A stretch of 64,000 nucleotides of DNA from Mustelus asterias. Taxonomy: Eukaryota. The translations under genes and the position numbers were made by a program. Positions 1 to 64,000 of this stretch are shown piece by piece; the stretch's first letter is position 1; each line of letters begins with the position of its first letter. The stretch covers positions 124,001 to 188,000 of the forward strand of contig NW_027590347.1 of the NCBI RefSeq assembly GCF_964213995.1, given 5' to 3'. The notes beneath the pieces were generated by a model. It was not told where the DNA came from. It saw only the letters and a program-made list of their open reading frames with translations, and searched no databases.

Positions 1-13947: not shown

Positions 13948-15889
13948 TTTGTGTGTGTGAGAGTGTGTGTGCGAGAGAGTGAGAGTGTGTGAGAAAGTAT
14001 GTGTGTGTGTGTGAGAGAGTGTGTGCGTGTGAGAGAGTGTGTGTGAGAAAGAGTGTGTGTGTGAGAAAGAGAGTGTGTGTGTGAGAGAGAGTGTGAGAGA
14101 GAGTGTGTGCGAGAGAGAGAGTGTGTGTGTGAGAGTGATTGTGTGTGTGAGAGTGATTGTGTGTGTGAGAGTGTGTGTGTGCGAGAGAGAGAGTATATGG
14201 TTGAGAGAGAGTGTATGTGTGAGAGAGTGTATGTGTGTGAGAGAGTGAGTGTATCTGTGTGTGTGAGAGACTGAGTGCATGTGTGTGAGAGTGTGTCAGT
14301 GAGAGAGAATGCATGGGTGAAAGTGTGTGTGAGAGAATGTGTGTGAGAGAGAAAGTGTGTGAGAGAGAGAGAAAGAGTGTGTGTGACAGAGAGAAAGAGC
14401 ATGTGTGTGAGTGAGAGAGTGCGTAAGAGATAGTGTATGTGTGTGTGAGAGACAGAGAGAGCATGTGTGTATGTTTGAGTGTGTGTGTGTGTGTGTGTCT
14501 GAGAGTGTGTAAGGAGAGTGTGTGTGTGACCTGATCTTCCTCTACAGTCTATCAGTAACTGAATCACGGGATTAGATGCAAAGTAAAGCTCCCTCGACAC
14601 TGTTCCCATCAAACACTCCCAGGAAAGGTACAGGTACAGCACAGAGTTCGATACAGAGTAAAGCTCTCTCTACACTGTCCCCATCCAACACTCCCAGGAC
14701 AGGTACAGCACGGGGTTAGATACAGAGTAAAGCTCCCTCGTCACTGTCCCCATGAAACACTTCCAGGACAGGTACAGCACGGGGTTAGATACAGAGTAAA
14801 GCTCCCTCTGCACTGTTCCCATCAAACACACCCAGGACAGGTACAGCACGGGGTTAGATACAGAGTAAAGCTCCCTCGTCACTGTCCCCATGAAACACTT
14901 CCAGGACAGGTACAGCACGGGGTTAGATACAGATAAAGCTCCCTCTACACTGTCACTATCAAATAACTATCAAATCTCCACATCATGACAATCAAATATT
15001 CCAATGACAGATACAGCATGGGGATAGATGCAGGGAAAAGCTGCGTCCACATCAAACACACCCAGGACAGGTACAGCATCGGGTGAGATACAGCGTAAAT
15101 CTCCCTCCACATTGTGTGTGTGAGAGAGAATGTGTGTGTGAGAGAGAGAATATGAGTTTGTGTGTGTGTGTGAGAGGGAGAGTGTGAGAAAGAGAGACAA
15201 TGTGTGATGGAGACNNNNNNNNNNNNNNNNNNNNNNNNNNNNNNNNNNNNNNNNNNNNNNNNNNNNNNNNNNNNNNNNNNNNNNNNNNNNNNNNNNNNNN
15301 NNNNNNNNNNNNNNNNNNNNNNNNNNNNNNNNNNNNNNNNNNNNNNNNNNNNNNNNNNNNNNNNNNNNNNNCTGAGAGTGTGAGAGAGTGTGTGTGCGAG
15401 AGAGAGAGAGCGTGTGTGTGTGAGAGTGTGTGTGTGTGTGTGTGAGATAGTATNNNNNNNNNNNNNNNNNNNNNNNNNNNNNNNNNNNNNNNNNNNNNNN
15501 NNNNNNNNNNNNNNNNNNNNNNNNNNNNNNNNNNNNNNNNNNNNNNNNNNNNNNNNNNNNNNNNNNNNNNNNNNNNNNNNNNNNNNNNNNNNNNNNNNNN
15601 NNNNNNNNNNNNNNNNNNNNNNNNNNNNNNNNNNNNNNNNNNNNNNNNNNNNNNNNNNNNNNNNNNNNNNTGTCTGAGAGTGTGAGAGAGTGTGTGTGCG
15701 AGAGAGAGAGAGCGTGTGTGTGTGAGAGTGTGTGTGTGTGTGTGTGTGTGAGATAGTATGTGTGTGTCTGAGAGTGTGAGAGAGTGTGTGTGTGTGAGAG
15801 AGAGAGAGCGTGTGTGCGCGTGAGATTATGTGTGTGTCTAAGAGTGTGTAAGAGAGAGTGTGTGTGAGCTGATCTTTTTCTACACCCTA

Positions 15890-16032
15890 TCAGTAACTGC
15901 AACACTATATTCTGCACCCTTTCCTCTCCTTCTCCCCTGTGCACTCTATGTACGGAATGTTTTGTCTGGATAGCGCACAAGAAACAATACTTCTCACTGC
16001 ATCCCAATACAAATCAATCAAATCAAATCAAA
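15890..16032 (+). mobile_element. 3' end of a Rex1/Babar-like LINE
   Basis: Matches the reverse complement of the 3' UTR at 47370-47530; (AAATC)n tail. Confidence 0.6.
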
Positions 16033-19000
16033 TTAACACGGTGAAGTTTGGACCCTGTGGGGTGACAGTTGTCTGAATACAGATTCTATCTTATTGTAAC
16101 ATTCAGGTACCACGTGTACTGAGCTCACCAGCGTTCTGTCTGTATTGTGTGAATCCAGTCTTGAAATATCCACTAATGTTGCTAATTCTGCCAAGACAGA
16201 AACAGAAAGAGTGTTTGAATTCTCCGTGATTAGACCCCTTAACGATAAACAACATGGTGGATGAGAGGGAAAGAGAGGGAGAGGGAGAGAGAGAGAGAGA
16301 TGGAGCGATGGAGAGTAACAGAGAGATAGGGAGAGGGAGCAATGCAGAGTGTGTGAGAGAGAGAGAGTGTGTGTGTGAGAGAGAGAGTGTGTGTGAGAGA
16401 GAGAGTGTGTGTGTGAGAGAGAGTGTGTGCGTGAGAGAGAGTGTGTGTGTGGGAGAGAGTATATGCTTGAGAGAGAGTCTATGTGTGAGAGAGAGAGTGT
16501 ATGTGTGTGAGAGAGTGAGTGTATGTGTGTGTGAGAGACTGAGTGCATGTGTGTGAGAGTGTGACAATGAGAGAGAATGCATGCGTGAGAGTGTGTGAGC
16601 GTGAAAGTGTGTGTGAGAGAATGTGTGTGAGAGAGAATGTGTGAGAGAGAGAGAAAGTGTGTGTGAGAGAGAGAAAGAGCATGTGTGTGAGTGAGAGAGT
16701 GCGTAAGAGATAGTGCATGTGTGTGTGAGAGACAGAGAGAGCATGTGTGTGTGTGTGTGTGTGTCTGAGAGTGTGTAAGGAGAGCATGTGTGTGACCTGA
16801 TCTTCCTCGACAGTCTATCAGTAACTGAATCACGGGATTAGATGCAAAGTAAAGCTCCCTCGACACTGTTCCCATCCAACACTCCCAGGAAAGGTACAGG
16901 TACAGCACAGAGTTCGATACAGAGTAAAGCTCTCTCTACACTGTTCCCATCAAACACTCCCAGGACAGGTACAGCACGGGGTTAGATACAGAGTAAAGCA
17001 TCGTCTACACTGTTCCCATCAAACAGTCCCAGGACAGGTACAGCACGGGGTTAGATGTAGAGTAAAGCTCCCTCTACACTGTCCCCATCAAACAAACCAA
17101 GGACAGATACAGCACGGGATTAGATACAGAGTAAAGCTCCCTCTGCACTGTCCCCAACAAACCCGCCCAGGACAGGTACAGCACGGGATTAGATACAGAG
17201 TAAAGCTCCCTCGACACTGTCCCCATCAAACACTCCCAGGACAGGTACAGCACGTGTTTAGATACAGAGTGAAGCTCCCTCTACACTGTCCCCATCAAAC
17301 ACTCCCAGGACAGGTACAGCACAGGGTTAGATACAGAGTAAAGCTTCCTCTATACTGTCCCCATCAAACACTCCCAGGACAGGTACAGCACGGGATTAGA
17401 TACAGAGTAAAGCTCCCTCTACACTGTCCCCATCAAACACTCCCAGGACAGGTACAGCACGGGGTTAGATACAGAGTAAAGCTCCCTCTACACTGTCCCC
17501 ATCAAACACTCCCAGGACAGGTACAGCAAGGGTTTAGATACAGAGTGAAGCTCCCTCGACACTGTCCCCATCAAACACTCCCAGGACAGGTACAGCAAGG
17601 GTTTAGATACAGAGTGAAGCTCCCGATACACTGTCACTATCAAATAATCCAATGACAGATACAGCATGGTGCTAGATTAAAGGAAAGGCTACCTCCACAT
17701 TGTGCACATCAAACAGCCCCAGGACAGGTACAGCACAGGGTTAGATACAGCTCAAATCTTCNNNNNNNNNNNNNNNNNNNNNNNNNNNNNNNNNNNNNNN
17801 NNNNNNNNNNNNNNNNNNNNNNNNNNNNNNNNNNNNNNNNNNNNNNNNNNNNNNNNNNNNNNNNNNNNNNNNNNNNNNNNNNNNNNNNNNNNNNNNNNNN
17901 AGTGTGTGAGAGAGATAGTGTGTGCGAGAGAGAGTGTGTGCGAGAGAGAGAGTGTGTGTGAGAGAGAGAGTGTGTGCGAGAGAGAGAGTGTGTGCGAGAG
18001 AGAGAGTGTGTGCGAGAGAGAGAGTGTGTGCGAGAGAGAGAGTGTGTGCGAGAGAGAGAGCGTGTGCGTGAGAGAGAGCATGTGCGTGAGAGAGAGCATG
18101 TGCGTGAGAGAGAGCGTGTGCGTGAGAGAGAGCATGTGCGTGAGAGAGAGTGTGTGTGTGTTAGAGAGAGAGAGTGTGTGAGGGAGATCGTGTGTGCGAG
18201 AGAGAGAGCGTGGGCGTGAGANNNNNNNNNNNNNNNNNNNNNNNNNNNNNNNNNNNNNNNNNNNNNNNNNNNNNNNNNNNNNNNNNNNNNNNNNNNNNNN
18301 NNNNNNNNNNNNNNNNNNNNNNNNNNNNNNNNNNNNNNNNNNNNNNNNNNNNNNNNNNNNNNNNNNNNNNNNNNNNNNNNNNNNNNNNNNNNNNNNNNNN
18401 NNNNNNNNNNNNNNNNNNNNNNNNNNNNNNNNNNNNNNNNNNNNNNNNNNNNNNNNNNNNNNNNNNNNNNNNNNNNNNNNNNNNNNNNNNTNNNNNNNNN
18501 NNNNNNNNNNNNNNNNNNNNNNNNNNNNNNNNNNNNNNNNNNNNNNNNNNNNNNNNNNNNNNNNNNNNNNNNNNNNNNNNNNNNNNNNNNNNNNNNNNNN
18601 NNNNNNNNNNNNNNNNNNNNNNNNNNNNNNNNNNNNNNTGTGTGTGGGAGAGAGTATATCCTTGAGAGAGAGTCTATGTGTGAGAGAGAGAGTGTATGTG
18701 TGTGAGAGAGTGAGTGTATGTGTGTGTGAGAGACTGAGTGCATGTGTGTGAGAGTGTGACAATGAGAGAGAATGCATGCGTGAGAGTGTGTGAGCGTGAA
18801 AGTGTGTGTGAGAGAATGTGTGTGAGAGAGAATGTGTGAGAGAGAGAGAAAGTGTGTGTGAGAGAGAGAAAGAGCATGTGTGTGAGTGAGAGAGTGCGTC
18901 AGAGATAGTGCATGTGTGTGTGAGAGACAGAGAGAGCATGTGTGTGTGTGTGTGTGTCTGAGAGTGTGTCAGGAGAGCATGTGTGTGACCTGATCTTCCT

Positions 19001-20872
19001 CGACAGTCTATCAGTAACTGAATTACGGGATTAGATGCAAAGTAAAGCTCCCTCGACACTGTTCCCATCCAACACTCCCAGGAAAGGTACAGGTACAGCA
19101 CAGAGTTCGATACAGAGTAAAGCTCTCTCTACACTGTTCCCATCAAACACTCCCAGGACAGGTACAGCACGGGGTTAGATACAGAGTAAAGCATCCTCTG
19201 CACTGTTCCCATCAAACAGTCCCAGGACAGGTACAGCACGGGGTTAGATGGAGAGTAAAGCTCCCTCTACACTGTCCCCATCAAACAAACCAAGGACAGA
19301 TACAGCACGGGATTAGATACAGAGTAAAGCTCCCTCTACACTGTCCCCAACAAACCCGCCCAGGACAGGTACAGCACGGGTTTAGATAAAGAGTAAAGCT
19401 CCCTCAATAATGTCCACATCAAACACTCCCAGGACATTCACAGCATGGGTTCGATACAAAGTAAAGCTCCTTCTGCACTATCCCCATCAAACACTCCCAG
19501 GACAGATACAGCAAGTGGTTAGATTTAGAGTAAAGCTCCCTCGACACTGTCCCCATCAAACACTCCCAGGACAGGTACAGCACGGGGTTAGATATAGAGT
19601 AAAGCTCCCTCGACACTGTCCCCATCAAACAGTCCCAGGACAGGTACAACATGGGGTTAAATACAGGGTAAATCTCCCTCCACGCTGTCCCCATCAAACA
19701 CTCCCGGAACAGATACAGCACGGGGTGAGATACAGAGTAAATCTCCCTCTACACTGTCCCCCATCAAACACTCCCAGGACAGGTACAGCACGGGATTAGA
19801 TAGAGTAAAGCTCCCCCCACACTGTCCCCATCAAACACACCCACGACAGATACAGCAAGTGGTTAGATATAGAGTAAAGCTCCCACTTCGCTGTCCTCAT
19901 CAAACACTCCCAGGACATATACAGCACAGGGTTAGATACAGATAAAGCTCCCTCTACACTATCCCCATCAAACACTCCCAGGACATGAACAGCACGGGTT
20001 TAGGTACAGAGTGAAGCTCCCTATACACTGTCCCCATCAAACACTCCCAGGACAGGTACAGCATGGGGTGAGATACAGAGTGAAGCTCCCTATACACTGT
20101 CCCCATCAAATAATCCAATGACAGATACAGCATGGTGCGAGATTAAAGGAAAAGCTGCCTCCACATTGTGCACATCAAACAGACCCAGGACAGGTACAGC
20201 ACGGGGTTAGATACAGCTCAAATCTTCCTCTACATTTTNNNNNNNNNNNNNNNNNNNNNNNNNNNNNNNNNNNNNNNNNNNNNNNNNNNNNNNNNNNNNN
20301 NNNNNNNNNNNNNNNNNNNNNNNNNNNNNNNNNNNNNNNNNNNNNNNNNNNNNNNNNNNNNNNNNNNNNNNNNNNNNNNNNNNNNNNNNNNNNNNNNNNN
20401 GTGTGAGAGAGAGAGTGTATGTGAGTGAGAGATTGAGTGAATGTGTGTGCGAGACTGAGTGCATGTGTGTGAGAGTGTGTCAGTGAGAGAATGCATCGGT
20501 GAGAGTGTGTGAGCGTGAAAGTGTGTGTGAGAGAATGTGTGTGACAGAGAGAATGTGTGTGTGACAGAGAGGAAGAGCATGTGTGTGAGTGAGAGAGTGC
20601 GTAAGAGATAGTGTATGTGTGTGTGAGAGACAGAGAGAGCATGTGTGTGTATGTGTGTGTGTGTGTGTGTGTCTGAGAGTGTGTAAGGAGAGCGTGTGTG
20701 TGACCTGATCTTCCTCTACAGTCTATCAGTGACTGAAACACGGGATTAGATGCAAAGTAAAGCTCCCTCGACACTGTTCCCATCAAACACTCCCAGGAAA
20801 GTTACAGGTACAGCACAGAGTTCGATACAGAACTGTTTCTGTGTTTAAAAATGTACAAATTTAAAAACAAAA

Positions 20873-22550
20873 GCAGACAGGATTTGGTTAAATCTCACGG
20901 GATCCAGGGTGAGGTAGCCAAATGGATACAAAATAGGCTTGATGACAGAAGACAGAGGGTGGTTGTGGAGGGTTGTTTTTTTGTCAAACTGGAGGCCTGT
21001 GACCAACGGGGTGCCTCAGGGATCGGTGCTGGGTCCACTGTTATTTGTCATTTACATTAATGATTTGGATGAGAATCTAGGAGGCATGGTTTGTAAGTTT
21101 GCAGTTGACACCAAGATTTGTGGCATAGTGGACAGTGAAGAAGGTTATCTAGGGTTGCAATGGGGTCTTGATCAATTGGGCCAGTGGGCTGTTGAATGGC
21201 AGATGGAGTTTAATTTAGATAAATGCAAGGTGATACATTTTGGTAGATTGAACAAACACAGGACTTACTCAGTTAATGGTAGGGTGTTGGTGAGAGTTAC
21301 AGAACAAAGGGATCTCGGGGTACAGATTGATAGCTCCTTGAAAGTGGAGTCACAGGTGGATAGAGTGGTGAAGAAGGCATTCCACATGCTTGGTTTCATT
21401 GGTCAAAACATTGAACACAGGAGTTGGGACGTCTTGTTGGAGTTGTACAAGACATTGGTAAGACCACACTTGGAATGCTGTGTATTGTTCTGGTCACCCT
21501 TATAGAAAGGAGATTATTAAGCTAGAAAGTGTGCAGAAAAGAATTACTGGGATGCTATGGGGTCCTGATGGTTTGAGTTATAATGAGAGGCTGGATACTC
21601 TGGGACTTTTTTCCCTTGAGTTGGCTTAGTGGTGTTCTTATAGAGGTCTCTAAAATAATGAGGGCATGGATACAGCAGCTTTATCGAACCTTAGTTAGGC
21701 CGCACTTGGAATATAGTGTTCAATTCTGATCGACACACTACCAGAAAGATGTGGAGGCTTTGGAGAGGGTTCAGAAAAGATTTACCAGGATGTTTCCTAG
21801 GATGGAGGGCATTAGCTCTGAGGAGAGATTGGAGAAACTTGGTTTGTTCTCACTGGAACGACGGAGGTTGAGGGGGCGACCTGATAGAATTCTACAAGAT
21901 TATGAGGGGCATGGACAGAGTGGATAGTCAGAAGCTTTTTACCAGGGTGGAAGATTCAAAATCTAGGGGGCATAGGTTTAAGGTGTGAGGGGCAAGGTTT
22001 AAAGGAGATGTACAAGGCAAGTTTTTTTACACAGAGGGTGGTGGGTGCCTGGAACTCGCTGCCGGGGGAGGTAGTGGAAACAGATACGATAGTGAGTTTT
22101 ACAGAACGTCTGGACAAATACATGAATAGGATGGGAATAGAGGGATATGGTCCCCGGAAGGGTAGGGGGTTTTAGTTCAGTCGGGCAGCATGGTTGGTGC
22201 AGGCTTGGAGGGCCGAAGGGCCTGTTCCTGTGCTGTAATTCTCTTTGTTCTTTGATAAGCTCGTCAACATCTTTTCCAAAAGGGAGGGGAGTCTAAAACT
22301 AGAAGACATAGGTTTAAGGTGAGAGGGGAGAGGGTCCAGAGGGCAATTCTTTTCACACATAGGGTGGTGAGGGATTGGAACAAGCTGCCAGAGGTCGGAG
22401 TAGAAGCGGACACAATTTTATATTTTAAAAAGCATTTAGACAGTTATTCTGGTAAGATTGGTATGGAGGGATTTGGGCCAAACGCAAGGCATTTGATACG
22501 AGCTTAATGGTAAAAACTGGGTGGCAGGGAAAAGTTGGGCCAAAGGGCCC
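20873..22550 (+). mobile_element. Duplicate of the CR1 fragment stack at 5346-7020
   Basis: Near-identical sequence and ORFs (20939-21505), offset by about 15.5 kb. Confidence 0.9.
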
Positions 22551-24629
22551 ATTTGTATCTGAGCTCTGTTTTCTGCCCGGAAACCATTTCTCAATCCATC
22601 CCAGTATTTTCCAAATTTGTGGATTGGACACAGTAAATTGCCGTTTCCTGTCCAAAGCTGTGTAGGTTCGGTGGATTAAGGTAAATGTGTGGGGTTACGG
22701 GGATAGGGCTGGGTCAAGGGCCTTGGTAAGATACTGTGTCAGAGAGTCAGTACAGACTCGATGGGCTGAATGGTCTCCTTCTGCACTGCAAGGATTCTGT
22801 GACTCTACTATTAAGATCCCTTTGTCATTTGAAGCTTCCAGCTAAAATGCTGACAATGCTGCCTATTTCTGTGCACTTTGGCAAACGTTCTGTCTCATCA
22901 CCGGGCGACACGGTGGCACAGTGGTTAGCACTGCTGACTCTCAGCGCCAGGGATCTGGGTTCGATTCCCCGCCTCGAGTGACTGTGTGGAGTTTGCACGT
23001 TTGCTAAATTGCCTCTTAGTGTCAGGGGGATTCGGGCCTGGGTGGGATTATTGTCGGGGCAGGCTTGTTGGGCTGAATGGCCTCATTCTGCAGTGTAGGA
23101 ATTCTCTGGCTCTTGGATCTTAAGTGGTTGATAAAGAGTGAAACTGAGACACAAACTGGGGCTTTGCAGCAGCAGACAGAATGGGAATCATTGCATCCTG
23201 CAGGGATTTTTATTACAGAATCAATTTCAGAAAATTTACAACTCAAAATTAACAACAGCAAAGTGTGGGATTGCAAACTTGGAATGATTAGCCTCGGACT
23301 AAAGTTTAAAAGCTACAGATTGACATTCAGAAACAAGAGATGGCCTCACATCTTCAATTCTGTGATTGTCCCCCATCTCCTGCTCTGAATATTACAAAAT
23401 CTCTGCCCCCTTCATGCGTCTGGAGACTTTGAAAGTTACGCAGACATTGGTAAAACTTTCCTTTATCTCAAGGCGTCTCCTGTGAAATACTCAACTTCTG
23501 CAAAGAGACACAATCTCATTGACACTTTCTGAATCTCCTTTCAAACAACCTCCCAACCCGACTGTGCAGGATGCAGGAATGTCACCTTTTGTCACATTCC
23601 CCAACACAATTGTTGACACGTTTTCGGGACAGGAAAAGTAGATTCAACTGACAGATTCTGAGCCCCAGGTTGAATCTTTAAGATGTAAAAATGAACTGAA
23701 ACCCCAGGTCTCTCTGTTCCTGCAAGTATTTTAACATAGACCCATTGATTTTAAATTGCTTCTCCTGTGTGTAAAATACCATCTATCAACTTCAGGTTTG
23801 AACATTAATAAGCGACTGAGCATCAACTGTGAATTATAGAAGGTCGTTCCAAACTAATATCACACCTGGTGTGGCAAAGTGTTCCTGAATTTCACTCCGA
23901 AAAGTCTAAAACCCTAAACATTGTCTAAAATCCAATGTCCCCCAAGTCCTGTCCCCATCAAAAACTCCCAGGACAGGTACAGCACAGGGTTAGGTACAGA
24001 GTATAGCTCCCTCGACACTGTCCCCATTAAACACTCCCAGGCCAAATACAGCACGGGGTTCAATACAGAGTAAAGGTCCCTCGACACTGTCTCCATCAAA
24101 CACTCGCAGGACAGGTACAGCACGGGGTTCGATACAGAGTAAAGCTCGCTCTACACTGTCTCCATCAAACACTCGCAGGACAGGTACAGCAAGGGTTTAG
24201 ATACAGAGTAAAGCTCCCTCTACACTGTCCCCATCAAACACTCGCAGGACAGGGACAGCACAGGGTAAGATACAGAGCAAAGCTCGCTCTACACTGTCCC
24301 CATAAAACACTTCCAGGAGAGAGACAGCACGGGATTGGGTACAGAGTGAAGCTCCCTCTACACTGTCCCCATCAAACACACCCAGGACAGGTACAGCAAG
24401 GGTTTAGATACAGAGTGAAGCTCCCTATACACTGTCACTATCAAATAATCCAATGACAGATACAGCATGGTGCTCGATTAAAGGAAAAGCTGCCTCCACA
24501 TTGTGCACATCAAACACACCCAGGACAGGTACAGCACGGGGTTAGATACAGCTCAAATCTTCCTCTACATTTTTCCCCATCATTGTGTGTGTGAGAGAAT
24601 GTGTGTGTGAGAGAGATTGTGTGTGAGAA

Positions 24630-26330
24630 AGTGTGTGTGTGCGAGAGAGAGAGTGTGTGCGAGAGAGAGAGTGTGTGCGAGAGAGAGAGTGTGTGCGAGA
24701 GAGAGAGTGTGTGCGAGAGAGAGAGTGTGTGCGAGAGAGAGAGTGTGTGCGAGAGAGAGAGTGTGTGCGAGAGAGAGAGTGTGTGCGAGAGAGAGAGTGT
24801 GTGCGAGAGAGAGAGTGTGTGCGAGAGAGAGAGAGTGTGCGAGAGAGAGAGTGTGTGCGAGAGAGAGAGTGTGTGCGAGAGAGAGAGTGTGTGCGAGAGA
24901 GAGAGTGTGTGCGAGAGAGAGAGTGTGTGCGAGAGAGAGAGTGTGTGCGAGAGAGAGAGTGTGTGCGAGAGAGAGAGTGTGTGCGAGAGAGAGAGTGTGT
25001 GCGAGAGAGAGAGTGTGTGCGAGAGAGAGAGTGTGTGCGAGAGAGAGAGTGTGTGCGAGAGAGAGAGTGTGTGCGAGAGAGAGAGTGTGTGCGAGAGAGA
25101 GAGTGTGTGCGAGAGAGAGAGTGTGTGCGAGAGAGAGAGTGTGTGCGAGAGAGAGAGTGTGTGCGAGAGAGAGAGTGTGTGCGAGAGAGAGAGTGTGTGC
25201 GAGAGAGAGAATGTGTGCGAGAGAGAGAGTGTGTGCGAGAGAGAGAGTGTGTGCGAGAGAGAGAGTGTGTGCGAGAGAGAGAGTGTGTGCGAGAGAGAGA
25301 GTGTGTGCGAGAGAGAGAGTGTGTGCGAGAGAGAGAGTGTGTGCGAGAGAGAGAGTGTGTGCGAGAGAGAGAGTGTGTGCGAGAGAGAGAGTGTGTGCGA
25401 GAGAGAGAGTGTGTGCGAGAGAGAGAGTGTGTGCGAGAGAGAGAGTGTGTGCGAGAGAGAGAGTGTGTGCGAGAGAGAGAGTGTGTGCGAGAGAGAGAGT
25501 GTGTGCGAGAGAGAGAGTGTGTGCGAGAGAGAGAGTGTGTGCGAGAGAGAGAGTGTGTGCGAGAGAGAGAGTGTGTGCGAGAGAGAGAGTGTGTGCGAGA
25601 GAGAGAGTGTGTGCGAGAGAGAGAGTGTGTGCGAGAGAGAGAGTGTGTGCGAGAGAGAGAGTGTGTGCGAGAGAGAGAGTGTGTGCGAGAGAGAGAGTGT
25701 GTGCGAGAGAGAGTGTGTGCGAGAGAGAGAGTGTGTGCGAGAGAGAGAGTGTGTGCGAGAGAGAGAGTGTGTGCGAGAGAGAGAGTGTGTGCGAGAGAGA
25801 GTGTGTGCGAGAGAGTGAGTGTGTGCGAGAGAGAGAGTGTGTGCGAGAGAGAGAGTGTGTGCGAGAGAGAGAGTGTGTGCGAGAGAGAGAGTGTGTGCGA
25901 GAGAGAGAGTGTGTGCGAGAGAGAGAGTGTGTGCGAGAGAGAGAGTGTGTGCGAGAGAGAGAGTGTGTGCGAGAGAGAGAGTGTGTGCGAGAGAGAGAGT
26001 GTGTGCGAGAGAGAGAGTGTGTGCGAGAGAGAGAGTGTGTGCGAGAGAGAGAGTGTGTGCGAGAGAGAGAGTGTGTGCGAGAGAGAGAGTGTGTGCGAGA
26101 GAGAGAGTGCGTGTGCGAGAGAGAGTGCGTGTGCGTGAGGGAGAGTGCGTGTGCGTGAGAGAGAGTGCGTGTGCGTGAGAGAGAGAGCGTGTGTGTGAGA
26201 GAGTGTGTGCGTGAGAGAGAGTGTGTGCGTGAGAGAGAGTGTGTGCGTGAGAGAGAGTGTGTGCGTGAGAGAGAGTGTGTGCGTGAGAGAGAGTGTGTGC
26301 GTGAGAGAGAGTGTATGTTTGAGAGAGTGT
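24630..26330 (+). repeat. Homogeneous 18-bp minisatellite (GAGAGAGAGAGTGTGTGC)n
   Basis: Roughly 80 near-perfect units; gives the RERECV/SLSHTL artefact ORFs. Confidence 0.95.
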
Positions 26331-28049
26331 NNNNNNNNNNNNNNNNNNNNNNNNNNNNNNNNNNNNNNNNNNNNNNNNNNNNNNNNNNNNNNNNNNNNNN
26401 NNNNNNNNNNNNNNNNNNNNNNNNNNNNNNNNNNNNNNNNNNNNNNNNNNNNNNNNNNNNNNNNNNNNNNNNNNNNNNNNNNNNNNNNNNNAGTGTATGT
26501 GTGAGAGAGAGAGTGTATGTGTGAGAGAGAGAGTGTATGTGTGTGAGAGAGTGAGTGTATGTGTGTGTGTGAGACTGAGTGCATGTGTGTGAGAGTGTGA
26601 CAGTGAGAGAGGGTGCATGGGTGAGAGTGTGTGAGCGTGAAAGTGGGTGTGAGAGAATGTGTGAGAGAAAGTGTGTGTGACAGAGAGAAAGAGCATGTGT
26701 GTGAGTGAGAGAGTGCGTAAGAGATAGTGTATGTGTGTGTGAGAGACAGAGAGAGCATGTGTGTGTGTGTGTGTGTGTCTGAGAGTGTGTAAGGAGAACG
26801 TGTGTGTGTGACCTGATCTTCCTCTACAGTCTATCAGTAACTGAATCATGGGATTAGATGCAAAGTAAAGCTCCCTCGACACTGTTCCCATCAAACACTC
26901 ACAGGAAAGGTACAGGTACAGCACAGAGTTCGATACAGAGTAAAGCTCTCTCTCCACTGTCCCCATCCAACACACCCAGGACAGACACAGCACAGAGTTC
27001 GATACAGAGTAAAGCTCCCTCTCCACAGTCCCGATCCAACACACCCAGGACAGGTACAGCACGGGGTTAGATATAGAGTAAAGCTCCCTCTACACTGTCC
27101 CCATCAAACAAGTTATGATGTGGAGATCAATCAAACAAACCAAGGACAGATACAGCACGGGGTTAGATACAGAGGAAAGCTCCCTCTGCACTGTCCCCAA
27201 CACACTCGCCCAGGACAGGTACAGCACGGGTTTAGATAAAGAATAAAGCTCCCTCGATACTGTCCCCATCAAACACTCCCAGGACAGGCACAGCATGGGT
27301 TAGATACAAAGTAAAGCTCACTCTGCACTATCCCCATCAAACACTCCAACAACAGATAGAGCAGGGGGTGAGATATGGAGTAAAGCTCCCTCTACAATAT
27401 CCCCATCAGACAAATCAAGGACAGGTACAGCACGGGGTTAGATACAGAGTAAAGCTCCCTCGACACTGTCACCATCAAACACTCCCAGGACAGATACAGC
27501 AAGTGGTTAGATACAGAGTAAAGCTCCCTCGACACTGTCTCCATCAAACAGTCCCAGGACAGGTACAGCATGGGGTTAGATACAGAGTAAATCTCCCTCC
27601 ACACTGTCCCCATCAAACACTCCCGGAACAGATACAGCACGGGGTTAGATACAGAGTAAAGCTCCCTCTGCACTGTCCCCATCAAACTCGCCCAGCACAG
27701 GTACAGCACGGGGTTAGATACAGAGTAAAGCTCCCTCGACACTGTCCTCATCAAACACTTCCAGGACATATACAGCACAGGGTTAGATACAGATAAAGCT
27801 CCCTCTACACTATCCCCATCAAACACTCCCGGAACAGATACAGCACGGGGTTAGGTACAGAGTATAGCTCCCTCGACACTGTCCCCATCAAACACTCCCA
27901 GGACAAATACAGCACGGGATTCAATACAGAGTAAAGCTCCCTCTACACTGTCCCCATCAAACACTCCCAGGACAGGGACAGCATGGAGTTAGATACAGAA
28001 TAAAGCTCCCTCTACACTGTCCCAATCAAACACTCACAGGATAGATACA

Positions 28050-29782
28050 AGACAGAGTGTGTGTGAGCGAGACAGAGAGTGTGTGTGAGCGAGACAGAGA
28101 GTGTGTGTGAGCGAGACAGAGAGTGTGTGTGAGCGAGACAGAGAGTGTGTGTGAGCGAGACAGAGAGTGTGTGTGAGCGAGACAGAGAGTGTGTGTGAGC
28201 GAGACAGAGAGTGTGTGTGAGCGAGACAGAGAGTGTGTGTGAGAGACAGAGAGTGTGTGAGCGAGACAGAGAGTGTGTGTGAGCGAGACAGAGAGTGTGT
28301 GTGAGCGAGACAGAGAGTGTGTGTGAGCGAGACAGAGTGTGTGTGTGAGCGAGACAGAGAGTGTGTGTGAGCGAGACAGAGAGTGTGTGAGAGAGACAGA
28401 GAGTGTGTGTGAGCGAGACAGAGAGTGTGTGTGTGAGCGAGACAGAGAGTGTGTGTGAGCGAGACAGTGAGTGTGTGTGAGCGAGACAGAGAGTGTGTGT
28501 GTGAGAGACAGAGAGTGTGTGTGAGAGACAGAGAGTGTGTGTGAGAGACAGAGAGTGTGTGTGAGAGACAGAGAGTGTGTGTGAGAGACAGAGAGTGTGT
28601 GTGAGAGACAGAGAGTGTGTGTGAGCGAGACAGAGAGTGTGTGTGTGAGAGACAGAGAGTGTGTGTGTGAGAGACAGAGAGTGTGTGTGAGAGACAGAGA
28701 GTGTGTGTGAGAGGGACAGAGAGTGTGTGTGAGAGGGACAGAGAGTGTGTGTGAGCGAGACAGAGAGTGTGTGTGAGCGAGACAGAGAGTGTGTGTGAGA
28801 GACAGAGAGTGTGTGTGAGAGACAGAGAGTGTGTGTGAGAGACAGAGAGTGTGTGTGAGAGACAGAGAGTGTGTGTGAGAGACAGAGAGTGTGTGTGAGC
28901 GAGACAGAGAGTGTGTGTGAGCGAGACAGAGAGTGTGTGTGAGCGAGACAGAGAGTGTGTGTGAGCGAGACAGAGAGTGTGTGTGAGCGAGACAGAGTGT
29001 GTGTGTGAGCGAGACAGAGAGTGTGTGTGAGACAGAGAGTGTGTGTGAGCGAGACAGTGAGTGTGTGTGAGCGAGACAGAGAGTGTGTGTGAGAGACAGA
29101 GAGTGTGTGTGAGCGAGACAGAGAGTGTGTGTGAGCGAGACAGAGAGTGTGTGTGAGCGAGACAGAGAGTGTGTGTGAGCGAGACAGAGAGTGTGTGTGA
29201 GCGAGACAGAGAGTGTGTGTGTGAGCGAGACAGAGAGTGTGTGTGAGAGACAGAGAGTGTGTGTGAGAGACAGAGAGTGTGTGTGAGAGACAGAGAGTGT
29301 GTGTGAGCGAGACAGAGTGTGTGTGTGAGCGAGACAGAGAGTGTGTGTGAGACAGAGAGTGTGTGTGAGCGAGACAGTGAGTGTGTGTGAGCGAGACAGT
29401 GAGTGTGTGTGAGCGAGACAGAGAGTGTGTGTGAGCGAGACAGAGAGTGTGTGTGAGCGAGACAGAGTGTGTGTGAGCGAGACAGAGAGTGTGTGTGTGA
29501 GAGACAGAGAGTGTGTGTGAGAGACAGAGAGTGTGTGTGAGAGGGACAGAGAGTGTGTGTGAGAGACAGAGAGTGTGTGTGAGCGAGACAGAGAGTGTGT
29601 GTGAGAGACAGAGAGTGTGTGTGAGAGACAGAGAGTGTGTGTGAGAGACAGAGAGTGTGTGTGAGAGACAGAGAGTGTGTGTGAGAGACAGAGAGTGTGT
29701 GTGAGAGACAGAGAGTGTGTGTGAGCGGGACAGAGAGTGTGAGCGAGCGAGACAGAGAGTGTGTGTGAGCGAGACAGAGTGT
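28050..29782 (+). repeat. 20/22-bp minisatellite (GAG[CG]AGACAGAGAGTGTGTGT)n
   Basis: Direct tandem repeats. Confidence 0.95.
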
Positions 29783-30147
29783 NNNNNNNNNNNNNNNNNN
29801 NNNNNNNNNNNNNNNNNNNNNNNNNNNNNNNNNNNNNNNNNNNNNNNNNNNNNNNNNNNNNNNNNNNNNNNNNNNNNNNNNNNNNNNNNNNNNNNNNNNN
29901 NNNNNNNNNNNNNNNNNNGAGTGCGTGCGAGTGAGTGAATGTGTGTGTGAGAGTGTGTGAGGGAGTATTCATGTGTGTGTTGATGTGAGTGTGTTAAAGT
30001 GAGTGTTTATGAGAGTGAGTGTGTGTGTGAGCAAGTGTGCAAGAGGGAGTGTGTAAAAGTGAGTATGTGTGTAATGTGTGTGAGACTGAGTAAGTGTACA
30101 ACAGTGAGTGAGTGCTGGCGGGAGAGTGCAGGAGTGTTAAGTTTCAG

Positions 30148-30435
30148 TTTATTTACGAGTGTGACAAGTAGGTTTACATTAACACTGCAATGAAGTTACT
30201 GTGAGAATCCCCGAGTCACCCACACTCCGGCGCCTGTTCGGGTCACACTGAGGGAGAATTTAGCACGGCCAATGCACCCTAACCAGCACGTCTTTCAGAC
30301 TGTGGGAGGAAACCGGAGCACCCAGAGGAAACCCACGCAGACATGGGGAGAACGTGCAGACTCCGCACAGACAGTGACCCAAGCCGGGAATCAAACCCGG
30401 GTCCCTGGCGCTGTGAGGCAGCAGTGCTAACCACC
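30148..30435 (-). mobile_element. HE1-like SINE with the ACAGTAACTTCATTGCAGTGTTAATG tail variant
   Basis: Reverse-complement tRNA head (GGCGCTGTGAGGCAGCAGTGCTAACCAC) and V-SINE-like core GGGAGGAAACCGGAGCACCC. Confidence 0.85.
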
Positions 30436-31449
30436 GGTGATAAGGGGGAGAGTTAACAGAAAGCAGCTGGTGAGAATATACTGGCCGGTTTTAATTTAAT
30501 CCAAATTAATGAATTAGAAACTTTTAACCTAAGGAATTGACATCCGAGGATTTCAGTTTAAAATCCCATTGAACCTCCGTGTCTCATAATTGGATGTTTT
30601 TGCCTGTATTTAGTAATTAGTGACTTCATATCTCACAGCGAGATAAATAAAACTTTTTTCCAATTGATAGGGACAGCTCAATGGACAAAACTGGTGTGAG
30701 AAAGGGGCAAATCCTTTGAAAATGGAGGCAGAGAGGAGGCTTTGTTCAACTCCCATTCTTTCCCTGTCTTCAGCAGGCTGGGCAGGAAGTGTGAGCAGAG
30801 AGGGGGGGGATAGACAGACACACACTGACACAATCCCCCCAATCCACTCACTCACACATCCCCATTCCCCCTCCACTCGCTGGGTTGTGGGGAGCGGCTG
30901 CAAGGATTTTCAGGGCTGGTGTGGGGGGGTCAGGGGGTTTTTGAAATGGACGAACACGACCTACAGGGGAAAAGAAATAAAGTTTGAAACGAAACTAAAG
31001 AAACTAAAGGCAGGAGATTGCAGAATCCATTGCCTCCCTGCATTAACATATCAATAGTCAGTCTGACATTGCCACAAACTCCTCTGGGGTGAGAGGGGGA
31101 GGGGGGGTGAATTAGCATCTCAATAGAGAGACAGACATTGCAGACATGTCAGAGACTCAGGGTGGGGTTTGCATCCAGCACACTCAGGATAAATGTGAAT
31201 CTGAGAGCCTTCAGTCTCCACACCAATAATCCCCCTGCACTGAAAACATTCCCACTCTGATTCAGTGTGTGTGTGTGTGTCTCAATCTGCGTTTTTACCT
31301 GTGCTTTGCTTGTGTTGACATGATGCTGAATGGACTTGAATGGAAATGCTGGACTCCTCGCTGTGATATGTTGTGTGTCTTATTGTTAAAATGGCCTTGT
31401 CTCTTTTTCTCTCTCTTTTTAACCAATTTTTATCTCTTTTTCTCCTGAG

Positions 31450-31574
31450 GAATTTTGAAAACTGGGGATGTGTCGAGGATCCAAAGGACGGGAATGTTTG
31501 TGACCAGGATGAGGGAGAGGAGCTTCGTCCAGAGGGAGGGCTGACTGAGGCCTGTTGCTCAGGCTTCATCCCGA
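31450..31574 (+). CDS. Putative exon A of an unrecognised exon-repeat gene (NFENWGCVEDPKDGNVCDQDEGEELRPEGGLTEACCSGFIP)
   Basis: Long pyrimidine tract + GAG acceptor, GTGAGT donor; homologous to exons B-E (PE.G.TEAC) including the downstream intron; phase 2 to 1. Confidence 0.4.
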
Positions 31575-31965
31575 GTGAGTTGTGTCTGTTTATTAACCTG
31601 ATCCAGATTTAATGTTTCATATCAGAGGGAGCGAGATCTGAATGAGAGTGGAATAGAGAGAGAGAGAGAGAAACACACAGGGAGGGAACTGTCTCAATCT
31701 CTTTAGTCTCTGCTTTACAACTGACTTGTTGTGTTTGGGTGTTACTGAGAGATTGTGTCACTGAGGGGAGATCCTGGGTTTTTTGCTGTGCTATGTAATT
31801 TAAATATTTTCTTGTATTTTAATTATTTTCTCTCTCTTTCCCCAAGAATTAATATTTAGATTTTACTGAGAGATTGTGTAACTGAGAAGGGGGAATCCTG
31901 GCCTCTTGTGCTATTTAATTTAAAGAATTCTTGTATTTTAATTAATTATTTTATCTTCTCCCCAG

Positions 31966-32067
31966 GAATTTGAATTTTGAAGACTGCAATGTGACTCGGA
32001 ATCCTTGGACAAGGGGCTTATCTCCAGAGGAGGATGGATGGACTGAAGCCTGTTCTATAGGCCGCAA
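31966..32067 (+). CDS. Putative 102-nt exon B (NLNFEDCNVTRNPWTRGLSPEEDGWTEACSIGR)
   Basis: CCCAG acceptor, GTGAGT donor, symmetric phase 2-2, only one open frame. Confidence 0.5.
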
Positions 32068-32889
32068 GTGAGTTGTCGTCTCTTTATTCCCCTGATCCAG
32101 GTTTAATTTTAATCTCGCTTCCTCGGATGAATCAGTTCTGGTTCGATTGTGGGGTGTGGGGGGGCAGCTGGAGTTTGAAACCCTGGGGTTAAAATATCCC
32201 GACTTTGCAGTTAGTCAGAAACAGGTTAACCCTTTGCTGGGTGGCAGAGAGTAAATTAAATGTCTGTAATATGAAGCTGTCTCAAAGTTAGTTTTAAATC
32301 CAAGATAACAGGGATGGGAGACAGAGCGCTGTTCCTAATTGTTGAATAAAATTCATAGAGGCCTTTATAATTCAGTTTTCAGATGTTCAGACTTTCATTG
32401 TGTCCTCTCTGCAGCTTTTCCCCCATTCTGTCTATTTCTCTCTGCTTTCTCTCTCTCTTTCTCTCCCTTTCCTTCCTCTATCTGTCTCTCTTTTTTATTC
32501 CCTCTCTCTCCCTCTTTTTCCCAGGAAGTCATATTTTGTTGCACAATCTCTCAGTAAAATCTGAGAAGGGGGAATCTTGGGCTCTTGTGCTATTTAATTT
32601 AAACATTTTCTGGTATTTTAATATATTTCTCTCTCTTTTACCCAAGAATTAATATTTAGATTTTACTGAGAGATTGTGTAACTGAGAAAGGGGAATCCTG
32701 GTCTCTTGTGCTATTTAATTTCAACATTTTCTTGTATTTAAATTAATTATATTCGATCTCTTCCCAAGGAATTCATATTTAGTTAAACAATCTGTCAGTG
32801 AAATCTTAGAAGGGGGAATCCTGGGCTCTTGTGCTATTTAATTTAAACATTTTCTTGTACTTTAATTAATTATTTTCTCTGTTCCCCAG

Positions 32890-32991
32890 GAATTTGAATT
32901 TTGAAGACTGCAACATGACTCGGAATCCTTGGACAAGGGGCTTTTCTCCAGAGGAGGATGGATGGACTAAGGCCTGTTCTATAGGCCGCAT
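32890..32991 (+). CDS. Putative 102-nt exon C (NLNFEDCNMTRNPWTRGFSPEEDGWTKACSIGR)
   Basis: Same splice signals and frame as exon B. Confidence 0.5.
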
Positions 32992-33583
32992 GTGAGTCGT
33001 CGTCTCTTTATTACCCTGATCCAGGTTTAATTTTAATCTCGCTTCCTCGGATGAACCAGTTCTGGTTCGATTGTGGGGTGGGGAGGGGGGGGGGGGGGGG
33101 TGGAGTTTAAAACCCTGGGGTTAAAATATCCCAGCTTTGCAATTAGTTACAAACACATTAACCCTTAGGTGGGTGGCAAAGAGTAAATTAAATATCTGTA
33201 ATATGAAGCTGTCTAAAAGTTTGATATAAATCCAAAATATCAGGGGTGGGAGAGAGTGATATACCCGAATGTTAAATACGTTTCACAGAGGACATTACAA
33301 TTCAATTTTCTGAAGTTCAGCCATTGCATTTATCTTCCCCTCTACAGCTTTCTTCCCCATTCTGTCTATTTCTCTCTGCTTTTCTCTCTGTCTCTCCCTC
33401 CAGTATTTTTTCTCATCTTCAGCTTTCTCTCCCTTCCTGTCTCTTTCCGCTCATCTCTCTCTCTCTCGAGCGTTCTTCCATATCTGTCTATCACTCTCCA
33501 GAATGTCTCTCTCTCTCTCTGGCTCCATCTTTCTTTGTGTCTCTTTAAATCTTTAATCAATAAAAACTCTCCGTTATTGTCAG

Positions 33584-33719
33584 CAGGGAGACAGGAATAT
33601 GGCTTCGCTCGTTTCAATGCAGAGTACATGAGAGACTACAATGGGACTCAGAATCCTTGGACAAGGGGCTTTTCTCCAGAGGAGGATGGATGGACTGAGG
33701 CCTGTTCTATAGGCCGCAT
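33584..33719 (+). CDS. Putative exon D (AGRQEYGFARFNAEYMRDYNGTQNPWTRGFSPEEDGWTEACSIGR)
   Basis: CAGCAG acceptor (phase 1; exact start uncertain), GTGAGT donor (phase 2); 3' half nearly identical to exons B, C and E. Confidence 0.45.
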
Positions 33720-34538
33720 GTGAGTTGTCATCTCTTTATTACCCTGATCCAGGTTTAATTTTAATCTCGCTTCCTCGGATGAACCAGTTCTGGTTCGATT
33801 GTGGGGTGTGGGGGGGCAGCTGGAGTTTGAAACCCTGGGGTTAAAATATCCCGGCTTTGCAGTTAGTCAGAAACAGGTTAACCCTTTGCTGGGTGGCAAA
33901 GAGTAAATTAAATATCTGTAATATGAAGCAGTCTGAAAGTTAGTTTTAAATCCAAGATAACAGGGGATGGGAGACAGAGCGCTGTTCCTAATTGTTGAAT
34001 AAAATTCATAGAGGCCTTTACAATTCAGTTTTCAGATGTTCAGACTTTCATTGTGTCCTCTCTGCAGCTTTTCCGCCATTCTGTCTATTTCTCTCCGCTT
34101 TCTCTCTTTCTCTCCCTTTCCTTCCTCTATCTGTCTCTCTTTTCTATTCCCTCTCTCTCCCTCTTTTTCCCAGGAAGTCATATTTTGTTGGACAATCTCT
34201 CAGTAAAATCTGAGAAGGGGGAATCTTGGGCTCTTGTGCTATTTAATTTAAACATTTTCTGGTATTTTAATATATTTCTCTCTCTTTTACCCAAGAATTA
34301 ATATTTAGCTTTTACTGAGAGATTGTGTAACTGAGAAAGGGGAATCCTGGGCTCTTGTGCTATTTAATTTCAACATTTTCTTGTATTTAAATTAATTATA
34401 TTCTATCTCTTCCCAAGGAATTCATATTTAGTTAAACAATCTCTCAGTGAAATCTTAGAAGGGGGAATCCTGGGCTCTTGTGCTATTTAATTTAAACATT
34501 TTCTTGTACCTTAATTCATTATTTTCTCTTCTCCCCAG

Positions 34539-34640
34539 GAATTTGAATTTTGAAGACTGCAACATGACTCGGAATCCTTGGACAAGGGGCTTTTCTCCAG
34601 AGGAGGATGGATGGACTGAGGCCTGTTCTATCGGCCGCAT
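34539..34640 (+). CDS. Putative 102-nt exon E (NLNFEDCNMTRNPWTRGFSPEEDGWTEACSIGR)
   Basis: Same splice signals and frame as exon B. Confidence 0.5.
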
Positions 34641-35764
34641 GTGAGTTGTCGTCTCTTTATTACCCTGATCCAGGTTTAATTTTAATCTCGCTTCCTCGGA
34701 TGAACCAGTTCTGGTCGATTGTGGGGTGTGGGGGGCTGGAGTTTGAAACCCTGGGGTTAAAATATCCCGGCTTTGTAATTAGTCGCGAACACGTTAACCC
34801 TTTGGTGGGTGGCAAAGACTAAATTATGTATGAAACTGTCTATAAGTTTGCTTTAAATCTAAAATAACAGGGGTCGGAGACAGAGCAATGAACCTAATTG
34901 TTGAATAAAATTCACAGAGGCCTTTACAATTCAGTTAACAGATGTTCAGATTTTCATTTCATCCTCTCCACAGCTTTTCCCCCATTCTGTCTATTTCTCT
35001 CTGCTTTTCTCTCCATTTCCTTCCTCTCTCTGCCTCTCTTTATTCTCTCTCTCTCCCTCTTTTTCCCAGGAATTAATATTTAGTTGGACAAACTCTCAGT
35101 AAAACCTGGAAAGGGGCAATCCTGGGATTTTGTGCTGTGTAATTTTCATTCTGGGTGTCCCGGGGGGTTTGATTTCACTGTCTCAGCCCCTCTCTGCCTC
35201 ACTCTCTCTCTCTCTGTATAAACTTTTCCCAAATTACAAAACTCTCAACACAGCTGACTGCACCTTGTGGGATCTTGCTGGGGATTTTGTTTTAAAAAGG
35301 GGTGTTTTCTCAGAGGCAGTTTAAACCTTTCAGGGGACTGTGGGGAAGTCTCCAGACTTGGGACAACACACACACAGGGTTGGGGGCTGGGGTTGGCGGG
35401 CGGGGAGGTGGGCAGTCAGGTATACTGGTATTCTGGGAGACTGATATTCCCAACAAGGGCCAGAGGTCTCAGTGCTGAAACATATTAAACTGTTCAAACA
35501 GAGGCAGGCAGAAAGCCATGAGGCTTCAGAGCTCCCTGTAGATGCAAAGGTAACTCTGTCAAAAAGTAGCCACATGTGAACTGGAAACACCTTCCCTCAG
35601 CTTGTTACACACTGACCTTTCCACAACCCCAACATGTTAACAAACACTCGCTGCAGTTTCTGCAAACTTTGTATCAAACTGCCTCCCACTCTGCTCAATA
35701 CTGACCCCCTCTCAACCTGGCACTGAACTAGTGTCTGAATTGAGACAGAGACACACAGACAGAG

Positions 35765-36065
35765 GTTTTAAAGTTGAAAGTTTTAAAGTTTGATTATTAG
35801 TGTCACAAGTAAGGCTTACATTAACACTGCAATGAAGTTACTGAGAGAGACAGAGACACACAGAGACAGAGACATAGATAAAGAGACAGAAAGAGACAGA
35901 GAGGATATTTAAAGTTTTAAAGTTTGTTTATTCGTGTCACAAGTAAGGCTTACATTAACGCTGCAGTTACTGAGAGAGACAGAAAGAGAGAGTTTTTAAA
36001 GTTGAAAGATTTAAAGTTTATTTCTTAGTGTCACAAGGCTTACATTAACACTGCAATGAAGTTAG
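35765..36065 (-). repeat. Three tandem copies of a SINE 3' tail separated by GA-rich spacers
   Basis: TAAAGTTT..TTAGTGTCACAAG..GCTTACATTAACACTGCA occurs three times. Confidence 0.75.
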
Positions 36066-37455
36066 TGAGAAAGACAGAGATAGAGGGAGCATCCAGAGTG
36101 GGTTCAGTAACACATTTATTGATCAGATATCTCTCTCTGTGACTCTTTAGCGATGAGATATTCAGCCAGGATGGTTTCACTGACCCTCTTCAGCAGGCAG
36201 ATATTCCCAAATCCAGCCTAGGTCTCAGACACACACACACACCACTCACACATTCCCTCTGCTCTGTCCAAGGGAATATTTTAATCCAGGAATTTCTATT
36301 TTATATTTACAGGGTGAGGGGGGGGGAGAAACTCAACTCAAAAATCCTTCAGTCTCTCCAAGCTGCTTTTAAATTTCAATTCAAACCCTGGGCCACATGG
36401 GAAGCTGCAGAGATTGGGAAACTTACCAAACCCAGTTTGTGTGTGTGAGTGTCTGCAGCTTTTGTGTCTTTGAACTTGCGAGGGTGCCAGGGGGAGAATG
36501 TCACTGTCTTCACCTCTCTCTCTGCCTCTCTGTATAAAAAAATCACCAAATTAAACCACACTCAATAATGCGACCATACACAATTAATTATCAAATATCT
36601 GTCTCTCTCGCTTTATCTCTGTCTCTCCCCGTCTCTCTCTCTCCCTGTCCTCTCTCTCCCTGTCTCTTCTCGAGCAGAAACAGATGGAGACAGAGAGGCA
36701 GGGAGAGAGAGGAAGAGGGAGGGATGGAAACAGCTAGAGTTGTGGGTTAGATGCAGGGGGAGAGACACAGGCTGTTAGAGGGAGGGGGGTTTCAGTGAGG
36801 GACAGGGTCTCCAGTTTAATTCTGAGGGTCCTGAGAGGGGGATTTCACTGTCTCAGCCCCTCTCTGGCTCCCTCACTCTGTATAAACAATTCCCAAATTT
36901 AAAAAACGCTCAACACAGCTGACTGCACTTTGTGGGATCTTGCTGTGCACCACAGGGATTTTAGTTTTAAAAAGGGTTACTTTTAAGAGGAAGTTCTGGC
37001 CTTTCTGGAGATTTGGGATGATGCAGACACACACACAGACACACACAGGGTAGTGAGTGGGGAAGGGGGCTCACAGCAGGCAAGAGAGTGGGGGAGGGGT
37101 GGGGGGAGGACTGTGTCCCATCTGATTCAGGTTCACATTGCTGCTGCTACTGTGGGATCTTGCTGTGCACACACTGGGCCTGTGGCCTTTGCCTGCACAG
37201 CAACAGCGCCCACACTTTTTATTTTCAAACAAAATCTGGCTCAGGGACCGCAAAGTGGGTTCAAGGAAAAAGCTTGAAAAGGGGTCGGGTAAATTCAAGC
37301 ACTTTAATCACTGAGGCATCGTAGGCTCTTGAGCAAGTGCTGGGGAATGGGAGGAGGATAGATTGGGATTTGATGGCCAGCATGGAGCTGGTGGGCCGAA
37401 GGGCCTGTTTCTGTGCTGTGTGACTCCAGATTCTTTTCTCTCTCTCTTTTCCCAG

Positions 37456-37589
37456 GAATTTCTATTTGGATGGGGGGGGGAGGGTATAGAATTTCTCTGT
37501 CTCTCCAGTGTTCTTACCAATCCCAGCACCCCTCCCCTCCCCTCTCTCTCTCCCCAGACATTCCTGTCTATATTTCATCTTTCAATAAA
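37456..37589 (+). CDS. Putative terminal exon (NFYLDGGGRV*) with AATAAA
   Basis: Pyrimidine tract + CCCAG|GAATT acceptor like the repeat exons, phase 2, TAG at 37487-37489, AATAAA at 37584-37589. Confidence 0.35.
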
Positions 37590-38196
37590 ATGTTTAAGAA
37601 AACACCAATGTGAATTGTTGTCAATTTAATTTGGGAAGAGAGAGAGAGAGAGAGGAGTGGATCCCATTTCCCACACACTCTCCTGCAGTCCTCACCCACA
37701 ACATTTATTTAATCTGGCCCTCACCAGGTTGTGTGTGTGGGATCTTGCTGTGCACACAGGTGGGTCTGGCTCCCTATTCCTCGCACTGTGACCGTGAGCA
37801 GAACTTTAAACAGGAAAGATTGAGGGGAAGGAGAAGGGTTGGGGAGGCGGAGGAGGCAGAGAGAGAGATAGAGAAATGGAGGGAGAGCTAAACAGAGAGG
37901 GGGTGGGGGAGGTGTGAGAGGGTCTCAGGAGGGGCAGGGGGAAAGAGACACAGAGTCTGGGGGTGTCCTCCTCCACTGTGGGACTGGCAGTGGGATCTTG
38001 CTGTGCAGAATTACCTTCATTGTCATTTGAATCATTCATTCATTGACTAAGGGAGGGTGGGTGTGTGATTATAAATATTGTTACCACTCTGAGGTGATGT
38101 TTCCCTCTGCGCTATTTTGTAACCCCCTAAAGGGATACACCTCGCCTCGTAATCTTAAATAAGTATGTGAGAGACAGGAGGAAGCGACTGGTTTTA

Positions 38197-38375
38197 GACA
38201 TTCAATCCCTACAGTGCAGAAGGAGGTCATTCGGCCCATCTAGTCTGTACCGACCACAATCCCACCCAGGCCCTATTCCCGTAACCCCACACTTTTAACC
38301 TGCTAATCCCCCTGACACTGGGGTCAATTTAACACGGCCAATCCACCGAACCCGCACAGCTTTGTGCTGTGGGAG
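38197..38375 (-). mobile_element. HE1-like SINE 3' portion
   Basis: CCTACAGTGCAGAAGGAGGTCATTCGGCCCATC...ACAATCCCACCCAGGCCCT. Confidence 0.8.
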
Positions 38376-39634
38376 AAATTGGTAAATTAAAGCAAGATCT
38401 GACACTCTCTCCATCAGGAACAACTAACAGGTCTTTAATTTAGACTGGGTGACAACCTTATTAAAACAATGAACAAACTGAATAAACTCCCCAGTAGAAT
38501 GCTGTTCCAAGGACAAGACTCACTCAGGAATAATGAAATAAATCATTACAGAATAGAGTCACCCTCGAATAACCAGGCGTCTGTTGGAAGTGTGAACTTC
38601 CTTCTGCTGCTTGGGTCTGGAATACTTTCTGAGTTGGTTTCTGCTTCTATTTAGATGGTGATGTGATGAAGCTGTATATATTACTGCAGGATTCAGTATC
38701 AGACTCTCCCTCCTTCAATCTAAAGAGGCAGCAAGGTCGCTCCCTCCCCGTTATTTCCCCCTGTCCCGGGTTTAAATACCCAGAATTTCCTCACAGTATT
38801 CCTGCAATTTGAGTGGCTTGAGGCTGTCACCAACGCCCCAATTTGAATGCAATTGGTTGTGTGCGTTTGAGAGCTTGTTTTAAAATCATTGGTCCAGTTC
38901 AAAGCCTGTTTTGCTCTGCTGGGACTCTGGCTGCTGCTTTGGACACAAATGTTGTAAAGTTGTGTTCTGCAGCCTGCTTTCTGCAGTTTAAAATCCCCAG
39001 CACAGAGACACAGGCTTTCTAAAGACACAACGCTGGATGGTTCGTTTTGGTTTTCTCAGCATTTCTTTTCAATATTTACATTTGTCAAACACCACATTTT
39101 TAACCTGATATACGCAACTTCATAACAATATTAGACAGGGAGAGAGAGATCGGGAGAGACAGAGAGAAAGTCACACAAAGAGAGAGACAGGGAGACAGAG
39201 AGAGAGAGAGAGAGTCACATGGAGTAATGAGGATGGGGCCTGGATGTGAATGTGGTTGGTGTAGACCTGATGGGCCGAATGGCCTCCTTCTGTACTGTAG
39301 GATTCTGTGATTCTGTAATGGGGGCTGCGTGCGGTGTGAGGGGAGGGTGGAAGGGGACAGGGGGTGGGGGAAGCACAGGTTCCCTTTTCCCCCCTCCCTC
39401 CTCCCAGGCCCTGTCCGGGAGGTTTCGGGGCTGGAGGGGATTGTTCTGGTGAACTGGCCGGGGCCTGGGGAACCTGTTCTTTGTCCAGGATGTATAATGC
39501 AGCCTCTGTGACCAGGCCTCAATCCCAGGCCTAACCTCAGGAAGGCTTTTGCATTTTGCTCCTTTTCCAAACAGTGCCTGTGTTTAAATCGATGGGACTC
39601 GACGGTCGAATAAAACCTGCAGCAGCCACTTTAA

Positions 39635-40092
39635 TACAAAGAACAGCACAGCACAGGAACAGGTCCTTTGGCCCTCCAAGCCTGCACCGATCATGTTTAC
39701 CTATCGAGACCAATGGCCTGTATCCCTCTATACCCCGTTTGTTCATGTGTCTATCCAGATAAGTCTTAAATGTCACTAATGTATCTGCCCCAACCACCTC
39801 ACTTGGCAGCGCATTCCAGGCCCCCACCACCCTCTGTGTAAAAACCTTCCCCGCACATCTCCACTCAACCTTTCCCCCCTTATCTTGAACTTGTTCCCCC
39901 TTGTAATTATCATTTCTGTCCTGGGAAAAAGCTCCCAACTGTTCATCCTCGCCACACCCCTCATAATTTTATAAACTTCCAGCTGGTCGTCCCTCAGCCT
40001 CCGTCTTTCCAGGGAGAACAATCCCAGTTTATTCAATCAATCCTCACAGCCAATACCCTCCATACCAGGCAACATCCTGGTCAACCCTTTCA
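39635..40092 (-). mobile_element. CR1 LINE 3' fragment
   Basis: ORFs LGLFSLERRRLR and FTQRVVGAWNALPSEVV...FKTYLDRHM. Confidence 0.85.
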
Positions 40093-42387
40093 TTGGATTT
40101 GGGATGTGATTGTGGGTTTTCCTGCTATATCTCTTTCTCTTCAATCTTTCTCCCGTGATTGTGAGTTATCAGGGAGGGAGAGAGAGAGAGAGAGAGAAAG
40201 GGATGGTAACAGAGAGAGAGAGAGAGAGGGCAAAGGCAGAGGGGCAGGGAGAGGAGAGAGATTGGAGGGGAGTGGGTTAGCTGGGGGGGGGGGGGGGGGG
40301 GAGCCTCCGCTGTGCACTCACAGCCCACCCAGCTCCCCAGTCTCTGGTTCGGTGCATTAACCCACTCTGGTGCATTAACAGGCACCAGAGTGTGGCGACT
40401 AGGAGAATTTCACAGTAACTTCATTGCAGTGTTAATGTAAGCCTTACTTGTGACTAAGAAATAAACTTTACTTTATACTTTACTCTGAGATAAAGACCCT
40501 CACTCACAGCCTCCCAGAAGGTGGGATTTAGAAACAGCGACTGTGTAACTGAGGCTGAATCTGTGCTGTTGTGTTTGAAAATATATTTTCCTCATATTTG
40601 ATGTGTTGTAAAGATATTGGAATCTGGCTGCTGCCACATTGCAGTGAGAGAGAGATCTGGCTTTGCAGGAGGAGCTTCCCTCCCCATTTCCCCATGGAAA
40701 TCACTGAGAAATAGCAAACGTGGCCCACAACACGTCATTATTTGAAACGGTCAGACAGAAACTTATCAGAGAGAGCATTTTAATCCCCATTCATCCCCAG
40801 ACGGAGAAACAGAGCAGAGATCAGGACAGATTATCCAGAGTAGGAGAGACCGGGGCAGAGATGGGGTTTGGATATATATAGATCTGGGGGGAAAGCAAAA
40901 GAGACACAGAGGGGGCTGGACAGGTTCAGAGATAGAGGCAGAGAAAGAGAGAAACAGCGAGAGACAGAGGGAATGGGAGAAGGGTGTGACTCTGCTCGAA
41001 GTGGAAGGTTCCCTGTTCAGATCGAATGTACTAACAGCACCAATGCTGGAGTGACTTATTATTTTCATTTGCGGTGGGGGAGAGATGGAGGGGAAAGAGA
41101 GGGAGACGTGTGGTTCCCTCATTTCCCACTCACTTCACCCCAATCCTCACTTCAAAATCACTTTGTATCTGGCCCTGTTCAAGCTGTGTGTGTGTGGGAT
41201 CTTGCTGTGCACTCATGCTCCGTCCCCCTGCCCCATATTCCTCACACTATGACAGAGCCCCATGCTTTAAACATAAAAAGATGGAGGGGAAGGAGGGTGG
41301 GGTAGAGAGAGAGAGAAACAGGGTGAACAGAGAAGGGGTGGGGAGTGTTGGGTGCTCAGTGGAGGGGGGTAGGGGGATAGAGACAGAGGCTCTGGGGGGG
41401 GGGGGAGGTGTCCTCCTGCAGTGTGGGACTCCCTGTGGGATCCTGATTGCAGCATTCCCAGTCTCTCTCCCTCTCACTGTGAAGCACTCGGGAGGGAGAG
41501 GGAGCTGAAATTCAAATTCCTGAGCCTGGGGGGAAAGGCTTGTTCTCAATCCCAGAGTCCTGCTTGTGTTTTTAGACAGGGCGCTGGGATTTGTGGGTGT
41601 GGATGGAGAAGATTGTTCTGTTTAACTGGGGGGTGGGAGAGAGGGGGGTTTGTTCTTTCTACCGGAGGAATAATGCAGCCTCTGTGACTAGGCCTCACTT
41701 CACGGCCTAAATCTCAGCAGCACTTTTGCATTCGCTTAATTCCCCAACAGGGTTTAAGTGGCTGAATTCAATGGTTCAATAAAATGTGAAGCAGCCGCTT
41801 CAGGGTGGGATTGTGGATTTTCCAGCTCCCGCCCCCTTCTCATTTCCCTTTTGATTGTGAGTTTTATTTTAAACGGTCAGACAGAAACTTAGAGAGAGCA
41901 TTTCAATCCAGATTCGCCTCGAGATAGAGAAACAGAGCAGAGATCAGGACAGGTTATCCAGAGACAGGAGCAGAGACGGGGTATTGGACAGATAGAGATC
42001 TGGGGGGAAGTGTGTAAGAGACGGAGAGGGAGAAACAGAGTGAGGGGAGAGAGGTGACTGATAGAAGTGGGAACTTCATTGGGGCCTCCTGTGTTTTTTC
42101 ACTGGCCTGTCTCTGGAGTAAAGCCCCCAGAATGCTTTGATGTGTTTAATAAATTCAATATCGGGACAGTCAGGAGGCAGTTGGAAGTTCATTGCATTTG
42201 AAACGTGTTCCCATTTTGTCAGGGTTTAATAATGAGGAGGTGAAAATGAATGTTTCCCCCACCTCCCCCAGTGAGATTGTGAATTTCAGCAAGTCCTGGG
42301 ATCTTGCTGTGCCTTTTATTGTTTATAATCAGCTTTTGTTTTGTGTTTAATCAAATTTCACTTTATTTTCTCTTTCTCTCTTCCAAG

Positions 42388-42556
42388 GAGAATTCCTTTG
42401 GAAACTTTGGCGATGCAGAGAGCGAATAGTTTTGCCGTGAGGAATCCTCGGACAAGAGCTATAACCAGAGAGAAAAATATTAATAAAAGTCCCCGTGTCT
42501 TGGTCGTTCATTTTTATTCACAGATAGACTGGTGGGGCTTTTACACGGAGGGTTAG
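42388..42556 (+). CDS. Putative divergent exon F (RIPLETLAMQRANSFAVRNPRTRAITREKNINKSPRVLVVHFYSQIDWWGFYTEG)
   Basis: Pyrimidine tract + AAG acceptor, phase 2; RNPRTRA (GGAATCCTCGGACAAG) resembles RNPWTRG; ends at a GTTAGT donor or the TAG stop. Confidence 0.35.
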
Positions 42557-43721
42557 TGGTCTGTGTGTCAGGGGGAGGGGGTATTCCCAGTGATCCCTGC
42601 TCCAATGTAATCCCAGATTTCAATCCCTCTCCCTGAAGCTCTGTCTGTGCAACTCCCCCATCCTCAGAACTGTTTCTCCACATCTTTCCAATCCCTGTCT
42701 CTCCCCATCCTTTATACCTCAGCCTCTCAAAATGGCAGCATCTTTCTCCCTTTTCTCTCATTCTCTCTATCTTTCACTCTCTCTCTGAAACTTTGTCACT
42801 GTCTTGCCAAAGCCCCACTTTCTATTTATCTCGACATCTCACTTTGTATCTCAGCCTCTCTGCACATCTCTCTCTCCCTCTCTGTGGATCATTTTATCTC
42901 AATCACAGCAGCCTCCTCTCCATCTCTCTCTCGCTCTATCTATCTCTGCTCCCTCTCTGACTCATTCTGTCTGAAGTACAGCAGCATTCTCTCTATCTCC
43001 ATCTTTTCACAGTAACTTCATTGCAGTGTTAATGTAAGCCTACTTGTGACGAATAAAATTTGAACTTTAACTCTGCTTCTCTGTCTTATCTCTCTAGCTA
43101 TCTGCTTGACTCTCTCTATCTCTCTCTGCTTCCCCCTCTCTCTATCTCTGCCTCCCCCTGACTCAGTCTGTTTGAATTAAAGTAGCATCCTCTGTCTCTA
43201 TATCTCTATCTGTTCTCTGCTTCCCTCTCTCTGTGAATCATTGTCTGAATCACAGCAGATTCCTCACTAACTCCATCTCTATATCTCTGTCTCTTATCTC
43301 TGCTCCCTCCCTTCTCTGTGAATCAATGTCTGAATTACAGTCGCATCCTATCTCCATCTCTATATCTCTCTGCCTCTTATCTCTCTCTGTATCTGATCTC
43401 TGCTTCCCTCTCTCTGTGAATCATTCTGTCTGAATTACAGTAGCATTCTCTCTAACTCCATCTCTATATCTCTCTGCTTCTCTGCCTCTTATCTCCCTCT
43501 CTGCTCTCTCGTGGGGGACGGGCCAGATCACGGGTTTGCTGTTCACAAGCAGCAAAGGCCCAGGAACGCAGAGGGAGGGAATCGGGGGCAATTCAGAGGG
43601 ATTCAGCACTGCTGAAAGGGGGGAGTGTGTAATACAGGGGCTTGTTCAGAGCCAGGGGCTATTAGACAGAGAGGGAAGGGGCTGGTGGGGGAGGCTGTTG
43701 TACAAGAGGGGGGAATATTAT

Positions 43722-43870
43722 AATGTGGAGATGCCGGCGTTGGACTGGGGTAAACACAGTAAGAGGTTTAACAACACCAGGTTAAAGTCCAACAGGTTTA
43801 TTTGGTAGCAAAAGCCACACAAGCTTTCGAGGCTCTGAGCCCCTTCTTCAGGTGAGTGGGAATTCTGTTC
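43722..43870 (-). mobile_element. Penelope-like element pLTR fragment with hammerhead core
   Basis: Near-identical to the arm of the 45468-46037 element; minus strand reads CACCTGAAGAAGGGGCTCAGAGCCTCGAAAGCTTGTG. Confidence 0.75.
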
Positions 43871-44177
43871 AGAATTTCATTCAAATACTTCTGATGTTTA
43901 AGCAAAATGGTTTGCTGCTCCTGTTTGGTCTTTGAACTTTTCATAACCCTGGAGTTTCTCCTGATCTCATTCAGATTGAGTTTTATTTAATTTCTTTCCA
44001 GCGATGTCAAAACGTATTCATTCTGGACTTTCATTTTGTTTTCTAATATTGAGTCTATCTCTTCACTCACAAACTACTCATTCGAATCATTTGAGGGGGT
44101 TTAAATAATGTTTTTTTAAATAATTTGTCAACTTCCCTGAACTCTGCCGTTGTTATACCTTGTTCTGTCTCAGCAAT

Positions 44178-44510
44178 GGGCGGCACGGTAGCACAGTGGT
44201 TAGCACTGCTGCTTCACAGCTCCTGGGTTCGATTCCCGGCTCGGGTCACTGTCTGTGTGGAGTTTGCACATTCTCCTCGTGTCTGCGTGGGTTTCCTCCG
44301 GGTGCTCCGGTTTCCTCCCACAGTCCAAAGATGTGCGGGTTAGGTTGATTGGCCGGGTTAAAAATTGCCCCTTAGAGTCCTGAGATGCGTAGGTTAGTGG
44401 GATTAGCGGGTAAATATGTGGGGGTAGGGCCTGGGTGGGATTGTGGTCGGTGCAGACTCGATGGGCCGAATGGCCTCCTTCTGCACTGTAGGGTTTCTAT
44501 GATTTCTATG
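44178..44510 (+). mobile_element. Full-length HE1-like SINE
   Basis: GGGCGGCACGGTAGCACAGTGGTTAGCACTGCTG head, core GTGGGTTTCCTCCGGGTGCTCCGGTTTCCTCCCACA, (TTCTATGAT)n tail. Confidence 0.9.
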
Positions 44511-44689
44511 AAGCCCCTTAAATTAAAATGAGCAGCTACTCAGTGTTAATTGTCATTAACCCTTGGAGCTCTTATTTCCTCTGGGGTGGACTTTTACCTT
44601 GATGTTTCGGGCACTTTTCCTGCCTCTGCACTGTCCATTACCAGGGTGGATACATCAATATCTTTACTCACTTCAGTTTGACTCGATTT

Positions 44690-45075
44690 ATTCTTATCAC
44701 ATTAATATACAGTGAAAAGTATTGTTTCTTGTGCACTATACAGACAAGGCATACCATTCATAGAGAAGGAAAGGAGAGAGTGCAGAATATAGTGTGACAG
44801 TCATAGCGAGAGTGTAGAGAAAGATCAACTTAGTGTGAGGCAGATCCATTCAAAAGTCTGATGGCAGCAGGGAAGAAGCTGTTTTTGAGTCGGTTGGTAC
44901 ATAACCTCAGACCTTTGTGTATTTTTCCGACAGAAGAAGGTAGAAGAGAGAATGTCCAGGTGCGTGGGGTCCTTAATTATGCTGGCTGCTTTTCCGGGGC
45001 AGCGGGAAGTGTAGACAGTCAATGGATGGGAGGCTGGTTTGCGTGATGGGCTGGGCTTCATTCACAACCCTTTGT
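44690..45075 (-). mobile_element. Rex1/Babar-like LINE 3' fragment
   Basis: ORF VYTSRCPGKAASIIKDPTH; homologous to 47370-47780. Confidence 0.7.
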
Positions 45076-45467
45076 ATAGTCCCCACCAGTCACACACGAC
45101 ACACACACAGTCCAGAAGAGACACACGTGTGGAAGGTGATGCTGTCGGAGGCAGAGGTGCCTCGAGCTATCCGTGCAGCAACGCAGGTCCAGTGCGCTGA
45201 AGGCTGTCCTCCTCGGCAGCAATGACCTGCCACCGGTCTGCGCCTTCACAAGACTCTGGACACAATGGGTAAAGAGAGATAGAGAGTGAGAGATGGATTG
45301 ATATATATACATGGTGAGAGAGAGAGAGAGATTGCCCCAATACAAACATCGCTCCCCAACCTCTCTATCCCCCCTCCCCAGCAACTACCTGAAGCTAAAT
45401 TAATGTCACAACATCACTGCCATCTTTTACCCAAAACTTAGCTTCAGATCCTGTCCCTCTATATTTA

Positions 45468-46037
45468 CAGTAAGAAGTTTAACAACACCAGGTTAAAGTC
45501 CAACAGGTTTATTTGGTAGCAAAAGCCACACAAGCTTTCGAGGCTCTGAGCCCCTTCTTCAGGTGAGTGGGAATTCTGTTCACAAACAGAACTTATAAGA
45601 CACAGACTCAATTTACATGAATAATGGTTGGAATGCGAATACTTACAACTAATCCAGTCTTTAAGAAACAAAACAATGGGAGTGGAGAGAGCATCAAGAC
45701 AGGCTAAAAAGATGTGTATTGTCTCCAGCTGTCTTGTCTGGAGACAATACACATCTTTTTAGCCTGTCTTGATGCTCTCTCCACTCCCATTGTTTTGTTT
45801 CTTAAAGACTGGATTAGTTGTAAGTATTCGCATTCCAACCATTATTCATGTAAATTGAGTCTGTGTCTTATAAGTTCTGTTTGTGAACAGAATTCCCACT
45901 CACCTGAAGAAGGGGCTCAGAGCCTCGAAAGCTTGTGTGGCTTTTGCTACCAAATAAACCTGTTGGACTTTAACCTGGTGTTGTTAAACTTCTTACTGTG
46001 TTTACCCCAGTCCAACGCCGGCATCTCCACATCATGA
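45468..46037. mobile_element. Penelope-like element, palindromic (inverted pLTR) insertion with 12-bp TSD
   Basis: About 260-bp inverted repeat (45467-45728 vs 45738-45999) with a 9-nt loop; direct repeat CCTCTATATTTA at 45456-45467 and 46038-46049; hammerhead cores in both arms. Confidence 0.8.
45901..45937 (+). ncRNA. Minimal hammerhead ribozyme motif of Penelope type (mirror copies on the minus strand at about 45530-45566 and 43818-43854)
   Basis: CAC-CTGAAGA-stem II (GGGGCT/AGCCTC)-GAAA-GCTT-GTG; palindromic AAGCTT helix III. Confidence 0.6.
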
Positions 46038-46269
46038 CCTCTATATTTAACCAGCCCGTCTCTGACATCTCCTCCAGTCACACAACCCTGTGAGATGTCT
46101 GCACCGCTCTAATTGTGGCATCGTGAGCGTTCCACATGCAACATGACTTGCATCGATAAACTCTCATCTCCAACATTTCAATTGAAGTTTCAAAGCTCAA
46201 TGGCTTTGAAGCCGAATGGTCCAGATTGCCATGGCCTTCAATGTGAACAAGTTGTTTGTGATGTCACTA

Positions 46270-46750
46270 CAGAGGTTGCCTAGGAAACAATGACTGAACA
46301 CAGGGGGTGAATGTGAGAAGCTGAAGTTTCCACTTGAAGACATTCCCAGTGTCTCTGAGCAGCTGAACTGGGGAAGCCTTTGGGCAGAGACTGTGCTGCT
46401 GCTATTGCCCTTCCTGGCCACCAGGCGTCGCGGTAACGCTCCCGGGGGGGGGCTGCTCCTCCCCAGTGTCACCTCTTGCCCACTCCGGCCCGGCCCCATG
46501 CTCGTTGGCGGGACAACAGGGGGACTTGTCGAGGGGGCGGGGCGGCCTGTGCGCATGTGCGGGACGGGAATGCTCCCAGAAGTCAGCGCGCGCGGACGCC
46601 GCCGCATTGATGCCGTCTCCCCTGGCAACGCAAGATGGTCGCCGCCGCCGTCTCCCTTGGCAATGGAATATGGCCGCTGGCCGTCTCCCTTGGCAACGCA
46701 AGATGGCCGCCGGCGGTGGGTGTCATTGCGGCGCACGCGCAGTGAGTTCT
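46270..46750. promoter_or_regulatory. CpG-island promoter with GC box, NRF1-like, RFX X-box and YY1 motifs
   Basis: High CpG density 46420-46745; GGGGGCGGGGC at about 46533; GCGCATGTGC at about 46551; GTTGCCTAGGAAAC at 46275-46288; three GTCTCCC(C/T)TGGCAA units each followed by AAGATGG/ATATGG; donor GTGAGT at 46742. Confidence 0.75.
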
Positions 46751-46850
46751 GTCTGCAGCCATTGTCCAGGTTGCCCCCAGTGGATGGGGTTGGGATTGTG
46801 CAGCAGATGGAGCAACAATCCCAGTTTCAATAGGGGGACAGAAGCTGCAA

Positions 46851-46868
46851 TGCTGCCCCCTGGTGGTC
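46851..46868 (-). promoter_or_regulatory. CTCF consensus site
   Basis: Minus strand GACCACCAGGGGGCAGCA. Confidence 0.65.
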
Positions 46869-46942
46869 ACTTCTCCCAGTCTCAGCATTGCAGAGTGTTT
46901 AAACAAGAGTGCATTGTCACAGCAGCACCTTGACCTTCAGTT

Positions 46943-47150
46943 TCAGTTTATTTATTAGTGTCAGAAGTAGGCTTACATTAACACTACAATGAAGTTACTG
47001 TGAGAATCCCCTAGTCGCCCACACTCCGGCGCCTGTTCGGGTTACACTGAGGGGGAATTTAGCACGGCCAATGCACCCTAACCAGCACATCTTTCAGACT
47101 GTGGGAGGAAACCGGAGCACCCGGAGGAAACCCACGCAGACACGGGGAGG
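46943..47150 (-). mobile_element. HE1-like SINE, 5'-truncated
   Basis: Same tail and core as 30148-30435. Confidence 0.85.
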
Positions 47151-47369
47151 GGACAGCCCGGGGGAAAGCTCCATTCCAACTGTCCCTGGAGTGTCAGATT
47201 AACCTGGGTCACTCACGCCCCCCCCCGGCTAAGACTCACCTCCCTCAGACAGTGAGACCCTCCTGTATCACTCACCTTACTGTAGTCAGATACCCTCAGA
47301 CTCAGCACTGGGCCCTGGGCGTGTTCTTTAAATGCTGCGACCTATCGTGGAGGAAAGAATTGGGAGGAT

Positions 47370-48005
47370 TTTGATTTGATTTGATTTATTACTGTCGCGT
47401 GTATTGGGATACAGTGAAAAGTATTGTTTCTTGTATGCTGTACAGACAAAACATACCGTTCATAGAGTACATCGGGGAGAAGTAAAAGAGAGGGTGCAGA
47501 ATGTAGTGTTGCAGTCATAGGGAGGGTGTAGAGAAAGATAAATCTAATATGTAGCAGGTCCATTCAAAAGTCTGAGGGCAGCAGGGAAGTTCTTGAGTCG
47601 GTTGGTACGTGATCTCAGACTTTGTATCTTTTTCCTGACGGAAGAAGGTGGAAGAGAGAATGTGTGCATCAGGTCCTTAATTATGCTGGCTGCTTTTCTA
47701 AGGCCGCGGGAAGTGTAGACAGAGTCAATGAATGGGAGGCTAGTCTGCGTGATGGACGGGGCTACATTCACGACCTTTTGTAATTTCTTGCAGTCTTGGA
47801 CAGAGCAGAAACCATACCAAGCCGAGATACAGAAAGGATGCTTTCTATGGTGCATCTGTAGAAGTTGGTGAGAGTCGTAGCTGACATGCCACATTTCCTT
47901 AGCCTCCTGAGAAAGTAGACGTGTTGGTGGGCTTTCTCAATTATAGTGTCGGCATGGGGGGACCAGGACAGGTTGTTGGTGATCTGGACACCTAGAAACT
48001 TGAAG
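47370..48005 (-). mobile_element. Rex1/Babar-like LINE RT C-terminal fragment and 3' UTR
   Basis: FKFLGVQITNNLSWSPHADTIIEKAHQHVYFLRRLRK...LTNFYRCTIESILS; frameshifted; (AAATC)n tail. Confidence 0.8.
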
Positions 48006-48039
48006 TTGAGACCCAAATGACAAGTTGTCATAGTGTCGT

Positions 48040-48365
48040 AGATGTTTACAGCATGGAAACAGGCCCTTTGGCCCAACTTGTCATGCTGCCCTTTTTCTTT
48101 TAACCCCTAAGCTGGTCCCAATTCCCCACATTTGGCCCATATCCCTCTACATCTATCTTACCCATGTAACTGTCTAAATGCTTTTTAAAAGATAAAATTG
48201 TGTCCGTCTCTACTACTACCTCTGGCAGCTTGTTCCAGACGCTCATCGCTCTCTGTGTGAAAAGATTGCCCCTCTGGACACTTTTGTATCTCTCCCCTCT
48301 CACCTTAAACCCATGCCCTCGAGTTTTAGACTCCCCTACCTTTGGGAAAAGATATTGACTATCTA
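48040..48365 (-). mobile_element. CR1 LINE 3' fragment
   Basis: ORF RGERYKSVQRGNLFTQRAMSVWNKLPEVVVE. Confidence 0.85.
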
Positions 48366-49039
48366 TTGTGTGTCAACCATAGAATAGCCACAGAATGAAG
48401 GAGGCCATTCAGCCCATTCAGCTGGTGTCGACTCTCTGCTAGAGCAATCGAGCCAGTCCCACTGCTCCACCTTGTCCCTGGAACCCTGCAAATCTTTTCC
48501 CATCAGCTTGCCATCCCATTTCCCCCGGAAAGACAGCGAGGAGCAGAGAGGAAAGAGGAACTTGGGGAATGGAAGGTTTCATCTGATGTTCTTGTTGGCA
48601 GATGCTCTGTGGCGGATAAAGCTGGCAGCCTCCTCCAGAAAGCAGCACAGAGTGAATGGAAGGGGCAGAATGTGAGTGAGATGAGACACGAGAGAGAGAG
48701 TGAGAGGGGTGAAAGCTTTATGTTTGTCAGCAAAAAGCACAATGGTGGCCCTGTGTCCTTCAGGGAGCAGCCCAGGCCTCGCTCAAAGCCTGCCCTGTCC
48801 TCACACTCACTGGGAGACGGCCATTTCTAACATGTTGTCCATGTTTCTGAGCTGACACTGAGACAAACACAACAACAGCAGCCACTATCCGGACAAGTCC
48901 TCACGGAGAATGAAATGTCCAAAGCCACTTCAAAGGAAGATTGCGCGGCAGGATTTGTCCTCGAGCTGCGGAGGGAGAGATTTGGATGGATGACCAGAAG
49001 CTGGGTCATTGAAGTTGTGTTTTAGCAATGGAGGTCTAG

Positions 49040-49977
49040 AGAACAGAAAAGGCCCTTCGGCCCATTGCATCTGTGCTGGTCAAAGACAAATCACCCAACT
49101 TGGCTCACGGCCTGGTAAGCCTTGGCATTGCAAATGCATAGCTAAGCACTTCTTAAACGTTCTGAGGGTCTCTGCCTCCACCACCCTTTCAGGCAGAGAG
49201 TTCCAGACTCCCACCACCCTCTGGGTGAAAAAGGTTTTCCTCACATCCCCTGTAAACCTCCTGCCCCTTACCCTAAATCTATACTCCCTGGTCATTGATC
49301 CCACCACCAAGGGGAAAGCTTTCTTCCCGTCTACTCTATCGATGTCCCTCATAATCTTATCCATCTCCATCATGTTCCCCCTCAGCCTCCTCTGCTCCAC
49401 AGAAAACAACCCCAGGGTGGAATCTTATCACCGTTCAGGCCGGCAGGATTTTTCCATCCCACTGCAGTGAAAGGAGATTTGGCTGGTCACCAGATTCTCC
49501 GACCTCGCTGAGCGGGAGTGTGGCGTCAACAGGTGGTAAGATCACACCCTCAGTCTATAAAATCTCTCTTCAGTTCGAGTGGCGGCACGGTAGCACAGTG
49601 GTTAGCACTGCTGCCTCACAGCGCCAGGGACCCGGGTTCAATTCCGGCCTCGGATTACTGTCTGTGTGGAGTTTGCACATTCTCCCCGTGTCTGCGTGGG
49701 TTTCCTCCGGGTGCATTGTCCATGCAAAATTGCCCTGAGGGTCCCACGATGTATAGGTTAGGGGGATTAGCGGGAAAATACGTGGGGCTACGGGGTAAGC
49801 CTGGGTAAGTGTCCGTGCAGATTTGAAGGGTCGAATGGCCTCATTCTGGACTGTAGGGATTCTATGATTCTATGAACTAAAACTCTCCAGGCCAGGCAAC
49901 ATCCTGGTGAATCTCCTCTGCACCTTTTCCAGTGCTATCACATCCCTCCTATCCTGTGCATTCCACAACTGCACAAT
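49040..49977 (-). mobile_element. CR1 fragment (49040-49415 and 49880-49977) interrupted by an HE1-like SINE (+, about 49579-49875)
   Basis: ORF FSVEQRRLRGNMMEMDKIMR...FFTQRVVGVWNSLPERVVEA; SINE head at 49579. Confidence 0.8.
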
Positions 49978-49989
49978 GTTTCGATGAGG

Positions 49990-50285
49990 GGCGGCACAGT
50001 GGTTAACACTGCTGCCTCACAGCGCCAGGGACCCGGGTTTGATTCCTGGCTTGGGTCACTGTCAGTGTGGAGTTTGTACATTCTCCCCGTGTCTGTGTGG
50101 GTTTCCCCCGGGTGCTGCGGTTTCCTCCCACAGTTCGAACGACGCGCTGGTTAGGTGTATCAGCCATGCTAAATTCTCCCCAAGTTGCCCAAACAGGCGC
50201 CAGAGCATGGCGACTACGGATTTTCCACAGTAACTTCATTGCAGTGTTAATGTAACCCTACTTGTGACACTAATAAATAAACTTT
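49990..50285 (+). mobile_element. HE1-like SINE
   Basis: tRNA head, core and CAGTAACTTCATTGCAGTG tail. Confidence 0.85.
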
Positions 50286-51475
50286 TAAACCTGATACTCG
50301 ATTCCCCCATGTTGGCCTTGTTCTGTGATCATTAATGCGGATGTTTAGATTATTCAATAAGGACAGCAGACACAGGGAAAAAAAAACATGTGGCTCTGTA
50401 CACAACAGATATATTTCAAGGGGATATTGCAGCCAGCTGTATCTGAGTGGCAGTAATCTTCCCTCAGAATTAGACAGATTGTGGGTTCAGCTCAGAGCCT
50501 CAAATACTAGGCCCTTAGCATCGATCAGAGACTCCGCGCACAGCATGATGGGAGAGCGGACAAAGGAAAGTGGTGTTGAATTTGTGAGCCTTGTTTTGTG
50601 GAAAGCTTTAGTGTTTGGTCAGAATGTTAATTTTTGAGTGGATCTACCATATATTAAGCTGATCTTTCTCTATACCCTATCGGTAACTGCAACACTGTAT
50701 TCTGCACCCTCTCCTCCTGACAGTTTTGTTTTAAACTCTTTATCAATGTCCTTCCAGGTTTAGTGTGAAGGTTTGTGTTCCACACTGAGCCCCTCTCAGT
50801 CTCCACACGGAGCTTGTGTGTGTTGCTGATGCTCCTGTCATTTTGGATGGATACTGTGTGAAGCTGCATTCTCTCCCAGTGAGTTTCTGATCTACTTCAC
50901 TCTCTCTGCGGCTGGAGCAGTGTCCAGCAGGCAGCAGAGGATGGCAGTGTATCACAGTCAGCACAATATAGACAAACAGCCTTTAGCAAGAGAGGCTTTG
51001 ACCCGTTTTCAAACCAAATCCCCAATTTGATGTTTCCAGCTGCGCTGTTTACAATGCTGCTGAATATTGTGTGTCTTTGGTAAACTGGGATGTGTAGCAG
51101 TCACATTAAGTGGTCAATAAATACGTCCACACTGTGTATATCTTTCTGTGTGTGTGTGTGTCAGCGTGCATGTGTGTCAATGTATTTAAATCTCAAAGGA
51201 AAATAGGAGCAGGTGTAGGCCATTTGGCCCATCGATCCTGCGCCAGCATTCAAACGGATCATGGTGCACGTACGCACACAAAAGACGCACACCAACACAC
51301 ACAAAACACGCACACACACAAAGCACGCACACACACAAAGCACGCACACACACAAAGCACGCACACACAAAGCACACACACAAATCACGCGCAAAAAGCA
51401 CACACACAAATCACACACACAAACACAATAAACACACACACACAAACACACAGAAACACACACATCAAACACACA

Positions 51476-51787
51476 GTTAGCACTGCTGCCTCACAGTGCC
51501 AGGGACTCGGGTTCGGTTCCCGGCTTGGGTCACTGTCTGTGCGGAGTTTGCACGTTCTCCCCGTGTCTGCGTGGGTTTCCTCCGGGTGCTCCGGTTTCCT
51601 CCCACAGTCTGAAAGACGTTCTGGTTAGGGTGCATTGGCCGTGCTAAATTGTCCCTCCGCGTCAGGGAGACTAGCTCGGGTAAATGCATGGGGTAATGGG
51701 GATAGGGCCTGGGTGGGATTGTGGTCGGTGCAGACTCAATGGGCCAAATGGCCTCCTTCTGCACTGTAGGAGTCTAGGATTCTATGA
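51476..51787 (+). mobile_element. HE1-like SINE flanked by CA-rich microsatellites
   Basis: Head GTTAGCACTGCTGCCTCACAG, core, GATTCTATGA tail. Confidence 0.85.
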
Positions 51788-51924
51788 AAACACAGAGAAA
51801 CAGATATTCTCACCCAGTAACACTCAGACGCACACAGTAATAAACACACACGGAAACATGTCCACACACACACACACACGCACACACACACAAACACACA
51901 CACACACAGATTCCTATTTTATTT

Positions 51925-52182
51925 CACACAATCGATTTGCGTCTTGAACATGCTGAATGATTGGGCTTCCACATCCCCCTGGAATAGAAAATTCCAAAGA
52001 TTCACCACCCTCTGAGTGAAGAAATTCCTCCTCATCTCAGTCTTCAATGGTCTGCCCCTGATTCTGAGATTGTGTCCCCTGGTTCTAGTCTCACCAGCCA
52101 GGGGAAACATCCAATCTACATCCACCCTGTCACAGCCTGTAAGAATTTTAAGTCTGTTTCAATGGGATCGCCTCTCATTCTT
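51925..52182 (-). mobile_element. CR1 LINE 3' fragment
   Basis: ORF MFPLAGETRTRGHNLRIRGRPLKTEMRRNFFTQRVVNLWN. Confidence 0.85.
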
Positions 52183-52283
52183 CAAGGGTTCAAGGCCGAC
52201 TTCCGGACTTGATGGCCATGGAAGGTGTGCTCATAACGGGGCCAAACAGCTGGATTACCAAACAGTAAATCCTGCCGGGATCA

Positions 52284-52785
52284 TGTATCAGTCAACTCTG
52301 CCCGAAACCACTCTCAGTTATTACAATCTGGGCCTGGTATCAGTAATCTCTGCCCGAAACCTCTCTCAGTTATTACAATCTGGGCCTTGTATCAGTGAAC
52401 TCTGCCCGAAACCTCTCTCAGTTATTACAATCTGGGCCTTGTATCAGTAATCTCTGCCCTAAACCTCTTCAAGTTATTACAATCTGGGCCTGGTGTCAGT
52501 AAACACTGCCCTAAACCTCTCTCAGTTATTACAATCTGGGCCTTGTATCAGTAATCTCTGCCCGAAACCTCTCTCAGTTATTACAATCTGGGCCTGGTAT
52601 CAGTAATCTCTGCCCGAAACCTCTCTCAGTTATTACAATTTGGGCCTTGTATCAGTAATCTCTGCCCTAAACCTCTCTCAGTTATTACAATCTGGGCCTG
52701 GTATCAGTAATCTCTGCCCGAAACCTCTCAGTTATTACAATCTGGGACTTGTATCAGTAATCTCTGCCCTAAACCTCTCTCAGTT
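52284..52785 (+). repeat. 52-bp tandem repeat, about 9-10 copies
   Basis: Unit CTCTGCCCGAAACCTCTCTCAGTTATTACAATCTGGGCCTGGTATCAGTAAT. Confidence 0.95.
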
Positions 52786-54920
52786 CCCCTGGATTCCTGC
52801 TCTGTAACATATCACTGTGTAATCTAACAATTAATCCAGTTCCCCTGGATTACTGCTCTGTGACATATCACTGTGTAATCCAACAATTAATCCAGTTCCC
52901 CTGGATTACTGCTCTGTGACATATCACTGTGTAATCTAACAATTAATCCAGTTCTCCTGGATTACTGCTCTGTAACATATCACTGTGTAATCTAACAATT
53001 AATCCAGTTCCCCTGGATTACTGCTCTGTAACATATCACTGTGTAACCTAACAATTAATCCAGTTCCCCTGGATTACTGCTCTGTAACATATCACTGTGT
53101 AATCTAACAATTAATCCAGTTCCCCTGGATTACTGCTCTGTGACATATCACTGTGTAATCTAACAATTAATCCAGTTCCCCTGGATTACTGCTCTGTAAC
53201 ATATCACTGTGTAATCTAACAATTAATCCAGTTCCCCTGGATTACTGCTCTGTAACATATCAGTGTGTAATCTAACAATTAATCCAGTTCCCCTGGATTA
53301 CTGCTCTGTAACATATCACTGTGTAATCCAACAATTAATCCAGTTCCCCTGGATTACTGCTCTGTAACATATCACTGTGTAATCCAACAATTAATCCAGT
53401 TCCCCTGGATTACTGCTCTGTAACATATCACTGTGTAATCTAACAATTAATCCAGTTCCCCTGGATTACTGCTCTGTGACATATCACTGTGTAATCTAAC
53501 AATTAATCCAGTTCCCCTGGATTACTGCTCTGTAACATATCACTGTGTAATCTAACAATTAATCCAGTTCCCCTGGATTACTGCTCTGTGACATATCACT
53601 GTGTAATCTAACAATTAATCCAGTTCCCCTGGATTACTGCTCTGTAACATATCACTGTGTAATCTAACAATTAATCCAGTTCCCCTGGATTACTGCTCTG
53701 TAACATATCACTGTGTAATCTAACAATTAATCCAGTTCCCCTGGATTACTGCTCTGTAACATATCACTGTGTAATCTAACAATTAATCCAGTTCCCCTGG
53801 ATTACTGCTCTGTAACATATCACTGTGTAATCTAACAATTAATCCAGTTCCCCTGGATTACTGCTCTGTAACATATCAGTGTGTAATCTAACAATTAATC
53901 CAGTTCCCCTGGATTACTGCTCTGTAACATATCACTGTGTAATCCAACAATTAATCCAGTTCCCCTGGATTACTGCTCTGTAACATATCACTGTGTAATC
54001 CAACAATTAATCCAGTTCCCCTGGATTACTGCTCTGTAACATATCACTGTGTAATCTAACAATTAATCCAGTTCCCCTGGATTACTGCTCTGTGACATAT
54101 CACTGTGTAATCTAACAATTAATCCAGTTCCCCTGGATTACTGCTCTGTAACATATCACTGTGTAATCTAACAATTAATCCAGTTCCCCTGGATTACTGC
54201 TCTGTGACATATCACTGTGTAATCTAACAATTAATCCAGTTCCCCTGGATTACTGCTCTGTAACATATCACTGTGTAATCTAACAATTAATCCAGTTCCC
54301 CTGGATTACTGCTCTGTAACATATCACTGTGTAATCTAACAATTAATCCAGTTCCCCTGGATTACTGCTCTGTAACATATCACTGTGTAATCTAACAATT
54401 AATCCAGTTCCCCTGGATTACTGCTCTGTAACATATCACTGTGTAATCTAACAATTAATCCAGTTCCCCTGGATTACTGCTCTGTGACATATCACTGTGT
54501 AATCTAACAATTAATCCAGTTCCCCTGGATTACTGCTCTGTAACATATCACTGTGTAATCCAACAATTAATCCAGTTCCCCTGGATTACTGCTCTGTAAC
54601 ATATCACTGTGTAATCTAACAATTAATCCAGTTCCCCTGGATTACTGCTCTGTAACATATCACTGTGTAATCCAACAATTACTCCAGTTCCCCTGGATTA
54701 CTGCTCTGTAACATATCACTGTGTAATCCAACAATTAATCCAGTTCCCCTGGATTACTGCTCTGTAACATATCACTGTGTAATCTAACAATTAATCCAGT
54801 TCCCCTGGATTACTGCTCTGTAACATATCACTGTGTAATCCAACAATTAATCCAGTTCCCCTGGATTACTGCTCTGTAACATATCACTGTGTAATCTAAC
54901 AATTAACCCAGTTCTCCTGG
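52781..54920 (+). repeat. 56-bp tandem satellite, 38 copies
   Basis: Unit CAGTTCCCCTGGATTACTGCTCTGTAACATATCACTGTGTAATCTAACAATTAATC; first and last heptamer positions 52813 and 54885 differ by 37 x 56. Confidence 0.97.
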
Positions 54921-54990
54921 TTTATGTTTCCCTGTATCAATGTGTAATGGAACCCACTCCTGATACCGTGATCACACAAACACGGTGAGG

Positions 54991-55006
54991 GCGCTCCCTC
55001 TGGTGG
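54991..55006 (-). promoter_or_regulatory. CTCF consensus site
   Basis: Minus strand CCACCAGAGGGAGCGC. Confidence 0.6.
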
Positions 55007-55055
55007 TGATCTGAGGTAAATGGCCTCTGCTTGGGAGATCAGTGAATTCTCAGAC

Positions 55056-55178
55056 TACTGGAGGATCTTGTTGCAGGAATACACTGCTGTATTTTTCTTA
55101 GGAATAAGAAAAATACTGTATTTTTCTTAGGAATAAGAAAAATACAGCAGCGTAATCCTGCAACAAGATCCTCCAGTA
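55056..55178. mobile_element. MITE-like palindromic element
   Basis: About 45-bp inverted arms TACTGGAGGATCTTGTTGCAGG... / ...CCTGCAACAAGATCCTCCAGTA with a duplicated central palindrome; TA at both ends. Confidence 0.55.
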
Positions 55179-55184
55179 ATTATA

Positions 55185-55550
55185 AATTGCCCCTCTGGAA
55201 CTTTTGTATCTCTCCCCTCTCACCTTAAACCTATGCCCTCTGCTTTTAGACTTCCTTATCTTTGGGAAAATATATTGACTATCCAGCTGATCTGTGCCCC
55301 TCATTATTTTATCGACCTCTATAACATCACCCCTCAGCCTCCTACGCTCCAGAGAAAAAAGTCCCAGTCTATCCAGCCTCTCCTTATAACTCAAACAATC
55401 AAGTCCCGGTCGCATCCTCGTAAATCTTTTCTGCAGTCCTTCTAATTTAATAACATCCTTTCTATAATAGGGTGACCAGAACTGTACACAGAATTCCAAG
55501 TGTGACCTTACCAATGTCTTGTCCAACTTCAACAAGACGTCCCAACTCCA
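55185..55550 (-). mobile_element. CR1 LINE fragment
   Basis: ORF SWDVLLKLDKTLVRSHLEFCVQFWSPYYRKDVIKLE...LERRRLRGDVIE. Confidence 0.9.
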
Positions 55551-56100
55551 GTGCTTATCTGAAATACGGCTGAAGGGGAAAATTATTAACCAATTTACAA
55601 TGTTTTTGACAGAATACATAAGACACTACAAACAAAGAGTTAAATGATTCTTGAAACAAGGATAATAAGGGAATGAAACAAATACTTTACAAATATGTGG
55701 ATGCAATAAGAGAATTAAATAAATAACTATGCTTATCTTAGAAATCTTAGAAACTCTACAGCACAGAAAGAGGCCATTCGGCCCATCGAGTCTGCACTGA
55801 CCACAATCCCACCCAGGCCCTATCCCCACATCCTTACATATTTAGCCACTAATCCCTCTAACCTACGCATCCCAGGACACTAAGGGCAATTTTTCAGCAT
55901 AGCCTATCAACCTAAGCCGCACATCTTTGGACTGTGGGAGGAAACCCATGCAGACACGAGGAGAATGTGCAAACTCCAGACAGTGACCCTAGCCGGGAAT
56001 CGAACCCAAGTCCCTGGAGCTGTGAAGCAGCAGTGCTAACCACTGTGCTACCGTGCCGCCTTATAAATCATGTATGCTCATATTTTAAATGTAATTTATG
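55551..56100 (+). repeat. Left copy of a ~215-bp direct repeat (right copy 58391-58607), split by an HE1-like SINE (-, about 55735-56060)
   Basis: GTGCT(T/G)ATCTGAAATACGGCTGAAGGGG...AATAACTATG and TATGCTCAT..TTTAATGTAATTTATG are shared by both copies. Confidence 0.85.
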
Positions 56101-56121
56101 CTTACTTTGTTCTAAGTTAAA

Positions 56122-56420
56122 GTTTATTTATTAGTTACATTTAGACTTACATTAACACTGCAATGAAGTAGCTGTGAGAGTCCCCCAGCCACCACACCCT
56201 GGCGCCTGTTCCGGTACACAGCGGATGAATCTGGCAAGGCCAGTGCACCGAACCAGCACGTATTTCGGAATGTGCGAGGAAACCAGAGCACGCGGAGGAA
56301 ACCCACACAGACACGGGGAGAACGTGCAAACTCCGCACAGACAGGGACTCGAGCCTGGAACCGAACCCAGGTCCCTGACGCTGTGAGGTAGCAGTGCTAA
56401 CCCACTGTGCCACCGTGCCA
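56122..56420 (-). mobile_element. HE1-like SINE
   Basis: Reverse-complement head GCAGTGCTAACCCACTGTGCCACCGTGCC, core and tail. Confidence 0.85.
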
Positions 56421-56776
56421 CTTATGGTCAATATGGGAATGTGGGCATCTGCAATTTTAGTCCACCGTCAAAACAGGACATCAACATTGTAAAGAGTTAC
56501 AAGCCTCAGAGGATGGTTAGACACAGGAATTGAATCAGTTGTCAGAGAGTGGTGTTTGTGACAGGGACTGATTGATATGTTCTATGAATTCACTCACGTT
56601 TAATCCAGCAGTGGCTGGAGAACAAGTAGCAATGGCTTTGGAATAATTGAAATCTGGAGGTGGTGAATAGGCAGATCAGGTGGGTTTCAGTCGGGTTTCA
56701 GTCACTGGTTGGATCGGGAATAGCTTTTTATTTGCAGTCCACTCGGTAACGTCTTTCTCCTTTTATTCTCTTCCAG

Positions 56777-57690
56777 CCAACTTGGTGGCGATCATCATCC
56801 TATCCCGTGGACGGTGCGGACTCTCCCAGTGCATCACTTACTACCTGGTGGCGATAGCGGTGACTGATTTCCTTGTCATGGTTACCACTGTTATCCTCAA
56901 CCGGATCGGTGGCGTTTATTTCAGGTACAGTGTCCTATCTACCACCCCCCGGATGAGCTGTCAGCACTGTGCTGGTGTCTGCAACTCGGGATGGTTCAGT
57001 CTGGCTGACAGTGGCTTTCACCTTCGACCGTTATGTGGTGATCTGCTGTCAGGAACTAAAGGCCAGATGCTGCACTGAGAAAACAGCGTTGCTGGTTTTC
57101 GGACTTGTCTGTACTCTAAGCTCCGTGAAGAACATTCCATTCTACTTCACCTATCAGCCCCTGTACATCCTGGACGGGGGGCCCTGGTTCTGTGATATTA
57201 TGTCCAGCTATTACTCTGCCCAGCTGGCAGGCCTATGACTGGCTGGACCATATATTAACGCCCTTTCTCCCATTCCTCCTCATTCTGATTCTCAACGCTC
57301 TGACCGTCAAACACATTCTAGTCGCCAGCAGAACCCGCAGGACGCTTCGGAGCACCGAGAATCACGGGAGATCCAGAGATGGCAAACCGCAGGAGATCCA
57401 TTGTCTTGCTATTTGCCATCTTGCTCAGTTTCCTCCTCCTTTGGGTCACCGAGGTCGGGCATTTCCTCTACGTGCGGCTTACGGCTCAGGCTTACTTCAC
57501 CGGCCTGGATTTCAATGACCCACACTTCATCCTTCAAGGAACTACAAACATGCTCCAGTTACTCAGTTCCTGCAACAGCAATTTTATCAATGCAGTAGCC
57601 CAAACGAAGTTCAGAAATGAGCTGAAGAAGGTTCTGCTTTTGCCCTTCTCCACTTTCACCAGTTGGTTTCGGTTGGACCGGATTTTATGA
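56777..57690 (+). pseudogene. Rhodopsin-class GPCR pseudogene, GPR139/GPR142-like main exon (end of TM1 to TM7)
   Basis: TTCCAG acceptor then NLVAIIILSRGRCGLSQCITYYLVAIAVTD (TM1-2), SVWLTVAFTFDRYVVIC (DRY), LTPFLPFLLILILNALTV (TM5), RRSIVLLFAI..SFLLLW (TM6), LQLLSSCNSNFINAVAQTKFR (TM7). Split over four frames by frameshifts near 56950, 57220 and 57365; no first exon found. Confidence 0.9.
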
Positions 57691-59099
57691 TCCAGATAAT
57701 GACCAGTAATGCTTTGTTGACAGAAGTCAAGTTTGAAACCCTACTTGCTTACTCAGAGGATACCAACACAATGTCTCCCGTTCTTACACAAATAAAATAA
57801 ATGTTGCCATGTAAAGTCAGAAACATAAAGCCATTTACAACACCGATCTCACCCAGCAGCGTTCAGAGTTAACATATGGTGTATGAGGAGTAACGGATGA
57901 AAAGTTATCTGCAAAACAGTACTGCACATTAAATGGCAGATGGGAACAAGGCAGATCCCATGGGATTTCCGTGATTTCAGGTGGATGGTGTCAGAGAGAA
58001 CAGAACAGGGAGAGGGGGTCCCTGGGGGTGATGCTCAGTGAATTCTGGGCATTAATATCAGGGGGAATGGATCTGATCAGGGAGAAATGCATACGATAAA
58101 CAGAAGGCACTGGGAGACGTTTCATGGTTACGACCAGACAGTCAGTGTGTTTCCTGGACAGTGGAGTCTTTTTCTATGTCATGGAGCAGTAAGAGAAAAA
58201 ATCTGTCTTTGTGTGTTTTAACCAATTGTGAAGCTGAAACATCTGTATCAGAAGGCCCCAGCCTCGGAGATTAAGTAGTTAATTGTATCAAATGGGCCCC
58301 AGCTTTTTCAAACTTCTGCGTTTTATTTCCTCTCTGGTCAATCCCAAAGATCCCAATCTAGTCATAATTTGAAAATTTGTAATCGATGATGTGCTGATCT
58401 GAAATACGGCTGAAGGGGAAAATTATTAACCAATTTACAAGGTGTTTGACAGAATACATAAGACACTACAAAGAGTTAAATGATTCTTGAAACAATGATA
58501 ATCAGGGAATGAAACAAATACTTTACAAATATATGGATGCAATAAGAGAATTGAATAAATAACTATGATTATAAAACATATATGCTCATCTTTTAATGTA
58601 ATTTATGTATTGAATGAATTATTGTTCATTTCAACCAAAAGCAAGTCACTGTCAGGTATGATGATAAATCGAAGAGTTGAGAGCCAATGGCCTGGGAACC
58701 TTAGCAGTTGCAGAATTAATATCTGAAAGTTCCTGGCGAGGGAACGCATTTTGCAACTTTATGAATGGGGACATTCAATGTTTAGACATAGAATGGATCG
58801 TACTGGGACTCAGGATCACGTGTCGATCCAGTTTTGGAAATGAGCCGGTGGGAATGTTCATTTTGACCTCCTCACACAGAGGTACCTGCCTCGTGAGTTT
58901 TATATTGTCTGTAGTTAACGACAGTATTGGTCATCTCAAATTATCCCACAACACAATTATCAAAGCGGGAGGACCCACGCACACCGACACTCTCACAAAC
59001 ACACTCACTGCAATCAGTTGCACAGAGCCCGGGTTCCCTCTCCCCTTCTCAATCTCTGACTCACTCCGTTCCCATTCAGTGAGATAGATTCACTCAGAC

Positions 59100-59614
59100 A
59101 TGTTTCTGATCTTCCTGGCGGCGCTCTTGCACAGTAAGTACTGGGGTAACGTACATCAAGCCAGATAAATGCATTAACACACATACATGGTAATATAATT
59201 AACCATCACAAATATCGATGTGAGGGGTGAATGGGGGGGGGGGGGGGTGGGGGCGGGCGCTGCAGAAACGATCGCAGATACAAACATTAACTCTTGATAT
59301 TTCATTCCTCTACCTTCACAGGCGGACTGTGCGCGGATCCAGTCGCACAGTCATCGCTGCCAATAACCGCATCAGAAGGGGATTCAGTGCAGTTGGGTTG
59401 TGAATATACAGACAAGGATATGTACAGCATGCAATGGTATCAGCAGAAACCGACACAACCAGCGACATGGATTATTACCAAAGCATTAACAGTGAAGGAA
59501 GATGAAGTTTCAGGACGGTATCTGGCGGCTTCTGACGCGTCCAAACAGAACGGTTACCTCAACATAAGCGCCCTCAGTGTGGAGGACGGGGCGGTCTATT
59601 ACTGTGCAGTGAGG
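59100..59614 (+). CDS. TRAV: T-cell receptor alpha/delta-type V gene segment V1 (leader exon 59100-59133, V exon 59322-59614)
   Basis: Leader MFLIFLAALLH, GTAAGT..CAG phase-1 intron, V domain with Cys23 (LGC), WYQQ and DGAVYYCAVR, directly followed by a 23-RSS. Confidence 0.93.
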
Positions 59615-59653
59615 CACAGCGTTAGATTAAAGCTAAAACCCCGTACAAAAACC
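59615..59653 (+). other. 23-RSS of V1
   Basis: CACAGCG + 23 nt + ACAAAAACC. Confidence 0.95.
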
Positions 59654-60584
59654 TCAGCGAGTATTTACAGCTCCATTAAGTTTCCTCCTGCGCGAATGGT
59701 TTGACCCGGGTTCACGAAGACAGTCATTTCTATTTAGGGTGGAGCCGACGGGATGATTGGATATCACCTGAAGACTCTGTCAGGAATAAGCCAATAAGCA
59801 GATGGTGTTGTCTAATATTCTCTTAATTCTCGATCCAGTGATCTCAGCTCTTCCTCCCATTGATTCTGTAGATGTGACATCAGACTCGCCTCATCCACTG
59901 CTCTCAGCTTTATCTTGTTCGATATTCTTCAACTTTCGGAGACACAAGTCCCTGGAATCCAGGAGCAGCAGCAGCGATGCGGATCTCCGTTCTCGCTGTT
60001 TTCTGGGTGACATTCATTGTTTAAAACTTGAAAAAGAGTAAAAAGAAGTTTCATTTATGGAAGAATAAGTTTGAAAAGCAGGCCTTTCATGTTAAACAAG
60101 TATTAGACCTGCCTTAGAGCACAAATGAATCTTTGTTTGTGGCTTTGGTCTTTTGGAGAACAGATTCTAAAAGCGCACAGCAAAGGCGATTTAAAGAGTT
60201 GGTCCCAGGGTTGGAAGATGAGAGCTATCAGAAAGCATGATAAAAATTGTGATTACTCTCTCTCTGGACGAGAAGACAACCAGGTAATCTGACTGATTTC
60301 TGGACAATGATGATCAAATCAATTTAAATAATAATAAATCAAATCAAAGAGATTTAGTGTGTTTGACACCAACTGCTCCTTTCTATCGACAGAGCGTTAA
60401 AGAGGAGTGAAAATGAGAAAGAGAAACACTGATGTTGCGGGCATCTGTCGACAGAGGCCCAGCAATGTGCATTGCAATAGCAGTGGAATAGGCTGGCAAA
60501 TTGTCCTCTCGATTCGCACTTGGTGAAAACTTTAAGCGGAATGTCCTTCAGCAAAGCAATCATCGGCATTGACAAAGAAAAGCA

Positions 60585-60656
60585 AGGTCCTGCGGAGATT
60601 TGAACTCAGATCGCTGGGTTCAAAGTCAAGAGTAATACCCATTACACCACAGAACC
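60585..60656 (-). tRNA. tRNA-Gln(TTG), probable pseudogene
   Basis: GGTTCTGTGGTGTAATGGGTATTACTCTTGACTTTGAACCCAGCGATCTGAGTTCAAATCTCCGCAGGACCT; acceptor stem pairs, two mismatches in the anticodon stem and one in the T stem; TTTT terminator just downstream. Confidence 0.85.
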
Positions 60657-60857
60657 CAGAAAATCGCAAACAGATGCAAATGACTTATGAAACACGACTA
60701 CTTCTGCTGATATCTCCCGGTACGGCTTGCGAAGGAAATGATTTGCTATAGATTTGGAGGGCTGTGTTGTTCACTGGATTTACTACAATAAAGTTTATAA
60801 AATGTCTATCTCTTTGATGAAGCACAGGCGACAAACTGTCAGGACTGCTCCTCTATC

Positions 60858-60896
60858 GGTTTTTGTACGACTCGTATTGATCTTTACAACACTGTG
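60858..60896 (-). other. 23-RSS of V2
   Basis: Minus strand CACAGTG + 23 nt + ACAAAAACC (perfect consensus). Confidence 0.97.
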
Positions 60897-61415
60897 CCTC
60901 CACTGCACAGAAATAGGTAGCAGTGTCTGTCACCCGAGTGTCGCCGACACTCAGAGCGCTTCGTTTCTCTGCAACAATGTTCCGAGCCCTGATCCTGCCC
61001 TGATCGCTGGTACCGCTCACCAGGTGCTGCACGGTTCGGTCCGGGTATTGTCTGTACCATTGTAGGACCCGTCCAGCTACTGTAGTGGAACAGTTCAACG
61101 ATGCCAGGTCTCCCTCGGTAACCACCACAGACTCTGGGGACTGTGATACCTCTTCACTACCAGCGGCATCTGGGAAGGATATGTAGATATGCAACAACAT
61201 CATAAAATTAAAATCTCATACTGCAATACAATGTTGCACAATAAAGTACAATTGGACGCATAATACAAGATAACACAACAAAACAGAATACTATTTAACA
61301 GAACATAGCATCGCTAATGTGTGAAATATCGCTGTCAGAAATAGCGACCACACTTACACTGAGGGAAGAGTAAGAAATCCAGGGAGATGATCACTGAAGC
61401 GAAGCTGAGCTTCAT
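60897..61415 (-). CDS. TRAV: T-cell receptor alpha/delta-type V gene segment V2 (leader exon 61415-61358, V exon 61169-60897)
   Basis: Leader MKLSFASVIISLDFLLFPQ, GTAAGT..CAG phase-1 intron, VSQSPESVVVTEGDLASLNC, WYRQ, DTATYFCAVE, 23-RSS. Confidence 0.93.
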
Positions 61416-61559
61416 GTCGGATCCTATCGACACTTGTAAAACAGTTGTAGGAAGATCTCAGGACAGGAAAAGCTCCTGGGAAAGCAAAGCTATTGGACAT
61501 GAATCTGAGCCCAACACCAGTTATACTCTCGCGACCAGAGCTGGGTCTCTGGGACTTTT

Positions 61560-61655
61560 GATCAGGAAGTGAAATAGTGAGGGAGCTCCAGCATCGATAG
61601 GGTGTGGGGGAGGAGCGTGCGCAAGGGTCAGAGCATCCCGCATTGTGACGTCAGA
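61560..61655 (-). promoter_or_regulatory. V2 promoter elements: CRE and ETS/IRF-like site
   Basis: TGACGTCA at 61646-61653 and GGAAGTGAAA at 61565-61574, 150-240 bp upstream of the V2 ATG. Confidence 0.55.
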
Positions 61656-61697
61656 GCAACAGGCATTGTTTCCCCTTGTGTTTCAAGGGGACTTAAA

Positions 61698-62640
61698 ACT
61701 TGAGACGGCGCAGGCGTGCGGTGGGATCCCGCCCGAGCGTTCCCCTGTTCGGGCGGAATTCCACATTGGCCCAAAGCCTCAGCTCCCTCCCCTGGGTGAG
61801 GGACCCCACAGCCTGAGCCGCCTCGCGGAAATGCCCTCCGTGCCTTTTTCTACCGCGCGGAGGCGTTTCCTGTGCGGGCTGCTGCTGCACACCCTCCACT
61901 ACTGCCTCCTCGCCTGTCGCCCGGACACACCTTGGCGGGCCTTGTTGCCGCCGGGCGGCGGAGGTCCCCGCTGGAGGTCCCTCTACGGAGGGATCTCCCC
62001 CAATTACGTCGGGGACCTGGGGTGGAGGGTGACGCATGCAGCAGTTCCGCACAACCGTAGGATTCACTGGTTCACGGGCTCCGAAGACTGCCCTTTCTGT
62101 GGCCTTGTGGAGTCCGTGGACCATGTCTATGTTGTGTGTCTTAGGCTGCACTCCCTTTGTGTTTTCCTGAAGAACCTTTTATTGATGTTTTGTTTGCACT
62201 TCAGTCCCACGCTCCTGATCTACGGACACCCGGTGCGGAGAGGGGGAGGGTCGGGATGGCGACCTCCTCGTGAACCTGCTCCTGGGCCTGGCGAAACGCG
62301 CCATTTACCGGTCCAGGCAGCGGGCGATCGAGGGGGCCGTCCATCCTGACTGTCTGCCCCTCTACCGCGGCTACGTTCGCGGCCAGGTGTCCCTGGAGAG
62401 GGAGCATGCGGTGTCCACGGGCGAGGTTGACGCTTTCCGCGCCCGCTGGGCACCGCAGGGGTTGGGGTGCATTATTGACCCTAATAACTACATTTTAATT
62501 TGATGTTTTTAAGTTTCCTTTGCATTTTGATTTCTGTTCGGGCTGTTCCCCCTCCTTTTTGGGGAGCTGCCCCTTTTACTTTGTCCTGATTTAATTTGAG
62601 TTTGTTTACTTGGTTTGACCTAAAAAGAAAAAAAAAAAAA
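61698..62640 (+). mobile_element. 5'-truncated L1/Tx1-clade non-LTR retrotransposon (ORF2 C-terminal zinc knuckle, 3' UTR, poly-A)
   Basis: WRSLY..DLGWRV.H..CPFCGLVESVDHVYVVC..LLLGLAKRAIY; one frameshift near 62250; A-tail 62622-62640; TSD (AA)GGGGACTTAAA at 61685-61697 and 62639-62651. Confidence 0.88.
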
Positions 62641-62751
62641 GGGGACTTAAAGACCAGCCAAGCTGGTCTTTATATGATTTGGGTTCAATTACAAATCCAC
62701 ATTGCAGCTCACAGATCTGATTCAGTGAGAGGAGGTGAGAGTGCCTTTGCC

Positions 62752-62790
62752 GGTTTTTGTACGGGCTGACTGTGTCTCTGTAGCAGTGTG
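62752..62790 (-). other. 23-RSS of V3
   Basis: Minus strand CACACTG + 23 nt + ACAAAAACC. Confidence 0.93.
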
Positions 62791-63226
62791 GGGCTCAGCG
62801 CACAGTGATACACGGCAGAGTCAGAGACATGGACCCCGGTGATTGTTAAAGGAACTGTTCTCTTGTCTTTGTCTAATTCAGCCGAAAACCGGTCAGGGAA
62901 ATCTGGAGACTTTTCCCCCTGTCCCTTGCCGTATTTCTTCAGTAAATATCTCGGAGCGTCCCCGGGATGTTGAATGTACCAGAAGAGAGTCTCGCCAGTG
63001 TATTTTGTTGTGTAGTTGCAGTTCAATATTACCGTCTGCCCTTCCTGGACCGTGAATTCGGGCAGGTCCTGGGAAACTGAATCTTGGCCACTGGTTCCTG
63101 TAACAACATATAGAATGTGTGAGAAATCTGAGTGAATATAACCCATGAAACACACACTGAGGATTTGAGCTCAGACTCACCGGGCAGCATGACCATTATT
63201 ATCAGTAAAGCACACAGGGAACACAT
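62791..63226 (-). CDS. TRAV: T-cell receptor alpha/delta-type V gene segment V3 (leader exon 63226-63181, V exon 63097-62791)
   Basis: Leader MCSLCALLIIMVMLP, GTGAGT..CAG phase-1 intron, QDSVSQ..VILNCNY, LFWYIQHPG, DSAVYHCALS, 23-RSS. Confidence 0.93.
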
Positions 63227-64000
63227 GGTTCCTGATTGGACAGTAAACAGCCACACTGTTTAAACGATGTTGCTGCTTCTAGTTTATATCACAGAGTCAA
63301 CTCAGATCAGAGGCAACTGCAATTATTGGGAAACTGGGGGGCGTTTCTCAGTGCTGCGATTGGTTAGTCTGCCTGAGATGATGTTAGCTTTGGATCAATC
63401 ACTGTTAGTTGACGACGAAGTGCGGCTGGCTTTCTCCAATCAAATTGTAGCCCAGGCTGAGTCCGTCTTTCTCACCCTCTTGCTCTCTGTCACATTCTCA
63501 GTCATTCTGTCTCTTTCTCGGTTTAACTCTCTTTCCTTCCAACCGGAGATCAGCTCTTTATATGACACCAGAGCCTGTCTTCATATTGCAATAGACCATG
63601 TTTCCCTTGCCATCAGTATAGTATTAATTACGATATCTATCGGTGCGTCTGTCAGAATTCAATCATTTTAGTCAGAGTAAATTAACGATAATAGTGAAAG
63701 AGTATATTTAATCTTATTAACGTTTCTAAGTACAAACCCAGAGGCCTCAGATGTCTGCGGTTTTATTTGATCGGATTAACTCGCTCATGTTAAATGTTAT
63801 TTATTTTTATACCAGTTTGTGACGACTTCTCAAGAACCTTAATCTTATTACCACGCGCTTGACCTGTTTACGCGGAACTTTTCGTTCTGACAGGTAGATT
63901 TCCTCGGGTTGCGATTGGAAATAGAACTGTACACGGATTGAACAACTGAGGATTTAGATGGAGATCCCGTGAGGGAAGCAAACGCTGCAACACAGGAATT

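What the first reader, a model, noticed from the sequence alone, without database searches (positions are those of the whole stretch)
52781..54920. Satellite forming an array of 38 cryptic 12-RSS-like signals beside 23-RSS TCR V genes
Seen: each 56-bp unit reads GATTACTGC + 12 nt (TCTGT[A/G]ACATAT) + CACTGTG. On the minus strand this is a perfect heptamer CACAGTG, an exact 12-nt spacer and GCAGTAATC, which matches the nonamer ACAAAAACC at 5 of 9 positions, including the A6 and A7 positions. Two units carry CAGTGTG, the same heptamer variant V3 uses. The array lies 4.7-10 kb from three 23-RSS V genes. Known: RAG follows the 12/23 rule, TRAJ segments have this nonamer-12-heptamer layout, and cryptic RSSs or deleting elements can be used. 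Inference: the array could act as a RAG sink, a scanning boundary or a V-deleting/inverting element (deletion with V1, inversion with V2/V3). Caveat: the unit also resembles my recollection of a shark tRNA-SINE head (AGTGGTAATGTCACTGGACTAGTAATCCAG), so the match may be incidental.
Basis: partly seen in the sequence, partly recalled or inferred. Interest (0 to 1): 0.7.

Follow-up and report, generated by a model that had tools for sequence, protein, structure and literature searches.

The report
Passenger minisatellite with cryptic V(D)J signal
A 56-base repeat beside three T-cell-receptor gene segments carries a fair look-alike of the signal cut by the immune-gene shuffling enzyme, but most of its arrays lie away from such segments and its older copies have let the signal decay, so it is likely a passenger repeat and not a control element.

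Summary
In detail: 38 units of 56 bp, 36 with a perfect heptamer, a 12-nt spacer, a 5/9 nonamer, 4.7-10 kb from three V segments with 23-RSS. The RSS likeness is above background. It scores 10.8 bits on a matrix from 39 TRAJ 12-RSS of this genome (real median 20.4; 52 of 50,000 shuffled units reach it), so rare off-target cutting is plausible. A function is not supported. The unit has about 3,900 copies; of 65 arrays sharing one junction, only 16 had a V or 23-RSS in the 10 kb fetched. The family descends from a short cassette about 1 kb upstream of a V gene. In those old V-linked copies the heptamer decayed as fast as the rest (25% vs 17-18%); 37 of 38 keep at most one perfect heptamer. No array edge lies at the cut site and no signal joint is in the assembly. 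The window's array sits at a junction of two duplicated blocks. Precedent: cryptic RSS in mouse gamma-satellite (PMC2193808). This scan noted the same repeat twice before on other pieces of this genome.

The parts
52779..54907 (-). 56-bp minisatellite, 38 units; each reads heptamer-12-weak nonamer on the minus strand and holds an 8-bp inverted repeat (TAATCCAG / CTGGATTA)
   Evidence: hairpin z about -2.4 when cut in register
54908..54948 (-). decayed terminal unit, heptamer lost; marks the old right end of the cassette
54949..55100 (.). ancestral right flank of the cassette, shared with arrays on C71 and C87 (84-86%) and with the old short copies
54993..55006 (-). CTCF-like motif about 100 bp from the last heptamer (consensus recalled, binding untested)
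   Evidence: altered at one core base in the C71 15.8/16.0 Mb and C87 copies
52284..52785 (.). unrelated 52-bp minisatellite, 9.7 units, no CAC on either strand; fused to the 56-bp array through a 5-bp shared word at 52781-52785, replacing the usual LINE junction
46038..51908 (.). left duplicated block, in pieces 90-97% identical to contigs C2927, C3169 and C3646, which have no V gene
54926..58954 (.). right duplicated block, 97-99% identical to flanks of other arrays in V-gene blocks; holds a frameshifted rhodopsin-type GPCR remnant at about 56761-57690
59321..59653 (+). V1 exon, open, with 23-RSS CACAGCG / ACAAAAACC at 59615; divergent to the array signal
60858..61179 (-). V2 exon, open, with consensus 23-RSS at 60896; same orientation as the array signal; 9 other copies at 96-99% protein identity on other contigs
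62752..63098 (-). V3 exon, open, with 23-RSS CACACTG / ACAAAAACC at 62790; same orientation as the array signal

Best explanation
The array is one of at least 78 arrays of a young 56-bp minisatellite that likely grew out of a short repeat cassette lying upstream of a T-cell-receptor V gene and was likely spread by segmental duplication, so its RSS-like unit is likely an accident that RAG would cut only rarely and to no purpose. Shown: copy number, dispersal, the old short copies beside V genes, decay of their heptamers, mosaic flanks. Inferred: a LINE fragment, 4.5-5.5 units and a fixed right flank formed one cassette in the V region; one unit with an intact heptamer was amplified and homogenised by slippage or unequal exchange; duplicated blocks carried arrays both among V genes and into V-less, repeat-rich regions, some with zinc-finger genes; this window's array was fused to a 52-bp array by microhomology repair or ectopic exchange, not by RAG. 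Untested: any cutting by shark RAG.
For: About 3,900 units (3,881 matches of an 18-mer with up to 1 mismatch, control 16); 1,528 exact 28-mers, none on C1-C37. Of 66 arrays with one LINE junction, 65 were fetched and 16 had a V or 23-RSS in the 10 kb. Eight V-less loci widened to 28-40 kb still had none. Twelve arrays lie on 11 contigs (C38-C67, 10.7 Mb) with no perfect 12- or 22/23-RSS. Old copies: 38 examined, 3.5-5.5 units, most about 1 kb upstream of a V exon; 14 have no perfect heptamer, 23 have one, 1 has two. In four relic lineages differences from the young unit are 38/154 in the heptamer, 24/178 nonamer, 44/264 spacer, 95/520 linker. In 1,514 young units the heptamer (median 1.3% variant) is no more fixed than the linker (1.0%), and nonamer position 5 is the most variable site (42%). 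No array edge starts at the heptamer in 79 loci. There are 0 exact signal-joint matches; the 5 of 6 near matches inspected were point variants inside arrays. No array in 190 kb spanning two TRAJ clusters. T at nonamer position 5 occurs in 0 of 39 TRAJ signals.
Against: The signal is better than a single random draw (52 of 50,000) and outscores 3 of 39 real TRAJ signals. The nonamer is the least diverged part in the relics (13.5% vs 17-18%; heptamer plus nonamer against the rest p=0.73). V-linked arrays are richer in the T5 variant (279 of 306 units vs 543 of 1,233). T5 is the letter a mouse screen finds compatible with RAG1 binding, while G5 is not, although T5 is also the common state in the old copies. 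At least about 25 of 78 arrays are tied to V blocks, and four lie on C71, the antigen-receptor chromosome. A 10-kb stretch can miss a V: this window's own V1 is 4.4 kb from the array. A CTCF-like motif adjoins the array. An assembly cannot show somatic cutting.
Confidence: 0.8

Rival explanations
1. Evolved RAG decoy or V-deleting/inverting element: the expanded arrays were kept beside V genes because RAG pairs their 12-type signals with V 23-RSS, deleting V1 or inverting V2/V3, or because they soak up RAG.
For: Perfect heptamer, exact 12 spacer, AT spacer start and RWRW nonamer core; above-background score; the family arose in the V region; the 'safe site' idea was proposed for mouse gamma-satellite.
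Against: Most arrays are not near V genes. Old V-linked copies lose the heptamer. Array size beside V genes runs from 4 to about 70 units. Orientation is mixed: 2 convergent, 7 divergent, 11 same, not independent (window rows corrected by hand). Mouse off-target joining favours convergent CAC near a recombination centre, and no J was found in C315:104-228 kb. The nonamer is not in the published top-1000 table.
Confidence: 0.05
2. Scanning boundary: the cassette slows loop extrusion through its CTCF-like right flank, and the adjacent heptamers get exposed to RAG as a side effect. The working part would be the flank, not the repeat.
For: CTCF-like motif at 54993-55006, present in the old copies and in the V-block arrays; CTCF elements bound RAG tracking in mouse Tcra/d.
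Against: The consensus is recalled and binding untested. The motif is not visibly better conserved than the rest of the flank and is altered in three copies. A closer match lies at 46853-46866, in the block shared with V-less contigs.
Confidence: 0.07
3. SINE-derived satellite: the monomer comes from the tRNA-like head of an abundant SINE, and the heptamer is the remnant of its A box. This concerns origin only and is compatible with the best explanation.
For: A gapped pattern built from the unit matched 2,544 places, control 0, and its first 100 listed are dispersed SINE-head copies on C1-C3. About 30 nt align to those heads. Against a profile from 30 copies chosen by a different motif, 69 of 20,000 shuffles reach the score. 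SINE-derived satellites are known in reptiles.
Against: p 0.003-0.014 is unadjusted and the pattern was chosen with the SINE in mind. The independent profile matches the opposite strand best, largely through the TAATCCAG word that the unit's inverted repeat places on both strands. No SINE body was seen at the ends of the old copies. No tRNA call and no Rfam hit near a gathering score.
Confidence: 0.3
4. The monomer is a decayed true RSS, related to the 61-bp tandem 23-RSS stacks found behind some V genes in this genome.
For: Short blocks in the same order are visible by eye.
Against: Not significant: 81-693 of 3,000 shuffles in local alignments, 1,264 of 5,000 in global alignment. No V or J coding flank precedes the heptamer in the old copies.
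Confidence: 0.03

Closest known systems
Cryptic RSS in mouse gamma-satellite (Cowell et al. 2003, PMC2193808; passages read)
   Same: A tandem repeat whose unit holds an RSS look-alike. Two of three tested sites recombined on plasmids, breaks rose with RAG induction, and a 'safe site' role was suggested.
   Different: That repeat is 234 bp, about 6% of the genome, with 23-type sites and experimental proof. This one is 56 bp, about 0.2 Mb, 12-type, partly inside antigen-receptor V blocks, and untested.
RAG off-target CAC sites in the mouse Tcra/Tcrd loop domain (PMC4995090 passages; bioRxiv 10.64898/2026.09.01.748595 abstract)
   Same: Low-frequency, non-productive joins to cryptic sites inside TCR loci; this is the most that the array is likely to do.
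   Different: Those were measured, favour convergent sites and start from a D/J recombination centre. None of this array's three V partners is convergent, and the contig is not linked to a J cluster.
Kappa-deleting element / RS (PMC2188845, start of abstract in a search listing only; the rest recalled)
   Different: It sits at a fixed place in its locus with documented frequent rearrangement. This unit is a dispersed repeat with variable position, orientation and copy number and no known junction.
SINE-derived satellites of squamates (PMC10702118, abstract) and shark tRNA-head SINEs such as SacSINE1 (PMC5499810 passages; the name for the element found here is recalled, not checked by sequence)
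   Same: Short tandem units, multi-locus, modest copy number.
   Different: Descent from the SINE is only weakly supported here.

Membership tests
Physiological 12-RSS (TRAJ type) | CAC-starting heptamer near consensus | tested here: met
   36 of 38 CACAGTG, 2 CACACTG
Physiological 12-RSS (TRAJ type) | 12-nt spacer | tested here: met
   best register shared with a 22-nt register, both 5/9
Physiological 12-RSS (TRAJ type) | nonamer within the range of real signals | tested here: not met
   38 of 39 unique TRAJ nonamers match at 6-9 places and the other, likely misregistered, at 4; T5 0/39, G4 2/39, T8 1/39
Physiological 12-RSS (TRAJ type) | flanks a J or D coding segment | tested here: not met
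   the flank is the next repeat unit; no J in C315:104-228 kb
Cryptic RSS | score above genomic background | tested here: met
   10.8 bits; 16 of 8,970 background CAC sites and 2 of 95 perfect-heptamer sites reach it. A matrix from this genome was used; RIC12 itself was not available
Cryptic RSS | cleaved or joined by RAG | not testable with these tools
   no signal joint in the assembly; no lymphoid reads available
Deleting element (Kde/RS type) | fixed position and orientation in one locus | tested here: not met
   at least 78 arrays, mixed orientation, most without a V nearby
Deleting element (Kde/RS type) | signal conserved against its surroundings | tested here: not met
   heptamer 24.7% diverged vs 17-18% in old copies
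Deleting element (Kde/RS type) | frequent rearrangement in lymphocytes | not testable with these tools
   needs thymus or spleen DNA
Multi-locus minisatellite | head-to-tail units of 10-100 bp, variable copy number, many loci, variant units interspersed | tested here: met
   period 56, from 4 to at least 117 units per array, 78 arrays seen
SINE-derived satellite | monomer homologous to a SINE segment | tested here: inconclusive
   p 0.003-0.014 unadjusted, strand ambiguous

The most novel reading that the evidence does not exclude
Recently expanded arrays of 12-type cryptic signals inside a hugely duplicated shark TCR V region act as a tunable RAG decoy or V-deleting element, so that minisatellite length shapes the T-cell repertoire and prunes surplus V copies.
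Probability: 0.05. Interest if true: 0.7.

Novelty: new member of a known kind. Interest (0 to 1): 0.18.

Why it matters
As a passenger it matters little. It is a second example, after mouse gamma-satellite, of a tandem repeat with an RSS look-alike, and a marker of block shuffling in a repeat-rich antigen-receptor region. It would matter if shark RAG cut it: about 3,900 near-identical cryptic signals, many outside receptor loci, would be a ready route to deletions and translocations in lymphocytes and a natural test of the 'safe site' idea. The old short copies give a built-in control for selection, and that control is negative.

Tried and rejected
RIC12 could not be run; a matrix from 39 unique TRAJ 12-RSS (67 J segments, C71 and C546) replaced it. 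The register was picked by best consensus match, and five weak Js were kept in. Relation to the 61-bp 23-RSS stacks: not significant. Local search for SINE heads in the first 40 loci showed none in the part of the output that was visible; the output was cut. Rfam: only weak hits in the 52-bp array, far below gathering score. ARAGORN: no tRNA in 29 loci. The first junction-phase script overshot array ends (junction part discarded) and was redone. One search mislabelled V2 and V3 because a relic copy beyond the window widened the 'array'; corrected by hand. PDB search only confirmed an Ig V fold. Sequencing runs: no RNA holder listed. Contigs of four runs laid on V1 showed no loose end at the RSS among the 20 of 47 rows shown; contigs drop rare joints, so this says nothing either way. 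Sequence look-up of earlier findings returned nothing. Assembly artefact rejected: variant units, many contigs, many distinct flanks.

Full report
Observation. The array is as described: 38 units of 56 bp from 52779 to 54907 plus a decayed partial unit. On the minus strand 35 units read CACAGTG, 12 nt, GCAGTAATC; two have CACACTG and one has GCAGGAATC. It abuts a different 52-bp array at 52284-52785. Three open V exons (Pfam V-set) have 23-RSS with perfect nonamers at 59615 (+), 60896 (-) and 62790 (-), 4.7-10.0 kb away. V1 is divergent to the array signal and V2/V3 are in the same orientation; none is convergent. The organism looks like a shark. This is inferred from the repeats and the receptor layout, partly from recall, and was not tested.

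How RSS-like is it? I located real TRAJ clusters at C71:18.37-18.42 Mb and C546:120-160 kb and built a matrix from 39 unique 12-RSS. The unit scores 10.8 bits against a leave-one-out median of 20.4; 3 of 39 real signals score lower. In background DNA 16 of 8,970 CAC sites and 2 of 95 perfect-heptamer sites reach it, and 6 other sites in window 40-64 kb do. Of 50,000 shuffled units 52 reach it. Of 28 tandem families in 1.5 Mb of fetched DNA, 3 do, one of them a true RSS stack. The nonamer has letters rare or absent in TRAJ signals (T5 0/39, T8 1/39, G4 2/39). Mammalian data are kinder. A mouse screen found functional non-canonical nonamers of type NNNRWRWCT, and GCAGTAATC fits RWRW but not CT (PMC12711392, abstract and Results parts 1-2 of 3 read). 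It is absent from that paper's supplement, which holds the top-1000 table. A spacer starting AT is among the best (PMC9723617, passages). So it is a credible weak cryptic 12-RSS, not background, and not a physiological signal. RIC12 itself was not available.

Where else is it? The window is C315:124001-188000 of a 3.68-Gb assembly. There are 1,528 exact 28-mers, the first on C38, and 3,881 matches of an 18-mer with one mismatch allowed. Sixty-six arrays share one junction to a LINE reverse-transcriptase fragment. I fetched 10 kb around 65 of them and 16 had a V exon or 23-RSS. Over all 78 distinct arrays fetched (not a random sample), 18 had one in the stretch, and about 7 more are tied to V blocks by adjacent stretches, shared flanks. 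Eight V-less loci widened to 28-40 kb had no V and no RSS. Twelve arrays lie on 11 contigs (C38-C67, 10.7 Mb) without a perfect 12- or 22/23-RSS (imperfect signals would be missed). C2H2 zinc-finger linkers occur at 10 fetched stretches. C71 carries RSS from 5 to 19 Mb, in line with the linked IgH-TCR alpha/delta complex of elasmobranchs (PMC12227049, passages). It has four arrays among those listed, one 12 kb from a V. No array lies in the J clusters. Small shark chromosomes are rich in tandem repeats (PMC10620051, passages).

Origin. About 9 kb beyond the window's right end lies a short decayed copy with the same LINE junction and the same right flank. A search with it gave 41 scored matches of 723 candidates. 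In 38 such copies the cassette has 3.5-5.5 units, and in most it sits about 1 kb upstream of a V exon. In five it lies about 260 bp behind a V2-type RSS, convergent to it. The link to V genes is therefore historical: the cassette is part of a V-gene module that was duplicated many times. These copies are the control for selection. Fourteen have no perfect heptamer, 23 have one and 1 has two. In four lineages (two of them close) the heptamer differs from the young unit at 38/154 places, spacer 44/264, nonamer 24/178, linker 95/520; heptamer plus nonamer against the rest gives p=0.73. In 1,514 young units the heptamer is no more fixed than the linker and nonamer position 5 varies in 42%. V-linked arrays are mostly T5 (279/306) and V-less ones mixed (543 T, 496 G, 193 A of 1,233). 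The shark matrix ranks T5 lowest, the mouse code prefers T5 to G5, and T5 is common in the old copies, so lineage history explains the split without selection.

This copy. The left flank (46038-51908) matches V-less contigs C2927, C3169 and C3646 at 90-97%. The right flank (54926-58954) matches V-block duplicates at 97-99%. The usual LINE junction is gone and the 56-bp array is fused to the 52-bp array at a shared 5-bp word, 11 nt past the nonamer. This points to microhomology repair or ectopic exchange between blocks (inferred). No array edge in 79 loci starts at the heptamer. A heptamer-to-CAC joint pattern has no exact match, and 5 of its 6 one-mismatch hits were inspected and are point variants inside arrays. 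Orientation to 20 nearby 23-RSS is 2 convergent, 7 divergent and 11 same (corrected). Mouse off-target joins go mostly to convergent CAC within a loop domain that holds a recombination centre, about 1% of junctions (PMC4995090, passages). No J was found in C315:104-228 kb.

SINE and RSS ancestry. Against 30 copies chosen by the body motif the unit scores p 0.003-0.014 unadjusted, best on the opposite strand. Descent is possible but unproven. A link to 61-bp tandem 23-RSS stacks was tested and rejected.

Comparison with what is known. It works, at most, like the cryptic RSS of mouse gamma-satellite, where plasmid recombination, RAG-dependent breaks and a 'safe site' idea were already reported (PMC2193808, passages; lead taken from earlier findings). 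Low-level cryptic joins are widespread in mouse TCR loci and poorly predicted by RSS likeness (bioRxiv 10.64898/2026.09.01.748595, abstract). It fails membership as a physiological RSS and as a deleting element. Searches found no paper on this shark repeat (listings only; subscription papers and bioRxiv supplements were not searched). Two earlier notes of this scan describe the same repeat on other pieces and reach a similar verdict.

Verdict. A real array and a real but weak signal, most likely a passenger (0.8). Rare purposeless cutting is compatible with that reading, and I put it at roughly 0.35 by judgement. An evolved decoy or deleting role gets 0.05. Interest 0.18.

Noticed in passing
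L193:3686-3940 (C106), L194:3720-4002 (C87), L195:3726-3920 (C71 12.23 Mb), L196:3240-3400 (C71 7.09 Mb), L204:7976-8276: True tandem stacks of 23-RSS with a 61-bp period (2-5 signals) directly behind one kind of V exon; a far better 'RSS satellite' than this finding. Already noted by the scan.
   Followed up: partly
G000 C71:18.37-18.42 Mb and C546:120-160 kb: Two TRAJ clusters with related but different J sets, suggesting a duplicated TCR-alpha J region or a divergent haplotype.
   Followed up: partly
window 60898-61179 and many unplaced contigs: V2 has 9 other copies at 96-99% and 7 at 89-93% protein identity; the V search had 1,213 candidates. The TCR V region is heavily duplicated in mixed orientation.
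   Followed up: partly
L215, L217, L219, L221, L222 (C1620, C3978, C1085, C627, C387): In five V2 copies the old cassette lies about 260 bp behind the V 23-RSS with its one intact heptamer convergent to it; the best place to test V-to-repeat deletion.
   Followed up: partly
window 54993-55006 (-) and 46853-46866 (-): CTCF-like motifs (consensus recalled); the second is a full match.
   Followed up: partly
window 56761-57690: Frameshifted single-exon rhodopsin-type GPCR remnant, duplicated with the V block at 99%.
   Followed up: partly
window 61696-62628: Piece of a young non-LTR retrotransposon between V2 and V3, 98% identical to copies near other arrays; a long open frame with endonuclease and RT domains of apparently the same family lies at L138:5870-9781.
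   Followed up: partly
window 1329-28049: Many arrays of a 69-bp minisatellite interleaved with GA/GT repeats fill the first 30 kb; its best RSS-like site scores low.
   Followed up: partly
window 43729-43880, 45471-45730 and 45730-46030; 55040-55180: Repeated element with a long inverted pair around 45730, and a smaller inverted repeat enclosing a 29-bp duplication just right of the array (seen).
   Followed up: no
window 60580-60660 (-): tRNA-like remnant between V1 and V2, seen by eye.
   Followed up: no
G000 C8:50.17-51.08 Mb: Nineteen identical perfect 12-RSS in both orientations, with a 23-RSS about 1.1 kb from the one examined; looks like a field of Ig light-chain miniclusters.
   Followed up: no
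L205:4196-4250 (C71 5.108 Mb): D-like segment flanked by a 12-RSS and a 22-spacer RSS; the same 22-spacer signal recurs along C71 and unplaced contigs.
   Followed up: no
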